Source: an uncultured Bacilli bacterium
Lineage (GTDB): Bacteria > Bacillota_I > Bacilli_A > RF39 > UBA660
DNA length: 64,000 bases
NCBI GenBank assembly: GCA_934141145.1
Contig: CAKPCA010000002.1
Span: 3,701 to 67,700, forward strand
Direction: 5' to 3'
The translations under genes and the position numbers were made by a program. Below the pieces are notes generated by a model that was not told the origin of the DNA, made no database searches, and saw nothing but the letters and a program-made list of their open reading frames with translations. Numbering within the stretch: the stretch's first letter is position 1; each line of letters opens with the position of its first letter. This document shows positions 1 to 64,000 of the stretch, piece by piece.

Positions 1-28
1 GGTGCCCTAAAAAAAGAAGTAGAACAAC

Positions 29-583
29 TTATTTTTTTAATATATATTTTTTATATCCACAATTTGGTGATGCAAGTTTTAAGTAATCATCATAAATCGT
101 TTCGACCTTAAAATTTTCAAAATAAGCACTTAGCATACCTGTAGAATCCTTATGTCCGACAATTAAAATATTATAGTCTGTTTGACCATATTTATCTATT
201 ATTTCACCTATAAAACTATATATTCTTTTCTTGTAATCCTCAAGTTTTTCTATACCGTTATAAATATTCATATCAGGAACAGTCCCTGTTATCTTTATAT
301 CTGACATTAACATTCCATCTGCACTACCTAAATCGTAAACATCTAGTCTTTTGTCTACAATTATGTCATTTCTATTTGTAGATATTTTAGCCGTTTGTAT
401 AGCTCTTTCTTGTGGAGATGAAAAAATATAATCAAATTCTATATTTTCTTCTTTAAACTTTTCACCTAAACCAATTGCTTGTTTAACACCAATAGTATTT
501 AAAGGTTTTCCGTTTTTTCTACCTTGAGCCCTATGTTCAGCATTTATATCTGTTTGTCCGTGTCTAGCGATATAAATAATCAT
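29..583 (-). CDS. Histidine phosphatase family protein (phosphoglycerate mutase-like)
   Basis: N-terminal catalytic motif IYIARHGQTD (RHG) and later GHKD; start moved from 655 to an internal ATG preceded by AGAAGGAA. Confidence 0.6.
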   Translation of the reverse strand: MIIYIARHGQTDINAEHRAQGRKNGKPLNTIGVKQAIGLGEKFKEENIEFDYIFSSPQERAIQTAKISTNRNDIIVDKRLDVYDLGSADGMLMSDIKITGTVPDMNIYNGIEKLEDYKKRIYSFIGEIIDKYGQTDYNILIVGHKDSTGMLSAYFENFKVETIYDDYLKLASPNCGYKKYILKK

Positions 584-762
584 TAAATTCCTTCTCTCTA
601 TTTGAATATTTTTATCATAATACATAATGATTATGTCATTATGCAAGTGTGTCACTAAAATGTTACTAAAATGACATTTTAGTCCTGTTGAGAGTTATTT
701 TTATAACTCTTTTTTTATATTTCAAAACTTGAATTCATAAAGGTTCGAGTTTAGTATCAATC

Positions 763-1143
763 TGGTGGACCTGAGGAGAGTCGAACTCCTGTCCAAAAAT
801 GAGTACAGATAAGTTTCTACAAGTTTAGTTAGTTTATAATTTGTCCTAATTCATAAAAGAAACTAACAACCTATAAATTAGTAAGCCTATAATTATTCAT
901 TATTACTTCTAGGCTAAATAATAATATATCTTGCTAATGTTCGAATTTTCTAAAATCTACGCAAGAAAAGATAATAGAAAATACGCATTTCTGACTTACG
1001 CAGCTAAGGCTACACTATTGCTTCTGAATAGTGATGCAAATGCATCTTTAATTTTGTTTCCAGTTATTTGTTTTTGTACGTAACGTGTACCTCCGACTTG
1101 CCACTTAAAAGAAATCATTCCTGTCGAAACCATATACAGGCCC
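763..1143 (-). ncRNA. ssrA: tmRNA (SsrA)
   Basis: Minus-strand 3' end is GGAGTTCGACTCTCCTCAGGTCCACCA (tRNA-like T-arm plus CCA); 5' end is GGGCCTGTATATGGTTTCGACAGG; internal tag reading frame ends ...SNSVALAA followed by TAA; lies immediately downstream of smpB as in Bacillus. Confidence 0.8.
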
Positions 1144-1182
1144 AGTACAGAAATTATAGTATAAAAATGAAAAAAAGTAAAG

Positions 1183-1626
1183 TTATCTAAAACTTTCCTT
1201 CATACTTTTTTTCATATCTCTATCTATATCTCTTTGTTTAATAGTTTCTTTTTTATCATATGTATGTTTACCTCTTGCGACTGCTAATTCTACTTTTAAT
1301 TTACCATTTACAAAATATAATTTAACTGGTACTAAAGTTAAACCTTTAATTGTTATTTTATCGTTTATTTTTTTTATTTCATTTTTATTAAGTAATAACT
1401 TTCTTGTTCTTGTTTCTTCATGATTAAAGATATTACCCTCTTTATATTCTGAAACATACATATTAAGTAAAAATACCTCTCCATTTTTTATTACAGCATA
1501 ACTATCTTTTAAATTAGCATTACCTTTTCTAATTGATTTTATTTCTGTTCCTGTAAGTACTATTCCAGCTTCATATTTTTCTAATATTTCATAATCATAT
1601 CTAGCTTTTCTATTTAGTATTTCCAT
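1183..1626 (-). CDS. smpB: SsrA-binding protein SmpB
   Basis: 147 aa, conserved SmpB sequence; adjacent to tmRNA and rnr. Confidence 0.9.
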   Translation of the reverse strand: MEILNRKARYDYEILEKYEAGIVLTGTEIKSIRKGNANLKDSYAVIKNGEVFLLNMYVSEYKEGNIFNHEETRTRKLLLNKNEIKKINDKITIKGLTLVPVKLYFVNGKLKVELAVARGKHTYDKKETIKQRDIDRDMKKSMKESFR

Positions 1627-3730
1627 TTTTATTATCCTCTGCTAAATTAAAATCAATTGTACTATTTTCTTTAGAAGCATTTGTTACAACAACTCTTACC
1701 TTTTGTCCAAGTTTAAATATTTTACCTTTTCTTTCACCTCTTAATGATTTAGTAACATCATCAAAATTATAATAATCTCCTTTTATTTCTGATATATGAA
1801 TTAATCCTTCTACCATATTATCTAGTTGTACAAACATACCAAATTCCATTATTGATGATATTATTCCATCATATTCTTCACCAATATGACTTTCCATATA
1901 TTCTGCCATTTTCATAGATTCTACATCTCTTTCACAATCTATAGATTCTCTTTCTTTTTCAGATGAATGTTCACATAAAGCAGGTAATATTTCTTCATAA
2001 TATGATATTAATTTATTTAATTCTTTTTCGTCTGGTTTATTAAATATATATTTTCTAAGTAAATTATGTACTGTTGTATCTGGGAATCTTCTTATTGGTG
2101 ATGTAAAGTGTGTATAGCATCTAGAAGCAAGTCCATAGTGTCCTAAATTTTCTTCTTTATATACAGCCTTTTTCATACATCTTAAAAGTAATGTAGATAA
2201 TATTTTAAATTCTTCTTTATCCCTTAATTGATCTAATATTTTTTTCATAGATTTAGGATGTACAAAGTTTCTATCACCTTTAATTTGATAACCTAATAAG
2301 CTTATAGATTTTAAGAATTCTTCTACTTTTTCATCATCTGGTACTTCATGGATACGATATACAAAAGGAAGTCCCATATAAAATACATGTTCTGCGACAG
2401 TTTCATTTGCGGCTATCATAAAGTCTTCAATTAAGTTTTCTCCTTCTCCCCTATCTCTAAGCACTATATCAGTTGGTTTACAGTTTTCATCAACAAGAAT
2501 TTTTGCTTCATCAGTATCAAAGTCTAAGTAACCTTTTTTTAGTTTAGATTCTCTTAATATATGTGCAAGTTCTTCCATTAATTTTAAATCATTTGCAAAT
2601 GGTTCATAATCTTCTGGTGTTTCTCCATCTAATACTTTATTTACATTTTTATAAGTCATTTGTTTACTTGATTTAATTACACTTTCAAATATATCATGTG
2701 AAACTACTTTACCTTCTTTATTTATTTCCATAACGCATGAAATAGCTAATCTTTCTACTCCTGGATTTAATGAACAGATTCCATTAGAAAGTTTATGAGG
2801 AAGCATTGGTACAACTCTATCTACTAAATATACACTAGTTGCTCTGTCATATGCTTCTTCATATAATTTAGTACCTTCTTTTACATAATATGATACATCT
2901 GCAATATGAACACCTAATATATAATTTTCACCTTTTCTCTTAATAGATACAGCATCATCTATATCTTTAGTGTCATCACCATCTATTGTAAATATTACTT
3001 CGTTTGTTAAATCTTTTCTTCCTTTTTTATCACTTTCTAGTACTTCATTTGGAAGTTCATCTACTTCTTTCATTACTTCTTCAGAAAATACATCATTTAT
3101 TCCATGATCATAAATAATTGATAATATATCTACACCTGGATCATTTTTATGACCTATAACTTTTACTACTTCACCTAAATATTTATATTTACCCATTTCT
3201 TTTACAATACTAACTTGTACTTTATGACCATCTACTAAATTTTCAAGATCTTTATTATCAAGTATTATTTCCATTTTTAATTTTTTATCATCGGGCGTAA
3301 AATGTGGATTACCATCTATAATATTATACTCACCAACAATTAAATTATTTTCTTTCTTAAGTACTTTAACTACTCTACCTTCTACTCTCTTATCTTTTCC
3401 TTTAAATGGCTCTACTACAACAATATCGTTATTAAGAGCGCCATTCATATTTGATGAATCTATATATATATCATCTTCATTATCTAATAATAAAAATCCA
3501 AATCCTTTTTTATTAACAGATAATCTTCCTTTTTTTAAATGACTATTTTCAAATAACATATATTTATCTTTATTTGATCTATATACTTCAAAATCTTTCT
3601 CTAGAGAAGATAAAACTTCAATTACATTTTTTATTCCGTTTACAGATGTCATATTTAATTTTTCTGCTATTTCTATAGTAGATAGTGCTTTACTAGATTT
3701 TTTTAATATTTCAATAATTTCTTCTCTCAT
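1610..3730 (-). CDS. rnr: Ribonuclease R
   Basis: 706 aa with N-terminal HTH, RNB catalytic region and C-terminal S1 domain; secG-rnr-smpB-ssrA synteny. Confidence 0.9.
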   Translation of the reverse strand: MREEIIEILKKSSKALSTIEIAEKLNMTSVNGIKNVIEVLSSLEKDFEVYRSNKDKYMLFENSHLKKGRLSVNKKGFGFLLLDNEDDIYIDSSNMNGALNNDIVVVEPFKGKDKRVEGRVVKVLKKENNLIVGEYNIIDGNPHFTPDDKKLKMEIILDNKDLENLVDGHKVQVSIVKEMGKYKYLGEVVKVIGHKNDPGVDILSIIYDHGINDVFSEEVMKEVDELPNEVLESDKKGRKDLTNEVIFTIDGDDTKDIDDAVSIKRKGENYILGVHIADVSYYVKEGTKLYEEAYDRATSVYLVDRVVPMLPHKLSNGICSLNPGVERLAISCVMEINKEGKVVSHDIFESVIKSSKQMTYKNVNKVLDGETPEDYEPFANDLKLMEELAHILRESKLKKGYLDFDTDEAKILVDENCKPTDIVLRDRGEGENLIEDFMIAANETVAEHVFYMGLPFVYRIHEVPDDEKVEEFLKSISLLGYQIKGDRNFVHPKSMKKILDQLRDKEEFKILSTLLLRCMKKAVYKEENLGHYGLASRCYTHFTSPIRRFPDTTVHNLLRKYIFNKPDEKELNKLISYYEEILPALCEHSSEKERESIDCERDVESMKMAEYMESHIGEEYDGIISSIMEFGMFVQLDNMVEGLIHISEIKGDYYNFDDVTKSLRGERKGKIFKLGQKVRVVVTNASKENSTIDFNLAEDNKNGNTK

Positions 3731-3788
3731 AATTTTCCTCCACCTATACTAATTATAAAATAAAAAGACTTATTTTATAAGCCCTTTT

Positions 3789-4004
3789 TTAAAATAATGA
3801 CATAATTAGACATACTACAAAGAATATTATACCTAAAATAAGTGTCATTCTACTTAAAAATAACTCTGAACCACGTTCTTTTCTTTGTGCAAATAATTCA
3901 GCATTACCACCCATTATTATATTACTAGCACTTTCAGCTTTACCACTTTGAAGTAAAACTATTGTTATTAATAAAACTGATATTATCATTAAAACTACTT
4001 CCAT
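3789..4004 (-). CDS. secG: Preprotein translocase subunit SecG
   Basis: 71 aa, two TM segments, LLQSGK...GG motif; position upstream of rnr. Confidence 0.75.
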   Translation of the reverse strand: MEVVLMIISVLLITIVLLQSGKAESASNIIMGGNAELFAQRKERGSELFLSRMTLILGIIFFVVCLIMSLF

Positions 4005-4041
4005 GGTATACCTCCAATCAATACTAATATTTTAACATATT

Positions 4042-4977
4042 TTAATTAAATTGCAAATACCAAATACTAAAATATATTAATATCATAAGTCCAGATAATA
4101 ATATTTGTACTATTTTATTATTTTTCTTTAAAATTAAACTAATAACTAATAAGAAAGTTGTAACGATACCACCAATTACATACATCATTGTATATGAATC
4201 AGAATAACTATATATATGGGACTCTTTTACAAATATATCTGATATTGCTAGTACTAAAAAATTAAATATATTACTACCAAGCATATTTGATGCGGCCATA
4301 TTAAAATTACCTAGTTTTAATAAAGAAAAAGTTGTAACTACTTCTGGAAGACTTGTAGTAATACCAAGAAGCATTGCACCTATTGAACTAGATGAAAAAC
4401 TAGGATACATATGTGCTATTTTATCTGCTTCTTTTGTAAGCATTATACTTAGAAATACCATTACAACTGCAGTTAATATAAATTTTATAAATACATAGTT
4501 TACTTTTTTATCAGGTTCTTCATTACTTTCTTCATCTTTATTTTTTAATACTGAAATCATATATATTAAATATGCACAGAATAAGAAAAATGTAACAAAA
4601 TTAATAAATATATTATTAGTACCTAGTACTATAAATATATAATCTGTTATTAAGATTAAGCATTCAAATATATATTTTCTAGAAGTATTTTTAAAAACAT
4701 CTTTCTTAAAGAAATATATATTATATACAGCAAGTATAAATACATTAAACATATTACTACCGACTATATCTCCAAAAGAAAGTGCAGCATTATCAATTAC
4801 TACTGCGGACACACTTGTAACAAATTCAGGAAGACTTGTTATAGATGCTATCAAAAGTCCACCTACAAAAGCTGCACCTACCTTTGTTTGTTTTGTAATT
4901 TTATCACCATAATATGATAATCTAATACTTAAAATAACAGTTAAAAATGCAAGTAATAAAAAAAATATTCCGTCCAA
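4042..4977 (-). CDS. CaCA-family Na+/Ca2+ exchanger membrane protein (YrbG-like)
   Basis: 311 aa polytopic protein with duplicated alpha-repeat motifs GDIVGSNMFNV and GITTSLPEVVTT. Confidence 0.6.
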   Translation of the reverse strand: MDGIFFLLLAFLTVILSIRLSYYGDKITKQTKVGAAFVGGLLIASITSLPEFVTSVSAVVIDNAALSFGDIVGSNMFNVFILAVYNIYFFKKDVFKNTSRKYIFECLILITDYIFIVLGTNNIFINFVTFFLFCAYLIYMISVLKNKDEESNEEPDKKVNYVFIKFILTAVVMVFLSIMLTKEADKIAHMYPSFSSSSIGAMLLGITTSLPEVVTTFSLLKLGNFNMAASNMLGSNIFNFLVLAISDIFVKESHIYSYSDSYTMMYVIGGIVTTFLLVISLILKKNNKIVQILLSGLMILIYFSIWYLQFN

Positions 4978-5028
4978 ACATACTCACCTCTAAAATAGTA
5001 TATTATTACTTTGGACAAAATATTTATA

Positions 5029-6261
5029 TTATCTATTTATTTCTTCATATATTCTAAGAAGTCTATTATATTTACATACTCTATCTGTTCTTGATAATGA
5101 ACCTGTTTTTATTTGACCCATATTAAGACCTACTGCTAAATCTGCAATAAATGTATCTTCTGTTTCACCACTTCTATGAGATATAATTGTTTTATAATTA
5201 TTTTTCTTAGCAAGACTTATTGTTTCAAATGCTTCAGTTACTGTACCTATTTGATTTAATTTAATAAGAATTGCATTACCTGCTTTTTCATTGATACCTC
5301 TTTGAAGTAATTCTTTATTTGTAGTAAAGAAATCATCTCCGACTAATTGAACTCTATCACCAATTCTTTTAGTTAGTTTTGCAAATCCTTCAAAATCATT
5401 TTCTTCTAAAGGATCTTCTATAGATACTACTGGATACTTATTTACTAAATCTTCATAGTAATTAATTAATTCTTCTTTACTCATTTTTTTACCATCTGAG
5501 AAACAATACATATTAGCACTTTCATCATAAAACTCTGATGCGGCTACATCAAGACCTAGTTTAACATCAACTCCTGGTGTATATCCTGCTTCTTTTATTG
5601 CAAGCATTATGTAGTCAAGTGCTTCATAATTAGAAGATAAATTTGGTGCAAATCCACCTTCATCACCAACAGATGTATTATATCCATTATTTTTTAATAC
5701 TTTCTTTAAATGATGAAATACTTCAGCACCTGTTCTAATTCTTTCTTTAAAATCTTTATTTTGTGGTAAAATCATAAATTCTTGGAAATCAAGCATATTA
5801 TCTGCATGTGCTCCTCCATTTAGAATATTCATCATTGGGTATGGCAATTCTTTACCATCACCAACATATTCATAAAGTTCCATATCATGTTCTATTGCTG
5901 CTGCTTTTAAACATGCAAGTGATACTGCAAGCATAGCATTAGCACCTAAATTACTTTTTGTTTTAGTACCATCTAATACTATCATAGCATTATCTATTTC
6001 TTCTTGATTAGATACTTCCATATTAATTATTTCTTTAGAAATTATATTATTAACATTATTTACAGCTTTAGTAACACCTTTACCCATATATCTAGCATCA
6101 TTATCTCTTAGTTCAAGTGCTTCATTACTACCAGTAGATGCTCCACTAGGAACGCTAGCTCTTCCAAGCGCACCACCTTCTGTTAATACATCTGCTTCTA
6201 CAGTAGGATTACCTCTTGAATCTAATATTTCTCTTGCTCTTACTTCAATTATTTTACTCAA
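5029..6261 (-). CDS. eno: Enolase
   Basis: [25 protein letters not shown]-terminus; the track ATG (6279) adds MWRRIN; a TTG at 6261 is preceded by GGAGG with a 9-nt spacer, giving the canonical MSKII start. Confidence 0.9.
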
Positions 6262-6405
6262 ATTTATTCGCCTCCACATATTAATTATACACCTACTATT
6301 TTTTTATAACAAAAAAAGTATAAGAAAAATGTAAAATAAAAGTATAATCTTTATAATATTTAAAGTATATGTTATAATATTTATGCAAATGTAAGGAGTA
6401 ATATT

Positions 6406-7668
6406 ATGGAAATAGTTCAATTAACAAAAGAAGAATTTGATTCATATGCAGAAAATCATCCAAGTAAAAACTTCTATCAAACATCCGCTTATGGTATGTT
6501 AATGGATAGACATTCTTTTGATGATTATTATTTAGCAATGAAAGATGAAAGTGGAAATATAAAATGTGCAACATTAATTCTTATTGATAAAGTTTTTTTA
6601 GGATATAAATGGGGTTACTGCCCAAGAGGTTATTTAATTGATTTTAATGATACAGAACTATTAAAAACTTTTACAACCTTACTAAAAGAATTCTTAAAGA
6701 AAAGAAATTTTATGTTTGTTAAAATAGATCCATATATTATCTATAAATCAAGAGATAAAAAAGGAAAAGAAATTCCTGGTATTGATAATTCTAAAATTGT
6801 AAATGATTTATTAAGTTTAGGATATGAACATACTGGATTTAATTTAAATTTTGAAAACTTAAAACCAAGATGGAATGCAGTTATAACTACAGATGAATTA
6901 GATCCTATATTTTCTAGATTTAACAAAGAAACTAGAAATAAAATAAGAAAAGCTGATAAAATGGGACTTCAAGTTGTAAAAGGTGGACCAGAAAATGTTA
7001 GAGAATTTTATTCTTTAATTGATAAAAAACATTCTAGAAAATTAAATTATTATCTAGATATGTTTGAAATTTTAGGTAAAAAAGATATGTTTGAAATATA
7101 TTTTGCGGTATTAAATACTGCTAAATATGTAGAAAATAGTAAAAATCTTTTTGAAGCAGAAGAAAAAAGAAATAATGAAATTAATGAGGAATTAGAAGCA
7201 AATATAAGTAGTAATAATACTGCAAATATAATAAAGAGAAAAATGGATTCTGATGCAATATTAAATAATTATAAACAAAATATTATTAATGCGACTAATT
7301 TATATAAAGAATATCCAAGTGGTGTCGTAATTGGTGCTAATGCAATAATTAAATATAATAATGAAATATTTTTCCTAATTGACGGATATAAAAATGAATT
7401 TAAAGGATATTGTCCTAATCATTATTTAAAATATCAAATAATAGAAAGATATAGACAACAAGGATATACAAGAATGCATTTAAATGGCATTTCTGGTGAT
7501 TTTACTAAAGGTAGTACATATTATGGTTTAACTAGATTTAAACTTGGATTTGCGGCTAATATAGAGGAATATATTGGAGAATTTACTTTAGTCATTAATA
7601 AAGGGAAATATAATAGATTTAAGAAAATAAATCCTATTAGAAATTGGTTAAATCAACCAATAGCATAA
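6406..7668 (+). CDS. FemAB-family peptidoglycan interpeptide-bridge aminoacyltransferase
   Basis: 420 aa; N-domain FYQTSAYG, central coiled-coil insert, C-domain GFKLGFAANIEEYIGEF, as in FemA/FemX/FmhB; RBS AAGGAG before the ATG. Confidence 0.6.
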   Translation: MEIVQLTKEEFDSYAENHPSKNFYQTSAYGMLMDRHSFDDYYLAMKDESGNIKCATLILIDKVFLGYKWGYCPRGYLIDFNDTELLKTFTTLLKEFLKKRNFMFVKIDPYIIYKSRDKKGKEIPGIDNSKIVNDLLSLGYEHTGFNLNFENLKPRWNAVITTDELDPIFSRFNKETRNKIRKADKMGLQVVKGGPENVREFYSLIDKKHSRKLNYYLDMFEILGKKDMFEIYFAVLNTAKYVENSKNLFEAEEKRNNEINEELEANISSNNTANIIKRKMDSDAILNNYKQNIINATNLYKEYPSGVVIGANAIIKYNNEIFFLIDGYKNEFKGYCPNHYLKYQIIERYRQQGYTRMHLNGISGDFTKGSTYYGLTRFKLGFAANIEEYIGEFTLVINKGKYNRFKKINPIRNWLNQPIA

Positions 7669-7673
7669 AAAAA

Positions 7674-7695
7674 ATAACATTCAATTGAATGTTAT
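7674..7695. terminator. Bidirectional intrinsic terminator between the fem-like gene and tuf
   Basis: Perfect 22-bp palindrome ATAACATTCAA/TTGAATGTTAT flanked by A6 and T6. Confidence 0.55.
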
Positions 7696-7705
7696 TTTTT
7701 TATTA

Positions 7706-8890
7706 TTATTTATCGATTTTTGTTACGATACCAGCACCAACTGTTCTACCACCTTCACGAATAGAGAACTTAGTTCCTTCTTCAAGAGCGATAGGAGCAA
7801 TTAATTCAACATGCATCTTAACATTATCACCAGGCATAACCATTTCAGTTCCTTCTGGTAATGTTACAACACCTGTAACGTCAGTAGTTCTGAAATAGAA
7901 TTGTGGACGATAATTTGAGAAGAATGGAGTATGTCTTCCGCCTTCCTCTTTACTTAATACATAAACTTCACATTCGAATGTTGTATGTGGAGTAACTGTA
8001 CCAGGTTTTGCAAGTACTTGACCTCTTTGTACTTCTTCTCTTGAAATACCACGAAGTAATACACCAGCGTTATCTCCTGCTTCAGCGTAATCTAATTGTT
8101 TACGGAACATTTCGATACCTGTAACTACAGTTTTCTTAGTATCATGTAAACCAACGATTTCAACTTCATCATTAAGTTTTAATTGACCTCTTTCAACACG
8201 TCCTGTAACAACTGTTCCACGACCAGTGATTGTAAATACGTCTTCGATACTCATTAAGAATGGTTTTTCAGTATCTCTTTCTGGAGTTGGAATCCATTCA
8301 TCAACTGCATCTAATAATTCGTCGATTTTTTCTTCATATTTTTGATCTCCTTCAAGAGCTTTTAAAGCTGATCCGAAGATAAATGGAGTATTGTCACCAT
8401 CAAATCCATATTGATTTAATAATTCTCTAACATCCATTTCTACTAATTCTAGCATTTCTGGATCATCAACCATATCACATTTGTTAATGAATACTACCAT
8501 TCTAGGAACACCAACTTGACCAGCAAGTAAGATATGTTCTCTTGTTTGTGCCATAGCACCATCTGTTGCAGCTATAACTAGTATAGCACCATCCATTTGA
8601 GCAGCACCTGTGATCATGTTTTTAACATAGTCAGCGTGTCCTGGACAGTCAACGTGTGCATAGTGACGTTTGTCTGTTTCATATTCAACGTGTGCAGTAT
8701 TGATAGTTATACCACGTTCTCTTTCTTCTGGAGCTTTATCGATATCTGCATAGTCTTCGAATTTTGCATAACCTTTTTCTGCTTGTCTTTTAGTGATAGC
8801 AGCAGTTAAAGTTGTTTTACCATGGTCTACGTGTCCAATTGTACCAATGTTAACATGTGGTTTTCCACGGTTAAATTTTTCTTTTGCCAT
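7706..8890 (-). CDS. tuf: Elongation factor Tu
   Basis: 394 aa, [18 protein letters not shown] motifs. Confidence 0.95.
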
Positions 8891-8923
8891 TGTATATTTC
8901 CTCCTTTTTTAATGTACAAAAAT

Positions 8924-8952
8924 ATTTTATCTAATTCTTGAAAAAATATCAA
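8924..8952 (-). promoter_or_regulatory. Sigma-A type promoter for tuf (TTGATA-17-TAAAAT on the minus strand)
   Basis: RC of 8947-8952 is TTGATA; RC of 8924-8929 is TAAAAT; 17-nt spacer; about 35 nt upstream of the tuf RBS. Confidence 0.4.
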
Positions 8953-8972
8953 GTCTTATTCAGTATATTATA

Positions 8973-11045
8973 CTAATTTTTACCCATTTTTTTAACTATT
9001 TCTTCAGTTATATTTCTAGGAACTTCTTCATAATGGTCAAATACCATTGTAAATTGTCCTCTACCTTGAGTATTAGATCTTAGCGATGTTACATAACCAA
9101 ACATTTCAGCAAGTGGTACCATAGCATCAATTGCAAGAGCATTACCTCTAGATTCTTGACCCATTGGTTTACCTCTTCTTGATGAAATATCACCCATAAC
9201 ATTTCCTAAATATTCTTCTGGAACTATTACTTGAACTTTCATTATAGGTTCTAGAAGAACTGGTTTACATTTATTTTTAGCTTCTTTTAATGCCATAGAT
9301 GCAGCTATTTTAAATGCCATTTCTGATGAGTCAACATCATGATATGATCCATCAAATAATGTAGCTTTTACATCTATCATTGGGAATCCAGCTAAAATAC
9401 CTGTTTGCATAGCTTCTTGAAGTCCTTTATCAGTTACTGGTATATATTCTCTTGGAACAACACCACCAACGATAGCGTCAACGAATTCATATCCTTTATC
9501 TGGATTTGGTTCAAATTTAACCCAAACATGTCCGTATTGTCCACGTCCACCAGATTGTTTAATATATTTACCTTCACAGTCACCTGCTTGAGTAATTGTT
9601 TCACGATATGATACTTGTGGTTGACCAATATTTGCTTCTACACCAAATTCTCTCTTCATTCTATCAACAATGATATCAAGGTGAAGTTCACCCATACCTG
9701 CGATAATAGTTTGACCAGTTTCTGGATTTGTAGATGCTCTAAATGTTGGATCTTCTTCTGCTAATTTTTGAAGTGCTAGACCCATTTTATCTTGATCACT
9801 TTTTGATTTTGGTTCAACAGTAAGTTCAATAACTGGTTCTGGGAATTCCATTGATTCAAGTATACATGCATGTTTTTCATCACATAATGTATCACCTGTT
9901 GTTGTATTCTTAAGACCTACAGCAGCAGCTATATCACCAGTATAAACTTCTGATATTTCAGTTCTTGTGTTAGCATGCATTTGAAGTATACGTCCAACTC
10001 TTTCTTTTACATCCTTAGTTGCATTAAGAACATATGAACCACTTGTTAATTTACCAGAGTAAACTCTAAAGAATGTTAATTTACCAACAAATGGATCAGT
10101 CATAACCTTGAATGCTAATGCTGAGAATGGTTCTGAATCTGATGGATGTCTTACTATTTCATTACCATCTTTATCTACACCTTTAATAGATGCAATATCA
10201 GTTGGAGCTGGTAAATAATCAATAACAGCATCAAGTAATAATTTAACACCTGTATTTTTATAAGCAGATCCACACATAACTGGGAAGAATTCTGCAGCAA
10301 GTGTTCCTTTTCTGATACATGATTTAATTTCTTCAATAGAAAGTTCTTCACCATTTAGGTATTTTTCCATGATTTCTTCATCATATTCAGCAACTGCTTC
10401 AATTAATTCATTACGTTTTTCCTCAACTAAATCTCTTAATTCTTCTGGAATTTCGATTTCTGTTGGATTTTCTTCTGGTTTTTCATCATATTTATAAGCC
10501 TTCATAGTAATGATATCTATAATGCCAGATAATTCATCACCTGCACCTATTGGCCATTCTATTGGTGCATAATTTACGCCTAATCTATCTTTAATAGTTT
10601 TTAAGCTATAATCAAAATCTGCTCCAGTTTTATCCATCTTATTAGCAAAGATAATACGAGGAACTTTAAATTCTGATGCTTGTCTCCATACTGTTTCAGT
10701 TTGTGGTTCAACACCAGCTTGTGCATCAATAAGTGCTACTGCACCATCAAGTACACGAAGTGATCTAGATACTTCTACTGTAAAATCTACGTGGCCTGGT
10801 GTATCAATTATATTATATCTATAACCTTTCCAGAAAGCAGTAGTTGCAGCAGATGTAATAGTTATACCACGTTCTTGTTCTTGTTCCATCCAGTCCATTT
10901 GTGAAGCACCATCATGAGTTTCACCAATTTTATGGATTTTATGAGTATGGAATAATATTCTCTCAGTTGTAGTTGTTTTACCGGCATCTATGTGAGCCAT
11001 AATACCGAAATTACGTGTTTTTTCTAAACTATATTCACGAGCCAT
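8973..11045 (-). CDS. fusA: Elongation factor G
   Basis: [10 protein letters not shown]-domain and EF-G domains II-V; start placed at the ATG of MAREYSLEK, preceded by AGGAAAGGA, rather than the track's extended MVGKDII. Confidence 0.95.
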
Positions 11046-11059
11046 AATTATATCCTTTC

Positions 11060-11527
11060 CTACCATCTATAATGAGCAAATGCTTTATTAGCTTCTGCCA
11101 TTTTATGTGTATCTTCTTTTTTCTTGAATGCTGCACCTGTTTCATTTGATGCATCAATTATTTCATTAGCTAACTTTTCAGCCATTGATTTTCCGCCTCT
11201 ACTTCTAGCTGCGTTTACAAGCCAACGAAGTGCTAAAGCTTGAGCTCTTTCTGGTCTAACTTCAACTGGTACTTGATAGTTAGCTCCACCAACTCTTCTT
11301 GATTTAACTTCTAGAGATGGTGTAATGTTTTCTAATGCTTTAGTAAATACATCCATTGGATTTTCATTAGTTCTTTCTTGAACCATGTCAAATGCTTTAT
11401 AAACGATTGTTTGAGCTTTACCTCTCTTACCATCAAGCATTATTTGATTGATAAGTTTTGTTATAACTTTTGAGTTATATATTGGATCTGCTAAAACATC
11501 TCTTTTAACTGCACATCTTTTTCTCAT
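11060..11527 (-). CDS. rpsG: 30S ribosomal protein S7
   Basis: 155 aa, conserved S7 sequence, str-operon position. Confidence 0.9.
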
Positions 11528-11541
11528 AGTTATCTCCTTTC

Positions 11542-11961
11542 TTATTTCTTAGCTTTTGGTTTTTTAGCGCCATATTTAGAACGACCTTGTTTTCTATCAT
11601 TAACTCCAGCTGTATCTAATGTTCCTCTTATTACGTGATAACGAACACCGATAAGGTCCTTAACACGTCCTCCACGAACTAGTACAACACTGTGTTCTTG
11701 TAAGTTATGTCCTTCACCTGGAATATAAGCATCTATTTCTTTACCATTACTTAATCTAACACGAGCATATTTACGTAATGCTGAGTTTGGTTTCTTAGGT
11801 GTCTTAGTTCCAACACGAGTACATACTCCACGTTTTTGTGGTGAAGCTGTTTCAGTAGTTTTTTTAGTTAAACTATTAAGTCTTACACCTAAAACTGGTG
11901 ATTTACTCTTTCTAACTTTACTTTGACGATTTTTACGTACTAATTGGTTAATTGTAGACAT
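11542..11961 (-). CDS. rpsL: 30S ribosomal protein S12
   Basis: [11 protein letters not shown]-terminus; start at the internal ATG preceded by AGGAG; the track's extension MCVKKGVEI is rejected. Confidence 0.9.
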
Positions 11962-12131
11962 TATTTCGACTCCTTTCTTTACACACAACCTGGTGTTTCA
12001 ATTTTGATATAAATTAAAGTCTTGTAAATTAATACAAAACTTAATTAATCAGCATTAATAATATAACACCATTTTGCTTTAAATGTCAATGATTTTTAGT
12101 CATTTCTATTAATTATATGATAAAAGGAAGA

Positions 12132-14117
12132 CTATTTTTCTTCCTTCTTATCATTTATCTCTTTTTCAAGTTCTTCCTTGTTTAATTTACTATAACCTTT
12201 TATTCCTAAATCCTTTGCTTCTTCTTTTAAATCTATTAATGTTGCACCTTCTACTTCTTCGCCTTCATTATCTGTATCAGGCATTTTACCATGTTTTACA
12301 AGATAATCAATTTGTTCTTTTGTTATAGTCTCATATTCTATTAATGTATTTGCAATTAAATCAAGTAATTCTCTATTTTCTTTTAATATTTTTTTAGTTA
12401 CTTCATATTGATCTGAAATAATTTTTCTTGTTTCTTTATCTATCTCAAGAGCGACTGCATCTGAGAAATTTCTACTTTTATTATAGTCTCTTCCTAAGAA
12501 TACACTTGATTCTTGATGTTCTAATTGAACTGGTCCAAGTGAACTCATACCATATTCTGTTACCATAGATCTTGCTATTTTAGTTGCTTTTTCAAAATCA
12601 TTATGTGCTCCTGTTGTTACTTCATTAAATACAAGTTCTTCTGCTACTCTACCGCCTAAGAAACCACTTATTGTTTCAAGTAATTCTTTTTTAGTAGACA
12701 TATATGTTTCTTCTTTTGGAAGCATTAAGTTATATCCACCAGCCATACCTCTAGGTATTATAGTTATTTTTTGTACATCGTTAGCACCATCAAGCTTAAT
12801 ACCAACGACTGCATGCCCTGCTTCATGATATGCAACTACTTTTTTCTCATGTTCTGTATATTTACGAGACTTTTTAGCAGGCCCAGCAATTACTCTATCA
12901 TGAGCTTCATCTATTTCAGCCATAGAAATATTTTCTCTATTTCTTCTTACTGCAAGAAGTGCAGCTTCATTAAGTAAATTCTCTAGATCAGCACCTGAGA
13001 AACCAACTGTTCTTTTTGCAATATTTTTAAAATTAACATCTTTATCAAATATTTTATCTTTACCATGCACTTCAAGTATTTCTTCTCTACCTTTAGCATC
13101 TGGTAATGATACAGTAATTTGTCTATCGAATCTTCCTGGTCTTAAAAGTGCTGGATCAAGTACGTCTGGTCTATTAGTTGCAGCAATTATAATAATTCCT
13201 TCATTTCTTCCAAAACCATCCATTTCAGTTAGTAATTGGTTTAAAGTTTGTTCTCTTTCATCATGTCCTCCACCTAAACCAGTACCTCTTTGTCTACCAA
13301 CAGCATCTATTTCATCTATAAATATTAGACATGGCGCTGTTTGTTTAGCTTGTCTAAACATATCTCTTACTCTTGATGCACCTACACCAACATAAAGTTC
13401 AACAAAATCAGAACCACTTATGAAATAGAAAGGTGCATTAGCTTCACCAGCAACTGCTTTTGCAAGTAAAGTTTTACCTGTACCTGGTTGTCCTACAAGA
13501 AGTACACCTTTTGGTATTCTAGCACCCATCTTAGTAAACTTCTTAGGATTTTTTAAGAATTCGATTAATTCTTCTAATTCTTCTTTTTCTTCAGATAAAC
13601 CTGCTACATCTTTAAATGTTACTTTATTTTTATCTTCTTGAAGTTTTGCTCTACTCTTACCAAAATCCATTGACTTATTATTAGCACCTAATTGTTTCAT
13701 TAAGAACCATAATAATACTCCACCAATTAAAACATATGGTAAAACATTAACAAGTAAACTAATCCAAATACTTGATGATGGATCAGCAACAAAATCATAT
13801 TTAAATTTATCTTTACCTTTTAATTCATTGTTAGCATTTTCTATTGTAGTAATTGTTTCATCACTTAAAGGCGCAACTACATAATAACTTTCATTCTTGT
13901 TATAACCTTTTAATTTACCAGTTATATCATAGGTACCACCTTTAGAATTTGGTGAAACTTTTACTGTTTCTACCTTTTTACTATTTAAAGCATTTTGAAA
14001 TTCAGAATAAGTTAATTTATTTACTTTAGAACCAAATCCAGTTAAGAAATAAATAACTGCTATTATGAATATCAAAGCTATGTATGGACTTACGTTTTTC
14101 TTCATATTTTTAGTCAT
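12132..14117 (-). CDS. ftsH: ATP-dependent zinc metalloprotease FtsH
   Basis: Two N-terminal TM segments, AAA Walker A GQPGTGKT, SRH, and HEAGH zinc motif; start at MTKNMKK preceded by AAGGAGG. Confidence 0.9.
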   Translation of the reverse strand: MTKNMKKNVSPYIALIFIIAVIYFLTGFGSKVNKLTYSEFQNALNSKKVETVKVSPNSKGGTYDITGKLKGYNKNESYYVVAPLSDETITTIENANNELKGKDKFKYDFVADPSSSIWISLLVNVLPYVLIGGVLLWFLMKQLGANNKSMDFGKSRAKLQEDKNKVTFKDVAGLSEEKEELEELIEFLKNPKKFTKMGARIPKGVLLVGQPGTGKTLLAKAVAGEANAPFYFISGSDFVELYVGVGASRVRDMFRQAKQTAPCLIFIDEIDAVGRQRGTGLGGGHDEREQTLNQLLTEMDGFGRNEGIIIIAATNRPDVLDPALLRPGRFDRQITVSLPDAKGREEILEVHGKDKIFDKDVNFKNIAKRTVGFSGADLENLLNEAALLAVRRNRENISMAEIDEAHDRVIAGPAKKSRKYTEHEKKVVAYHEAGHAVVGIKLDGANDVQKITIIPRGMAGGYNLMLPKEETYMSTKKELLETISGFLGGRVAEELVFNEVTTGAHNDFEKATKIARSMVTEYGMSSLGPVQLEHQESSVFLGRDYNKSRNFSDAVALEIDKETRKIISDQYEVTKKILKENRELLDLIANTLIEYETITKEQIDYLVKHGKMPDTDNEGEEVEGATLIDLKEEAKDLGIKGYSKLNKEELEKEINDKKEEK

Positions 14118-15447
14118 AATTTTCCTCCTTATCACTATACCATAATATTATATCATAGTTTTTGCTTTTTAAAGTATCATATTTTGATTTTTTTAATCCA
14201 GGAAGCCAAACAATTTTATTATCACTATCAACTACTACTGGATATGACTTTCTTTTTTCTATATCGACCTTTTCATCTATAAATATATCTTTAATTTTTT
14301 TCTTACCATTTAAACCTAATACCTCAATATAATCCCCATCTTCTTTATTTCGTACATACAACGGTAATTTTATATCTTCACTATTCAAATGACATACATA
14401 ATTACTAGTTAAGTTAGTACTTGAAATAGGTTCTATAAAACCACTTGGAATTAACACTTTATCATCTTTAATTTCATATTTATATTCTTTAAGATCATTT
14501 AAAGTTTTAAATTCTAATTTATTATATTTTTTAATTGCCTTTATATCCATAGGCAAATCTGCTACAGCATTAGATTTATTACTATTTATCATGTGGATAA
14601 CTAAATCAATATGTTTTGACTCTAATTTATTTATTTGTAAACCATAAATGTTCGAAAATAATTTAATTAATATTTTTCTCAAGATATACATATCAAGTTT
14701 TTTTAACGCATTTATATCAAATGAATTATTAATATACAATTCTTCATATATATTATTAACATATTTATCTATAAAATTAGAAGCTTCATCTATTTCTTCA
14801 CTAAATTTTAGAAATTTTAAATGAACATTACTATTTTCCTTTTTTAATAAAGGCAATATATTTTGTCTATATCTATTTCTAGTATATTTTAAATCTTTAT
14901 TAGTTTTATCTTCTCTATATTCTAGTTTTTTATCTTCAGCATAGGAATACAAATCACTTTTTGTAACATAAACAAGTGGTCTTAATATTTTATAATTATT
15001 TCTTTGAGTAATTTTTTTAAATCCAGTATATCCATCAAGAGTAGACCCTCTAGTAAGTCTCATTAATACTGTTTCTATTAAATCATCACCATGATGCGCA
15101 GTTAATAAATAATTTGCTTTATACTTTTGCATTATTTCATCAAAAAAATCATATCTTTTTTTTCTTGATTCACCCTCAAAATTACCCTTTACATTTTTAT
15201 CAAAAACAATTCCTTCAAATATAATATTATTTTGGGCGCAATACTTCTTTACAAATTCATATTCTTCAAAACTCTCTTCTCTTAAATTGTGATTTACATG
15301 TGCACAAACTATATTAAAATTTGTACTTTTTCTTAAATTTATTAAAAGATCTAAAAGACACATAGAATCTACTCCACCAGAAGTAGCGCATACAACTATG
15401 TCATTTTCTTTTATTATATTTTTTAAAAACAATATAGACTCTTTCAT
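14110..15447 (-). CDS. tilS: tRNA(Ile)-lysidine synthetase
   Basis: PP-loop SGGVDS near the N-terminus, ~445 aa; start at MKESILF preceded by AGGTGA; the track's first codon is GTG-initiated. Confidence 0.8.
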   Translation of the reverse strand: MKESILFLKNIIKENDIVVCATSGGVDSMCLLDLLINLRKSTNFNIVCAHVNHNLREESFEEYEFVKKYCAQNNIIFEGIVFDKNVKGNFEGESRKKRYDFFDEIMQKYKANYLLTAHHGDDLIETVLMRLTRGSTLDGYTGFKKITQRNNYKILRPLVYVTKSDLYSYAEDKKLEYREDKTNKDLKYTRNRYRQNILPLLKKENSNVHLKFLKFSEEIDEASNFIDKYVNNIYEELYINNSFDINALKKLDMYILRKILIKLFSNIYGLQINKLESKHIDLVIHMINSNKSNAVADLPMDIKAIKKYNKLEFKTLNDLKEYKYEIKDDKVLIPSGFIEPISSTNLTSNYVCHLNSEDIKLPLYVRNKEDGDYIEVLGLNGKKKIKDIFIDEKVDIEKRKSYPVVVDSDNKIVWLPGLKKSKYDTLKSKNYDIILWYSDKEENYD

Positions 15448-15520
15448 ATAAATCACCTGCTAAGTATTATAACATAAACTTAATTTATTATAAATAAAAA
15501 GAAAAGTAAAAAATACTTTT

Positions 15521-15835
15521 CTAATACATTGCAACTGATAATCTTAAAAATATTGCTAGAAAGTTTATTATAAATAATACTATAAACGCTACTAAAGCAC
15601 TTATTCCTGCTATTTTAGCATCGTTTGGTCTTGTATCTTTCCAACTAACAAACAAGATTAATCCTGCAAGTGGGACTAATGCACCTACAATTCCCCATAC
15701 AAATGAAGGTACAGTTGAATCACCCGTTTCTAGACTTGAATTTTGTGTCTTATCTACTTCGCTTATAGTACTTCCACAATTACTACAAAATTTTGAATCT
15801 TCTTCTATTTTACTTCCGCATTTTGTACAAAACAT
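15521..15835 (-). CDS. Zinc-ribbon domain membrane protein (2 TM)
   Basis: N-terminal CxxC-N12-CxxC ribbon (CTKCG...CSNCG) followed by two hydrophobic helices; no assignable function. Confidence 0.4.
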   Translation of the reverse strand: MFCTKCGSKIEEDSKFCSNCGSTISEVDKTQNSSLETGDSTVPSFVWGIVGALVPLAGLILFVSWKDTRPNDAKIAGISALVAFIVLFIINFLAIFLRLSVAMY

Positions 15836-15896
15836 ATAATCAGCTCCTTAAAAAAATTATATCATTATTATTAATTATATACAAGAAAAAGAAGAA

Positions 15897-18800
15897 CTAT
15901 AATAGTTCTTCTTCAAGTACATCTAAAGGTTCTTCATCAAAGAATTCATTTTCTAAAGTAAATTCAGTATCGGCATATTTTCTAACACCTGTTCCTGCTG
16001 GGATTAATTTACCAATTATAACATTTTCTTTTAATCCTTCTAATTTATCTACTTTACCTTTAATAGCTGCATCAGTTAAGATTCTTGTAGTTTCTTGGAA
16101 TGATGCTGCTGATAAGAATGAATCAGTTTCAAGAGAAGCCTTAGTTATACCAAGCATAAGTGGTCTAGCAGTTGCTGGTTTCTTACCTTGTAAAATAACT
16201 TTCTTATTTTCTTCAGTAAATTTATTTAATGAAACTACTTTTCCTTGAAGTAATGTAGTATCACCTGCATCTACTATTCTCATTCTTGAAATCATCTTAC
16301 GTGCTATTATTTCGATGTGTTTATCAGAAATATCAACACCTTGAGAACGATATACATGTTGTACTTCTTGTACTATATAATTTTGTACTGTTATTGGATC
16401 TGTTACAGCAAGTAATTCTTTAGGGCTTATTGAACCTTCATTTAATTTATCACCTGGATTTACAGTATCTCCAACTGCAACACTAAGTTTAACACCATAA
16501 TTTGTAGTTTGTTCTCTAGTTTCTTTATCATTAGTAATACTAATTTTAAATTTACCATTTTGATTTTCAATATTTGTAACTGTACCACTAATTTCTGCGA
16601 CTGTAGCTTTAACTTTTGGAGTTCTAGCTTCAAATAATTCTTCAACACGTGGAAGACCTTGTGTAATATCTTCACCGTTGGCAACACCACCTGTATGGAA
16701 TGTACGCATTGTAAGCTGTGTACCTGGTTCACCAATTGATTGTGCAGCCATAATACCAACTGCTTCACCAATTTCAGCAACATTACTTGTTGCAAGGTTT
16801 CTACCATAACATTTTTGACATACACCATTTTCAGTTTTACATGTAAGTGTAGTTCTTATTTCAACAGCAGTTATACCTGCTTTTTCAATCTTATCTGCTA
16901 TTTGTTCAGTGATTAATTCACCTTTTTCAATAATAACATCTTTTGTTTCTGGATTAATAACTTTCTTATTAGTATATCTACCAGTTATTCTTTCTGCTAG
17001 TGATTCTATTACACTACCATCTTTTTCATTTATAAATGCTGATACTAATACGCCTTGAATAGTACCACAATCATGTTCTTTAACTATTACATCTTGAACT
17101 ACATCTACTAAACGTCTAGTTAAGTAACCAGAGTTTGCAGTTTTTAACGCAGTATCAACGTTACCTTTTCTTGATCCATGTGATGACATGAAGTACTCAG
17201 ATACAGTTAATCCTTCAGTATAGTTAGATGCTATTGGAATTTCAACTGTCATACCATTTGGCTTAGCAACTAGACCAATCATACCAGCTAATTGTCTAAA
17301 CTGTTCCATACTACCACGAGCACCAGAATTCATCATGATGAATATTGGGTTATTTGGATTTGCAGCAGCAAGTTTATTTAAGTCACTCTTAATTTCTTCA
17401 TTTGCATTGTTCCAAACTTCTAGAACTCTTTCGTATCTTTCTTGTTCAGTTATTAAACCTCTCTTATATTGTTTACCAATTTGATCTACTTTCTTCTTAC
17501 CTTCTGCTATTACTTCTTCTTTTGTATCACTTGAAACTATATCAAATGCAGACATTGTAATACCAGAAATTGTAGAATATTTAAATCCTAAATCTTTTAA
17601 TTTATCAAGCATTATAGATGTTTCAGTAGTTTTATATCTTTTAAATACTTGAGCAATTATGCTTTGTAAACCTTTCTTACCTATTGGTTCAGAAAGAGGT
17701 AAATTCTTTATAAATTCTTTTAAATTTGTTCCTTTTGGAGCAAAATATTTACTAGGAGTAATTTTCTCAATATTTTCTTTACTTCCATCGTTAACGTATT
17801 GATAAGCATCTGGTAATATTTCATTGAATTTTAACTTACCAACAGTAGTAATTAAGTATTTATCTTTTTGGTTATCCATAAAAATCTTATGAGTAAATGA
17901 TTTTACTGGTACTACTATTCTTGTATGTAAATTAATTTCTTTTCTTTCATATGCCATTAATGCTTCGTTAGCATTTTTAAATACTCTACCTTCTTCTTCG
18001 TTAGATTCTTCCATAGTTAAGTAATAGTTTCCTAAAACCATATCTTGTGCTGGTGTAACTACTGGTTTACCATCTGATGGTTTAAGGATGTTATTAGCAC
18101 CTAACATAAGAATTCTAGCTTCTGCTTGTGCTTCTTCAGAAAGTGGTACGTGTACAGCCATTTGGTCTCCATCAAAGTCAGCGTTAAATGCTGGACAAAC
18201 AAGTGGATGAAGTCTAATAGCTTTACCATCTATTAATTTAGGTTCAAATGCTTGAATACCTAATCTATGAAGAGTTGGTGCACGGTTTAATAATACTGGA
18301 TGTTCTTTAATAACTTCTTCAACTATATCCCATACTCTATCATCTTGATTTTCAATCATTTTTTTAGCAGCTTTTATATTATGAACTATTTCTTTTTCTA
18401 CAAGTCCACGAATAACATGTGGTTTAAATAATTCAAGTGCCATTTCTTTTGGTATACCACATTGATACATCTTTAATGATGGACCAACAACGATAACTGA
18501 ACGTCCTGAATAGTCAACACGTTTACCAAGTAAGTTTTGTCTAAATCTACCTTGTTTACCTTTAAGCATTCCACTTAATGATTTTAATGGTCTATTAGAT
18601 GGTCCAGTTACATTTCTACCACGTCTACCATTATCAAATAAAGCATCTACTGCCTCTTGAAGCATACGTTTTTCATTTTGTACAATTATTGATGGTGCAC
18701 CTAATTCTAATAATTTCTTTAAACGATTATTACGATTAATTACACGTCTATATAAATCATTTAAATCAGATGTTGCAAATCTACCACCATCTAGTTGTAA

Positions 18801-19520
18801 CATTGGTCTTAAATCTGGTGGTATTACTGGAATACAATCTAGTATCATCCACTCAGGTCTATTTCCTGATTCTCTAAATGAATCTAATATCTCAAGTCTT
18901 TTAATTAATCTTATTCTCTTTTGTTCTTGAGCACCGTCTAATTCTTTTTGGATTTCTTCTATTTCTTTATCTAAATCAACTTCTTGAAGTAACTTTTTGA
19001 TTGCTTCAGCACCCATACCTACTTCAAAGCCATCTCCATATTTTTCATAATAAATTCTATATTCTTTATCAGATAAAGTTTGTTTTTTCTCTAAAGGAGC
19101 ATTACCTGGATTAATTACAACATAACTAACAAAGTATAATACTTCTTCTAGATCTCTAGGTGACATATCAAGTACTAAACCAATACGAGATGGTACACCT
19201 TTAAAGAACCATATGTGAGATACTGGAGTTGCAAGCTCAATATGTCCCATACGTTCACGACGTACTTTTGATTTTGTAACTTCTACTCCACATCTATCAC
19301 ATACTATATCTTTATATCTTAATCTCTTGTATTTTCCACAAGCACATTCGTAATCTTTAGATGGTCCAAATATTTTTTCACAGTATAAACCATCTCTTTC
19401 TGGTTTTAAAGTACGATAGTTTATTGTTTCAGGTTTTTTTACTTCACCATATGACCATTCACGAATTTTTTCGGGAGAAGCAATAGATATCTTTAATCCT
19501 TCAAATTTTCTTGCATCCAT
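15897..19520 (-). CDS. rpoC: DNA-directed RNA polymerase subunit beta'
   Basis: 1207 aa, NADFDGD catalytic motif, zinc-binding Cys cluster. Confidence 0.95.
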
Positions 19521-22500
19521 TATTCTTCACCCTCCTCTTCATTTTCTTCATCTACAGATAAAATATCTTCTAGATTATTTTTCTTTATATCTTTTATTTC
19601 AATTTCATCTATTGAAAGAGCATTGTCTTCTTTATTTTCTTCTGCTTCTAATTCAGTTATTCCAATTTCTTTTCCATCTTTATTAATCATAGATATATCA
19701 AGACCTAATGCTTGGAATTCTTTAATTAATACTCTAAAGCTTTCTGGTACTCCAATTTGATCAATCTTCTTACCTTTTACAATAGCTTCATAAACTTTAA
19801 CTCTTCCTACAACATCATCTGATTTAACAGTTAAGATTTCTTGTAAGATATTTGCTGCACCATATGCTTCTAGTGCCCAAACTTCCATTTCACCAAATCT
19901 CTGTCCACCAAATTGAGCTTTACCACCAAGAGGTTGTTGTGTAACTAAACTGTATGGCCCAGTTGAACGAGCATGTAACTTATCATCAACCATGTGATCA
20001 AGTTTAATCATGTACATTACACCAACACTGACTCTACTATCAAATGGTTCACCAGTTCTACCATTATATAATACTGTCTTACCATCTGCATCTAGTCCAG
20101 CTTCTTTCATCATGTCTGCTATATCTTGCATTGTAGCACCATCAAATACAGGTGTTGAACAATATACTCCAAGTTTCTTAGCAGCCATACCTAAATGAAG
20201 TTCTAGTACCTGTCCTAAGTTCATACGAGATGGAACACCTAATGGGTTAAGCATTATATCTACTGGTCTACCATCTGGTAAATAAGGCATATCTTCTTGT
20301 GGTAATACTAGTGATACAACACCCTTATTTCCGTGACGACCTGCCATCTTATCACCAACTTGGATTTTTCTCTTTTGAGCAATGTATACTCTTATTTCTT
20401 TACTTACTCCACTTGCAAGTTCATCATTATCTTTCTTAGTATATACTTTAATATCATGTACAATACCATCTGCACCATGTGGAACACGAAGAGATGTGTC
20501 ACGAACTTCTCTTGTTTTTTCACCAAATATTGCATGTAATAATTTTTCTTCTGAAGTAAGTTCTACCATTCCCTTTGGAGTTACTTTACCTACTAAGATA
20601 TCATTTTCACGAACTTCAGTACCAATTCTTACAATACCATTAGCATCAAGATTTTTTCTTGCATCTTCTGATACATTTGGAATATCACGAGTTATTTCTT
20701 CTGGTCCAAGCTTAGTATCTCTACATTGGATAGAATAACTTTCTATATGAATTGATGTATAAACATCATCTTTTACTAAATTTTCATTTAATATTACAGC
20801 ATCTTCGTAATTATAACCATTATAAGTCATAAATGCTACTGTTAAGTTTCTACCAAGTGCAAGTTCACCTTTATCAGTACTTGGTCCATCTGCTATAATC
20901 ATATTTCTTTCAACTTTGTCGCCAGCTTTAACTATTGGTCTTTGATGATAACATGTAGCACCATTTGAACCTTCAAAGTTCATAAGTGTATAAACATCTT
21001 TTCCACCTTTAGTTTTTACTATTATCTTTTTACCATCAGCATATTCTACAACGCCATCTGCTTTTGCAACTATTGTTGCTCCACTATCTCTTGCAGCCAT
21101 ATACTCAACACCAGTACCTACATATGGAGCTTCTGGTTTTAATAATGGTAATGCTTGTCTTTGCATGTTAGCACCCATTAGTGCACGGTGAGCCATATCA
21201 TGATCTAGGAATGGAATACATGATGCTGTAACTGATATAATTTGTTGTGGTGATACATCTATATAATTAACTTCTGCTGGTGTAGCAAGTATATTTTCAC
21301 CACGGAATCTTGATGGAACTTCTTCTTCAACAATCTTATTATTTTCAATTTTAACTGTTGCTTGACTAATTACATAATCAAGTTCTTCATCTGCTGTTAA
21401 ATAATCTATTTGATCTTGTAAAACACCATCTTTTACTTGTCTATATGGAGTCATTATAAATCCATATTCATTAACTTTTGCATAACTTGCAAGAGATGTA
21501 ATAAGACCTATGTTAGCACCTTCTGGTGATTCAATAGGACAAATTCTACCATAGTGTGATTCATTAACGTCACGAACTTCCATAGCTGCTCTATCTCTTG
21601 ATAATCCACCTGGTCCTAAAGCAGATAAACGTCTCTTATTAGTTAATTCTGATACTGGATTTATTTGATCCATGAATTGTGATAACTGGCTGCTACCAAA
21701 GAATTCTTTAATAACTGCAGTTATTGGTCTAATGTTAATTAATGCTTTTGGAGTTGCTTCTGATTCTTCTAAAGTAGTCATTCTTTCACGAATAACTCTT
21801 TCCATTCTAGTTACACCTATTCTAAATTGATTTTGAATAAGTTCTCCAACTTGTCTAACACGACGATTTGATAAATGATCTATTTCATCAACACTACCAA
21901 TACCTTGAAGTAAATTTAGGTAATATGAAACTGATGCATATATATCAGATATAGTTAATCTTTTTGCATCTATACTAGGATCATTACCAATTATTGTTAT
22001 TACTTTGTCTGAATTATTAGGAGCAAATACTTTAACAACTTGTACTTTGTCATAAGTATCAAGTTCATCATTGATTAAAACTTGTCTTAAATTTAATCCC
22101 TCTTTAAATAAAGGTTTTAATTCATTTAAAACATCTCTTGTTACTTTTGTTCCTTTTTCAAATTTTACCTTACCATCTACTACGATATCTTCTGCAAGAG
22201 TTTGTCCGAATAAACGATCACAAACATCTAATTTTTTATTAAATTTATATCTACCAACTTTTGATAAATCATATCTAAATGCATCAAAGAAACGCGCAAT
22301 TAATTGGTTTTTAGCACTATCTAATGTTGCTGGTTCACCTGGTTTTAATTTTTCATAAATTTCTATTAATGCTTCATCAGTATTTGCTGTAGAATCCTTT
22401 TCTATTGTATTTAATAGATATTCATCTTCACCAAATAACTCTATCATATCTTCATTGCTTGATAATCCAAAAGCCCTTAAGAATGTTGCCATAGTAACTT

Positions 22501-23065
22501 TTCTGTTTCTGTCTATTCTAACATCAACACAATCTTTACTATTTAGTTTATACTCTAACCAAGTTCCTCTATTTGGTATTATTTGAGATGTAAAAATATT
22601 TCTACCATTCTTGTCCATTTCTACACCATAATAAACACTAGGAGAACGAACTAATTGAGATACTATAACCCTTTCAGCACCATTTATTACAAATGTACCA
22701 CTTTCAGTCATTATAGGCATATCTCCAAAGAACAATTCTTGTTCCTTAACCTCTCCAGTTTCGTTGTTGAATAAACGAGCTTGTACTTTTAATGGAGCTG
22801 CATAAGTAGATTTTCTTTCTTTACACTCCTTAATAGTTAATCTTGGTTCATCAAATGAGTAATCACCAATTTCAAGTGACAATGTACCTGATGGATTATC
22901 AACTGGGAATAACTCATCTAAAACCTCTCTAATTCCTTCTTGTACAAATTCTTGATAAGAATCCTTTTGAATTGCAAGCAAATCCTTTAATTCTAATGAA
23001 TTTTGTACTTTTGAGAAATCTCTTCTTTCTCGATCTTTACATACTTTTTTGATCTTGTAAGCCAC
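19520..23065 (-). CDS. rpoB: DNA-directed RNA polymerase subunit beta
   Basis: ~1180 aa conserved RpoB; the track start at 23083 is TTG with no RBS; the GTG at 23065 has AGGGGTGA 9 nt upstream (start uncertain by a few codons). Confidence 0.93.
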
Positions 23066-23213
23066 GTGCTTCACCCCTAACAATAATATTCAAAGAACAT
23101 GTTTCCTTCCTAAAAAAGGGAACATAGTACCAATTTAAAATGTTAGCAGAATATTCAATAAAAGTCAACCAATTTTATAATATTTTTAAAAAAAATAAAA
23201 AGATAACATTTTG

Positions 23214-23609
23214 TTATCTTAATACTCTATTTTCTGGCATTAAACCTTTATCACATAATTTAATATCTTTTACCATTTCTTTTATCATTAAATCCTCAGA
23301 ATTTTCTTCCTTAACTGGTTCATTATACTCTAATGCAATATTTTTAATAATTGTTAAAGCATATGGTTTTGTTTCACCACTAACCATTTGTGGATATGGT
23401 TTAAGTGCTATTTTTTTGATAATCACATTATATAAAAATTCTCTTAAAGATTCTATCTCTTCTTTTGCTCTTTTATCATTTTTGGAAGTTAATACACAAA
23501 ACTCATTTCTTTTTGAATCTATTACTATCTCTCCTACCTTTTTATCTGTATCACTTGTACATACTGATACATTATAAATACCATTTTCTATTTCTACTTT
23601 TATTTTCAT
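23214..23609 (-). CDS. Hypothetical protein (131 aa) between ybxB-like MTase and rpoB
   Basis: ORF with strong RBS (AGGGGGG, 9-nt spacer, ATG); followed by its own hairpin plus T-run terminator around 23190-23213; no recognisable domain. Confidence 0.4.
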   Translation of the reverse strand: MKIKVEIENGIYNVSVCTSDTDKKVGEIVIDSKRNEFCVLTSKNDKRAKEEIESLREFLYNVIIKKIALKPYPQMVSGETKPYALTIIKNIALEYNEPVKEENSEDLMIKEMVKDIKLCDKGLMPENRVLR

Positions 23610-23699
23610 AATCAAATCCCCCCTGATTGGCTCCATATACTATCATAATATGTAATAATTGTCAAATTTATTCACACTTTTGGGAATTTTTTTATATTT

Positions 23700-24293
23700 T
23701 TATTTTAAAGTAGTACCTTTTATTATATAAAATCCTTTATCTTTAGTTATTATTTCAAAGTTATATATATCACTCATGTCCTTTATAAGCGACTTAGCTC
23801 CCTGGTCTTTTCTTATTACTATCCAAAGTTCACCATTTTCATTTAAATAATTAGCTGCTCCTTTTATTATTTCATAAACTTTTGCTTTACCTGCATGTAT
23901 TGGCGGATTAGTTATTATCATATCGTATTTATTTTTTATATTTTCATACACATCACTAATAAATACATTTGCATTATCTATTCTGTTTTTTAACAATGAT
24001 TTTTTTACCAAATTGACTGCTTTTTCATTAACATCAATCATATCCACAGCATAATTTTTATTTTGTTTTGAAATAAATATACCAATAGGTCCACATCCGC
24101 ATCCAACATCTAAAAACGATGTTTTATCAGTTAATTCTATACTTTCAAGTAAAACTCTTGTTCCATAATCAAGGCCTTTTTTATTAAAAACACCATTATC
24201 TGTATAAAAAATAAATTCAGTATCTTTTACTTTAGCATTAATCTCTTTTATATCTTCTTTTAAGTTTTTATTATTTGTAAAATAATGTTCCAT
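23700..24293 (-). CDS. Class I SAM-dependent methyltransferase (YbxB/RsmC-like)
   Basis: Motif I DVGCGCGPIG and motif IV NPPIH; same rplL-MTase-rpoB position as B. subtilis ybxB. Confidence 0.7.
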   Translation of the reverse strand: MEHYFTNNKNLKEDIKEINAKVKDTEFIFYTDNGVFNKKGLDYGTRVLLESIELTDKTSFLDVGCGCGPIGIFISKQNKNYAVDMIDVNEKAVNLVKKSLLKNRIDNANVFISDVYENIKNKYDMIITNPPIHAGKAKVYEIIKGAANYLNENGELWIVIRKDQGAKSLIKDMSDIYNFEIITKDKGFYIIKGTTLK

Positions 24294-24359
24294 TCCTCTT
24301 CACCAAATATATAATATCATATATAAAGAAAAAAACATAGATTTCTCTATGTTTTAAAC

Positions 24360-24725
24360 TTAAGCTATTTCTACAGAAGCTCCTGCTTCTTCTAATTTAG
24401 CTTTGATTTCTTCTGCTTCTTCTTTAGAAATGTTTTCTTTTACTGCACCACCATTATCAGCGATATCTTTAGCTTCTTTTAATCCTAAACCAGTGATATC
24501 TCTTATAACTTTGATAACAGGTATTTTAGTTGCTCCAGCACTTGTTAAGTTAACAGTTACTGAAGTTGGTCCTTCTTCAGCTGCTGCTGCAGGAGCTGCT
24601 GCTACTGCAACTGCACTTGGATCTACACCAAATTCTTCTTTCATTGCGTCTACTAATTCTTTAATTTCTAATATTGTCATTTCTTTTAATGAAGCGATAA
24701 AATCGTCTTTGTTTAATTTAGCCAT
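24360..24725 (-). CDS. rplL: 50S ribosomal protein L7/L12
   Basis: 121 aa, Ala-rich hinge, conserved C-terminal domain. Confidence 0.9.
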
Positions 24726-24757
24726 TTTAAATTCCTCCTAATTTTTTTATTTTTTAA

Positions 24758-25255
24758 TTATTCACTTTTTTGTTCGCTAAGTAAATTTAAAGCGATTGAT
24801 AAATCTCTGACAGTACCTATTAATCCACCAGCAAGCATAGTTAGTAATCCTTCTCTTGATGGTATTGTTGATAATGCTTTTATTTCATCTAAGCTTGTAA
24901 CATTTCCATCAACTATTCCGCCTTTAATTTCTAAAGCTGGATGTTCTTTAGCAAAATTACTTAATGCTTTGATTGGAGCAATTGCATCACTTGAGAATGC
25001 TATTGCGCTTGGACCTTCTAAGGCTTCATCAAGATTATATTCTAGACTATTTAAAGCTCTTTTAGTTAATGTGTTTTTCCAAACTTTGTAACTAGAATCA
25101 CTTTCACGAAGTAATCTACGAAGTTCTGTAGTTTCTTCAGCAGTTAGTCCACGGTAATCGAATAATATGAATGATGCACTTGATTTTGCAACTTCTGTAA
25201 TTTCATCAACAACTTGTGACTTATTATCGATTATTTTTTGATTAGCCATATTCAT
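24758..25255 (-). CDS. rplJ: 50S ribosomal protein L10
   Basis: 165 aa, conserved L10; upstream of rplL. Confidence 0.9.
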   Translation of the reverse strand: MNMANQKIIDNKSQVVDEITEVAKSSASFILFDYRGLTAEETTELRRLLRESDSSYKVWKNTLTKRALNSLEYNLDEALEGPSAIAFSSDAIAPIKALSNFAKEHPALEIKGGIVDGNVTSLDEIKALSTIPSREGLLTMLAGGLIGTVRDLSIALNLLSEQKSE

Positions 25256-25412
25256 CCTCCTATCAATTTATATCAAAAAAGTCCTTGTACTAAAGACAAA
25301 GACTTAAAATAAGTATTAAGTAATTGTCCTCGGTAAGAAATATTAAGCTTTCGCTCTTACTGTCTTAGGTACATAAAAACTTTTTGATAAACTAATTATA
25401 TATTATTATTTA
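25256..25412 (-). promoter_or_regulatory. Probable L10 (rplJ) leader / autoregulatory RNA element
   Basis: 157-nt untranslated spacer between rplA and rplJ, the location of the Firmicute L10-leader; contains GC-richer paired segments (CCUAAGACAGUAAGAGCGAAAGC...CUUACCGAGGACA) in an otherwise AT-rich spacer; not modelled. Confidence 0.35.
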
Positions 25413-26111
25413 TTATTTGTCAAAACTATTTAAATCAATTTTAATTCCAGGACCCATTGTAGATGCTACTGAAACGCTTTTTAAGTATTGACCTTTAACT
25501 GTAGATGGTTTTGATTTGATAATTACACCAACAAAAGCATCTAAGTTTTCAACTAACTTGTTAACATCAAATGATGCTTTACCAATAATAGCATGAATAT
25601 TTCCATAAGTATCTGTTCTATATTCAACTCTACCTTTTTTGATATCATCTATTGCTTTTTTAACATCAGTTGTTACTGTTCCAGTTTTAGGATTTGGCAT
25701 TAAACCTCTTGGGCCTAAAATTTTACCAAGTTTACCTAAAAGTGGCATCATTTCTGGTGTTGCAATGATAACATCAAAATCAAGCCAGTTTTCTTTTTCT
25801 ATTTTTTCAAGCATATCAACATCACCAACAAAATCAGCACCAGCTTCTTTTGCTACTTTTGCTTGGTCAGTTTTTGATAAAACTAATATTTTTTTAGATT
25901 TACCAGTACCATTAGGTAATACAATAGCTCCTCTTAATTGTTGATCAGATTTTCTTGTATCAAGATTAAGTTTTATTGCTACTTCAACTGAACCATCAAA
26001 ATTTGATGTACTAGTTTTTTTAACTAAATCGCATGCTTCTTCTTTAGTATATAATTTACCTTTTTCAATTAATTCTAAAGCTTGTAAATACTTTTTGCTT
26101 TTCTTTTTCAT
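25413..26111 (-). CDS. rplA: 50S ribosomal protein L1
   Basis: 232 aa conserved L1. Confidence 0.9.
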   Translation of the reverse strand: MKKKSKKYLQALELIEKGKLYTKEEACDLVKKTSTSNFDGSVEVAIKLNLDTRKSDQQLRGAIVLPNGTGKSKKILVLSKTDQAKVAKEAGADFVGDVDMLEKIEKENWLDFDVIIATPEMMPLLGKLGKILGPRGLMPNPKTGTVTTDVKKAIDDIKKGRVEYRTDTYGNIHAIIGKASFDVNKLVENLDAFVGVIIKSKPSTVKGQYLKSVSVASTMGPGIKIDLNSFDK

Positions 26112-26181
26112 TTAAAATACCTCCTTTGTGGTTTTAACGGATTTTCCTCCCACATAGGTAAAACCTATATGTAATAAATTC

Positions 26182-26607
26182 CTAATCTTTAATTTCAACA
26201 CCCATATTTCGTGCTGTACCTTCAATTATTTTCATTGCTTCTTCAACAGTATATGCATTTAAATCAGGTAATTTTGTTGCTGCTATTTCTTGTAATTGTG
26301 CTCTTGTTATTGAACCAGCAATTTCTTTTGAGCCTTTACTTGATGCAGATTTTATACCAGCTGCTTTCTTAATTAAGAATGCTGCAGGTGGAGTTTTTAC
26401 CTTAAAATCAAATGATCTGTCGTCATAAACAAATACCTCTACTGGTAAAACATCGCCCATTTTATCTTTAGTTGCATCATTAAATCTGTTACAAAAATCT
26501 GGTAATGCTATTCCAGCAGGTCCTAATGCTGTACCAACGGGTGGAGCAGCTGTTGCTTTTCCAGCAGGAATTTGAAGTTTAATCTTTTTTACTATTTCTT
26601 TTGCCAC
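26182..26607 (-). CDS. rplK: 50S ribosomal protein L11
   Basis: Conserved KLQIPAGKA...PPVG; GTG start at 26607 preceded by AGGAGGTG (6-nt spacer) gives [12 protein letters not shown]; the track's MFFV extension is rejected. Confidence 0.9.
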
Positions 26608-26739
26608 GAAAAACACCTCCTATTAATTTTTTTTCGTGAGTGGTCAAATGGTCTATATATTGCCTCCCACTTTCATCTATATATAAAAATACATAGTTGC
26701 GTGAATATATTAACACTTTTTTTATTAAAAATCAAGACA

Positions 26740-27279
26740 TTATTGATCTAATTCTAATTGAACTAAATCTACTTCTACTATTGTTTCTTGACCAAATAAA
26801 TCAATGCTAACTTTTGCTTTACCTGTTTCTAGATCAATTTCAGTTATTTTACCGGCCATTAATTTAAATGGACCATCAGTTATCTTAACTCTATCATCAA
26901 CTTTTAAATCAACTGAAATTTCTTTTCTAGACATACCCATTGATTGAAGAATTTTATCTATTTCATGATCAAATAATGGGAATGGTTTAGCTCCTTTACC
27001 TGATGAACCTAAGAATCCTGTTACACCTGGTGTATTTCTTACTACATACCAAGCTTCATCAGTCATTATCATTTCAACAAGTACATAACCTGGGAACATT
27101 TTTTTAGTCATTTCTTTTTGTTTTCCATCTTTTATAACTACTTCTGTAGTTTCTGGAACAACTACTCTAAATATATAATCTTGCATATCCATTGATTGTA
27201 TACGCATCTCTAACTTTTCTTTTACCTTACTCTCATGACCAGAATAAGTATTAACTACATACCATTTCTTTTCTTCCAT
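26740..27279 (-). CDS. nusG: Transcription termination/antitermination factor NusG
   Basis: NGN domain and KOW motif; start at MEEKKWYVV preceded by AGAGGTG. Confidence 0.9.
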   Translation of the reverse strand: MEEKKWYVVNTYSGHESKVKEKLEMRIQSMDMQDYIFRVVVPETTEVVIKDGKQKEMTKKMFPGYVLVEMIMTDEAWYVVRNTPGVTGFLGSSGKGAKPFPLFDHEIDKILQSMGMSRKEISVDLKVDDRVKITDGPFKLMAGKITEIDLETGKAKVSIDLFGQETIVEVDLVQLELDQ

Positions 27280-27290
27280 AATTAACACCT

Positions 27291-27503
27291 CTAAAATAAA
27301 TCAGTTATTCTTTCTACAATACTTTTAAAATCAATTGTTTTTATTAATGATATAATACATTCTAATGCTACAAAGAATAATGCAAAAAACACTATAAATA
27401 CTAATGTAATAATAACATTTTTTAATAATTCTTTACCTTTACACCATCTAATTCTATCAAGTTCTTTTTTCATATCAGAAATAAATTCTTTAATCTTTCT
27501 CAT
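27291..27503 (-). CDS. secE: Preprotein translocase subunit SecE
   Basis: 70 aa, single C-terminal TM; secE-nusG adjacency. Confidence 0.75.
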   Translation of the reverse strand: MRKIKEFISDMKKELDRIRWCKGKELLKNVIITLVFIVFFALFFVALECIISLIKTIDFKSIVERITDLF

Positions 27504-27574
27504 ATAAATCTCCTTAATTCCAAAATAAAAAACACTTTTGTGTCTCTAAACATAGATTAACACAAATACATTAA

Positions 27575-28186
27575 CTAGTCAATACTATTCATATTAGATA
27601 TTTTACTTTTTATTCGACTTATTGTACCATCTATTGATTTTCTAGTAGTATTAAGCAGTAAAGCCATTTCTTGATAAGAAAAACCTTGAAGTCTTAATTC
27701 AAAAACCTCATACTCCTTATCAGTAAGTACTGATTTTATTTTATCTAACATTTCTACTTCTTCATCTAATTCTATTAAACTATCTTCTGGATTTCTATTT
27801 TTCTCATCAAATGCTATTTCCATAAGAGGTCTACCTTTTTTATCAATTGTACTATCTATAGATAATGAATCATTTAATATTTTATGTTTTTGTCTATTAA
27901 CATCTCTTACAAAAGTCATTATCTGTCTTTCTATACATATACTAGCAAAAGTAGAAAACTGTACATTTTTTTGTTCCTTATAATCATTTATAGCTTGACT
28001 AAGACCAATCATACCTTCTTGAATTAAATCATTTAATTCATACCCTTTATTCATTACATAAGGGTATAATTTTTTTGCTTTTAACTCAACAATAGATTTA
28101 TATTTATCAAAAAATATTTCTTTTGCATCTTCATTATTTTCTGAGACTAAATATAATAACTCGTAATCATTATGATCTTTATACAT
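27575..28186 (-). CDS. sigH: RNA polymerase sigma-H factor (sporulation/early stationary sigma)
   Basis: Sigma-70 regions 2 and 4; QEGMIGL...CIERQI...RQKH..LN..S.D matches B. subtilis SigH; position after mrnC-rlmB as in Bacillus. Confidence 0.75.
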   Translation of the reverse strand: MYKDHNDYELLYLVSENNEDAKEIFFDKYKSIVELKAKKLYPYVMNKGYELNDLIQEGMIGLSQAINDYKEQKNVQFSTFASICIERQIMTFVRDVNRQKHKILNDSLSIDSTIDKKGRPLMEIAFDEKNRNPEDSLIELDEEVEMLDKIKSVLTDKEYEVFELRLQGFSYQEMALLLNTTRKSIDGTISRIKSKISNMNSID

Positions 28187-28196
28187 AATATCTCTC

Positions 28197-28889
28197 CTAT
28201 TTTCTTTGTCTTACTACTTCATATATAACAATTCCTGCTGCTACTGATGCATTTAGACTATTAATTTTTCCTATTAACGGAATTTTTACTATAAAATCAC
28301 AATTTTCTCTTACTAGTTTACTTATTCCATTTCCTTCAGCACCTATTACAAAAGCAGTTTTATCAGCATATTCAATATCAGTATAATTAACAGCATCATC
28401 CATATCTGTTCCATAAACCCAGAATCCATTATCTTTAAGTTTCTTAATTGCATTTACTAAATTACTAACTTCTACAATATTTACATTGCTTAATGCTCCA
28501 GCACTTACTTTCATAACAGTAGAATTAACTTCAACACTTCTATCTTTCGGTATTATAATTGATCTTACTCCTGCAGCTTCACAAGTTCTAATAATAGCAC
28601 CAAAATTATGAGGATCTTCTAAATGATCTAATATTACAACAAAATTATCATTATAAGTACTATCAAGTTTAGAATATTTATAATCTTCTATTTCTAAGAC
28701 TATTCCTTGATGATTACCCTTATATTTGTAATCCATATCTTTCTTATCCATAATAGTCTTTCTAATATTATTATTCTCTATAAAATTTAAAATTCCCTTA
28801 TCATCGAAGTTTTTAGATAAATAAACTTTATTTATTTTTATATTATTATTTATTAATTCTTTTGCAACATTTTTACCAAATACTATCAT
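28197..28889 (-). CDS. rlmB: 23S rRNA (guanosine-2'-O)-methyltransferase RlmB (SpoU/TrmH family)
   Basis: SPOUT fold motifs; synteny with mrnC/sigH (B. subtilis yacO). Confidence 0.7.
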   Translation of the reverse strand: MIVFGKNVAKELINNNIKINKVYLSKNFDDKGILNFIENNNIRKTIMDKKDMDYKYKGNHQGIVLEIEDYKYSKLDSTYNDNFVVILDHLEDPHNFGAIIRTCEAAGVRSIIIPKDRSVEVNSTVMKVSAGALSNVNIVEVSNLVNAIKKLKDNGFWVYGTDMDDAVNYTDIEYADKTAFVIGAEGNGISKLVRENCDFIVKIPLIGKINSLNASVAAGIVIYEVVRQRK

Positions 28890-29278
28890 ATTACATTCAC
28901 TCCTATTATTATATCCATTATTTCTTTTATTCTATTTATATTATTCTTTACATATAAATAACCAAATAAACATTCTAATGCAGTCGCCCATTTATATGTA
29001 ACTATATCAACGTTTTTAGGATGTGAAAACACCTTCGCATTTCTTCCTCTTTTTACAACATCTATTTCATCTTCATATAGCATGTTATTATCTAATAAAT
29101 ATTCAATATATTTACTTTGCATTTTTGCGGATACATAATTTAATGCTTCTTTTTGAAGATTATTTACTTTTTGAATACCTAAATCAACAAAATGTTTTCT
29201 TATTTCAAGTTCATAAACCGCATCACCTAAATATGCTAAAGATAATATATTCATTTGTCTTATATCCATTTGTTTCAC
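28886..29278 (-). CDS. mrnC: Mini-ribonuclease 3 (Mini-III)
   Basis: LAYLGDAVYELEIR...KRGRNAK RNase III-like catalytic signature; 130 aa; B. subtilis yazC position. Confidence 0.75.
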   Translation of the reverse strand: MKQMDIRQMNILSLAYLGDAVYELEIRKHFVDLGIQKVNNLQKEALNYVSAKMQSKYIEYLLDNNMLYEDEIDVVKRGRNAKVFSHPKNVDIVTYKWATALECLFGYLYVKNNINRIKEIMDIIIGVNVI

Positions 29279-29323
29279 CGGTTATATAATAACACATTTT
29301 CTAAAAAAAGCAAAAAAAGAATA

Positions 29324-29617
29324 CTAATCTGGTATTCTAATTATTATTTCTCCATCTTTTGAAAATAAATATTTTTCTCTAGCATATCTTGCTACATAAT
29401 CAGGATCTTGAAGTTTTGTAACTGTACCTTTTAGTTCTTCTTCTTTCTCTTTTAATTCTGTTATTTTATTAGTAAATTCTTTTTTTTCTTTCATTTTATT
29501 ATATATTTGATATGATGTGGATCCAATATTTTGAACTAAAACCGCACCTATTACAATATATATAAGTGATATTAAAAGTATTTTTCTTTTAATTTTAGTT
29601 TTTTGCGTATTTTTCAA
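29324..29617 (-). CDS. divIC: Septum formation initiator FtsB/DivIC
   Basis: N-terminal TM, coiled coil, C-terminal DPDYVARYAREKYLFSKDGEII motif; follows yabP-yabQ as in B. subtilis. Confidence 0.6.
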   Translation of the reverse strand: MKNTQKTKIKRKILLISLIYIVIGAVLVQNIGSTSYQIYNKMKEKKEFTNKITELKEKEEELKGTVTKLQDPDYVARYAREKYLFSKDGEIIIRIPD

Positions 29618-29686
29618 AATATCTCACCACCTTCTATAATTTGAGTATATCATTACTATTTTTTTTAGTCAATTTATAATTGTAAG

Positions 29687-29950
29687 CTATCTGTCAAAAA
29701 AGTATCTAAAAAATAATACCCCAAGTATAAAACTAATAAAAAAATATATATGCAAAATTGCATTATTTATTAAAGAAATTAATATAAAATATAGAAGAAT
29801 ATGATTTAAAACAAATAAAAAACTAATTATTATTTTAAATATACTATTACCTGTCATTAAGTATTTATAATTTATTTTGTATGTAAATGCAAAAAAGATT
29901 CCATATAAAAAAGAAAAAGCTAAAGATTTAATCTGAGTTATTAATATCAT
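29687..29950 (-). CDS. yabQ: Spore cortex biosynthesis protein YabQ
   Basis: 87-aa polytopic membrane protein translationally coupled to yabP (ATGA overlap); the yabP-yabQ-divIC order is diagnostic. Confidence 0.45.
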   Translation of the reverse strand: MILITQIKSLAFSFLYGIFFAFTYKINYKYLMTGNSIFKIIISFLFVLNHILLYFILISLINNAILHIYFFISFILGVLFFRYFFDR

Positions 29951-30234
29951 CTAAATAATTTTGTAAATACAGAGGACTCTTTCTTAGAATTTTCATCTAT
30001 ATAACTTAATGCATCTATTCTTCCTTTTATAGTAACATTACCTTGATATGTATCAAGTTTCACTACTTCTAAATTTTCTCCTTTTATATTCATATACCCT
30101 TGTACAGTTTCTATTAAAAATTCTTCGTTATCAAAACTATCTATTTTTACTACACCAGATATTATTATATTTTTTCTTTCTGATACTGAAAATGAATGAC
30201 TTAAATTCGTGCTTACTTCCTTTATCTTATCCAT
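29947..30234 (-). CDS. yabP: Sporulation protein YabP
   Basis: 95 aa; similar to YabP family (beta-rich, GENLEVVKLD...GRIDAL); synteny. Confidence 0.65.
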   Translation of the reverse strand: MDKIKEVSTNLSHSFSVSERKNIIISGVVKIDSFDNEEFLIETVQGYMNIKGENLEVVKLDTYQGNVTIKGRIDALSYIDENSKKESSVFTKLFR

Positions 30235-30349
30235 ATATATCCTCCCGTTACTAATATATATGCATTTATTAATTTTTTAGAAGTTATTTTTTCTTTTAAA
30301 TTTCTTTAAAATATAGTATAATTAAATCGTATTTGAAAGGAGTAATATT

Positions 30350-30706
30350 ATGTATTGCAAAAGATGTGGTAAAGAAACTACAAATAAAGATTGTATTTGT
30401 GATGAATGTGCTAATAAAGAAACTAAAACAGAAACTGTAACTGGTACTGTTATAAATAGTACAGCAGTAAGCTATGAACATAAGTCTAAAGTTGCAGCTG
30501 GATTACTTGGTATATTTTTAGGTAGTTTTGGTGTTCATAATTTTTACCTTGGATATACTGGTAAAGGAATTGCACAACTTCTAATTACACTTTGTACTTG
30601 CGGTATTGGTGCATCTGTTACTAGCATTTGGGGACTTATTGAAGGAATATTAATATTAACAGGTAATATTAATACAGATGCTAATGGTATTGAATTAAAA
30701 GATTAA
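30350..30706 (+). CDS. Zinc-ribbon + TM2-domain membrane protein
   Basis: CKRCG...CDEC ribbon then a TM2-like GxxxGxHxFYLG...GxxQ two-helix domain; RBS AAAGGAG; TATAAT upstream. Confidence 0.55.
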   Translation: MYCKRCGKETTNKDCICDECANKETKTETVTGTVINSTAVSYEHKSKVAAGLLGIFLGSFGVHNFYLGYTGKGIAQLLITLCTCGIGASVTSIWGLIEGILILTGNINTDANGIELKD

Positions 30707-30712
30707 AAAAAT

Positions 30713-30732
30713 AAACTTGCAGTTGCAAGTTT
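30713..30732. terminator. Bidirectional intrinsic terminator between the TM2 gene (+) and spoVG (-)
   Basis: AAACTTGC-AGTT-GCAAGTTT perfect 8-bp stem flanked by A7 and ATTTTT. Confidence 0.5.
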
Positions 30733-30994
30733 ATTTTTCTTCTTCCTTATTGTACTCTGCTAAAATAGCTTTTTCAATCATTTCTCTTCCTTCTGGTGAA
30801 ATTGGATGAACTATATCTCTATAATCTCCAGCAGCAGTCTTTCTACTTGGCATTGCTACAAATAAACCATTATCACCAGATATAATTCTAATATCATGTA
30901 TAGCAATGATATCATCTAATAATATTGAAGCAATTCCTTTCATTCTTGAATTTTCTTTTTCGATTTTTTTAACATTTACTGATGTTACTTTCAT
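30731..30994 (-). CDS. spoVG: Septation protein SpoVG
   Basis: 87 aa; IASILLDDIIAIHDIRIISGDNGLFVAMPSRKT near-identical to the SpoVG signature. Confidence 0.85.
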   Translation of the reverse strand: MKVTSVNVKKIEKENSRMKGIASILLDDIIAIHDIRIISGDNGLFVAMPSRKTAAGDYRDIVHPISPEGREMIEKAILAEYNKEEEK

Positions 30995-31059
30995 AGTACT
31001 TTCATCTCCTCCTTAGTATATGTTACCTTAATTATATAATATTTGTTTCTATTTAGCAA

Positions 31060-31488
31060 TTATTTTTCTTTAATATTTACACTATATCTGTAATCATAAT
31101 CATTTATATCAGTATTATCCACATTACAATTACCAATTTCATTTTGTCCATAGTATATAGAAACAGATGATTCATTAATATCAATTTCTTTATTATTTTT
31201 TAGATTTTTTAAATCTTCACTATTTAAATAATTATTACTTACAAGTGTCTGTAATTTAATTTCATATGGTTCACTACATGATGCACTCTTTGCTTTTTTT
31301 AATTCACTTGAATAATCCATTATATATGAATACGCGGCAGACTTTATTATTTCTTCCATTTTTTCATAACCTTTTTCTTTTGCTCTATTTGATACATTTA
31401 AAACAAGACTAATTGATATTGTACCAATCATACCCATAATTAATATAACTGCAAGTAATTCTATTAGCGTAAATCCTTTTCTTTTCAT
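31060..31488 (-). CDS. Type IV pilin / competence pseudopilin-like protein (prepilin N-terminal methylation domain)
   Basis: MKRKG|FTLIELLAVILIMGMIG: class III leader with cleavage Gly, Phe+1, Glu+5 and a hydrophobic helix; start at the internal ATG preceded by AGGTGA; no other pilus genes nearby. Confidence 0.6.
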   Translation of the reverse strand: MKRKGFTLIELLAVILIMGMIGTISISLVLNVSNRAKEKGYEKMEEIIKSAAYSYIMDYSSELKKAKSASCSEPYEIKLQTLVSNNYLNSEDLKNLKNNKEIDINESSVSIYYGQNEIGNCNVDNTDINDYDYRYSVNIKEK

Positions 31489-31530
31489 ATCATCACCTAT
31501 GATAATAGTATAACACAAAAAAAATAATAA

Positions 31531-31740
31531 TTATAGTAATTTCATAATTATTGTCTTCGTTATTACATCTGAATAAGAAAATGAATTGTTTATACCATTT
31601 ATTTCAATTATAAATGTCCTATTATATAATTTTTTTATTTTACCTTTTTCTTTTCTCTTTTTACTTCTTCCTTCATTAATTAATATTTCAACATCTTTAT
31701 CTTTATATTTACTTAGTTCCTCTTTTATCATTTCTATCAT
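31531..31740 (-). CDS. veg: Veg protein (biofilm/sporulation-associated small DNA-binding protein)
   Basis: 69 aa; GRSKKRK...FIIEINGINNSFSYSDVIT matches Veg family (RRK...FVIEL...SFERVSYSY); ksgA-yabG-veg synteny. Confidence 0.7.
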   Translation of the reverse strand: MIEMIKEELSKYKDKDVEILINEGRSKKRKEKGKIKKLYNRTFIIEINGINNSFSYSDVITKTIIMKLL

Positions 31741-31743
31741 ATC

Positions 31744-32535
31744 TCACCCTAATTTTGGATAACCAACATACATGCTACCATATGATTTTATTCCACCTAT
31801 CCCATCTTTTCCACATTTAGTTTTATTAAGTAAATCAATTATATCTAATTCTTTAGTATTTTCTGTTCTTGATATAGAAATTGCAATTATTGCAGGATCT
31901 AGTGCATATATATTTACTTTTTTAGGACTAGATGCAAAATTTGCTCCTGCTTTTATTAGTTCTTCATAATTTGATTGGCATGCTCCTGCTATAATCTTTA
32001 ATTTATCATAAGATTTCTCATAATTTCTAGCAATTTGCACTGCCTTTGCAAAATTATCACTATTTTTGTATGCTTTTTGATTTTCCGTATTTCCCTTCAA
32101 ATTATAATATGCATCATGTCCTGTAATTATGAGAATATCTGGCTTAATATCTTTTAAATATTTTAAAATATTCAAATACAAATTTTCTTCTTTTTCATAA
32201 ACACCATATGCAACTATACCTGCACTTTTATAGAATCTAAGACATCTTTGCAAATATTCATTATCACCATCAATATGAAGTATCTTACCTGGAATATAAA
32301 AATAATCATCTCTATAAGATTTTTTATCATTATTTAATTCTTCTAAAAATTTCTCTTCATTACTTCTATCTTCATTTATAGAATCTTCTTTTTTCAAATC
32401 AGATAATTCACTATCTGCACATAGTCTAATACTTATTCCACATAAATAATATATATCATCCTCTATTTTTTCTACTCTAAATAAAGTATCATTATTATAT
32501 TTATTTCTTGATACTATATCACCAACTTTTATCAT
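31744..32535 (-). CDS. yabG: Sporulation-specific protease YabG
   Basis: 263 aa; GDIVSRNKYNNDTLFRV...ILHIDGDNEYL...ITGHDAY...GACQS...AGANFASSP...ALDP closely parallels B. subtilis YabG. Confidence 0.8.
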   Translation of the reverse strand: MIKVGDIVSRNKYNNDTLFRVEKIEDDIYYLCGISIRLCADSELSDLKKEDSINEDRSNEEKFLEELNNDKKSYRDDYFYIPGKILHIDGDNEYLQRCLRFYKSAGIVAYGVYEKEENLYLNILKYLKDIKPDILIITGHDAYYNLKGNTENQKAYKNSDNFAKAVQIARNYEKSYDKLKIIAGACQSNYEELIKAGANFASSPKKVNIYALDPAIIAISISRTENTKELDIIDLLNKTKCGKDGIGGIKSYGSMYVGYPKLG

Positions 32536-32587
32536 ATCATCACCTACTTTAGTTTATGCAAAATAAAAAATGAAGTGCATTACTTCA

Positions 32588-33400
32588 TTAAAGTTCATTT
32601 GATATATTTATAAATTGGTCTATAGTTAAATGTTCTGCTCTTACATTTAAATCTAAATTATATTCTTTTAAGACATTTTCTATTTTTTCTAAATCATAAC
32701 CTTTTAAATTATTTCTTAAATTTTTTCGTTTATGAGTAAATGCATCTCTTACTAATTTAAAAAATATTTTTTCATTTTTAACATCGTATTTAGTTTCTTT
32801 TCGTTTTAATTCAATAATAACACTATCAACATTTGGTTCTGGTACAAAACATTTTCTAGATACATCCATAAGTTTATTTATATCAAAGTAATAATTTAAA
32901 AATACAGTTAATGAGTTATAGTTCTTAGTATCTGGTTTAGCATTAAATCTATCTCCTACTTCTTTTTGAACCATTACAACCATTTTATCTACATTAACAT
33001 TATCATCTATTAATTTAGTTATTATTGGTGTTGTTATATAATATGGGAGATTAGCAATTACATATAGTTTTTTATAGTTATATTTTTTTATATCTTCATT
33101 TACATTTCTATTTAAAAAATCATCATAAATAATATCTATATTATTATATTCTTTTAATTTATCTTCTAATATTGGTTTTAGAGTTGTATCTATTTCATAA
33201 CCTAACACTTTATATGCATTAGGTGCGACTGTCTTTGTTAATGCCGCTGCACCCACTCCAATTTCTATAACTAAAGTATCTTTATCTACTTCACTTTTAT
33301 TTACTATTTTATCTAGTATGTTTTGATCTTTTAAAAAGTTTTGTCCAAACTTTTTTTTAAATGTAAAATTATATTCGTCTAATAATTCTTTATCTTTCAT
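32588..33400 (-). CDS. rsmA: 16S rRNA (adenine1518/1519-N6)-dimethyltransferase
   Basis: KsgA signature FGQNFL, SAM motif EIGVG, NLPY; 270 aa. Confidence 0.9.
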   Translation of the reverse strand: MKDKELLDEYNFTFKKKFGQNFLKDQNILDKIVNKSEVDKDTLVIEIGVGAAALTKTVAPNAYKVLGYEIDTTLKPILEDKLKEYNNIDIIYDDFLNRNVNEDIKKYNYKKLYVIANLPYYITTPIITKLIDDNVNVDKMVVMVQKEVGDRFNAKPDTKNYNSLTVFLNYYFDINKLMDVSRKCFVPEPNVDSVIIELKRKETKYDVKNEKIFFKLVRDAFTHKRKNLRNNLKGYDLEKIENVLKEYNLDLNVRAEHLTIDQFINISNEL

Positions 33401-33409
33401 TTTATCACC

Positions 33410-34042
33410 TTAATACCATATTGATGCAGCATACTTAGTATTTAATGGAAGTCCAGCTTTATATGTTCCATCTTTTATTTTACTATAAAAATAGTTAACA
33501 TTTTTAGCCCAAGAAGTACTTCCAGCATATTTACTTTGCATTTTTTCTGGTGTATCTAATCCTTTTGATACATAGTTATCTGCTAAATTATCAATATATT
33601 TAATTATTCCTGCTTCTATTGTATCAAATTTCATAGGTTTACCACCGTATCTCATACCACCTACATTATTATAATTAGTTATTTCTTCACTTGCACCTCT
33701 ATAAGACTCATGAATAGATATAGCCGCAGCTAAATATGGATCTACACCTTTCTCAGTACAATATGATGCATAAAGCATTCCTTGATTTGCAAGTTTATAC
33801 TCAAAAACTTCATTTAATCTATTAGCAATTGCTTCTACTTCTTTACTATTTGTTCCGTTTTCAGAAATTCTATTTACTATTAAAGAAATTTCTTTTCTTT
33901 CTTTTGTTTTCTTTAAAATCTGAGCTTTTTCTTCCTCAGTATGATTTATATATAAGGCCGCAATAAGACAAATGCATAAAATTAATGTAATTAATATAAT
34001 AACTTTTATTCTTTTTCTTACTTTTACCATTTTAAATCTCAT
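33410..34042 (-). CDS. Membrane-anchored glucosaminidase-domain-like protein (putative peptidoglycan hydrolase)
   Basis: N-terminal TM anchor; HESYRGAS...NYNNVGGMRYGG resembles the glucosaminidase (LytD/FlgJ) E-S-x-W-G...NN-FGIK region; weak. Confidence 0.35.
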   Translation of the reverse strand: MRFKMVKVRKRIKVIILITLILCICLIAALYINHTEEEKAQILKKTKERKEISLIVNRISENGTNSKEVEAIANRLNEVFEYKLANQGMLYASYCTEKGVDPYLAAAISIHESYRGASEEITNYNNVGGMRYGGKPMKFDTIEAGIIKYIDNLADNYVSKGLDTPEKMQSKYAGSTSWAKNVNYFYSKIKDGTYKAGLPLNTKYAASIWY

Positions 34043-34079
34043 TACTGCACCTCATTATTTAATTCAATTCTAGCATATA

Positions 34080-34835
34080 TTATATATCTAAGTCAAATAA
34101 TCTTTTAGCATTTTCTAGAGTTATTTTTTGCATTTCATTTTCAGAAATATTTAACTCTTCTGCTAAAACTTTAACTATATATTTTAAATTTAATGGACTA
34201 TTTTTTTGACCTCTATTTGGTTCTGGTGACAAATATGGAGAATCTGTTTCTGTTAATATATGATTTATATCTATATTTTTTATTACGTCCTTTTGTTTTT
34301 TATTATTCTTAAAAGTAATTGGGCCATCAACACCTATATAAAATCCTAATTTAACAAATTCTTTTGCCATTTCTTTGCTTCCAGAATAACAATGAATACT
34401 TCCTTTTAAGTTTCTATTTTTTAATTCATCATATACATCTTGCACTGCATCTCTACTATGTACAATTACTGGTAAATTATATTTTTCCGCTAAATCTAAT
34501 TGTTTTCTAAATAACTCTTTCTGTGTTTCTTTATTATCTTTAGTATAATGATAATCAATACCTATTTCTCCTATTGCAACTACTTTATTATTCTTTATTT
34601 GTTCTTCTAATAAAACTAAATCTTTTTGATTATATTTATCTGCATTTGAATATTCATAGCCTATAGACGCATATACATTTTTAAATCTTTTAGATAATTC
34701 TAATACTTCTAAATTACTCTTTTTATCTACACCATTTAAAATAACTAGTATATTTTGTTTTTCACATTCTTTTAGTATATCTATAGCATTCTCATCTTCT
34801 ATCATATATGTATGTGCATGTGTATCAATCATCAT
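34080..34835 (-). CDS. tatD: TatD-family metal-dependent DNase/hydrolase
   Basis: IDTHAHT N-terminal motif, conserved His/Asp ligands; metG-tatD-ksgA synteny (B. subtilis yabD). Confidence 0.85.
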   Translation of the reverse strand: MMIDTHAHTYMIEDENAIDILKECEKQNILVILNGVDKKSNLEVLELSKRFKNVYASIGYEYSNADKYNQKDLVLLEEQIKNNKVVAIGEIGIDYHYTKDNKETQKELFRKQLDLAEKYNLPVIVHSRDAVQDVYDELKNRNLKGSIHCYSGSKEMAKEFVKLGFYIGVDGPITFKNNKKQKDVIKNIDINHILTETDSPYLSPEPNRGQKNSPLNLKYIVKVLAEELNISENEMQKITLENAKRLFDLDI

Positions 34836-34878
34836 TTTTCTTCACCAAAAAAATTATATCACGAAATGATATAATTTT

Positions 34879-35049
34879 CTAATTTATTGCTAGTTTATAT
34901 AAATATTTTAAATATAAAATTATAAATATTAATGAATAAACCATATCTACTAATAATCTACTTTTAATTGTATTCAAAACTAATAAAATCGTAATTAAAG
35001 TATAAAATATGACAAACAATACCTTTCTTGTTTTTTCATTAAATTTCAT
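34879..35049 (-). CDS. Small 2-TM membrane protein (hypothetical, 56 aa)
   Basis: ATG at 35049 preceded by AAGGGAGAG (6-nt spacer); two hydrophobic helices; could be spurious. Confidence 0.25.
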   Translation of the reverse strand: MKFNEKTRKVLFVIFYTLITILLVLNTIKSRLLVDMVYSLIFIILYLKYLYKLAIN

Positions 35050-35143
35050 ATTTTGCTCTCCCTTTTTTACTCCGCGATTTGTATTATAACACATACTTTT
35101 TTATTAGTAATACATTCGACAAAAAAAGACAATTATTTTGTCT

Positions 35144-36715
35144 TTATTTTTTCATTTGTTCTTTAATATATTCTATTTCCTCTTCTTTATCTAGTCTAAC
35201 GAATAATGGTTCACCTTTTTCTATTACTTTTGTTTCTTCTTTAAAGTTATTGTAATTTAAAAGTGTATCCCAAGAATTATCAATATCATTTATATTTAAC
35301 TGAGATAATATACTTTCTGATGTGTTTTTCATAAATGGTTTTAATAATATTGCAATTTTTCTTAATGATTCTGTTAAATAATACATAACTGTTTTAAGTT
35401 CATCAGTATTTTCTTCTTTTGAAAGTACCCAAGGTGCAGTTTCATCAATATACTTATTTGTTCTAGATATTATATTCCATAATTCTATTAATGCATTGCT
35501 TACATGATATGTATCCATACATTCTGCAAAATTATTTATTTTATCATTAACATATTCTTCAAATGATGCATCAAACTCTGTATGTTTAGTTATATTTGGA
35601 ATATAGCCATCAAAATATTTATTCATCATTCCAATTGTTCTATTTAATAAATTACCTAAATCATTTGCTAAATCAGAATTATATCTTTCTACAAAGTCAT
35701 CTGGTGTAAACATAGAATCTTTATCAAAACTCATTAGTCTTAGTAAATAATATTTAGTTGCATCTAACCCATATCTATTAATAAGTGTTTCTGGATATAT
35801 TACGTTTCCAACCGATTTACTCATTTTACCATCTTTCATTACAATCCAGCTATGTGCATATATCTTCTTTGGCATTTCAAGACCTAATGCATGTAAGAAT
35901 ATAGGCCAGTATATACCATGGAATCTAATAATTTCTTTACCAACAACATGTAAGTCAGCTGGCCAATATTTTTTAAACAAAGTATCATCATCTGACATAT
36001 AACCTAAAGCAGTTATATAATTTGTAAGTGCATCAAGCCAAACATAAAGTACATGTTTAGGATCATTAGGTAATGGTATTCCCCAATCAAATGTTGCACG
36101 GCTTATACATAAATCTTCAAGCCCTGGATTTATAAAGTTTTTGAATATTTCATTTTTTCTAGATTCTGGCTCAATAAAATCAGGATTTTCTTTATAAAAT
36201 TCTTCAATCCATTTTTGATATTTTTTCATATTAAAGAAATATGATTCTTCTTTCATCTTTTTAACTTCTCTACCACAATCAGGACATTTACCATCTACAA
36301 GTTGTGTTTCAGTAAAATAGTTTTCACAAGGCATACAATACCAATCTTCATACATTCCCTTGTAAATATCACCATTTTCTAAGAATTTTTCAACAATTTT
36401 AGTAACTGATTTTACATGTCTTTCATCTGTTGTTCTTATAAAATCATCATAACTAATATCCATTAATTTCCATAAATCTTTTGCTTTCTTAGCCATATCA
36501 TCTACAAATTCTTGTGGAGAAACATTATTTTCTTCTGCCTTTGTTTGAATTTTTTGACCATGTTCATCAAGACCTGTAAGCATATATGCATCATAGCCTC
36601 TTAATTCTTTATATCTCTTTATAGAATCAACTAAAGTTGTACAATATGCTGTACCTATATGGAACTTACCACTAGGATAATATATTGGTGTTGTTATATA
36701 AAATGTTTTTTTCAA
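35144..36715 (-). CDS. metG: Methionyl-tRNA synthetase (short form, no C-terminal tRNA-binding domain)
   Basis: HIGH-type motif PSGKFHIGTAY, KMSKS, Cys zinc knuckles CMPCENY...CPDCG. Confidence 0.9.
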   Translation of the reverse strand: MKKTFYITTPIYYPSGKFHIGTAYCTTLVDSIKRYKELRGYDAYMLTGLDEHGQKIQTKAEENNVSPQEFVDDMAKKAKDLWKLMDISYDDFIRTTDERHVKSVTKIVEKFLENGDIYKGMYEDWYCMPCENYFTETQLVDGKCPDCGREVKKMKEESYFFNMKKYQKWIEEFYKENPDFIEPESRKNEIFKNFINPGLEDLCISRATFDWGIPLPNDPKHVLYVWLDALTNYITALGYMSDDDTLFKKYWPADLHVVGKEIIRFHGIYWPIFLHALGLEMPKKIYAHSWIVMKDGKMSKSVGNVIYPETLINRYGLDATKYYLLRLMSFDKDSMFTPDDFVERYNSDLANDLGNLLNRTIGMMNKYFDGYIPNITKHTEFDASFEEYVNDKINNFAECMDTYHVSNALIELWNIISRTNKYIDETAPWVLSKEENTDELKTVMYYLTESLRKIAILLKPFMKNTSESILSQLNINDIDNSWDTLLNYNNFKEETKVIEKGEPLFVRLDKEEEIEYIKEQMKK

Positions 36716-36717
36716 AG

Positions 36718-37185
36718 TTATTCACCCTTTCCAGTTGAACCGAATCCTCCAGTTCTCTCTCCAGTTGCATTATCATTGTCTACTACTAAAAACTTTTGAA
36801 ATACAACTTGTCCTATTATTTCACCCTTTTTGATTTGTAAATCTTCTGTACCTATATTATAATATGCAAACAAAAACTCTCCATCATTATCAGGATTACA
36901 ATAATAGTCTGCATCTATTACTCCAATACCATTTGCTAATACCAATTTTTTCTTACCTGGATTACTAGAACGATTGGCAAGCATATACCATTCATCGTCT
37001 TGACAATATGCTTTTAAACCTGTATGTATAAGAGTTGGTTTACACCCATTCTCAAATACAGGGATAATTGTGTCTTCTGCTGCTTCTACATCATACCCTG
37101 CACTTTTTGCTGTCTTTCGTATTGGTAAATTTATATTTTTACCTTCCCATCCTTTCGCTACCTCAAATCCTCTAATTTTTTTCAT
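36718..37185 (-). CDS. dut: dUTP diphosphatase
   Basis: Trimeric dUTPase motifs AGYDV, RSS, GVIDADY, RTGGFGSTG. Confidence 0.75.
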   Translation of the reverse strand: MKKIRGFEVAKGWEGKNINLPIRKTAKSAGYDVEAAEDTIIPVFENGCKPTLIHTGLKAYCQDDEWYMLANRSSNPGKKKLVLANGIGVIDADYYCNPDNDGEFLFAYYNIGTEDLQIKKGEIIGQVVFQKFLVVDNDNATGERTGGFGSTGKGE

Positions 37186-37257
37186 ACTTTACCTCCTCAT
37201 AAAAAAATCTAACATATGACTATATAATACCACATGTTAGACTCTTTTTCAATTTAA

Positions 37258-37779
37258 TTACTCCATTGAACTTATTATTATTTTGTTAATAATTTCTAGA
37301 CCCACTTTAGATAAATCGCTTATCTCATTGTTTGATATTATTATTATCAAACCATTTATATCACTATTTACTATCATTGGTAATATATAATAGTTTCCTT
37401 CTAATATATTACCTTTTGTTATTTCAAGACCCCTATTATCATTAGATAATACTTTATTCCTACTTTCTAAAATATTATCTAAATAAGCACTTATTTCTTT
37501 TCCAATTAATTTTTCTTCTTTTTTAGTTGTCGCAAGTACTTTTTCTCTATCAGTTATAATTACACTATTACTTGTTATCTCATTTAAAATATTTATGTAC
37601 TTATTAAATAATTTTTCTACTTTACTTAAATTAGAATATTTTTTTAATATTATATTTTCACCATCAATGAATATTTCAAGTGAATCATTTTCTTTTATAT
37701 TAAGATTTTTTCTTATTTCTTTTGGTATTACAACTCTACCTAAATCATCAATTCTTCGTATTATTCCTGTTGACTTCAT
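37258..37779 (-). CDS. spoVT: Stage V sporulation protein T (AbrB-N + GAF regulator)
   Basis: N-terminal swapped-hairpin MKSTGIIRRIDDLGRVVIPKEIR plus a ~120-aa GAF-like C-domain; upstream-of-mfd position matches spoVT. Confidence 0.75.
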   Translation of the reverse strand: MKSTGIIRRIDDLGRVVIPKEIRKNLNIKENDSLEIFIDGENIILKKYSNLSKVEKLFNKYINILNEITSNSVIITDREKVLATTKKEEKLIGKEISAYLDNILESRNKVLSNDNRGLEITKGNILEGNYYILPMIVNSDINGLIIIISNNEISDLSKVGLEIINKIIISSME

Positions 37780-37828
37780 ATATTTCTTCCTTTCACACTA
37801 ATAATATTGTTTGAAAGAAAGTGGATTT

Positions 37829-40800
37829 TTATACTATTATATTAGAAAATTGTGATAATAATTCTGTTAAATAATATATATAATGTTTTTCTAAATTATT
37901 TAACATCAATTTTATTTTTAACCTATCATCAATATAACTGAATTTAAAATTAAATGTTATATCATTTGCAAGTATAAATAACTTTTGTATATCTATTTTA
38001 TCTTGAATACCTTTATCAAATACTAATTCTATAAATAAATTTGTCTTATTTACTTTATAAACATTATATTCTTTTGCAAGTTTTTCAAACCAAATCTCAT
38101 ACATATAAATTTCAAGTTCATTATCTATATGACCAAATCTATCTTCAAGTTCTTTTTTTACACTTTCTAATTTTTCTTTTGAGTCTATTTCATTTATCTT
38201 TTTATGAATTTCTATTTTTAGAGAATCTTCTTTTACATAATTGTCTTTAATGTGGGTTTCTACTTCTAATAAAGATCGTTCTTCTTCTTTTATTTCTTCT
38301 TTTGTTTTTATTCCTTTTAAATGATTTACTTCATCATTTAACATCTTTACATATAATTCATACCCTACAGTATCAATAAATCCTGCTTGCTCACTTCCTA
38401 AAATATCTCCTGCACCTCTTATTGATAAATCTCTCATAGCTATTTGAAAACCAGAGCCAAGTTCTGTAAATTCTTTTATTGCATTTAATCTCTTAACCGC
38501 AATATCATTTAAAACTTTATTTTTAGAATACATTAAATACGCATATGCAATTTTATTACTTCTTCCAACTCTTCCTCTTATCTGATATAACTGACTTAAT
38601 CCAAATCTATCTGCATTATATATTATAAGAGTATTAACATTTGGTATATCTATTCCTGTTTCTATAATTGTAGTACATAATAATATATCAAATTCGTTAT
38701 TTATAAAACTCATCATTGTATCTTCTATTTGGTTTTTTGTCATTTTACCATGAGCAAATCTTATTTTTGCTTCTGGAACAAGTTTACTTATTTCACTTAA
38801 TTTCTCTTCTATATGTTCTACACTATTAAATAATATAAATACTTGTCCTCCTCTAGACATTTCTTTATAAATTGCTTCTCTTACTAATTGATTGCTTTCT
38901 TCAACTACATATGTTTGAATTGGGTATCTATCTACCGGAGGAGTTTCTATTAATGCTAAGTTTCTTATTCCTACAAGTGACATTTGAAGAGTTCTAGGTA
39001 TAGGTGTTGCACTTAAAGTTAATATATCTATACTACTTTTATATTGTTTTATTTTTTCTTTATGAGCAACTCCAAAACGTTGTTCTTCATCTATTACAAG
39101 CAAACCTAAATCCTTAAATTTTATATCATCACTTAATATTCTATGAGTTCCAAAAAGTAAATCTATCTTACCTTCACTTAATTTTTTTATTATTTCTTTA
39201 CTTTCTTTATGACTTGTAAATCTATTTAATAATGCAATATTAACTCCAAAATGACCAAATCTATCTATAGCATTTTTATATTGTTGATTTGACAAGATTG
39301 TAGTTGGGCATAAATATGCGACTTGTTTTCCACTATTTATTGCTTTAAATATTGCTCTAAAGGCAACCTCTGTTTTTCCATAACCAACATCACCACATAA
39401 AAGCATATCCATAGGAGTTCTTTTTTCCATATCATCTTTTATTTTACTTATTGCAATATATTGATCAGTAGTTGGTTTGAATTTAAATTCTGATTCAAAC
39501 TTTTGTTGTTCTTCATCATCTTTCATAAATGCAAAACCAGGTCTCATTTTTCTTTCTGCGGATAATTTAAGTAATTTTTCTGCTATATCTTTTATTTTGC
39601 TTTTTACTCTTAATTTGGTTTTAGCCCATTCAGTACCACCTAATTTATTTATTTTTGGTACTGCACCTTCATTAGATGAATATTTAGTAATTAATTCTAT
39701 TTTTTCCACAGGAATATATAATTTATCATTATCTTTATAAGAGACCTCCAAATAATCTTTTTTATTACCATTTTTAGTAAGTGTTCTTATTCCTGTATAT
39801 ATTCCAATACCATGATTAGAATGAACTACATAGTCACCAACATTTAAGTTATCAATACTTTTTAACTTAGTACCGTATTTAAATTTATTTTTATAATTAA
39901 CATTTTTATCTCTAGTTTTAAAAACTTCATTTTCTGTAATAACTATATAATCATCAAATTCAAATCCTTGATCTAAATCCATAACAACTAAATTTACATT
40001 ATCTGAATATATTTTAGATAAATCTGTTATAACATAATTAACTGTTAAAAATTTAGATATATTTTCAAGTTTTTGTTTATTTGAAAAAGTTACTATTATC
40101 TTTTTCTTTCTTAAAAGATTAATACTTAAATAATCATTTAATCTAGTAAAATCTGAATAAAAATTATCAACTATCCTTGATGAAAAATTATAATTCTTAT
40201 TTATATTTATTCCTTGCAATATATTATCAACAGTCATTAAATATATATTATCATTTGGTTTTTCTAAATCATAAATATCATGCATATAGTTTGTATTATA
40301 ATTTTCTTTTTTCTCTACATCGTAATTGAAAATTTCTTCTCTTAAACTCTTATACGAGTTAATTATTTGATTATAGTCTTTATAAATAGTAACTACATTA
40401 TCTAAATAGTCTATTATTGAAGATACTTCATTAACAACATATGGTAAAAATTTTTGTTTTTCCTCTATTTCATTTACATTTTTTTCATTTATAAATTCTG
40501 AAAATGGTGTTAAATTTACTTCATCTATATCGCCTAAAGACCTTTGTGAATCAATATCAAAATATCTAATAGAATCTATTTCGTCACCCCAAAATTCTAT
40601 TCTTATAGGGTTATCTAAATTAGGTGGATAAACATCCAAAATAAAGCCTCTATTTGCTATTTCACCTGTTTTTGTTACTGTTGTCTCTGTTAAATAACCT
40701 ATGTTAATCAAATTAGTGCATAAATTATCTTTATTTATTTCCATACCTTTTTTAATAATTATTTCACTTTTTCTCCATAAAGACTTTGTTGGCAAATATC

Positions 40801-41137
40801 TTAAATATCCCATAAGATTGGTAATCACAATAGATTTTTCATTTTTAGATAGTGAATTTAATGTATTCAATCTTATTGATTTTAACTCTGGTGATATAGC
40901 TAGAGCCTCACTTGTCAAAAAATCATCCATTGGAAATAAATATGTAGTATCATTTAACTTAGATAAAGAAGAATACATCATATTTGCTTCATATAAAGAA
41001 TTTGTTACTATAATAATATTTCTATTATAATCTTCAAAAATACCATTAACGCAAAAAGAAATTAACTGATTAGTTAATCCTGTTATAGATATATTATCTA
41101 TGTTATCTATTTTTAATTTTTCTTCAAATCTATTCAT
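37829..41137 (-). CDS. mfd: Transcription-repair coupling factor
   Basis: 1102 aa; UvrB-homology N-region, RNAP-interacting domain, SF2 helicase motifs GDVGYGKTE/DEEQRFG, TRG motif. Confidence 0.9.
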   Translation of the reverse strand: MNRFEEKLKIDNIDNISITGLTNQLISFCVNGIFEDYNRNIIIVTNSLYEANMMYSSLSKLNDTTYLFPMDDFLTSEALAISPELKSIRLNTLNSLSKNEKSIVITNLMGYLRYLPTKSLWRKSEIIIKKGMEINKDNLCTNLINIGYLTETTVTKTGEIANRGFILDVYPPNLDNPIRIEFWGDEIDSIRYFDIDSQRSLGDIDEVNLTPFSEFINEKNVNEIEEKQKFLPYVVNEVSSIIDYLDNVVTIYKDYNQIINSYKSLREEIFNYDVEKKENYNTNYMHDIYDLEKPNDNIYLMTVDNILQGININKNYNFSSRIVDNFYSDFTRLNDYLSINLLRKKKIIVTFSNKQKLENISKFLTVNYVITDLSKIYSDNVNLVVMDLDQGFEFDDYIVITENEVFKTRDKNVNYKNKFKYGTKLKSIDNLNVGDYVVHSNHGIGIYTGIRTLTKNGNKKDYLEVSYKDNDKLYIPVEKIELITKYSSNEGAVPKINKLGGTEWAKTKLRVKSKIKDIAEKLLKLSAERKMRPGFAFMKDDEEQQKFESEFKFKPTTDQYIAISKIKDDMEKRTPMDMLLCGDVGYGKTEVAFRAIFKAINSGKQVAYLCPTTILSNQQYKNAIDRFGHFGVNIALLNRFTSHKESKEIIKKLSEGKIDLLFGTHRILSDDIKFKDLGLLVIDEEQRFGVAHKEKIKQYKSSIDILTLSATPIPRTLQMSLVGIRNLALIETPPVDRYPIQTYVVEESNQLVREAIYKEMSRGGQVFILFNSVEHIEEKLSEISKLVPEAKIRFAHGKMTKNQIEDTMMSFINNEFDILLCTTIIETGIDIPNVNTLIIYNADRFGLSQLYQIRGRVGRSNKIAYAYLMYSKNKVLNDIAVKRLNAIKEFTELGSGFQIAMRDLSIRGAGDILGSEQAGFIDTVGYELYVKMLNDEVNHLKGIKTKEEIKEEERSLLEVETHIKDNYVKEDSLKIEIHKKINEIDSKEKLESVKKELEDRFGHIDNELEIYMYEIWFEKLAKEYNVYKVNKTNLFIELVFDKGIQDKIDIQKLFILANDITFNFKFSYIDDRLKIKLMLNNLEKHYIYYLTELLSQFSNIIV

Positions 41138-41152
41138 ATAATCATCTCTTTA

Positions 41153-41707
41153 CTAGTTATATTTATTCATTAACTGATTAAAATCCATAATAAAATAATC
41201 ATCTATAATGCTAGTACTTATCTCTATTGCTTCATCGATTAATTTTCTTTCTTCTTTTGAAAACTTACCTAAAACAAAATCTTTTGTATCCATTTTTTTA
41301 TCATTTGAAATACCTATTTTTAATCTTTTGTATTCTTTAGTACCTAAATTTTTTTCTATATCTTTTATTCCATTATGGCCACCAGAAGAACTGTTTTGTT
41401 TCAATTTAATTTTTCCTACATTTTGATCTAAATCATCGTGTATTACAAGTATATCATTACTTGAAATTTTAAAAAAATCAACATACTTTTTAACTACTTC
41501 ACCTGATAGATTCATATATTTTTGTGGCTCTAGAAAAATAACCTTTTCTCCATTTATATTAGTTTCAGCATATAAACCTTGAAACTTTTCTTTCATAGAG
41601 TTTATATTGTTTTTTTGTAAATATAAATCAATAACATCAAATCCAACATTATGTCTAGTATTTTTATATTCCTTACCTGGATTTCCAAGACCTACTACTA
41701 ATTTCAT
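41153..41707 (-). CDS. pth: Peptidyl-tRNA hydrolase
   Basis: MKLVVGLGNPG...TRHNVGF signature. Confidence 0.9.
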   Translation of the reverse strand: MKLVVGLGNPGKEYKNTRHNVGFDVIDLYLQKNNINSMKEKFQGLYAETNINGEKVIFLEPQKYMNLSGEVVKKYVDFFKISSNDILVIHDDLDQNVGKIKLKQNSSSGGHNGIKDIEKNLGTKEYKRLKIGISNDKKMDTKDFVLGKFSKEERKLIDEAIEISTSIIDDYFIMDFNQLMNKYN

Positions 41708-42546
41708 TATTTACCTCCATGATACTTCATATAAACTTCATTTTTTTCTAAATTATGCAATTTTGCGACTGTCTTTATTGCCTCTTTTTCACTTATTCCA
41801 TCTAAAACTAGCGCTTTTACATGAGAAAGAATATCAATATTATCATATGATTTTTCTTCTTTATTTCCTTCCACAATAATTACAAATTCGCCTTTTGGTT
41901 CTACTAACTCACTTAATACATCGTCTATAGTTCCTCTATAAATTTCTTCATATTTTTTACTTATTTCACGTGAAACAGATATATTTCTATTACCCATTAT
42001 TTCTTTTATTAATAATAATGTTTCTATAACTCTATATGGTGATTCATAAAAAATTATTGTATATTTTATACTTTTTAATTCTTCTAATTCTTTCTTTTTT
42101 TGAGATTTCTTACTATCCAAAAATCCATAAAACAAGAATTTATTAGGATTTATTCCTGACATAATTAAAGCTGGTACAAATGCAGTTGCACCAGGAAGAC
42201 CAATAACATTATATCCTTCTTTTATTGCATGATACGCTGCTACATAACCTGGATCACTTATTGCAGGAGTCCCCCTATCAGATACTAATGCAACCATATT
42301 TCCATCTTTTAAATATTCAAGTACTTTTTCATAAACTTTATCCTCATTGAATTTATGACAAGAAATTAATTTCTTATTTATATCAAGTTCATTTAATAAT
42401 TTTTTAGTTTCTCTAGTATCTTCAGAAAAAATAACATCCGCTTTTTTAAGTACATTTATAGATCTCAATGTAATATCATCTAAGTTTCCAATTGGTGTAG
42501 GAACAAGATATAAACTTGCAGAATTATTATAACTTTTTTGACTCAT
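41707..42546 (-). CDS. rsmI: 16S rRNA (cytidine1402-2'-O)-methyltransferase
   Basis: LYLVPTPIGNLDDIT...SEDTR tetrapyrrole-methylase-fold signature. Confidence 0.85.
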   Translation of the reverse strand: MSQKSYNNSASLYLVPTPIGNLDDITLRSINVLKKADVIFSEDTRETKKLLNELDINKKLISCHKFNEDKVYEKVLEYLKDGNMVALVSDRGTPAISDPGYVAAYHAIKEGYNVIGLPGATAFVPALIMSGINPNKFLFYGFLDSKKSQKKKELEELKSIKYTIIFYESPYRVIETLLLIKEIMGNRNISVSREISKKYEEIYRGTIDDVLSELVEPKGEFVIIVEGNKEEKSYDNIDILSHVKALVLDGISEKEAIKTVAKLHNLEKNEVYMKYHGGK

Positions 42547-42548
42547 AT

Positions 42549-43274
42549 CTATTCCTCCTCAAACATTTTCTTAATTTCTTCTAAATAATTTCCATCTTCG
42601 TCGTGAACATAGATTGGTGGTAACACTTTTAAGGATGATTTACCATTTTTTGCACCTTCTATTAAAACAATGTTAGACTCTTTATTAAACTTTGGATATA
42701 CTAACTGTAATCTTTTAGGTTCTATATTATTTTTTTTCATACAATCTATTATATCAATTAATCTATCAGTTCTATGAACAATCGCTATTGTACCATTATT
42801 TTTAAGAATTTTTCTAGCTACTTTGAAAATATCATCTAAATTTATATATATTTCATGTCTTGCAACTGATTTTATATCATTATCATTTATAATGGATGAT
42901 TCTTTTAATTTAAAATATGGTGGATTGCATGTAATTAAATCAAATGAATCTGATTCGTATTTTTGTGCAATATCTTTTACATCCATATTTAATATTTCTA
43001 TTCTATCCTGTAAATTATTTATTTTGATTGATTTTTTAGCAAGATTATAAACATCTTTTTGAATTTCTACTCCTGTTATCTTTGCTCTTGTTTTTGTACT
43101 TAAAATAAGTGGTATAGGAGCATTTCCTGTACAAAAATCAATTATATTAGTGGTATTCTTTGTTATTTTTACAAAATTACTTAAAAGAACTGAATCAATA
43201 GAAAATTTAAACCAATCTGTATTTTGAACAATCTTTAAATCTTTATAATTTAATAATCTGTTTATTTCTTCCAT
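42549..43274 (-). CDS. tRNA (adenine37-N6)-methyltransferase-like (YabB/TrmN6 family)
   Basis: SAM MTase with NPPY catalytic motif (ITCNPPYF); ricT-yabB-rsmI synteny. Confidence 0.7.
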   Translation of the reverse strand: MEEINRLLNYKDLKIVQNTDWFKFSIDSVLLSNFVKITKNTTNIIDFCTGNAPIPLILSTKTRAKITGVEIQKDVYNLAKKSIKINNLQDRIEILNMDVKDIAQKYESDSFDLITCNPPYFKLKESSIINDNDIKSVARHEIYINLDDIFKVARKILKNNGTIAIVHRTDRLIDIIDCMKKNNIEPKRLQLVYPKFNKESNIVLIEGAKNGKSSLKVLPPIYVHDEDGNYLEEIKKMFEEE

Positions 43275-43275
43275 A

Positions 43276-44076
43276 TTATTTTATTTCTATTATTTCCTTT
43301 TCTTTTGTTTCTATTTTGTATGTTTTACTTATAACATCTACAGAAATAACTTTTCCTTCTTTTTCTTCATATTTAACTACTTGTCCAACACTTGGTAATT
43401 CTTTTTTTAATTCAGTATAAGTATCATCTTCATATGATAAACAGCATAATAATCTATTACAAGAACCATTTATTTTGCTTGGATTCAAAGCTATATTTTG
43501 ATTTTTTGCCATATTAATAGTTATATTATCAAATGTATATAAATACCTTGAGCAGCACATAGGAAGACCACAAGGACCAAGTCCACCAATTTCTTTTGCT
43601 TTATCTCTTGGACCAATCTGCCTCAATTCTATTCTAACTTTATATATTTTTGCAAGTTCTTTTGCAAGTTCCCTAAAATCTACTCTATCAGTGGAAGTAA
43701 AAGTAAAAAATAATTGAGTTCTTTCAAAAGTATAACTTACATCAACTAATTTCATATCTAAATTATATTTTTTTATAAGTTCATTACATTTATAAAAAGC
43801 TTTTTTAGCATCTTTTATATTATTTAAATGTTCTGTATAATCTTTTTTAGTGGAAATACGAATAACGTTTTTTAGTGGAAAACTAATACTTTTTCTGTCC
43901 ATATTTATTATATCAGTTTTAACAGTACCAAATTGTAAACCTCTTTCTGTTTCAACAATTACAGTTAAATTCTTCTTTAATTTAAGATTATTGCAGTTGA
44001 AAAAATATTTTTTTCCATATTTTTTAAATTCTACACCTACTATGTTTACTGAATCATTACTCATGCTTTTCACCAC
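43276..44076 (-). CDS. ricT: PSP1-domain protein RicT (YaaT)
   Basis: Strong similarity to B. subtilis YaaT (VGVEFKK.GK.YFF...RIELRQIG.RD.AK..GG.GPCG...CC...Y...E). Confidence 0.8.
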   Translation of the reverse strand: MVKSMSNDSVNIVGVEFKKYGKKYFFNCNNLKLKKNLTVIVETERGLQFGTVKTDIINMDRKSISFPLKNVIRISTKKDYTEHLNNIKDAKKAFYKCNELIKKYNLDMKLVDVSYTFERTQLFFTFTSTDRVDFRELAKELAKIYKVRIELRQIGPRDKAKEIGGLGPCGLPMCCSRYLYTFDNITINMAKNQNIALNPSKINGSCNRLLCCLSYEDDTYTELKKELPSVGQVVKYEEKEGKVISVDVISKTYKIETKEKEIIEIK

Positions 44077-44992
44077 CTAGTTCGATTATTATTTTATCTA
44101 ATAACAATTTATTATTAACATTGTTTGTTCCTTCTAATTTTGCTTGTTCTAAGACATATATCTTATTTATTATATCATTTAATGTATTTTTTGATTTAAC
44201 TAAATCAACTATATCTGTAAAATTATACATATATTTGATTTCTTTTCCTATTTTTGAATACAATACATCCATATAAAAATATATCATTATTGAAACAAAA
44301 ATATTATATTCTTGTTGATTTTTTATAACATCCCATATATTTTTTATGTAAATAAATTCATTTATTCCCTTAGTTTCTATATTTTCTATAAAATTTACCG
44401 CAACATCTATTTTTTTGTTCATATCATCAGGATCAGAGTTATCAAAAATTAAAAGATTATAAAATAAATCATATGTGTTTTCATTTTTGTCTTTTTTTAT
44501 TCTATTAAAATTAATAACCTGACACCTAGACTTTATTGTAGGTAATACATAACTTATATTATCAGTAAGTAAAATTGCGACTATATCATCTGCAGGTTCT
44601 TCTAAAAATTTCAAAATGCTATTAGAAGATGCCGCAGTTAGTTTTTCACAGTTTTTAATAATATATACTATTTTATTACCTTCTACAGGCTTGTTTTGTA
44701 CTTCTTTTTGTAAATCTATTAATTGTTCTTTTTTTATATTATTTGAAATAGGCTCTACTATCTTTAATTCAGAATAAATATCTTCATCTATTTTTTTACA
44801 TATATTATCTTTAGTATCTAAATCTTTAGCAATTATCTCTTTACTAAAATCCTTAGCATACTTATATATATAATCTATATCATCAGAATAAAATAAATAT
44901 GCTTGTACTATTTTGTTGCTTTGTATACTCTTTTTTAAAAGAGTTGTTACTACACGTTGTTCATCCATATATTTTTCAAGCATATTTACCAC
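44057..44992 (-). CDS. holB: DNA polymerase III subunit delta'
   Basis: AAA+-like clamp-loader fold, SRC motif (KSRCQ), ~310 aa; precedes ricT as in Bacillus. Confidence 0.8.
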   Translation of the reverse strand: MVNMLEKYMDEQRVVTTLLKKSIQSNKIVQAYLFYSDDIDYIYKYAKDFSKEIIAKDLDTKDNICKKIDEDIYSELKIVEPISNNIKKEQLIDLQKEVQNKPVEGNKIVYIIKNCEKLTAASSNSILKFLEEPADDIVAILLTDNISYVLPTIKSRCQVINFNRIKKDKNENTYDLFYNLLIFDNSDPDDMNKKIDVAVNFIENIETKGINEFIYIKNIWDVIKNQQEYNIFVSIMIYFYMDVLYSKIGKEIKYMYNFTDIVDLVKSKNTLNDIINKIYVLEQAKLEGTNNVNNKLLLDKIIIELGGEKHE

Positions 44993-44999
44993 CTCTATT

Positions 45000-45191
45000 C
45001 TACCTAAAATTTAATAGATAAAATCCAACAAGACCCAAAAAGCCTGTTGTATCAAATAAACTAAGTATTAATACTGTTATTATATTAATTGGTATATTTA
45101 AATTAAAAGATTGCATTATTAAATTATAACCATATAAAAACATAATACTTATTACTACTTTTTTTAATATTTTTATTAAGAATTTAAACAT
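45000..45191 (-). CDS. BofA-like small membrane protein (sigma-K processing inhibitor family?)
   Basis: 63 aa, two TM; NIPINIITVLILSLF..TGFLGLV resembles BofA (VPINPVTSLIAGFLGIPGVL); located right after recR as bofA is in B. subtilis. Confidence 0.4.
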   Translation of the reverse strand: MFKFLIKILKKVVISIMFLYGYNLIMQSFNLNIPINIITVLILSLFDTTGFLGLVGFYLLNFR

Positions 45192-45233
45192 TACTTGTCC
45201 ACCTCATTATAAATTTATGTGGATAACTAATAT

Positions 45234-45836
45234 TTATGAAATTTTATTTCTTCCTTCCATTGCTTTTGCTATTGTTATTGGATCCATATATTCCATATCT
45301 GCTCCCATTGGTATACCAGAGGCTATCTTAGTTACAGATACATTAAGTCCTTCAAGCATTTTTAAAATATAAAGTGATGTTGTATCACCTTCTATACTTG
45401 GAGTTAGAGCAAGAATTACTTCTTTTATATTTTCATCTTTTATTCTATTTATTAATTGATTAATTTTTATATCTTCTGGATTTACTCCTTCTAGTGGAGA
45501 AATCAATCCTTCAAGTACATGATAATAACCATTAAATACACCTGCTTTTTCAAACAGTATTAAATTTTTTGTATTTTCAACAACACATAAAACATCTTTA
45601 TTTCTACTTGTATCTTGGCATATTATACATTTATCATTATCTTCAGTTAAATTATTACATACTACACATTTTTTAATATTATTTTTTACATTTTTTATTG
45701 CATCTGAAAAACTATTTAATTGCTCATCATCTATTTTTAATAATGAAAAAGATAATCTTTCTGCATTTTTTTCACCTATTCCCGGTAACAATTTAAAACA
45801 TTCTATCAATTGTTCTAATGTTTTTGGATATTTCAT
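45234..45836 (-). CDS. recR: Recombination protein RecR
   Basis: HhH (LPGIGEKNAERL), C4 zinc finger (CVVCNN...CIIC), Toprim; start at MKYPKTLEQLIE aligns with the canonical RecR N-terminus (200 aa) and abuts the ybaB stop. Confidence 0.9.
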   Translation of the reverse strand: MKYPKTLEQLIECFKLLPGIGEKNAERLSFSLLKIDDEQLNSFSDAIKNVKNNIKKCVVCNNLTEDNDKCIICQDTSRNKDVLCVVENTKNLILFEKAGVFNGYYHVLEGLISPLEGVNPEDIKINQLINRIKDENIKEVILALTPSIEGDTTSLYILKMLEGLNVSVTKIASGIPMGADMEYMDPITIAKAMEGRNKIS

Positions 45837-45837
45837 T

Positions 45838-46131
45838 TTACAATAAACCTGATAATCCTTGACCAAATTTACCTAATTTTTTCTCTAATTCTTTTGTTGC
45901 TTTTTCTATGGCCTCATTTGTAGCAAGTAATATCATATCTTCTAACATCTCTATTTCATCACTTTGTATATCTTTATTTATTTCTATTTTTGTTATTTGT
46001 TTTTTACCATTTACTTCTACTTCTACTAATGGTTGTTTAGCAGTAAATGTTTGTTTTTCTACTTCTTCTTGAGCATTTTTTATATCTCTTTGCATTTTTT
46101 GTGCTTGTTGCATTATCATATTCATATTCAT
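45838..46131 (-). CDS. ybaB: Nucleoid-associated protein YbaB/EbfC
   Basis: ~97 aa, conserved dnaX-ybaB-recR operon position; start may be internal. Confidence 0.85.
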   Translation of the reverse strand: MNMNMIMQQAQKMQRDIKNAQEEVEKQTFTAKQPLVEVEVNGKKQITKIEINKDIQSDEIEMLEDMILLATNEAIEKATKELEKKLGKFGQGLSGLL

Positions 46132-46133
46132 AA

Positions 46134-47771
46134 TTATATTTCTCCTATCTCAATTAAATCTTCAAATTCATTTTCTTCTTTTTGCTTCGATTTTGAAGAT
46201 ATTTTATTTAGAACTGCATTTTCATCTAGTTCTTCAATTTCTTCTTTATTTTTAATTTTTTCTATATATTTTACTCTTTCTTTAAGCCAATAATCATTAT
46301 TCAAAAAACAAATTTTTATCTTTTTATTTAATACTGAAGATATTGTATCTTCGATATCAAATAGATTTTCATATAATTCTTTAAGCATATTATTATTATC
46401 AGTTGTTAATACCATACCATCTGTTGAACCGGCTTTTAAATTGCAATCAGATAATATATTTATAACTTTTAAATGATCTAAATTAGTTATATCATTTTCT
46501 AAATTTTTTATTGTGTTTGAATAATTACTTAAAGACATTTTATCTGCTTTTGACAAAATATTATTTAATCTAATATTCATTAATTCACTATAAATTTCTA
46601 AATTTGTATCGTTCTCTTCTTTATTCATAGAAGTTTTATCTTTAGTAACATTAGTATTTTCTTCTATCTTTGGCTTAGATACTTCCATAGACTCTGTTTT
46701 TTTATTACGAACATTCGTTTGTTTATTTAATATATTCAATATTTTTATTATAGTTAAATCAAAGAAGATTTTTTTATCTTTTGCATTTTTCATATCTGAT
46801 ATAGCACTATTGAACATCATTATAATATCAATTATTTTATCATCAGGTAAAATCTTCATTATATCTGTTGTTTCACCTATTTGAAGTTTCAAATAAGAAT
46901 CTCTTAGATACTTAATTATATCTTCACAGATATATACAAAATTTTTACCCATACCATCAAATTTTTCTATTTCATCAAAACATTCTTTTATATTATCATT
47001 ACATATTTGTTCAAATAAATTATAAATTTCTTTATCAGACATTCTTCCACTTAATAAAACAACATCATCTTTTTTTATATCACCATTAGTATATGCATTA
47101 AGTTGATCTAAAAGTCCAATAGCATCTCTCATTCCGCCATTTGAATCTATAGCAATTAAATCAAGTGCATCATCGGTAACATTTATTTTTTCTTCTTCAC
47201 ATATATATTTTAATTTTTGAGTCATTACACTTTTAGGTATCGGTTTAAATTCAAATGACTGGCACCTTGAAATTATTGTAAGTGGTATTTTATGTGGTTC
47301 AGTTGTTGCAAGAATAAATATTACATGTTTTGGTGGTTCTTCTAATGTTTTTAATAATGCATTAAAAGCTCCTGTTGTAAGCATATGTACCTCATCAATT
47401 ATATATACTTTATATTTTGACATTGTAGGCAATAATGTTACATGATTTTTTATTTCTCTTATTTCATCTACTCCATTATTTGATGCAGCATCCATTTCAA
47501 TTACATCTATATTTTCGTTATTATTATTACTAATACATATATCACAATTCTCGCATGATATTCCATCTTTAGAATTTTCACAATTAATTGTTTTTGCAAA
47601 TATCTTTGCAATACTTGTTTTACCCGTTCCCCTTGGTCCTATAAATAAATATGCATGTGTTAATTTATTGTTTTTTATTATATTTTTTAATGTTTTTACT
47701 ATTACTTCTTGACCAGCTACATCATTAAATGTCTTTGGTCTATATTTTCTATATAATGCTTGATATAACAT
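46134..47771 (-). CDS. dnaX: DNA polymerase III subunit tau/gamma
   Basis: AAA+ Walker A GPRGTGKTS, zinc module CENSKDGISCENCDIC, SRC; 545 aa. Confidence 0.9.
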   Translation of the reverse strand: MLYQALYRKYRPKTFNDVAGQEVIVKTLKNIIKNNKLTHAYLFIGPRGTGKTSIAKIFAKTINCENSKDGISCENCDICISNNNNENIDVIEMDAASNNGVDEIREIKNHVTLLPTMSKYKVYIIDEVHMLTTGAFNALLKTLEEPPKHVIFILATTEPHKIPLTIISRCQSFEFKPIPKSVMTQKLKYICEEEKINVTDDALDLIAIDSNGGMRDAIGLLDQLNAYTNGDIKKDDVVLLSGRMSDKEIYNLFEQICNDNIKECFDEIEKFDGMGKNFVYICEDIIKYLRDSYLKLQIGETTDIMKILPDDKIIDIIMMFNSAISDMKNAKDKKIFFDLTIIKILNILNKQTNVRNKKTESMEVSKPKIEENTNVTKDKTSMNKEENDTNLEIYSELMNIRLNNILSKADKMSLSNYSNTIKNLENDITNLDHLKVINILSDCNLKAGSTDGMVLTTDNNNMLKELYENLFDIEDTISSVLNKKIKICFLNNDYWLKERVKYIEKIKNKEEIEELDENAVLNKISSKSKQKEENEFEDLIEIGEI

Positions 47772-47859
47772 ACATACCTCCTTTATAAACTTCTTTATAA
47801 GTATACCATTTTTGATTATTTTTTTAAATGTTTTTTATACTTAAATCAAATTATTTTTT

Positions 47860-47985
47860 AATGTTTCACGTGGAACATTGTTTTTGTTTTTGTACCATCT
47901 ATGAAAGTAATGTTTCACGTGGAACATTGTTTTTATTTTTTTCTATTTAATATTAAAAGTACTATGTTTCACGTGAAACATATTA
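47860..47985. repeat. Three tandem copies of an 18-bp palindrome (ATGTTTCACGTG[G/A]AACAT) in the tadA-dnaX spacer
   Basis: Cores at 47861-47878, 47910-47927 (both ATGTTTCACGTGGAACAT, each followed by TTGTTTTT[G/A]TTTTT) and 47964-47981 (perfect ATGTTTCACGTGAAACAT, overlapping the last codons and stop of tadA). Confidence 0.5.
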
Positions 47986-48394
47986 AATATTTTCTTCTTT
48001 TTTCTTTAAAAAATGTTGTTAATAAATCTGAAAAGTATTTTTTCTCTATATATTCATAGTTATTAATTGCATCTTTTTGTTCTTCATTTTGTTTAGATAA
48101 ATAGTAAACGTCGCTAATTCTACTTTTTTTAATTATTTCTTTACACATTGAACATGGTTCTAATGTTACATACATTTTGCAATCATTTAATCTCCAATTA
48201 TTTAAATTTTGCTGTGCTTCATTTATTGCAATTATTTCTGCATGATTCATAAAATTTTGAGTTTGTTCTACTTTATTATATCCTCGTCCGACTATAATGT
48301 TATTTTTTACTATTATTGCTGCAATTGGCACTTCATTTTCTTCTATAGCTTTATTAGTTAATTTTTTTAATTCATCAAATATGATATTTTCCAT
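47969..48394 (-). CDS. tadA: tRNA-specific adenosine deaminase
   Basis: CDA fold motifs HAEIIAI and PCSMC; start at MENIIFDELKK preceded by GGAGG; the track's 25-codon extension reads through the SRP RNA gene. Confidence 0.8.
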   Translation of the reverse strand: MENIIFDELKKLTNKAIEENEVPIAAIIVKNNIIVGRGYNKVEQTQNFMNHAEIIAINEAQQNLNNWRLNDCKMYVTLEPCSMCKEIIKKSRISDVYYLSKQNEEQKDAINNYEYIEKKYFSDLLTTFFKEKRRKYLICFT

Positions 48395-48405
48395 ATTTTC
48401 CTCCA

Positions 48406-48484
48406 AAAAAAAGCACACACGAAAAGGGAATGTTAAGGCTGCTATATTTCTATCCTGACCTGGTTCCAATATTTCCGTTGTGCA
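48406..48484 (-). ncRNA. ffs: Signal recognition particle RNA, short (4.5S-like) form
   Basis: Minus-strand GGAACCAGGUCAGGAUAGAAAUAUAGCAGCC matches the domain IV core ACCAGGUCAGG...GNRA...AGCAGCC; termini GCACA.../...UGUGUGC pair and are followed by U8; TTGACA-18-TATATT promoter upstream. Confidence 0.65.
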
Positions 48485-48612
48485 ATTAAAATATACATTA
48501 TATATGTTTTTTTGTCAATAAATTTATAAAAAATACGTTTTTTTATATATTTTGTTCGTGTTCTGTTCGTAAAATATTTCCCGGGAAATATTTTTAAACA
48601 AAAAAGAAACTA

Positions 48613-51069
48613 TTATTCAGTAGTTTCTTCTTCGTTTTCTGATCCTTCTAATTCTTCTTTAGTAGTAGCAATTGTTGTAACTTTTTGATTTTCTTTTAAG
48701 TTAATTAATCTAACACCTTGTGTTACCCTACTCATTTTAGATACTTGATTCATAGGTATTTTAATAATAATTCCGCTATTTGTAATAATCATTAACTCTT
48801 CATCATCATTTACGTTCTTAACAGCAGCTAAATTACCATTCTTTTCTGTAACATTTAATGCTTTAACACCTTTACTACCTCTATGAGTTAAACGATATTC
48901 TTCAATATTTGTACGTTTTCCGTAACCATTTTCTGTAATAATTAATATATCGCTTGTTGGATCAACCTTTTCAGCACTTACACAAATAGCATCTTCTGGT
49001 ATTTCAATACCTTTAACACCACTTGCAGTTCTACCCATAACTCTTATTTCATTTTCATTAAATCTAACTAATCTTCCATTTGATGAACCAATAACTATTT
49101 CATTGTTACCATCAGTTTTTGTAACAAACAATAGTTCATCATCTTCTTTTAATGTAATTGCGATTTTACCACTTTTTCTAATTGAATCAAATTCTTCAAT
49201 ATTTGTTCTCTTTACTAATCCTTTTCTAGTAACAAATGTAATATAATCACTATTATCATCTTTTGAAATACTTAATATTGAATTAATTTTTTCATCTTTT
49301 TCAATTGGTAATAAGTTAATTATTGGTAGTCCTTTTGCTTGTCTACTAAATTCTGGTATCTCGTAACCCTTTATTTTATATACTTTTCCTTTATTTGAGA
49401 AGAATAATATATAATCATGAGTCTTAACTGTTACCATCTTTTCAACGAAATCTTCTTCATTAGTAGACATACCTTTAACTCCTACACCACCTTTATTTTG
49501 TACTTTATAAGTGTCTGTAGTAAGTCTTTTTATGTAACCTTTGTTCGTTAATGTAACAATTATATCTTCTACAGGTATTAATGATTCATCTTCTATATAA
49601 TCAATAGCTGTCATATCAATACTTGTTCTTCTTTCGTCAGCATATTTATCTTTAATTTCTAATAATTCTGATTTAATTATACCGAAAATTCGTTCGTCTG
49701 ACGCTAAAATTGCTTTCAAATCTTTAATTTTTTCTAATAAATCATTTAATTCGTTCTCAATTTTATCTCTTTCTAATCCTGTTAATCTTCTTAACTTCAT
49801 TTCTAGAATTGCATCTGATTGAATTTCACTTAAACCAAATTTACTCATTAAACCAGCCTTTGCTTCTTCATCTGATTTAGAGCCTCTAATTAATTTAATT
49901 ACTTCATCAATATGATCAAGTGCAATTTTTAAACCTTCTAATATATGAACTCTTTTTTCTGCTTTATCTAAGTCAAATTTTGTTCTTCTTATAATTACTT
50001 CTTTTTGATATTCAATATATTTTGAAATAATATCTTTTAATCCTAGTGTTTTTGGAACACCTTTATCTAACATTAAGAATATTATTCCGAAATTAGTTTG
50101 AAATTGTGTATGTTTATATAAATTATTTAACACAACTTGTGCATTTGCATCTTTTTTAAGTGTAATAGTTATTTTTACACCATTTTTTAAATCTGTATGG
50201 TAATCTGCTATACCTTCTATAGTTTTATTGTGGACAAGTTCTGCAACCTTATTTTTAAGTTCCATTGTATTAACACCATAAGGAACTTCATCAATAATTA
50301 TATAATGTTTACCATTTTCTTCTTCAATTCTTGCCCTACTTCTTATAGTAATGGTTCCTCTACCTGTTTCATAAGCCTTTTTAATACCACTATTTCCTAA
50401 AATAATACCACCTGTTGGGAAATCTGGTCCTTTAATATGTTCCATTAATCCAAGAGTATCAATTTCAGGATTATCTATATAAGCAATACATCCATCAATT
50501 ACTTCACCTAAGTTATGTGGTGGAATATTTGTTGCCATACCAACAGCAATACCCATAGTACCATTTACAAGAATATTTGGAAATCTTGAAGGTAATATTT
50601 CAGGTTCTTTTTCTGTTTCATCAAAGTTTGGTATGAAATTTACTGTATCTTTATTAATATCTCTTAACAATTCTAGTGAAATTTTAGAAAGTCTTGATTC
50701 AGTATAACGCATTGCGGCTGCCCCATAACCTTCTATATTACCAAAGTTACCATGTCCATCAACAAGCATATTTCTATAACTAAAATCTTGTGCCATACGA
50801 ACCATTGCTTCATATATACTTGAATCTCCATGCGGATGATATTTACCCATAACATCACCGACAATACGTGCCGATTTTTTATGAGGTTTATCTGGTGTAT
50901 AACCTGATTCATACATTGACCATAAAATTCTTCTGTGAACTGGCTTTAAACCATCTCTAAGGTCAGGTAATGCACGGGCTACAATAACACTCATTGAATA
51001 CTCTAAGAATGATGTTTCTATTTCACTTACTATGTTATTTTCTTCTAATCTATCTCTACTATGATCCAT
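48613..51069 (-). CDS. gyrA: DNA gyrase subunit A
   Basis: 818 aa, active-site Tyr region, C-terminal beta-pinwheel repeats. Confidence 0.95.
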
Positions 51070-51079
51070 GATTTACCTC

Positions 51080-54104
<3,025 letters not shown>

Positions 54105-54232
54105 TTTAAACCTATTTTTATGCTCATATTCTCACCTTTATACTAAAATAATGCTCCTATACACATACTTACATTATACCACAAAAAAGGGCATTTTTTA
54201 TACTTTTTTATAAAAATATACCCTTTTTATTA

Positions 54233-54679
54233 CTAAATACTTTTTCTTTTTCTTAAAATCGATTCTAATTTAGTTGCTCTTAAATATTGATTATCAAAAG
54301 AACCTATTGATATGTCAATTTCAACACTTTCACCATTTTCAAAATATACAATAGACTTACCATTCAAATCTTTATAATCTGTTATGTGATTAAGTGAAAA
54401 CCAAATACAATCTGATAACCTTGGCGATGTACTAGGAAAATATATCATATTTCTACTTTCTTCTATTATAATTGGAGATTTATGACTAACCCCTATTAAA
54501 CTTTTAGTACCCTCATGTCTTCCTAAATATGAGCTACCAAAATATTCACAACTTCTTTCTATTATTTTCATTGTATTCATATTTACTATAAATCTACTAT
54601 TTTTCTCTATTACTTTTGTATTAAAATCATCAATTGGTATCAAAGCTATTGTATCTTTATTGATTTCATAACAATTCAT
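54233..54679 (-). CDS. comK: ComK-family competence transcription factor homologue
   Basis: Segmental identity to B. subtilis ComK: SCEYFGSSYLGRHEGT (vs SCRFFGSSYAGRKAGT), VSHKSPIII...YFPSTSP..SDCIWFS (vs ISHKPPIMV...LFPTLSS..PQCGWIS), SFDNQYLRA (vs SFENQVYRT); RBS AGGAGG; own hairpin plus U-tract downstream. Confidence 0.7.
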   Translation of the reverse strand: MNCYEINKDTIALIPIDDFNTKVIEKNSRFIVNMNTMKIIERSCEYFGSSYLGRHEGTKSLIGVSHKSPIIIEESRNMIYFPSTSPRLSDCIWFSLNHITDYKDLNGKSIVYFENGESVEIDISIGSFDNQYLRATKLESILRKRKSI

Positions 54680-54775
54680 TTAATTTCCTCCTCTATAAAA
54701 TATTTTCTCCTTTGAAAAGAAATTTCCCTTATTTATACTCAAAAAAATTAAAAAAATTGTCATTTTATGTAAAAA

Positions 54776-54803
54776 ATGAGAAAAATATTAAATTTTTTCT
54801 CAT
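54776..54803 (-). terminator. Intrinsic terminator of dnaN
   Basis: ATGAGAAAAA-N8-TTTTTCTCAT 10-bp stem followed on the minus strand by UUUUUAC. Confidence 0.5.
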
Positions 54804-54811
54804 TTTTCATA

Positions 54812-55933
54812 CTAATATGTCTTAATTGGTAACAATAATTGTATTAAATCTTCGTCTTCATCTGTCTTTAAAATAATTGGTTTAACATCTGAATTTAATA
54901 ATATTCTTATATCTTTACTATTTATTGTTCTTAATGCTTCCATCATATATTTTGAAGAAAATGCTATTTTTATTTCATTATCATTATTCTTAGTAATTGC
55001 AAGTTTTTCCTCTACTTTACCTATTTCTGGTGTATTTGAACTTATTACAACTTCATTTCCACAAGTTTCGAATTTTATAACATTTTTCTCTTTTTCAGAA
55101 GTAAGTAATGCGGCTCTATCTATTACTTTATATAATTCATCTAAATCAGCTTTTATTTCTAATGAAAATTCTTCTGGAATAAGTCTTGATGTATCTGGGA
55201 AAGATCCATTTAATAACCTTGATTGGAATAAAATATTATCAAACTTAAATAAAATCTTATTTGAGAAAATATGAATTTCTATATTTTCATCCTCATCATT
55301 TATTATTTTAACAAGTTCACCCATATTTTTACCTGGTATAACTATATTTATAATGTTATCCACAGGATTATCAAGTCTTACTATTTTTTTAGATAATCTA
55401 TATGAATCTGTAGCAATGCATTCCATCTTATCATTTTCTATTTTAATATTAATACCTGTTAATATAGGTCTAGATTCTTGCATAGATGTTGCAAATAAAG
55501 TTTGATTAACAATATTTTTTATTACTTTTTTACTTAATATTATTGGATTAATTGAATTTTCTAAATTAATGTTAGGAAATTCATTAGGATCTATTCCATT
55601 TAAATTGAAATTAGAATTTTGAGAATTGATTAATATTTTAAGTCCATCTATTATTTCTATATTAATTAATCCTTCTGGTAATTTTCTAACTATTTCAAGT
55701 AAATATTTTCCTTGAATAACAATTGTTCCTAAACTTTCTATTTTATCTATATATTTTTTATCTATAAAACTTTCTATATCTATTTCATTATTTGTAGCAG
55801 TTAAGAATAAACCTTCATTAGTAAGATTAAATTTTATTCCTCCTAATACAGGTATAACATTTTTAGAAGATACCGCCTTTGATACATTATTTAAATTTTC
55901 TAATAATAATTCTTTTTTTATACTAAATTTCAT
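54812..55933 (-). CDS. dnaN: DNA polymerase III beta sliding clamp
   Basis: 373 aa, three-domain clamp, dnaA-dnaN order. Confidence 0.9.
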   Translation of the reverse strand: MKFSIKKELLLENLNNVSKAVSSKNVIPVLGGIKFNLTNEGLFLTATNNEIDIESFIDKKYIDKIESLGTIVIQGKYLLEIVRKLPEGLINIEIIDGLKILINSQNSNFNLNGIDPNEFPNINLENSINPIILSKKVIKNIVNQTLFATSMQESRPILTGINIKIENDKMECIATDSYRLSKKIVRLDNPVDNIINIVIPGKNMGELVKIINDEDENIEIHIFSNKILFKFDNILFQSRLLNGSFPDTSRLIPEEFSLEIKADLDELYKVIDRAALLTSEKEKNVIKFETCGNEVVISSNTPEIGKVEEKLAITKNNDNEIKIAFSSKYMMEALRTINSKDIRILLNSDVKPIILKTDEDEDLIQLLLPIKTY

Positions 55934-56111
55934 AAAAACCCTCCTAGCCTCAAAATCATTATATCATATTATTATTTAAATTTATGTTATTTTTATTATT
56001 ACTGTTGAAAATGTGCATAACTTTGTTTTTCTTTGTAATTTAAAGGATTTTTTTATTTTTTCCTGTGCAATACTTTTTAATAACAAAGTTTATAACTTTT
56101 ATTTATCCACA
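55934..56111. other. oriC downstream module (dnaA-dnaN spacer): DnaA boxes plus AT-rich unwinding region
   Basis: Perfect TTATCCACA at 56103-56111, TGTGCATAA at 56012-56020 (1 mismatch, inverted), and long A/T tracts. Confidence 0.55.
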
Positions 56112-57479
56112 TTACTCTAATTTTTTCTTAATTTCATTAATTATTTTTTCTAGTTGTTTATTACTTTTTATCTCATCTGCAATCTTATCACATGAGTGTA
56201 TTACTGTTGAATGATCTCTTCCACCAAATTCCATACCTATTCTTGGAAAAGATTCATCCGTTAACTGCCTTGATAGGTATATTGCAATTTGTCTTGGGAA
56301 AGCAATAGTTGCTACCCTTTTCTTTGATTTTAAATCATCCACAGAAACATTATAATATTCTGCAACTACTCTTTGTATCTTTTGTATATCATTTTTAAAG
56401 TTTGTAGAAGAAGTAATAGTTCCTTTTAAAGCTTCTATTGCTAAATCAAGAGTAATCTCTTCTTGAAAGAATATTGTTGAATAAGCACAAACTCTAGTTA
56501 AAGCCCCCTCCAAACTTCTTACATCAGAATGACACATATTAGCAATATATTCTATTGCATCTTCACTCATATGACTAGAAAAATCCATATTATTCATTTT
56601 TTTTCTTAATATTTCTTTTCTAAGTTCATTATCTGGTGGAAAAATATTAACTTTTAATCCCCAATTAAATCTAGTTCTAAGTCTATCTTCTAGATGTTTT
56701 AAATCATCTGGAGAACTATCTGATGATATAATTATTTGTTTTTTATCATCATATAATGTATTAAATGTATGGAAAAATTCATTTTGTGTTTTAGGTGCAT
56801 TTCCTAAAAATTGAATATCATCAATTATAAGTACATCGATATTCCTATATTTATCTTTAAATAAATCAACATAGTCAAAATTTGTTCCTTCTTTATCCCT
56901 TTTATTTAAACCAAGAAAATCATTTATAAACTGATCACTTGTAACATATAAAACTCTTTTATTGGTATTTTGTATTATATAATTACCAATGGCTTGCATT
57001 AAATGAGTCTTCCCTAGTCCACTATTTCCATATATAAATAAAGGATTATACATTTTTCCAGGATTTTCAGCAACAGCAAGTGCAGTTGCTTGTGCAAATC
57101 TATTACTCTCACCTACTATAAAATTTTCAAATGTATAATCTGGGTTTAGATTTGCTTTCTCAGGACTATTATAAGGAACACCAATTTCTTCTTGTTTGTT
57201 TTCCACAGGTTTCTTTATATTTTGTTTATTATATTCATTTTCGAGTAAAAACTCTATATTAAAGTTAGTACCAGTGATTTCATTGAATATTTCACTAATT
57301 ATATCTATATATGATTCAGCAAGATGTTTTTTATGAGCAATTGTAGGAACAATAATAATAGCATGTTCTTCATTTAGTTCAACAAGTTTTGAATCTTTAA
57401 ACCACGTATTATATGATAAAGTATTCATTCTCTTACTTATAGTACTTAAAAAATTATTCCAAATACTTTCAATATTCAT
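56112..57479 (-). CDS. dnaA: Chromosomal replication initiator DnaA
   Basis: 455 aa, AAA+ GNSGLGKTHL, C-terminal DnaA-box-binding HTH. Confidence 0.95.
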   Translation of the reverse strand: MNIESIWNNFLSTISKRMNTLSYNTWFKDSKLVELNEEHAIIIVPTIAHKKHLAESYIDIISEIFNEITGTNFNIEFLLENEYNKQNIKKPVENKQEEIGVPYNSPEKANLNPDYTFENFIVGESNRFAQATALAVAENPGKMYNPLFIYGNSGLGKTHLMQAIGNYIIQNTNKRVLYVTSDQFINDFLGLNKRDKEGTNFDYVDLFKDKYRNIDVLIIDDIQFLGNAPKTQNEFFHTFNTLYDDKKQIIISSDSSPDDLKHLEDRLRTRFNWGLKVNIFPPDNELRKEILRKKMNNMDFSSHMSEDAIEYIANMCHSDVRSLEGALTRVCAYSTIFFQEEITLDLAIEALKGTITSSTNFKNDIQKIQRVVAEYYNVSVDDLKSKKRVATIAFPRQIAIYLSRQLTDESFPRIGMEFGGRDHSTVIHSCDKIADEIKSNKQLEKIINEIKKKLE

Positions 57480-57786
57480 AAAACCACCTCCCCTGAATTA
57501 TAGATAGTTTATAGACTTATAAATTAATTATAAACTTAAAATTTTATGTTTTCAAGTAACAAAAAATTATAAACAATACTTATCCACAACAAATGTGTAT
57601 TATTTTCTATATAAAATAAGGAATTTTATAAGTTATAAACATTTTCCACAAATTAACAATAAACAGTTTAATTATAAACAATACGAACTTATCAACAATA
57701 CTGTTTATAATGTGTATAACTTTGTTTAGCTTTATATTATAAACAAAAAATAAAAAAATTTCCACAGTAAATGTGAAAATAATTTA
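57480..57786. other. oriC upstream module: DnaA-box cluster and dnaA promoter region
   Basis: Perfect TTATCCACA at 57579-57587; TTTTCCACA at 57642-57650; ATTTCCACA at 57758-57766; at least 5 copies of TTATAAACA-like degenerate boxes. Confidence 0.6.
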
Positions 57787-58431
57787 TTATCTTTTAAAAG
57801 GATTACCATTTTCCTCTGGATTATTATAAATATCAATATTTTTTCTTTTTAGTTTATCTTCTATTTTTCTTCTTTCAATGTTCCTTTTATTAATCTCAAC
57901 TTCTTCATCAATTAATTTACCTGTTTCTTGTGATGCCATTTTATCACAAACCATTTTATCGATTAAATCATTAATTATAATTATTTCATTTTTAAGTAGT
58001 AATGCATCTTCTCCACTATATTTTTCACACATTACATTAATACTTTCATTTATATAATCTAGATTTGCTTCTAATTTTCCAATATCTTCTAAAGGTGGTT
58101 CTATTAAATTTATTTTTATATCAATTTTGTTTCTTATTAGGTCTCTAAAATTTTGAAATTCTGTGTCAGCGTTTAAAACACTTCTAACTTTACTCATATG
58201 AGAATTTACAATTACTTCACTTTCCTTATAATCATTATCATAGTTTCTTTTAACAAAATCTAAATCACCACTTACAGGAACATGACAAATTGTATTTGCA
58301 TCCCCTTCCCTAAATCTTCTTTTAATTTCATTAATTTCTTCAAGTTGTTTTCTATCACTTTCCTCTACACTTTTTAAATATTTGTATCTAACTAGAAGTT
58401 CTTTTAATTTTTTTTCCTTATCAAATAGCAT
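57787..58431 (-). CDS. Hypothetical coiled-coil protein (214 aa) embedded in the origin region between rpmH and the DnaA-box cluster
   Basis: ATG at 58431 with RBS AGGTAGGAG (7-nt spacer); charged coiled-coil-like N- and C-termini; no recognisable domain; the track's longer version is antisense to rpmH and rejected. Confidence 0.5.
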   Translation of the reverse strand: MLFDKEKKLKELLVRYKYLKSVEESDRKQLEEINEIKRRFREGDANTICHVPVSGDLDFVKRNYDNDYKESEVIVNSHMSKVRSVLNADTEFQNFRDLIRNKIDIKINLIEPPLEDIGKLEANLDYINESINVMCEKYSGEDALLLKNEIIIINDLIDKMVCDKMASQETGKLIDEEVEINKRNIERRKIEDKLKRKNIDIYNNPEENGNPFKR

Positions 58432-58493
58432 ATATATTCTCCTACCTTTATCTATGATTGTACAAGAAATTGTATTATTTTTCAATAAAAATC

Positions 58494-58522
58494 TTGACTT
58501 TATGGTAAAAAGTATATATAAT
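58494..58522 (+). promoter_or_regulatory. Sigma-A promoter of rpmH-rnpA (TTGACT-17-TATAAT)
   Basis: TTGACT at 58494-58499, TATAAT at 58517-58522, exact 17-nt spacer, ~30 nt upstream of the rpmH RBS GGAGG. Confidence 0.5.
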
Positions 58523-58554
58523 TGAAATGTTTTTATGAACTTGGAGGTGCAAAA

Positions 58555-58677
58555 ATGAAAAGAACTTTTCAGCCTAATAATAGAAAAAAAGCAAAGAAAC
58601 ACGGATTTTTTTCTAGAATAAAAGGTAAGGTATTAAATAGCAGAAGAAAAAAAGGACGCAAACAATTATGTAAATAA
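58555..58677 (+). CDS. rpmH: 50S ribosomal protein L34
   Basis: [40 protein letters not shown] (40 aa; below the ORF-track cutoff); RBS GGAGG. Confidence 0.85.
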
Positions 58678-58731
58678 TAAATCCACATTTTTTAGTGGTT
58701 TTTTTTGTATTTTATAAGTAGGTGATATTTA

Positions 58732-59058
58732 ATGAAAAAAATAAATATTATTAAAGGAAAAGATGAAATAAATGAAGTTATTAAAAATAGGAAACAAGTA
58801 AAAAATAAATACTACTATATATATTATAAGGATAATAAATATGATAAATATAGATTCTGTATATGTGTTTCTAAAAAATTAGGTAATGCAGTTAATAGAA
58901 ATAAAATAAAAAGACAAGTAAAAGATATTATAGATAAGAGTAATTTGGTATTTAAAAGAAATGTAGATTATGTTATAATAATTTCTAAAGAGATTAATAA
59001 TATTGAATTTAATAAAAGAAGAGAATATTTAATAGAATTGATTTCAAAAATAGTGTAA
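58732..59058 (+). CDS. rnpA: Ribonuclease P protein component
   Basis: 108 aa basic protein downstream of rpmH. Confidence 0.85.
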   Translation: MKKINIIKGKDEINEVIKNRKQVKNKYYYIYYKDNKYDKYRFCICVSKKLGNAVNRNKIKRQVKDIIDKSNLVFKRNVDYVIIISKEINNIEFNKRREYLIELISKIV

Positions 59059-59072
59059 CTAGGAGAGAAAAG

Positions 59073-60023
59073 ATGAAAAAAAATAAAATAATTAAAGTAT
59101 TAGTTCTTATTTTTGCAGTTTTTATAATGACAGGATGTACTACAATATTAAAAGATCCAAAAACAAAAAAAGCTGTTTATTATGAAGATGAAAATGTAAA
59201 AATTACATTGAATGAAAATATATTATGTAAACCAACAAGTAAAGGTTTAATAAAGAAATACAATAAGTATAAAAAGCAAATAGATATTAGTAAATTACCA
59301 GATTGTACAAATTTTAAACCAACAGATACTACTTATGCTGGTTTATGGGAAACAATTGTAGTTAAACCACTTGCTTATTTAATATTGAAATTAGGAAATT
59401 TAACTAAAAAATATGGTATTGCAATAATTATATTATCCTTAATTATAAGAGCAATACTTGCACCATTTACTCAAAAGACAGCAATGCAATCTGAAAACAT
59501 GAAGAAGATGCAACCAGAAATGGATAGAATAAATAAAAAATATGAAAATAAAACAGATCAACAATCATTAAATCAAAAATCAATGGAAACAATGAATTTA
59601 TATAAAAAATATAAAATTAATCCATTTTCAAGTTGTTTATTTGCATTTATTCAAATACCATTATTATTTGGTTTCTTAGAAGCAATAAATAGAGTACCAG
59701 TTATATTTGAAGAAAACTTATTTGGATTAGTACTTGGTACAACACCATTAAAAGCAATGACATCAGGACATATAGAATATATAATAATAGTTTTATTAAT
59801 AGCAGGTACAACATTTGTATCTCAAAAATTAAATAAAACTGCACCAACACCTCAAACTAATGATATAAATCCTAATACAATGACAAATATAATGTTAGTA
59901 ATGATTTGTGTAATGTCATTAAACTTCTCAGTAGCATTATCATTATATTGGATAGCATCAACATTATTTACAATCGTTCAAAACTTAATAGCTAAACAAA
60001 TAGCAAAAAAGAAAGAGGTATAG
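59073..60023 (+). CDS. yidC: Membrane protein insertase YidC/SpoIIIJ (lipoprotein form)
   Basis: Lipobox MTGC, 5-TM 60-kDa-inner-membrane-protein core; rnpA-yidC-jag order. Confidence 0.85.
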   Translation: MKKNKIIKVLVLIFAVFIMTGCTTILKDPKTKKAVYYEDENVKITLNENILCKPTSKGLIKKYNKYKKQIDISKLPDCTNFKPTDTTYAGLWETIVVKPLAYLILKLGNLTKKYGIAIIILSLIIRAILAPFTQKTAMQSENMKKMQPEMDRINKKYENKTDQQSLNQKSMETMNLYKKYKINPFSSCLFAFIQIPLLFGFLEAINRVPVIFEENLFGLVLGTTPLKAMTSGHIEYIIIVLLIAGTTFVSQKLNKTAPTPQTNDINPNTMTNIMLVMICVMSLNFSVALSLYWIASTLFTIVQNLIAKQIAKKKEV

Positions 60024-60027
60024 TAGT

Positions 60028-60636
60028 ATGAAAATATATGAATATGAAGGAAAGAATGCAGAAGAATTATTATTAAATGCTTTAAAAGAATTAGATGTAA
60101 AAGATGATGAATTAATTCATTTTGAAAAAGAAGAAACAGTAGGATTATTAAAAAAGAAAAAAATAATAATGAAAGTAATACTTAAAACAGATGTAATTGA
60201 ATTTTCTAAGAAATATATAAAAAATTTAGTAGAGGCAATGGGACTTGAAGTAAATTTAGAAACAAAAAGAAAAGAAAATTATATTTTAATTAAACTTCAT
60301 TCAAATAATAATTCAATTCTTATTGGTAAAAATGGAAAAACATTAGATGCATTACAAGTGATTTTAAGACAAGTTTTACATGCACAAACAGGATTATTCA
60401 TAAATATAATACTTGATGTAGAAGATTATAAAGAAAAACACCAAAGAAGTATTGAGTTTTTAGCAAAGAAACTTGCTAAAGAAGTTGTTCAAACAAGTAT
60501 AGAAATAAAAATGGATTCAATGAATTCATATGAAAGAAGACTTGTTCATAATGTTCTTTCTGATTTTAAAGGAGTTAAAACAGAAAGTGAAGGAGAAGAA
60601 CCAAATAGATGTGTTGTAATAAAACCATCTAAATAA
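60028..60636 (+). CDS. khpB: RNA-binding protein Jag/KhpB (Jag-N, KH, R3H)
   Basis: KH GXXG-like LIGKNGKTLDALQ and R3H RRLVHNVLS. Confidence 0.8.
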   Translation: MKIYEYEGKNAEELLLNALKELDVKDDELIHFEKEETVGLLKKKKIIMKVILKTDVIEFSKKYIKNLVEAMGLEVNLETKRKENYILIKLHSNNNSILIGKNGKTLDALQVILRQVLHAQTGLFINIILDVEDYKEKHQRSIEFLAKKLAKEVVQTSIEIKMDSMNSYERRLVHNVLSDFKGVKTESEGEEPNRCVVIKPSK

Positions 60637-60701
60637 TGGTTCTTTTTTTTTGACATTATATATTAAAAATGTTAATATATGCTTTAAAAAGAGGAAGAAA
60701 T

Positions 60702-61427
60702 ATGGACAAAATTTATTTTACAAAACAAGAATTTGAAAAAATATGGAATAATTTAGCCTTTTTAGGTAGAGCATCTGAGGGTACGTGTAAAAGATTAAAT
60801 AATAAAGAAGCTATAAAATATTTAGATGGACCATATGTAAATTTAACTGAAGAACAAATACTAATGTTTAAAGATATAAAAAACAAAACATACTTATTTC
60901 CATATAGAACATTTTATATAGATGGTAAAATGATGGGATATATAACAAGATATTCTAGTGGCAAAAATCTTATTGAAGTTTCAAGAAATACTATAAGATT
61001 TGATAAATTAATAGATGGTTCACATGTAGTAGAAGAAGATACAAAAAAATTATCTGACAAAGGAATATCAACTTATGACATATTATTTAATATATTGTAT
61101 AAAAATGGAGTATTTCATATAATTGATACTTGTGAGTATAAAAACGTAGATACAAATAATAAAAAATTATACAAAGATAATATAAGCTCATTTAATTATA
61201 GTTTATTAGAATTTTTAGTAAAAGATAGATTTTATAAATTTGTATTTACATCAAAAGAGCTAAGAGAGTTATATGAAGAAGCAGAAAATGGAGAATCAAT
61301 AATACCATTTTTAGAAATGTTAAAGCAAAGACTTTGTGAATATTGTGATGAAGATGTAAAATATGTTAGAGATGCTAAAAAAGCAATGACGTTATGTCAT
61401 AAATCTGTATATCCAGAATACTTTTAA
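60702..61427 (+). CDS. Hypothetical protein (241 aa) between jag and mnmE
   Basis: ATG at 60702 preceded by AGAGGAAG; no recognisable domain; the FHIIDTCEYKN stretch faintly resembles a kinase-like catalytic loop (speculative). Confidence 0.5.
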   Translation: MDKIYFTKQEFEKIWNNLAFLGRASEGTCKRLNNKEAIKYLDGPYVNLTEEQILMFKDIKNKTYLFPYRTFYIDGKMMGYITRYSSGKNLIEVSRNTIRFDKLIDGSHVVEEDTKKLSDKGISTYDILFNILYKNGVFHIIDTCEYKNVDTNNKKLYKDNISSFNYSLLEFLVKDRFYKFVFTSKELRELYEEAENGESIIPFLEMLKQRLCEYCDEDVKYVRDAKKAMTLCHKSVYPEYF

Positions 61428-61486
61428 TGAAAACTTCGTATTTGAAGTTTTTATTATGTTATAATAAAAAAAGGAAGTGATTTTTT

Positions 61487-62839
61487 ATGAACGATACAAT
61501 ATGTGCTATATCAACAGCATTAGGCGTAGGAGCAATTTCAATAATAAGAGTTAGTGGAGATGAAGCAATAGATATTGTTAACAAAATATTTGATAAAGAT
61601 TTAACTAAAAAAGAATCTCATACTATAAATTATGGACACATAGTTTATAATAGCGAAATAATAGATGAAGTAATGGTAAGTATAATGAAATCACCAAAAA
61701 CATTTACAAAAGAGGATATAGTTGAAATAAATTCACATGGTGGTGTTGCTGTAACAAATAAAGTACTAGAAATATTACTTTTAGAAGGTGCGAGACTCGC
61801 AGAACCAGGAGAATTTACAAAAAGAGCCTTTTTAAATGGAAGAATTGATTTAGTAGAAGCAGAAAGTATAATGGATTTAATAGAATCAAAAACAGAAACA
61901 TCTAGAAAACTAGCAATAAGTGGAATGGAAGGAAAAGTATCAAAACTAGTAAAAAATATTATAGACAATTTAGTAAAAGTAAATGCAAATATTGAAGTTA
62001 ATATAGATTATCCAGAATATGAAGATATTGAAATAGTAACAAAAGAAAAAATAGAGGAAATGTCTAAATATATAAATAAAGAATTAACAAAACTATTAAA
62101 TGAATCAGAAAATGGAAAACTTATAAAAGATGGAATAAATACATTAATTTTAGGTAGACCAAATGTTGGTAAAAGTTCTATATTAAATAAACTTATAGAA
62201 GAAGACAAAGCGATAGTAACTAGCGTTGCGGGTACAACAAGAGATATAGTAGAAGGTCAGATAAGAGTAAATGGAATTTTACTTAATATAATAGATACCG
62301 CAGGTGTAAGAGAAACAGAAGATATAGTAGAAAAAATAGGTGTAGAAAAATCATTAAGTTTAATAAATGATGCAGATTTAGTAATACTTGTATTTAATAA
62401 TAATGAAAAATTAACTGATGAAGATAAAAAATTACTTGAATATACAAAAGAAAAAAAGAGAATAATAGTAATAAATAAAATAGATTTAGAAAATAATTTA
62501 GATATTAGTAATTTAAAAAATGAAAGAATAGTAAAAGTTTCAGCATTAAAAGATAGTGGTATTGAAAACTTAAAAAATGAAATAAATGATATGTTTAATT
62601 TAGAAGAAATTAATTTAGGAGATTTTACTTATTTATCAAATTCAAGACAAATATCACTTGTAAAGAAAGCAGTAGAAATATCGAAAAATTTAGAAGATGC
62701 TTTAAATAATGATGTACCAATTGATTTACTTGAAATAGATATAAAAGAAATTTGTGAAATACTTGGAGAAATAATAGGTGAGAGTTATGATGATAAATTA
62801 ATAGATACATTATTTAGTAACTTTTGTTTAGGAAAGTAG
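61487..62839 (+). CDS. mnmE: tRNA modification GTPase MnmE
   Basis: G-domain GRPNVGKSS, DTAG, NKID; C-terminal CxGK (CLGK). Confidence 0.9.
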   Translation: MNDTICAISTALGVGAISIIRVSGDEAIDIVNKIFDKDLTKKESHTINYGHIVYNSEIIDEVMVSIMKSPKTFTKEDIVEINSHGGVAVTNKVLEILLLEGARLAEPGEFTKRAFLNGRIDLVEAESIMDLIESKTETSRKLAISGMEGKVSKLVKNIIDNLVKVNANIEVNIDYPEYEDIEIVTKEKIEEMSKYINKELTKLLNESENGKLIKDGINTLILGRPNVGKSSILNKLIEEDKAIVTSVAGTTRDIVEGQIRVNGILLNIIDTAGVRETEDIVEKIGVEKSLSLINDADLVILVFNNNEKLTDEDKKLLEYTKEKKRIIVINKIDLENNLDISNLKNERIVKVSALKDSGIENLKNEINDMFNLEEINLGDFTYLSNSRQISLVKKAVEISKNLEDALNNDVPIDLLEIDIKEICEILGEIIGESYDDKLIDTLFSNFCLGK

Positions 62840-62845
62840 GAAATA

Positions 62846-63808
62846 ATGAAGAATATAGGAATAATAGGTAGTGGTAGCTTTGGATGTGCACTCGCAAACG
62901 TATTAATAAAAAATCATAATGTAAAAATATGGTCCTTTAAAAAGGAAGAAGCAGATGTAATAAATAATGAACATAGATGTATGTTTATTGATAATTCAAA
63001 ACTAGATGAAAGAATAGTGTGTTATACAAATTATGAAGATGTAGTAGTTGATTCAGAATATTTAATTTTAGTAACGCCATCAAGTGTAATTAGAAATACA
63101 TGCAAAAATATAAAAGAATATGTTACAAATCAAAAAATAATAATCGCATCAAAGGGTATGGAAATAGAAACTAATAAATTTTTAACAGATATTGTAAAAG
63201 AAGAGTTAGATTTAAAATATGTAGGAATAATCTCTGGACCAAGTATAGCAAAAGAAGTAATAAATGATATGGGATTAAAGGCTGTATTCGCATCTAATAA
63301 TAATGATTATAACAATGAAATAAAAAATAATTTTGAAACATATAAATTTAAAATAGAATTAAGTGATGATGTAATTGGAACAGAATTAGGTGGGACATTA
63401 AAAAATATTATATCAATCGCATCAGGATTAGTTAATGGTCTTAATTTAGGAAATAATATGAATGCTGTTCTTATTACAAAAGGATTAGAAGAAATAAAAG
63501 AAATAGGACTAAAATTGGGTGCTAAAGAAGAAACATTTTATGGTTTATCAGGTTTAGGAGACCTTTTAACAACATGTGAAAGTAATGATAGTAGAAATAG
63601 AAGATTTGGTATACTTTTAGCACAAAATAAAGATTTAGAAACAATAAAAAAAGAAATAGGAATGGTTATTGAAGGATTAGATGCACTTAAAATAGCTATG
63701 TCATTAAGTAATAAATATAATATTGATTCAAAAATAATAAGACAAATATATAAAATTATATATAATAAGGAAAATCCAAAAACTATAATTACATCTATTT
63801 TAAAATAA
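62846..63808 (+). CDS. gpsA: NAD(P)H-dependent glycerol-3-phosphate dehydrogenase
   Basis: N-terminal Rossmann GSGSFG, GpsA core ...GLSGLGDLLTTC... Confidence 0.85.
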   Translation: MKNIGIIGSGSFGCALANVLIKNHNVKIWSFKKEEADVINNEHRCMFIDNSKLDERIVCYTNYEDVVVDSEYLILVTPSSVIRNTCKNIKEYVTNQKIIIASKGMEIETNKFLTDIVKEELDLKYVGIISGPSIAKEVINDMGLKAVFASNNNDYNNEIKNNFETYKFKIELSDDVIGTELGGTLKNIISIASGLVNGLNLGNNMNAVLITKGLEEIKEIGLKLGAKEETFYGLSGLGDLLTTCESNDSRNRRFGILLAQNKDLETIKKEIGMVIEGLDALKIAMSLSNKYNIDSKIIRQIYKIIYNKENPKTIITSILK

Positions 63809-63885
63809 AATAGATGTTTTTCTTTTATTGTGCAAAAATAAATCTTGTAGTATAATACAAGTGCAAAAAAAGAAGGTTGATTAAA

Positions 63886-64000
63886 ATGAAATATGAAATA
63901 ATTGTAGTTGGTGGAGGACATGCTGGATGTGAAGCAACACTGGCTTCTGCCAATAAAGGTCACAAAACATTACTTGTTACAGGTTCAAAAGATACAATTG
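63886..64000 (+). CDS. mnmG: tRNA uridine 5-carboxymethylaminomethyl modification enzyme MnmG (5' partial, runs off the window)
   Basis: [20 protein letters not shown]-binding N-terminus; RBS AAGAAGG. Confidence 0.8.

Follow-up and report, generated by a model that had tools for sequence, protein, structure and literature searches.

Three palindromes in the tadA-dnaX spacer very probably form an origin-proximal parS array in an uncultured gut Bacilli bacterium

Introduction

Sites called parS serve as centromeres of bacterial chromosomes and are the places close to the replication origin at which ParB (Spo0J) is loaded. The parS arrays of Caulobacter, Corynebacterium, Myxococcus and Streptomyces surround the parAB operon and extend over several kilobases, and in Bacillus subtilis spo0J adjoins noc and soj. 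The sequence TGTTNCACGTGAAACA is a highly conserved chromosomal parS, found in B. subtilis, Corynebacterium glutamicum and many other species (reviewed in PMC7022226); Caulobacter and some other species carry close variants of it (PMC7022226). B. subtilis has 10 parS sites, 8 of them in the ori domain (PMC7022226), and counts of 5, 10, 22 and about 20 have been given for Caulobacter, C. glutamicum, Myxococcus and Streptomyces, respectively (PMC7333895, PMC7022226). ParB nucleation, formation of a CTP-dependent clamp, sliding and recruitment of SMC are the established mechanism of the family (PMC7333895). In Streptococcus pneumoniae and Staphylococcus aureus, the ParB-parS system cooperates with SMC and has no ParA (PMC7333895, PMC7022226). 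The standard query for calling parS in gut bacteria is TGTTTCACGTGAAACA with two or fewer mismatches (PMC10197239). The Noc-binding site (NBS) differs from parS at two positions in each half-site, where parS has G and A and the NBS has A and C, respectively (PMC7383237).

We analyzed a 64,000-nucleotide stretch of DNA (hereafter the window) from an uncultured Bacilli bacterium, for which a preliminary description had pointed out three tandem copies of an 18-bp palindrome between tadA and dnaX. The G+C content of the window is about 26%; the host is a human-gut Firmicute, and the closest matches in a species-representative genome collection were rabbit-gut metagenome-assembled genomes (MAGs) of uncultured Bacilli. 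We consider it very likely that the three palindromes are an origin-proximal parS array, the chromosomal centromere of this bacterium. As in B. subtilis, the sites follow the consensus TGTTNCACGTGAAACA and are origin-proximal, in a syntenic neighborhood (dnaA-dnaN-recF-gyrBA ... tadA/scr/dnaX-ybaB-recR), but the B. subtilis sites are dispersed, whereas here three sites fall within 120 bp of one spacer. The arrays of Caulobacter, Corynebacterium, Myxococcus and Streptomyces likewise comprise several parS sites near ori, with a copy number that depends on the species; by contrast, the array described here is tight, with two to five copies in the single tadA-dnaX spacer.

Position and identity of the palindromes

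The window spans the replication origin, with oriC flanking dnaA. The genes dnaA (56112-57479), dnaN, a comK-like gene, recF, gyrB and gyrA are all on the minus strand, and rnpA, yidC, jag and mnmE are on the plus strand, starting from 58.7 kb. A DnaA-box cluster (oriC) is located upstream of dnaA at 57580-57719, with a second, small cluster between dnaA and dnaN at 56012-56111, and the cumulative GC skew is lowest at about 58-59 kb. Taken together, the DnaA-box clusters, the GC-skew minimum and the gene order place the array 8-10 kb from oriC.

The array lies between tadA, encoding tRNA adenosine deaminase (47969-48394, minus strand), on its upstream side and dnaX (46134-47771, minus strand) on its downstream side. 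A small SRP RNA gene (48397-48494, minus strand; Rfam RF00169, 51.7 bits) is found just upstream of tadA. Just downstream of the array is a dnaX promoter-like site (47800-47828, minus strand) consisting of a -35-like element and a TG-extended -10. Indeed, the extended -10 TGgTATACT that had been proposed for dnaX is present at 47808-47800 on the minus strand, and alignment showed it to be conserved in relatives.

All three palindromes were recovered where the preliminary description had placed them, and the start-to-start figures from a repeat finder agreed with its spacing of 49 and 54 bp. The first, parS-1 (47861-47878), is the 18-mer ATGTTTCACGTGGAACAT; its 16-bp core at 47862-47877, read on the minus strand as TGTTCCACGTGAAACA, matches TGTTNCACGTGAAACA exactly. 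The second, parS-2 (47910-47927), is the same 18-mer with a core (47911-47926) identical to that of parS-1, and its homologous position is kept in relatives in the alignment. The third, parS-3 (47964-47981), is the perfect palindrome ATGTTTCACGTGAAACAT, with the core TGTTTCACGTGAAACA at 47965-47980. No strand is assigned to any of the sites.

Against the parS consensus, which we took from a review (PMC7022226), all three 16-bp cores showed zero mismatches. By chance, the window would contain 0.11 matches to the 16-bp consensus with two or fewer mismatches, and the observed count exceeded that of every one of 100 shuffles; for the 18-mer with three or fewer mismatches, 0.07 matches were expected in shuffled controls, and the observed count was likewise reached in 0 of 100 shuffles. 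As a positive control, metagenome contigs were retrieved by AT-rich codons for the helix-turn-helix of canonical ParB, and at least 26 perfect copies of the 16-mer stood beside their canonical parB genes. The palindromes are textbook parS, which makes the element an ordinary one. Earlier, the motif had been left unmatched after a comparison with cre, CIRCE, Rex, NrdR, LexA and DnaA boxes; parS, which lay outside that comparison, matches it exactly. The proposal that the palindromes are sites for a dimeric regulator was sound insofar as the palindromes exist, are not random and are likely to be bound by a dimeric protein, although it passed over the exact motif.

The same 27-bp block, TAATGTTTCACGTGGAACATTGTTTTT, contains copy 1 (47859-47885) and copy 2 (47908-47934), which therefore have the appearance of a recent local duplication. 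An earlier suggestion that the repeats are a local duplication and nothing else can accordingly be kept for these two copies, but not for the array itself, which is conserved across species (see below).

The third copy had been said to encode the last five codons and the stop of tadA. The overlap with the stop is real, but only three complete codons are involved: parS-3 takes in the final Cys-Phe-Thr and the TGA that ends the gene, plus a single base of the Ile codon before them. The position of this stop is polymorphic. In the window, 47981-47989 reads TAT and translation continues to the TGA inside parS-3, giving a protein of 141 amino acids (aa), whereas tadA in two other metagenome contigs of the same species (L001 and L002) has TAG 18 nt earlier and encodes 135 aa (L001:9783-9791). 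The overlap of parS-3 with tadA thus varies between strains and does not reflect a coding constraint. Among the related species, the first parS comes directly after a tadA TAA stop, and parS abuts the tadA stop in four out of four.

A weak fourth candidate, TATTTCACGTGAAACA (41962-41977, no strand assigned), lies inside rsmI. It has one mismatch to parS, a G-to-A change in one half-site as in the NBS, and so resembles a hybrid of parS and NBS. The site encodes V-S-R-E-I and was found in same-species contigs (L001-L004). The match may reflect a weak parS, or it may have arisen by coincidence from the coding sequence.

Conservation in related species

The three sites are kept in all five of the same-species contigs (5/5). 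In four related gut Bacilli MAG species, here called L010, L011, L017 and L018, the tadA-dnaX spacer contains two, two, five and three parS copies, respectively. DnaA identity is 89-90% for L010 and L011, in which the two sites are 36-37 bp apart in the same spacer, and 87-88% for L017 and L018. In L017, a human-gut MAG (GCA_902496825.1), five perfect copies extend over L017:19517-20194 and the spacer is expanded to about 780 bp, which indicates that the copy number of the array evolves quickly. Alignment with the relatives showed invariant palindromes in a diverged surrounding spacer, and the 15 copies from five species gave an extended 20-bp consensus, AATGTT(T/C)CACGTG(A/G)AACATT. The spacing between copies varies from 36 to 248 bp across species. 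A conserved sequence combined with free copy number and spacing is the pattern of a protein-loading array, not that of an operator or a structured RNA. Thus, the tadA-dnaX palindromes are identical to parS, lie close to the origin and are conserved, with changes in copy number, across five species.

These comparisons bear on the possibility that the palindromes are operators through which an unrelated dimeric transcription factor regulates dnaX. Their position, 50-170 bp upstream of the dnaX -10 element, would suit an operator. However, their sequence is exactly that of parS, their number and spacing vary freely relative to the dnaX promoter, unlike those of an operator, and no candidate regulator gene is adjacent. 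We regard regulation of dnaX from these sites as exceedingly improbable.

The palindromes had also been described as resembling intrinsic terminators, or as antisense insulators. If they acted mainly as RNA, they would be either intrinsic terminators on the minus strand, for tadA and the SRP RNA, or plus-strand antisense insulators ahead of the dnaX promoter. On the plus strand, each palindrome can indeed fold into a hairpin of 7-9 bp (-7 to -11 kcal/mol), the T-runs reported after copies 1 and 2 are present, and in some relatives a T-rich stretch of the gene strand follows the first copy downstream of tadA. However, a terminator scan of 47300-48700 returned zero terminator-like sites. The 7-9-bp stems have two G-C pairs each (about -7 kcal/mol), and the minus-strand folds of copies 1 and 2 were no better than those of shuffled sequences, with z-scores of 0.27 and -1.66, respectively. 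Runs of T or A were inconsistent beside the 15 copies from the five species, with counts ranging from 2 to 8 out of 10. The genes from about 7.7 to 58.6 kb all run on the minus strand, which leaves no convergent plus-strand gene for a terminator to act on, and the plus-strand T-runs are explained by a gene strand that is A-rich, which makes the plus strand locally T-rich. Moreover, a terminator does not need an invariant sequence of 16-20 bp. Rho-independent terminators share with these sites an inverted repeat that is sometimes followed by a T-run, but the short stems here are AT-rich, a T-tract follows them inconsistently, and it is the sequence rather than the structure that is conserved.

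Given the scan, the folds and the lack of conserved T/A tracts, we rejected the identification of the palindromes as intrinsic terminators or insulators, and a main role as RNA appears very unlikely. The first copy may act as a minor, secondary and weak tadA terminator in some relatives.

A Noc-binding site near the array

We also considered whether the array copies could themselves be NBS (tATTTCCCGGGAAATa, in which position 1 of each half-site is A and position 6 is C). This was ruled out, as all three copies have G and A. What they share with the Noc system is the 16-bp palindrome scaffold, a perfect NBS about 600 bp away and a nearby ParB-family gene of the Noc type; the difference is that the three array sites are of the parS type at both discriminating positions.

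The perfect NBS, TATTTCCCGGGAAATA (48575-48590, no strand assigned), is located between the gyrA stop and the SRP RNA promoter, 594 bp from parS-3, where 0.02 such sites were expected by chance. It is kept right after gyrA in L010, L011, L017 and L018 and lies 570-594 bp from the array in five out of five species.

Direct repeats of CGAACA about 11 bp apart (ACGAACAGAACACGAACA) come after the NBS. In L017 and L018, such repeats are found on both sides of it.

The ParB-family protein and the search for a parS reader

Beyond the right end of the window, mnmG and rsmG are followed by a single ParB-family gene and then by a convergent penicillin-binding-protein gene. The ParB-family gene (L006:13608-14690) is located about 2.5 kb past the right end of the window; its 360-aa product contains the motif GERRYKAA as well as ParB_N and HTH_ParB domains. 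Neither soj nor spo0J was found at the locus after rsmG, where noc, soj and spo0J usually lie together, and in this the locus differs from that of B. subtilis. A lone ParB-family gene without soj and spo0J is also present at this locus in two more distant relatives (L015 and L016), and L010 has the same layout of rsmG followed by a ParB-family open reading frame (ORF).

The 360-aa protein scored best as Noc, with 287 bits against TIGR04285 (cut-off, 315 bits), and its best solved relatives were Noc chains (213 bits, compared with 171 bits for Spo0J). At the specificity positions 173, 179, 184 and 201 (Caulobacter numbering), it has Q, K, N and R, respectively, and these residues are invariant in 20 family members. 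Q173 reads the adenine of the NBS, and R201 reads its cytosine given Lys at 179 or 184 (PMC7383237). Variants with Q173 and R201 are NBS-specific; T or S at position 201 is found in most dual-specificity variants (PMC7383237). The Q-K-N-R combination therefore leads us to predict that the 360-aa Noc-type protein binds NBS and not parS. On the same grounds, with a DNA-binding domain nearest to that of Noc, we set the neighboring gene aside as a candidate for the reader of parS.

Further comparison revealed that the protein does not have the N-terminal region of roughly 20 residues, including the membrane amphipathic helix, that is found in solved Noc chains, and an in-frame stop just upstream of the ORF excludes a longer N-terminus. 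With this helix missing, classic membrane-tethered nucleoid occlusion is doubtful. In addition, its linker is acidic and variable, and about 45 aa at the C-terminus form a distinct domain that is conserved.

The window and the 10 kb flanking it at either end (84 kb) yielded no canonical ParB, with the parS-type residues R173 and G201 in Caulobacter numbering. By tblastn, no second ParB paralogue was detected in the window and the fetched loci, nor was one present at the corresponding locus of L015 and L016. Scanning metagenome contigs for AT-rich codons of the ParB helix-turn-helix yielded none attributable to this clade among the matches listed; these came mostly from low-GC contigs with a near-identical ParB helix-turn-helix, many had marine-survey names, and they seemed unrelated to the clade. 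No ParA gene was seen near the origin in the 84 kb covered. The locus is in this respect like the ParA-less systems of S. pneumoniae and S. aureus, which are also those of Firmicutes, but these have an identified ParB, whereas no canonical ParB was found in the 84 kb here.

A 1.298-Mb contig of a related species encodes a DnaA homologue with 87% identity, and its length suggests that genomes of this clade are about 1.3 Mb in size. Because 84 kb was covered out of about 1.3 Mb, a relocated parB is the simpler and most economical reading, and we infer that the cognate canonical ParB is encoded elsewhere, outside the 84 kb.

An alternative is that the clade has no canonical ParB and that the parS array is read by a non-canonical protein, for example by the lone Noc-type CTPase acting on both NBS and parS in a composite centromere. 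The single ParB-family gene at the canonical locus here and in L015 and L016, where soj and spo0J are absent, would fit this arrangement, as would the lack of the amphipathic helix in the lone Noc-type protein, with a stop codon just upstream, and the fixed position of the perfect NBS relative to the array in all five species. However, the Q173 and R201 pair points to NBS specificity rather than to the dual specificity mostly seen with T or S at 201, the small part of the genome covered makes relocation of parB simpler, and one NBS per 84 kb is equally expected from an ordinary, dispersed Noc regulon. We therefore think such a reader unlikely. The evolutionary scenario that goes with it, in which the clade lost Soj and Spo0J but kept and even amplified the parS array (two to five copies), with the lone CTPase or another protein as centromere reader, seems to us improbable to a similar degree. 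If true, it would exemplify in nature either the return of a Noc-derived protein to the role of ParB or the dual reading of parS and NBS. A canonical ParB not found in 84 kb together with a helix-less Noc-type paralogue gives a concrete hypothesis on the evolution of ParB and Noc.

Proposed function of the array and other features of the window

Returning to the reading of the palindromes as a parS array served by a canonical ParB, we infer from the ParB/parS paradigm that ParB would bind the array, spread from it and load SMC. In this model, a ParB dimer would nucleate on each 16-bp palindrome, and CTP binding stimulated by parS would then close the ParB clamp and let it slide onto the DNA on either side. 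With three sites next to each other, successive rounds of loading could build a partition complex of several kilobases that reaches oriC. The complex would recruit SMC-ScpAB, by which the chromosome arms would be aligned and sister origins separated, and, should the genome encode a ParA, would engage this protein as well.

The identification would fix the annotation of the locus, with the palindromes as a chromosome-segregation element and not a regulatory one. It would also give this uncultured gut lineage an independent marker for its replication origin. With its two to five copies, the tadA-dnaX array offers a natural example for the question of why the number and clustering of parS sites vary.

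Several other features of the window were recorded. A ComK-family gene (54233-54679, minus strand) lies between dnaN and recF, a position kept in all relatives examined. Between jag and mnmE is a conserved 241-aa ORF (60702-61427, plus strand) without a Pfam match, which L006, L015 and L017 carry at the same position. Another ORF without a Pfam match, coiled-coil-like and 214 aa in length (57787-58431, minus strand), is located between the DnaA-box cluster and rpmH; in L017 and L018, two Mur-ligase genes take its place. The window also contains two ordinary Rfam matches, namely a tmRNA gene (763-1143, minus strand) with the tag GNKIKDAFASLFRSNSVALAA and a ribosomal protein L10 leader (25266-25387, minus strand).

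Follow-up and report, generated by a model that had tools for sequence, protein, structure and literature searches.

Among the closest known systems to the gene described here is comK of Bacillus subtilis, whose promoter is bound directly by Spo0A~P (PMC3297582) and whose product carries a C-terminal MecA/ClpCP degron (FMLYPKEERT...GERY) beyond residue 157 (PMC8138137). According to PMC3128618, B. subtilis ComK without its 25 C-terminal residues (deltaC25) bound DNA but no longer activated comG, and the same paper describes a naturally short ComK2 of Bacillus cereus that lowers comG expression. ComK2 lacks 22 residues and coexists with full-length ComK1, whose effect it opposes. Further points of comparison are the LytTR DNA-binding domain (AgrA, ComE), the spoIIG/spoIIE-type sigma-A promoters that Spo0A activates, and the autoregulated spo0A promoter. 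At spoIIG and spoIIE, the -35-like element and the -10 element are 20-22 nt apart. As for chromosomal position, Slager et al. are said to have found in 2014 that comCDE of Streptococcus pneumoniae lies near oriC and that replication stress raises its copy number.

Here, we analysed an open reading frame at 54233-54679 (minus strand, ATG start, 148 aa) within a 64,000-nt stretch (the window) of assembly GCA_934141145.1, contig CAKPCA010000002.1. With moderate confidence, we lean towards its product being a functional, minimal (single-domain) ComK-family DNA-binding transcription factor that would serve as a Spo0A-gated, origin-proximal, and transcriptionally controlled regulator of competence or recombination.

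The ComK protein and its shortened C-terminus

The 148-aa product matched the Pfam ComK family (PF06338) with an E-value of 2.7e-48 and a score of 164 bits (gathering score of 22.3), covering positions 3-151 of the 152 in the model, and this full-length match agrees with the family assignment of an earlier sequence-only reading, which had itself named the HMM search as a check. Against B. subtilis ComK (in a version whose C-terminus agrees with PMC8138137), identity was 39% over 149 aligned residues (9-157 in B. subtilis), and the SCxxFGSSYxGR, SHKxPI, FPxxSxxxxxCxW, and SFxNQ blocks picked out in that reading were all found aligned. In fact, the residues of these signature blocks are invariant among 55 homologues, with 34 invariant residues in total. 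The AlphaFold2 model of the protein has a pLDDT of 92.8, and a sequence search of the PDB with a ComK profile returned no solved ComK and one chance match (E=0.075). As to length, the protein had been described as about 45 aa shorter than B. subtilis ComK at the C-terminus. It is indeed shorter, by 44 aa overall, but this difference is split between the N-terminus (about 8 aa) and the C-terminus (about 35 aa), with the protein ending where B. subtilis ComK has R157.

Nearly all of the 586 ComK homologues have 146-158 aa, and comK is intact at this same length in 81 complete loci. Moreover, the 82 lineage ComKs examined are all short (134-158 aa, the one of 134 aa being cut by a contig end), and there is no long ComK partner among them. 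The dN/dS values of comK range from 0.02 to 0.28 (17 orthologue pairs), similar to those of dnaN and recF, and we judge the gene to be under purifying selection. That comK might be a decaying or functionless remnant, or else an open reading frame mis-called in A/T-rich DNA, is effectively refuted: a scan of the 148-aa protein against NCBIfam gave no model match and the promoter boxes of the window are degenerate (see below), but the strength and full length of the Pfam match, the intact gene in so many loci, dN/dS values far below 1, and the conserved architecture of RBS, promoter, and leader all contradict it.

Absent from the protein are the C-terminal degron of B. subtilis ComK (FMLYPK...GERY) and its last ~25 residues, which activation requires (PMC3128618). 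Since the degron-bearing segment is missing, the MecA-ComS proteolytic switch of B. subtilis would be unable to act in that form, and control of this ComK would be mainly transcriptional. Likewise, the behaviour of deltaC25 and ComK2 means that a protein shorter by 35 aa may not work as a B. subtilis-type activator. Here, a different account has to be weighed, namely that the short ComK was repurposed from DNA uptake and acts as a DNA-binding repressor or modulator lacking the C-terminal activation/tetramerisation region, in a lineage that is not naturally transformable; the protein could then target genes close to the origin that are associated with replication, repair, or sporulation. We consider such repurposing somewhat unlikely. 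The absent 35 C-terminal residues fit it, as do the precedents of deltaC25 and of ComK2 (PMC3128618). However, given that all 82 lineage ComKs are short and have no long partner, the short form must be self-sufficient. While the protein resembles ComK2 in lacking a C-terminal region of importance to B. subtilis ComK as an activator (PMC3128618), it differs in that about 35 residues are missing and in that no other form of ComK was seen in the lineage, where more than 80 species conserve the short one.

Gene order beside oriC and the comK transcription unit

On the minus strand, comK follows dnaA (56112-57479) and dnaN (54812-55933, identified by tblastn synteny and Pfam DNA_pol3_beta) and precedes recF (52983-54104, its 3' end overlapping gyrB), gyrB (51080-53026), and gyrA. 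The open reading frame map and tblastn synteny thereby bear out the position between dnaN and recF that had been read from the letters. A DnaA-box cluster between dnaA and dnaN (56012-56111), which is part of oriC, lies ~1.3 kb from comK; TTATCCACA (allowing one mismatch at most) was found at 56012, 56103, and 56335, and a second DnaA-box cluster is situated upstream of dnaA (57580-57719). The S4-domain gene yaaA, which comK had been said to replace, was found by tblastn neither at the dnaN-recF position nor in the window or the 82 loci (~980 kb of related sequence), with a B. subtilis YaaA sequence as the query. Around the locus, recF leader included, there was no Rfam match at the gathering threshold or at E<=1.

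Of 80 species-level genomes from uncultured gut Bacilli (RF39 and its kin), 57 keep this order (dnaA-dnaN-comK-recF-gyrB-gyrA), a count made on the best 80 loci, among which no assembly occurs twice, and DnaA identity across the syntenic set goes down to 47%. An identical protein is found on 17 metagenome contigs, with the same six-gene context at every place listed. In a nested clade of 21 loci, comK is instead placed after pcrA-ligA, and the ComKs of this context form a single clade inside the origin-context ComKs; the dnaN-recF seat appears to be ancestral for the lineage. The sequence-only reading had asked whether relatives share the synteny, which they do, and had also offered the alternative of a repurposed paralogue located next to the initiation genes, which is not supported in view of the 57 syntenic genomes, the absence of any assembly occurring twice in the 80 best loci, and the purifying selection. 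Rather, comK is the resident, conserved ComK of uncultured gut Bacilli (order RF39, family CAG-433-like) and no accidental insertion. In the literature on ComK, RF39, dnaN/recF, and competence, we came across neither the dnaN-comK-recF synteny nor any Spo0A-box array at comK.

Prevalent in the human and animal gut, RF39 is an uncultured and little-known order with strongly reduced genomes (PMC6784871), for which sporulation has been predicted (PMC10868615). Together with this prediction, the spore-associated genes in the window (YabP, YabG, SpoVT, and SpoVG) make the organism look like a spore-former, as had been supposed. As for the seat itself, B. subtilis has its comK at a distant locus, whereas the placement here is reminiscent of S. 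pneumoniae comCDE in that the gene of a master competence regulator would be held beside oriC. From position, we would expect such a seat to give maximal comK copy number and a dosage coupled to replication status. The two systems differ in that one belongs to the ComK family and the other is the ComDE two-component system, and in that the dosage effect is here drawn from position. The constant company of DNA-metabolism genes (dnaN/recF or pcrA/ligA) and the strong reduction of RF39 genomes (PMC6784871) would suit a ComK repurposed from DNA uptake, but against this stands the independent, constitutive-looking promoter that recF keeps at all 57 loci.

Both flanks of comK carry predicted intrinsic terminators. 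That of dnaN (54770-54809) is an A/T-rich hairpin with a T-run (-14.5 kcal/mol, z=-4.70, none of 200 shuffles as stable), and that of comK (54184-54228) is a hairpin followed by T6 (-16.2 kcal/mol, z=-4.67), with a terminator-like hairpin also present after comK in 33 of 57 relatives. A consensus scan of the locus for terminators found nothing, having missed both because their stems are A/T-rich (the scan requires G+C-rich ones), and folding was used in its place. The comK RBS, GAGGAGG (54687-54693), is 7 nt before the ATG, and a GGAGG-type RBS precedes comK in all relatives. Further upstream is a probable -10 element, TATAAA (54732-54737), after which the leader opens with AUAAGGGA; the position of this -10 matches that of TGnTATAAg/a elements upstream of comK in relatives. 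A hairpin in the comK leader is individually no more stable than shuffles. Downstream, the recF promoter has an extended -10 of the TRTGnTATAAT type (TGgTATAAT, 54173-54181), which all 57 syntenic loci possess, mostly at 75-87 nt before the recF ATG. An alignment of 57 leaders showed a conserved GTATGTGTATAGGAGCA at the 5' end (54168-54152) of the recF leader (54101-54168), which also contains a mini-ORF (54127-54101) with a stop overlapping the recF ATG. The RBS and terminator of its own that comK had been credited with, and the separate extended -10 of recF, are accordingly present. With terminators on both sides and an independent recF promoter, comK is, on the evidence of its sequence, an insulated one-gene transcription unit.

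Predicted Spo0A-box arrays upstream of comK

In relatives, the comK promoter is usually preceded by predicted Spo0A binding sites. These are tandem TTCGACA boxes in exact 10-bp phasing, each the reverse complement of the 0A box TGTCGAA (PMC3485338), and their consensus, (A/T)TTCGACAAA, is equivalent to this 0A box with A/T flanks. Upstream of comK, TCGACA is enriched 95-fold (7.9 vs 0.084 per kb), and the autocorrelation of direct repeats peaks only at 10 bp (117 vs 4.6 expected) and 20 bp (60 vs 3.7 expected). We counted 95 box sites in 55 of 81 loci, with 21 pairs spaced at exactly 10 bp and 10 pairs at exactly 20 bp, and 39 of the 45 phased pairs within ~980 kb are upstream of comK. In the comK promoter of relative L072, there are three perfect boxes. 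The arrays go with comK in both of its genomic contexts (dnaN-recF and pcrA-ligA), though in a subclade of the ligA context TCTACA stands in place of TCGACA, a change in a base contacted by Spo0A; L021 is a relative whose comK promoter has the TCTACA variant.

As at the autoregulated spo0A promoter, uncultured Bacilli carry the same arrays in front of spo0A. In a sample of 120 metagenome contigs drawn for the array, seven have it 55-217 nt ahead of a co-oriented spo0A, at least five more have it next to a spo0A pointing the other way, and four have it upstream of comK. The relatives of the array-adjacent Spo0A proteins are labelled 'Bacilli bacterium', as are the comK-bearing MAGs, and identical arrays precede spo0A in Clostridia-like contigs (56-60% G+C) as well.

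The proximal box is 11-12 nt from the -10 element in many relatives and 20-21 nt from it in nine; for comparison, the spoIIGA promoter on a related contig (L209) consists of CGACA, 21 nt, and TATAAT. At the wider spacing, the head-to-tail 10-bp boxes at a -35-like element resemble promoters of the spoIIG/spoIIE type, which nonetheless differ in that the gene controlled here is comK and no sporulation gene, and in that the boxes of the window are degenerate. At 11-12 nt, repression could be as possible as activation. As we picture it, transcription of the lineage comK would start at a promoter of the sigma-A type that has an extended -10, and one to three head-to-tail Spo0A boxes in 10-bp phasing would precede and overlap this promoter in a spoIIG-like layout. 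From the array and this layout, we infer that Spo0A~P would gate comK directly as cells enter stationary phase or sporulation. In this, the comK promoter, judged by the boxes of relatives, appears to be a direct Spo0A target like that of B. subtilis (PMC3297582).

In the window itself, two degenerate 0A-box-like repeats are found at 54758-54774 (minus strand), these being TTTTACA (54774-54768) and AATGACA (54764-54758), 10 bp apart. Each matches at five of seven positions, below the PWM threshold, and the pair aligns with the TTCGACA boxes of four close relatives (L001, L003, L006, and L008). The proximal repeat supplies a -35-like ATGACA, separated by 20 nt from TATAAA, the same non-optimal spacing as at spoIIG and spoIIE. 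Degenerate as the boxes are, the promoter thus seems to retain the geometry of two boxes 10 bp apart and a 20-nt spacer. Because these boxes are weak, Spo0A control of the window's own comK is extrapolated from relatives.

The 10-bp TTCGACA repeats might alternatively have nothing to do with Spo0A, and be either weak DnaA boxes (placing comK under DnaA or replication-stress control) or the autoregulatory sites of a divergent ComK, B. subtilis comK being autoregulated (PMC3297582). This we find improbable. It is true that TTTTCGACA differs from TTTTCCACA at a single base, that the boxes match a relaxed DnaA-box consensus at eight of nine positions, that one clade has them also inside the DnaA-box cluster upstream of dnaA, and that comK adjoins oriC. 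However, the G of CGACA is near-invariant (0.98), the CCACA variant is in no comK promoter, and the genuine DnaA boxes of the same genomes read TCCACA. Moreover, the arrays stay with comK where it occupies the ligA locus, which is far from oriC, and they precede spo0A, Clostridia-like contigs included. On the near-invariant G and the arrays at these two other places, we reject the DnaA-box version. Also counting against a non-Spo0A origin, a 7-bp box with a 3-bp spacer is the known head-to-tail arrangement in the Spo0A-DNA crystal structure, and the oriC of B. subtilis is known to contain Spo0A boxes.

Competence genes and the likely role of comK

A window-wide scan for K-boxes (A4N5T4 pairs at spacings of 8, 18, and 31) gave 5 matches against 3.3 expected, which is chance level. 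K-box-like matches upstream of comK are no commoner than those upstream of dnaN, and none of the regions preceding comK, recF, and the pilin gene gave a signal above background. The two K-box-like matches that flank comK coincide with terminator hairpins: a type-II-like one with two mismatches (54753-54796) overlaps the dnaN terminator and is not enriched relative to controls, and another A4N5T4 match with two mismatches comes from the comK terminator. The failure to recognise convincing ComK boxes by eye was therefore well founded, and lineage comK differs from that of B. subtilis in having no K-box detectable upstream.

Within the 64-kb window, we found none of comG, comE, comF, comEA/EC, comFA/FC, dprA, and ssbB, and comG, comE, and comF were also missing from the short flanks of the relatives' loci. 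The prepilin-like gene (31060-31488) noticed in the sequence-only reading is real, having an N_methyl match, and relatives of it are near comK in two other genomes (L018 and L081). Its link to comK is weak because such genes are scattered widely in the lineage; its family evolves fast (32 matches), in contexts of housekeeping genes and no com operons. For a ComK repurposed from DNA uptake, the lack of a com operon in any sequence read (the window and the relatives' flanks) is in keeping. In contrast, the prepilin-type genes in the window and near comK in those two genomes count against repurposing, and so does a sharp break in identity relative to CAG:433 at recF/gyrB, which shows that the lineage undergoes homologous recombination with diverged DNA.

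As far as sequence can tell, then, the most likely role of this protein is that of a Spo0A-gated, origin-proximal competence or recombination regulator. It would bind A/T-rich sites and switch on or modulate a small regulon for late competence or DNA recombination. The purifying selection that conserves ComK in genomes this small argues for a retained ComK-controlled programme, most plausibly one of DNA uptake or recombination, which would bear on gene flow in the gut. The arrangement amounts to a naturally pared-down form of the Bacillus competence switch, with no degron, a sporulation-like promoter, and a fixed seat on the side of oriC. Only tentatively, as an unlikely extension, do we propose a two-component developmental circuit running from Spo0A to ComK in the absence of MecA/ClpCP/ComS, in which a bare DNA-binding core would take two cell-cycle inputs, from Spo0A~P (through the spoIIG-like promoter) and from origin copy number (through the fixed seat between dnaN and recF). 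Direct gating of comK by Spo0A and the origin-proximal dosage effect are both testable with a few promoter and protein constructs. If such a circuit exists, a widespread, never-cultured, genome-reduced order of the human gut would, when sporulation sets in, be naturally transformable or run a recombination programme driven by ComK.

A core-length ComK in a gut lineage

In the window, comK (54233-54679, minus strand, as are all window genes and signals located below) starts with ATG, encodes 148 aa, and lies between dnaN (54812-55933) upstream and recF (52983-54104) downstream, with dnaA (56112-57479) also on its upstream side and gyrB and gyrA on its downstream side. This gene order bears out the placement proposed in the sequence-only reading. 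The family assignment made there likewise holds, as the protein belongs to the ComK family by its match to Pfam PF06338 (E=2.7e-48; 164 bits, with the gathering threshold at 22.3; model positions 3-151 of 152), and all of the ComK motifs listed recur in the alignment with Bacillus subtilis ComK, whose residues 9-157 align at 39% identity (the C-terminus of the B. subtilis query agrees with PMC8138137). NCBIfam gave no model match for the window ComK, and no ComK structure was found in the PDB. The annotation itself is not new, being already in public MAG records: among the best 120 of 586 database homologues (144-167 aa, almost all 146-153 aa), those with a name are entered as 'competence protein ComK [Bacilli bacterium]' and come from gut MAGs.

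The shortening by about 45 aa had been placed wholly at the C-terminus; given the alignment to residues 9-157, the 44-residue difference is instead split into about 8 aa N-terminally and about 35 aa C-terminally. In B. subtilis, the ComK C-terminus carries the MecA-dependent ClpCP degron FMLYPKEERT...GERY (PMC8138137), and loss of the last 25 residues abolishes comG activation while leaving DNA binding intact (PMC3128618). Lacking this degron and activation region, the RF39 protein is, to judge from its sequence, a natural core-only ComK, on which the Bacillus proteolytic switch could not act via this degron. Its nearest described relative in form is Bacillus cereus ComK2, which is naturally short by 22 aa and lowers comG expression (PMC3128618); ComK2, however, is an accessory paralogue. 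For RF39, comK seems to be the lineage's only ComK gene, since no assembly appears twice among the best 80 of 182 loci from a scan over one genome per species.

The exact window ComK was found on 17 metagenome contigs, with the same gene context at every place listed. The window GyrA and GyrB share 99% identity with their counterparts in Clostridium sp. CAG:433, whose family, CAG-433, falls within the GTDB order RF39 (PMC8035907), a prevalent, uncultured, and genome-reduced gut order (PMC6784871). Spore formation has been predicted for RF39 (PMC10868615), and the window's gene content agrees with this, as YabP, YabG, SpoVT, SpoVG, and a SigH-like sigma factor are encoded.

The dnaN-comK-recF locus and its leaders

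Among these best 80 of 182 loci, dnaA-dnaN-comK-recF-gyrB-gyrA is intact in 57, with DnaA identity to the window reaching down to 47%, and three further loci end at contig edges compatible with origin synteny; hence, the synteny does extend to relatives. In another 21 of the 80, comK follows pcrA-ligA and precedes gatCAB or cca-dnaD-nth. As the ligA-context ComKs form a single clade inside the origin-context ones in a (crude) neighbour-joining tree, the location at the origin seems to be the ancestral one. Neither the dnaN-recF position nor the rest of about 980 kb of related sequence yielded an S4/YaaA-like gene. The dN/dS of comK (0.02-0.28, 17 orthologue pairs) is in the same range as that of dnaN (0-0.18) and recF (0-0.27).

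The spacer between dnaN and comK usually measures 86-157 bp; that between comK and recF (92-195 bp) is uninterrupted in every one of the 57 syntenic loci. In the window, comK has its own RBS (GAGGAGG, 54693-54687) and, as surmised, its own terminator, folded as a hairpin with T-run (54228-54184; -16.2 kcal/mol, z=-4.7); a similar structure follows dnaN (54809-54770; -14.5 kcal/mol, z=-4.7). The extended -10 proposed for recF (TGgTATAAT, 54181-54173) is also present, and its form TRTGnTATAAT is perfectly conserved in 57/57 syntenic loci, mostly 75-87 nt before the ATG. Because of this own promoter and the terminator-like hairpin separating it from comK in 33/57, recF is not likely a ComK target. 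In sum, comK is a conserved, selected, and insulated ComK-family gene beside oriC.

Several features of the surrounding sequence were also observed. The recF leader (54101-54181) is conserved, with GTATGTATAGGAG(C/T)A immediately after TRTGnTATAAT, and had no Rfam match. In the CAG-433-like subset, a mini-ORF of 8 codons (MSIKIGLK*), preceded by a strong RBS, ends in a stop overlapping the recF ATG, whose own RBS is weak, which suggests translational coupling. The comK 5' UTR (54680-54731 in the window) begins AUAGRGGA in the leaders of the 81 comK loci, and its hairpin has a common position across lineages, though with unrelated stem sequences; in some loci, the stem is an inverted Spo0A-box pair (TTCGACA..TGTCGAA), and in the window, UUUCUUUUC pairs with GAGGAGGAA of the RBS. 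Individually, these folds are no more stable than shuffles. The dnaN-comK spacer is sometimes invaded by unrelated genes (L010/L011, L066, L079), encoding a 203-aa membrane-anchored low-complexity protein in L010/L011 (5117-6000) and a 340-aa protein in L066 (4815-6000). Between rnpA and the DnaA-box cluster upstream of dnaA lies an ORF without a Pfam match (57787-58602; at most 271 aa, coiled-coil-like, and probably shorter, from an internal ATG). Moreover, over 48,800-57,700, Clostridium sp. CAG:433 (L010) matches the window at about 98% nucleotide identity in gyrA and gyrB; from the 3' end of recF (about 53,050), identity drops sharply to 57-90% over recF, comK, dnaN, and dnaA, a stretch in which another species (L002) is equally close to the window or closer. 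The origin genes are thus covered by a recombination mosaic at least 4.7 kb long.

Tandem 0A boxes, probable Spo0A sites, at comK promoters

The comK promoters of the lineage carry tandem 0A-box arrays identical to those at spo0A. In the upstream alignments of all loci, TTCGACA, the reverse complement of the 0A box TGTCGAA, is repeated immediately 5' of an extended -10 (TGnTATAAg/a). In the 130 nt upstream of comK, TCGACA has a density of 7.9 per kb, versus 0.084 per kb elsewhere in the loci (95-fold), and in a direct-repeat autocorrelation of the 81 loci, the sole peaks are at offsets of 10 bp (117 against an expected 4.6) and 20 bp (60 against an expected 3.7). Spo0A dimers bind 7-bp boxes with a 3-bp spacer in head-to-tail tandem. 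An iterated weight matrix with the consensus (A/T)TTCGACAAA gave 95 sites in 55/81 loci, the spacing between neighbours being exactly 10 bp in 21 pairs and 20 bp in 10, and 39 of 45 phased pairs on both strands of the roughly 980 kb lie upstream of comK. The best-conserved array positions are G2, C4, and G5 of the box, those contacted by Spo0A (PMC3485338). The arrays accompany comK to the ligA locus, where one subclade has TCTACA.

Of the phased pairs, four, all from one clade, are 0A-box-like TTCGACAnnnTTCGACT repeats some 295 bp upstream of dnaA, within the DnaA-box cluster there (L019 ~2955, L024 ~2953, L034 ~78, L038 ~2951), recalling the binding of Spo0A within oriC in B. subtilis. The reading of the arrays themselves as DnaA boxes was rejected: genuine ones here are T(T/A)TCCACA and cluster around dnaA, and the near-invariant G of CGACA and the presence of arrays at the ligA locus also argue against this identity.

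Independently, metagenome contigs were scanned for TTCGACA-WWW-TTCGACA, and all 120 matches listed were inspected. Among them, an array lies 55-217 nt upstream of spo0A in the same orientation on seven contigs, adjoins spo0A in the opposite orientation on at least five more, and precedes comK on four. Pfam confirmed Spo0A_C in the array-adjoining genes; the A/T-rich Spo0A proteins fall into a large family labelled 'Spo0A [Bacilli bacterium]', whose promoters have TTCGACA arrays too. Since spo0A is a classic autoregulated target (PMC3485338) and Spo0A~P directly binds the B. subtilis comK promoter (PMC3297582), we read the lineage's comK promoter as a predicted direct Spo0A target. Also among these matches, tandem arrays on A/T-rich contigs precede soj/parA (L144, three boxes) and a gene for a 204-aa soluble orphan histidine kinase (L200), both possible further Spo0A targets. 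Beside a TGTCGAA-N3-TGTCGAA array, L097 (2331-4860) and L194 (4786-7315), both contigs at 34-35% G+C, have three consecutive tandem spo0A-like genes.

From the proximal box to the -10 are 11-12 nt (16 loci) or 20-21 nt (nine loci), automatic -10 calls being noisy. The latter class recalls the overlong -35/-10 spacing of the spoIIG and spoIIE promoters. In the window, two degenerate boxes 10 bp apart, TTTTACA (54774-54768) and AATGACA (54764-54758), each match at 5/7 positions, and TATAAA (54737-54732) follows 20 nt after the second. This overlong-spacer design is common to the window, the 20-21-nt class, and the spoIIGA promoter of a related gut contig (L209, 10400-10465: TAACACA-AAA-CGACACA, 21 nt, TATAAT). 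Both window boxes are below the weight-matrix threshold; their frame is common to the closest relatives, with TCGACA in L003, L006, and L008 and degenerate forms in L002 and L005. Weak boxes are nothing unusual at promoters activated by Spo0A (PMC3485338), and putative Spo0A control of the window's own comK is an extrapolation from these relatives.

Candidate targets and a proposed role of comK

Agreeing with the earlier impression that convincing K-boxes are lacking, the window count is at chance level (five found, 3.3 expected). Two K-box-like matches flanking comK fall on the A-tract/T-tract arms of terminators, and upstream of dnaN and comK such matches occur equally often across loci. The parts of the ComK switch as known from B. 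subtilis (degron, C-terminal activation region, and K-box autoregulation) are either missing or not demonstrable for RF39 ComK. No comG, comE, or comF was found in the 64-kb window. Our main alternative is that the short ComK acts as a modulator or repressor with no DNA-uptake role, which we consider rather unlikely.

The prepilin-like gene noted earlier (31060-31488), between veg and spoVG, is real, with an N_methyl match. In L081 (10001-10393), a relative with 38% identity is found 5 kb upstream of comK, and in L018 (6754-8523), the gene next after comK encodes a pilin-like protein of at least 589 aa. Such proximity means little, as prepilin-type genes are scattered singly among housekeeping and sporulation genes of the lineage. 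L209 has four copies around dnaE and spoIIGA-sigE-sigG, and L210 has two; the gene immediately after comK in L018, and after spo0A in L213-L216, is a giant version (589 to 980 aa) with Ig-like domains. Pilus ATPase and platform genes were not seen near these genes.

Our literature search found no account of ComK in RF39, of dnaN-comK-recF synteny, or of 0A-box arrays at comK outside Bacillus. The dnaN-comK-recF observation is solid, and the Spo0A-comK circuit, as predicted from promoter sequences, is suggestive. In such a circuit, the likeliest mechanism here, Spo0A~P would switch on (or gate) comK as cells enter stationary phase or sporulation, and control, with no degron, would be mainly transcriptional. 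ComK may then act through A/T-rich sites to control a small regulon for competence or recombination, while its origin-proximal seat, by analogy with pneumococcal comCDE, could provide a high, replication-sensitive comK dosage.

Follow-up and report, generated by a model that had tools for sequence, protein, structure and literature searches.

The spacer between rpmH and dnaA is non-coding in origins of the Bacillus subtilis type, but in the window analysed here (a stretch of 64,000 nucleotides from an uncultured Bacilli bacterium) it contains an open reading frame of 214 codons, referred to below as gene X. The question raised by this locus is whether a gene located at the edge of the origin takes part in replication initiation, as proposed in a sequence-only reading of the same DNA, or whether its position says little about what it does.

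Bacillus-type bipartite origins have the order rpmH, DnaA boxes, dnaA, DnaA boxes with an unwinding region, and dnaN (PMC4285127, PMC7561715). The window shares with them the gene order, the presence of boxes on both sides of dnaA, divergent promoters on the rpmH and dnaA sides, and a skew switch, with the sign of the GC skew flipping at the spacer between X and rpmH. It differs from them in that about 770 bp between rpmH and the left box cluster are taken up by a whole additional transcription unit, and in that comK occupies the place between dnaN and recF where a small gene is usual. This ComK-family gene (54233-54679, minus strand; Pfam E 2.7e-48) stands where Bacillus has a small S4-like gene, and it has the same place in conspecific contigs and in the sister species L020. 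The dnaA gene (56112-57479, minus strand; 455 aa, with Pfam DnaA domains on its orthologues) is co-directional with X, and the 307 bp between dnaA and the X stop codon (57480-57786) hold the left DnaA-box cluster and a candidate dnaA promoter found by consensus scan (TTGAAA-17-TATAAT, 57555-57527, minus strand). Four boxes with at most one mismatch were detected, at 57580-57588, 57642, 57689 and 57711, all of them between X and dnaA as the sequence-only reading had stated; the first is indeed a perfect box, although its position had been given as 57579. The AT-rich spacer between dnaA and dnaN (55934-56111) has a perfect box of its own at 56103, about 1.7 kb from X. No box with at most one mismatch was found in gene X or in the rpmH-X spacer (57787-58554). 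The description of X as inserted inside the origin region is thus accurate in that the gene borders the outer edge of the left cluster, but the cluster is not split by it, and X contributes neither DnaA boxes nor an unwinding region to oriC. Whatever the state of X, the 307-bp box spacer showed 0-1 mismatches (99.7-100% identity) among strains whose neighbouring genes have a dS of 0.02-0.06, and about 15 differences would be expected in this region at the neighbours' synonymous rate. The constraint spans the whole spacer at 57480-57786, beyond the boxes alone.

Homologues of X are few. A search of 5.8 billion protein clusters returned 11 clusters with 85-97% identity to X, all from human-gut metagenome assemblies and none with a name or a Pfam domain; their loci have in common the order jag-yidC-rnpA-rpmH / X-boxes-dnaA-dnaN-comK-recF-gyrB. 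Two hits were added by phmmer over 1.84 billion representatives, a 41-aa fragment and the distant homologue P0012 (212 aa, 45% identical to X). The latter is encoded, intact, on contig L018, where its gene is bordered by rpmH on one side and by the DnaA-box region, with dnaA beyond it, on the other; the N-terminus of the L018 DnaA is 70% identical to that of the window. A profile search of the 5.8 billion clusters yielded nothing further for X, and a scan of JGI metagenomes gave no confirmed X locus. In agreement with the earlier statement that X matches no recognised family, hmmscan against Pfam-A at E <= 10 gave only a noise match to Porin_10 and NCBIfam gave noise only (all Pfam and NCBIfam noise at E >= 0.05). 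The best hit of a profile search against the PDB (E 0.016), a 38-residue stretch of CesA, was rejected as noise. A fold search with the X model showed no similarity to YabA, SirA or any other protein. An origin of X as a phage, plasmid or defence gene was considered and rejected, with only noise in PHROGs, no match in PADLOC and no tblastn hit among phages and plasmids. Within the window there is no paralogue of X, the neighbouring 252-aa ORF has no relation to it, and Rfam recognised no RNA family in or near the locus. X is a new protein family, but an orphan one, and orphans are common. The family was missed by every annotation resource tried, and it has two species-level members among the approximately 15 billion proteins represented in two collections.

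The coding sequence occupies 57787-58431 on the minus strand (214 codons, with the stop codon at 57787-57789 included in these coordinates), according to the ORF and its translation. The ATG at 58431 opens a protein with the N-terminus MLFDKEKKLKE, and 7 nt upstream of it lies the Shine-Dalgarno sequence AGGTAGGAG (58439-58447, minus strand) that had already been recognised, whose GGAG core is kept in most related contigs. A candidate promoter (TTGAAA-17-TACAAT, 58457-58485, minus strand) matches the consensus at 10/12 positions; it is a consensus match only, in a region where promoter-like sites in total are not above chance. At the equivalent place the L018 orthologue has TTGAAA-17-TATAAT, and the promoter block is missing in L020 and in a second sister species, L021, both of which are without X. 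Directly after the stop codon there is a terminator-like hairpin with a U-run (57745-57785, minus strand), consisting of 9 bp followed by U7AU6; its RNA folds at -11.3 kcal/mol (z = -4.1, with 0/200 shuffles folding as well), and L018 has an equivalent hairpin (z = -3.9). It had been overlooked by a simple terminator scan, which needs G+C-rich stems. With promoter, ribosome-binding site, coding sequence and hairpin plus U-run, gene X looks like a self-contained transcription unit. Each arm of the hairpin resembles a DnaA box, the two (TTTTCACA / TGTGGAAA) being inverted relative to each other, so that binding of DnaA could compete there with termination of X transcription; the two boxes are about 35 nt apart in L020, which is without X. 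On the other side of X, the divergent rpmH (58555-58677, plus strand; 40 aa, PF00468 on the identical gene in related contigs) begins with its ATG at 58555, leaving a divergent spacer of 123 bp (58432-58554). Both this distance and the consensus rpmH promoter in it (TTGACT-17-TATAAT, 58494-58522, plus strand, 11/12 matches) had been described correctly, and the promoter is conserved in L018, L020 and L021. Ribosomal protein L34, the rpmH product, is just 40 aa long in the window and in all relatives, compared with the usual 44-46 aa.

An open frame that fits no database family and that no source annotates could have arisen by chance in AT-rich, non-coding origin DNA. The pattern of substitution argues otherwise. 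Across nine conspecific haplotypes pN/pS of the gene was 0.29, and its values of 0.2-0.35 lie clearly below 1, also downstream of the frameshift described below. It was 0.20 in codons 9-78, which would go untranslated in frameshifted alleles if only the 136-aa remainder of the protein mattered, and these codons are constrained at least as much as the rest of the gene. Since this value of 0.29 is accompanied by a 45%-identical orthologue with conserved motifs, X is shown to be a genuine protein-coding gene under purifying selection. Confident AlphaFold2 models obtained from an alignment of six sequences, together with an RBS, a promoter and a terminator-like hairpin that are all in place, also speak against a chance frame; that reading is effectively refuted by the selection and orthology data and keeps almost no probability. 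Compared with conspecific alleles, X has a pairwise dN/dS of 0.2-0.6, while most neighbouring genes have about 0.03-0.1, and its dN is approximately 10 times theirs. Two diverged types are combined in its alleles as mosaics, with dS of up to 0.23 versus 0.04-0.06 in flanking genes. These two types (window 57787-58431, loci L001-L017), at about four times the flanking dS, recombine and are confined to X, which suggests long-standing allelic classes or else import from a population that had diverged.

The protein has 214 residues, of which 39 are K or R and 45 are D or E (39% charged, with an acidic pI of 5.3), bearing out its description as highly charged, and composition analysis detected no membrane or hydrophobic segment in it. 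The AlphaFold2 model (pLDDT 83.7, pTM 0.68, from the six-sequence alignment) supplied the structure prediction that had been recommended and is a confident one, with six helices at residues 2-21, 23-41, 64-85, 89-108, 114-136 and 140-196, a low-confidence loop at 45-62 and a disordered tail. The coiled-coil ends anticipated from the sequence find a counterpart in the predicted N-terminal helical hairpin and C-terminal helix of 57 residues. The orthologue P0012 was modelled with the same topology (pLDDT 80.9). The best-conserved stretch between the proteins of the two species is the loop CHVPxSGxxDFVKRN, and the invariant Cys/His residues (C162, H50 and H78, with C49 nearly so) are spread over 113 residues. 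On the best reading of the model, X would be a soluble, cytoplasmic, all-alpha protein with an N-terminal helical hairpin, a strictly conserved unstructured loop, a bundle and a long charged C-terminal helix. Because it combines a helical bundle with a conserved linear motif and has no DNA-binding or enzymatic signature, we infer that it may work through protein-protein contacts, as a protein-binding adaptor. It is unlikely that its molecular target is the replication initiation machinery (DnaA, DnaN or loader proteins), and the greater part of the probability falls to a target unrelated to the origin.

The feature that distinguishes X among strains is a homopolymer of eight A in codons 6-8 (GAA AAA AAA; 58408-58415, minus strand). 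The gene is in frame in 10 of the 26 contigs examined, which have this A8 run, and out of frame in the remaining 16, which have A7 and in which translation ends after 8 codons (MLFDKEKN-stop). When contigs are counted more widely, A8 (18 with the exact X protein of the window and about 9 others) and A7 (about 34, three of them inferred from a 136-aa call alone) are roughly equal in frequency; X is OFF in about half of the strains sampled. The length of 136 aa is that of 7/11 X clusters. In 16/16 contigs with such calls, representing at least six haplotypes, the A7 run was their sole cause. Adding one A to A7 contigs produced a stop-free 214-aa frame in 13/13 of those translated, and no second lesion was present in at least six distinct A7 haplotypes. 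Upstream of Met79 the A7 alleles offer no alternative start (ATG, GTG or TTG), a TAA closing the frame just before the run, so the N-terminal third of the protein could be produced from these alleles only via frameshifting, and the 136-aa calls are a gene-calling artefact and not a shorter isoform.

Tract lengths were read from consensus contigs made with several assemblers, and the possibility that A7 and A8 differ through assembly error was considered. It was rejected, as several assemblers agree and the other A8 runs in the same contigs (in dnaA, in yidC and in the rpmH-rnpA spacer) are invariant, as is a T7 run in the box region. Both tract lengths occur on type I and on type II X alleles, and L031 (A8) differs from L029, L030 and L032 (A7) at 2-4 sites in the 870-1400 bp compared. 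The presence of both lengths on both allele types and in near-identical strains indicates recurrent slippage. The A7/A8 polymorphism is real and recurrent and is tolerated by X, and the OFF alleles are otherwise intact; the switching would also appear to be reversible within clones. Another homopolymer was observed nearby, the intergenic A9 at 60643-60651, located between the stop codon of jag/khpB (60636) and an ORF without a family, which varies from 8 to 11 among strains. This ORF (252/241 aa; 60669/60702-61427, plus strand) is missing in L020 and L021, and in L002 its region is different; the origin block is flanked here by a second gene that is lineage-specific and accompanied by a variable homopolymer.

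The distribution of X among relatives bears directly on its relation to the origin. A scan of a genome collection with DnaA, which did not return the window species itself, identified the two sister species L020 and L021, rabbit-gut MAGs with a DnaA 89-90% identical to that of the window. Their rpmH-dnaA spacers, of 477 and 330 bp, contain DnaA boxes, and tblastn detected neither X nor a remnant of it in these spacers; weak hits were obtained in these genomes outside the spacer and with composition correction off. In L023 (DnaA N-terminus 93% identical) an internal deletion of about 470 bp has left only a remnant of X (L023 141-312), in which codons 1-39 run out of frame into the last 20 codons. 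This deletion apparently occurred between two similar A-rich stretches coding for Lys/Arg, ATTAAAA(A)GA... / CTAAAAAGAAA..., so that A-rich repeats would lie behind the loss of the gene as well as the frameshift switch. The arrangement rpmH-X-boxes-dnaA, whose conservation had been proposed as a check, therefore recurs in L018 but is absent from L020 and L021 and is reduced to a remnant in L023, and X is not kept wherever the origin is kept. Because an intact copy exists in the outgroup L018, the DnaA tree would imply that the ancestor of the clade already had X and that the gene was lost independently at least two or three times. Its loss or degradation in three relatives' lineages shows X to be dispensable. 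As the box spacer stays unchanged while X is lost or frameshifted, origin function is independent of X. The earlier proposal of X as an origin or initiation factor is not sustained by a gene that is lost in relatives and frameshifted in about half of the strains next to an unaltered box spacer.

Taken together, X is probably a lineage-restricted accessory gene that behaves as a contingency-type ON/OFF locus with a non-essential product. Slipped-strand mispairing at the A8 run in codons 6-8 would switch the gene, A8 being ON and A7 OFF, and both states are common in human-gut populations of the species and would interconvert recurrently. The function of X would be useful only sometimes and separate from basic origin activity, and OFF alleles would be kept intact by recombination and by selection that favours the ON state from time to time. 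Contingency genes with homopolymer tracts are known from Campylobacter jejuni, Neisseria meningitidis and Mycobacterium tuberculosis (PMC3025981, PMC5084427, PMC11898584). Like them, X has, early in the coding sequence, a run of a single nucleotide in which one-base changes toggle the frame, both states occur among near-identical strains, having arisen more than once, and the OFF alleles are otherwise intact; as a system it is a member of the simple-sequence-repeat ON/OFF class. The usual targets of contingency genes are surface structures, restriction-modification and secretion, whereas X is a cytoplasmic orphan at the edge of oriC. Its tract, known from consensus contigs, is also only a poly-A of 8, of a kind common in the genome, and is not conserved in the orthologue. 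Neither over-representation of the tract nor its maintenance by selection was found. A8 runs are ordinary in a genome of 24% G+C, in which dnaA and yidC carry one too, and the L018 and L023 orthologues have no A-run at the tract site, which weakens the case for an evolved switch; the tract may be no more than the place where a non-essential gene is most often broken. Also counting against the contingency reading, the dN about 10 times that of the neighbours and the repeated loss fit relaxed constraint.

Relaxed constraint taken to its end would make X a decaying gene, with the A7 alleles as ordinary nulls heading to deletion and a function lost or irrelevant in the human-gut species. Loss in L020 and L021, the remnant in L023, the predominance of A7 among the sampled alleles, the tenfold dN and a tract that behaves like the unconstrained intergenic A9 at 60643-60651 (8 to 11) are all consistent with such decay. 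It is nevertheless an unlikely explanation for a gene whose pN/pS remains at 0.2-0.35 even downstream of the frameshift, whose A7 haplotypes, at least six of them distinct, have acquired no second lesion, whose A8 alleles persist on the same backgrounds and whose L018 orthologue is intact. The intact and constrained state of the OFF alleles could also mean that A7 alleles are still expressed, through RNA-polymerase slippage or -1 ribosomal frameshifting on A_AAA_AAT before the TAA, in which case the tract would set the dose of the protein. The sequence shows that a -1 shift during reading of the A7 mRNA would yield a protein identical to that of A8, and slippage on A-runs restores frameshifted genes elsewhere (PMC4256274, PMC5009743). 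Slippage-rescued genes include Citrobacter tssM1 (PMC4256274) and genes of endosymbionts (PMC5009743). X resembles them in having a frameshift in an A-run with a stop codon immediately after it, in an AT-rich, host-associated genome. In those cases, however, the runs are of 9-11 or longer and the frameshifted state is conserved, whereas X has a run of 7/8 and frequent in-frame alleles. Runs for which efficient slippage by RNA polymerase is documented have a length of at least 9 (9 in Thermus dnaX and 11 in tssM1; PMC5009743, PMC4256274), so that A7 is short, and the existence of in-frame A8 alleles means that the frameshift is no conserved decoding feature. X accordingly shows neither the conserved frameshift nor the run of at least 9 for RNA polymerase that mark a recoded gene, and such rescue is very improbable.

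There remains the reading with which the locus was first approached, that X is an origin-associated regulator which binds DnaA, DnaN or the boxes and tunes initiation, perhaps in place of a missing YabA. YabA (PF06156), which restrains initiation in Bacillus and other Firmicutes, binds DnaA and DnaN; it has about 120 aa, with an N-terminal coiled coil and, at the C-terminus, a zinc-binding domain in which a Cys/His cluster is conserved. SirA (PF10747), the sporulation inhibitor of replication, is an alpha/beta protein of about 150 aa that binds domain I of DnaA. That these known non-essential initiation regulators are small and lineage-specific favours such a role for X, as does its position by the DnaA-box cluster, co-directional with dnaA and kept while the protein fell to 45% identity. 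The absence of yabA from its place between ricT and yabB, reported in the sequence-only reading, was also upheld, with no gene between ricT/PSP1 (43276-44076) and the next methyltransferase (42549-43274). The order at that place is ricT/PSP1, then 1 nt, then this small-domain methyltransferase. The conserved loop, disordered in the model, could be a docking motif. X is similar to YabA in being small, helical and non-essential, but it has 214 aa and ends in a charged helix and a disordered tail instead of a C-terminal Cys/His zinc cluster. The earlier judgement that it does not look like YabA was right, as it has no Pfam match even at E <= 10 and no YabA structure appeared among the fold hits. 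With SirA it would share, if the origin reading were right, the character of a small lineage-specific protein acting on DnaA, but X is predicted to be all-alpha and has no sequence match or fold hit to SirA. The promoter region and the coding sequence of X are free of DnaA boxes, and X is absent in the nearest sister species and deleted in another while the box cluster is retained, besides being OFF in about half of the conspecific contigs. Synteny adds little weight, since rpmH-dnaA is conserved by default; because the neighbourhood is so stable, a gene inserted there would stay syntenic by inertia. A role as a core replication factor and an obligatory link between X and DnaA are both unlikely, a role in tuning initiation is improbable, and the more specific proposal that X docks DnaA, DnaN or the loader via the CHVPxSGxxDFVKRN loop and the bundle, with initiation control being phase-variable, is more improbable still.

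The accessory ON/OFF gene favoured here bears on the biology of this lineage in several ways. Few gene orders in bacteria are as conserved as rpmH-dnaA-dnaN, and in this genome a whole additional transcription unit has nevertheless been accommodated there. If X were a phase-variable modulator of initiation, ON and OFF cells would differ in origin firing or in the coupling of initiation to growth rate, and if it touches the initiation machinery at all, the natural ON/OFF strains would be a ready-made knockout series. If X has no role in initiation, the locus is a caution that adjacency to oriC is weak evidence of origin function. In either case, X represents a clean natural ON/OFF homopolymer polymorphism in an uncultured gut commensal, with OFF alleles that are held intact.
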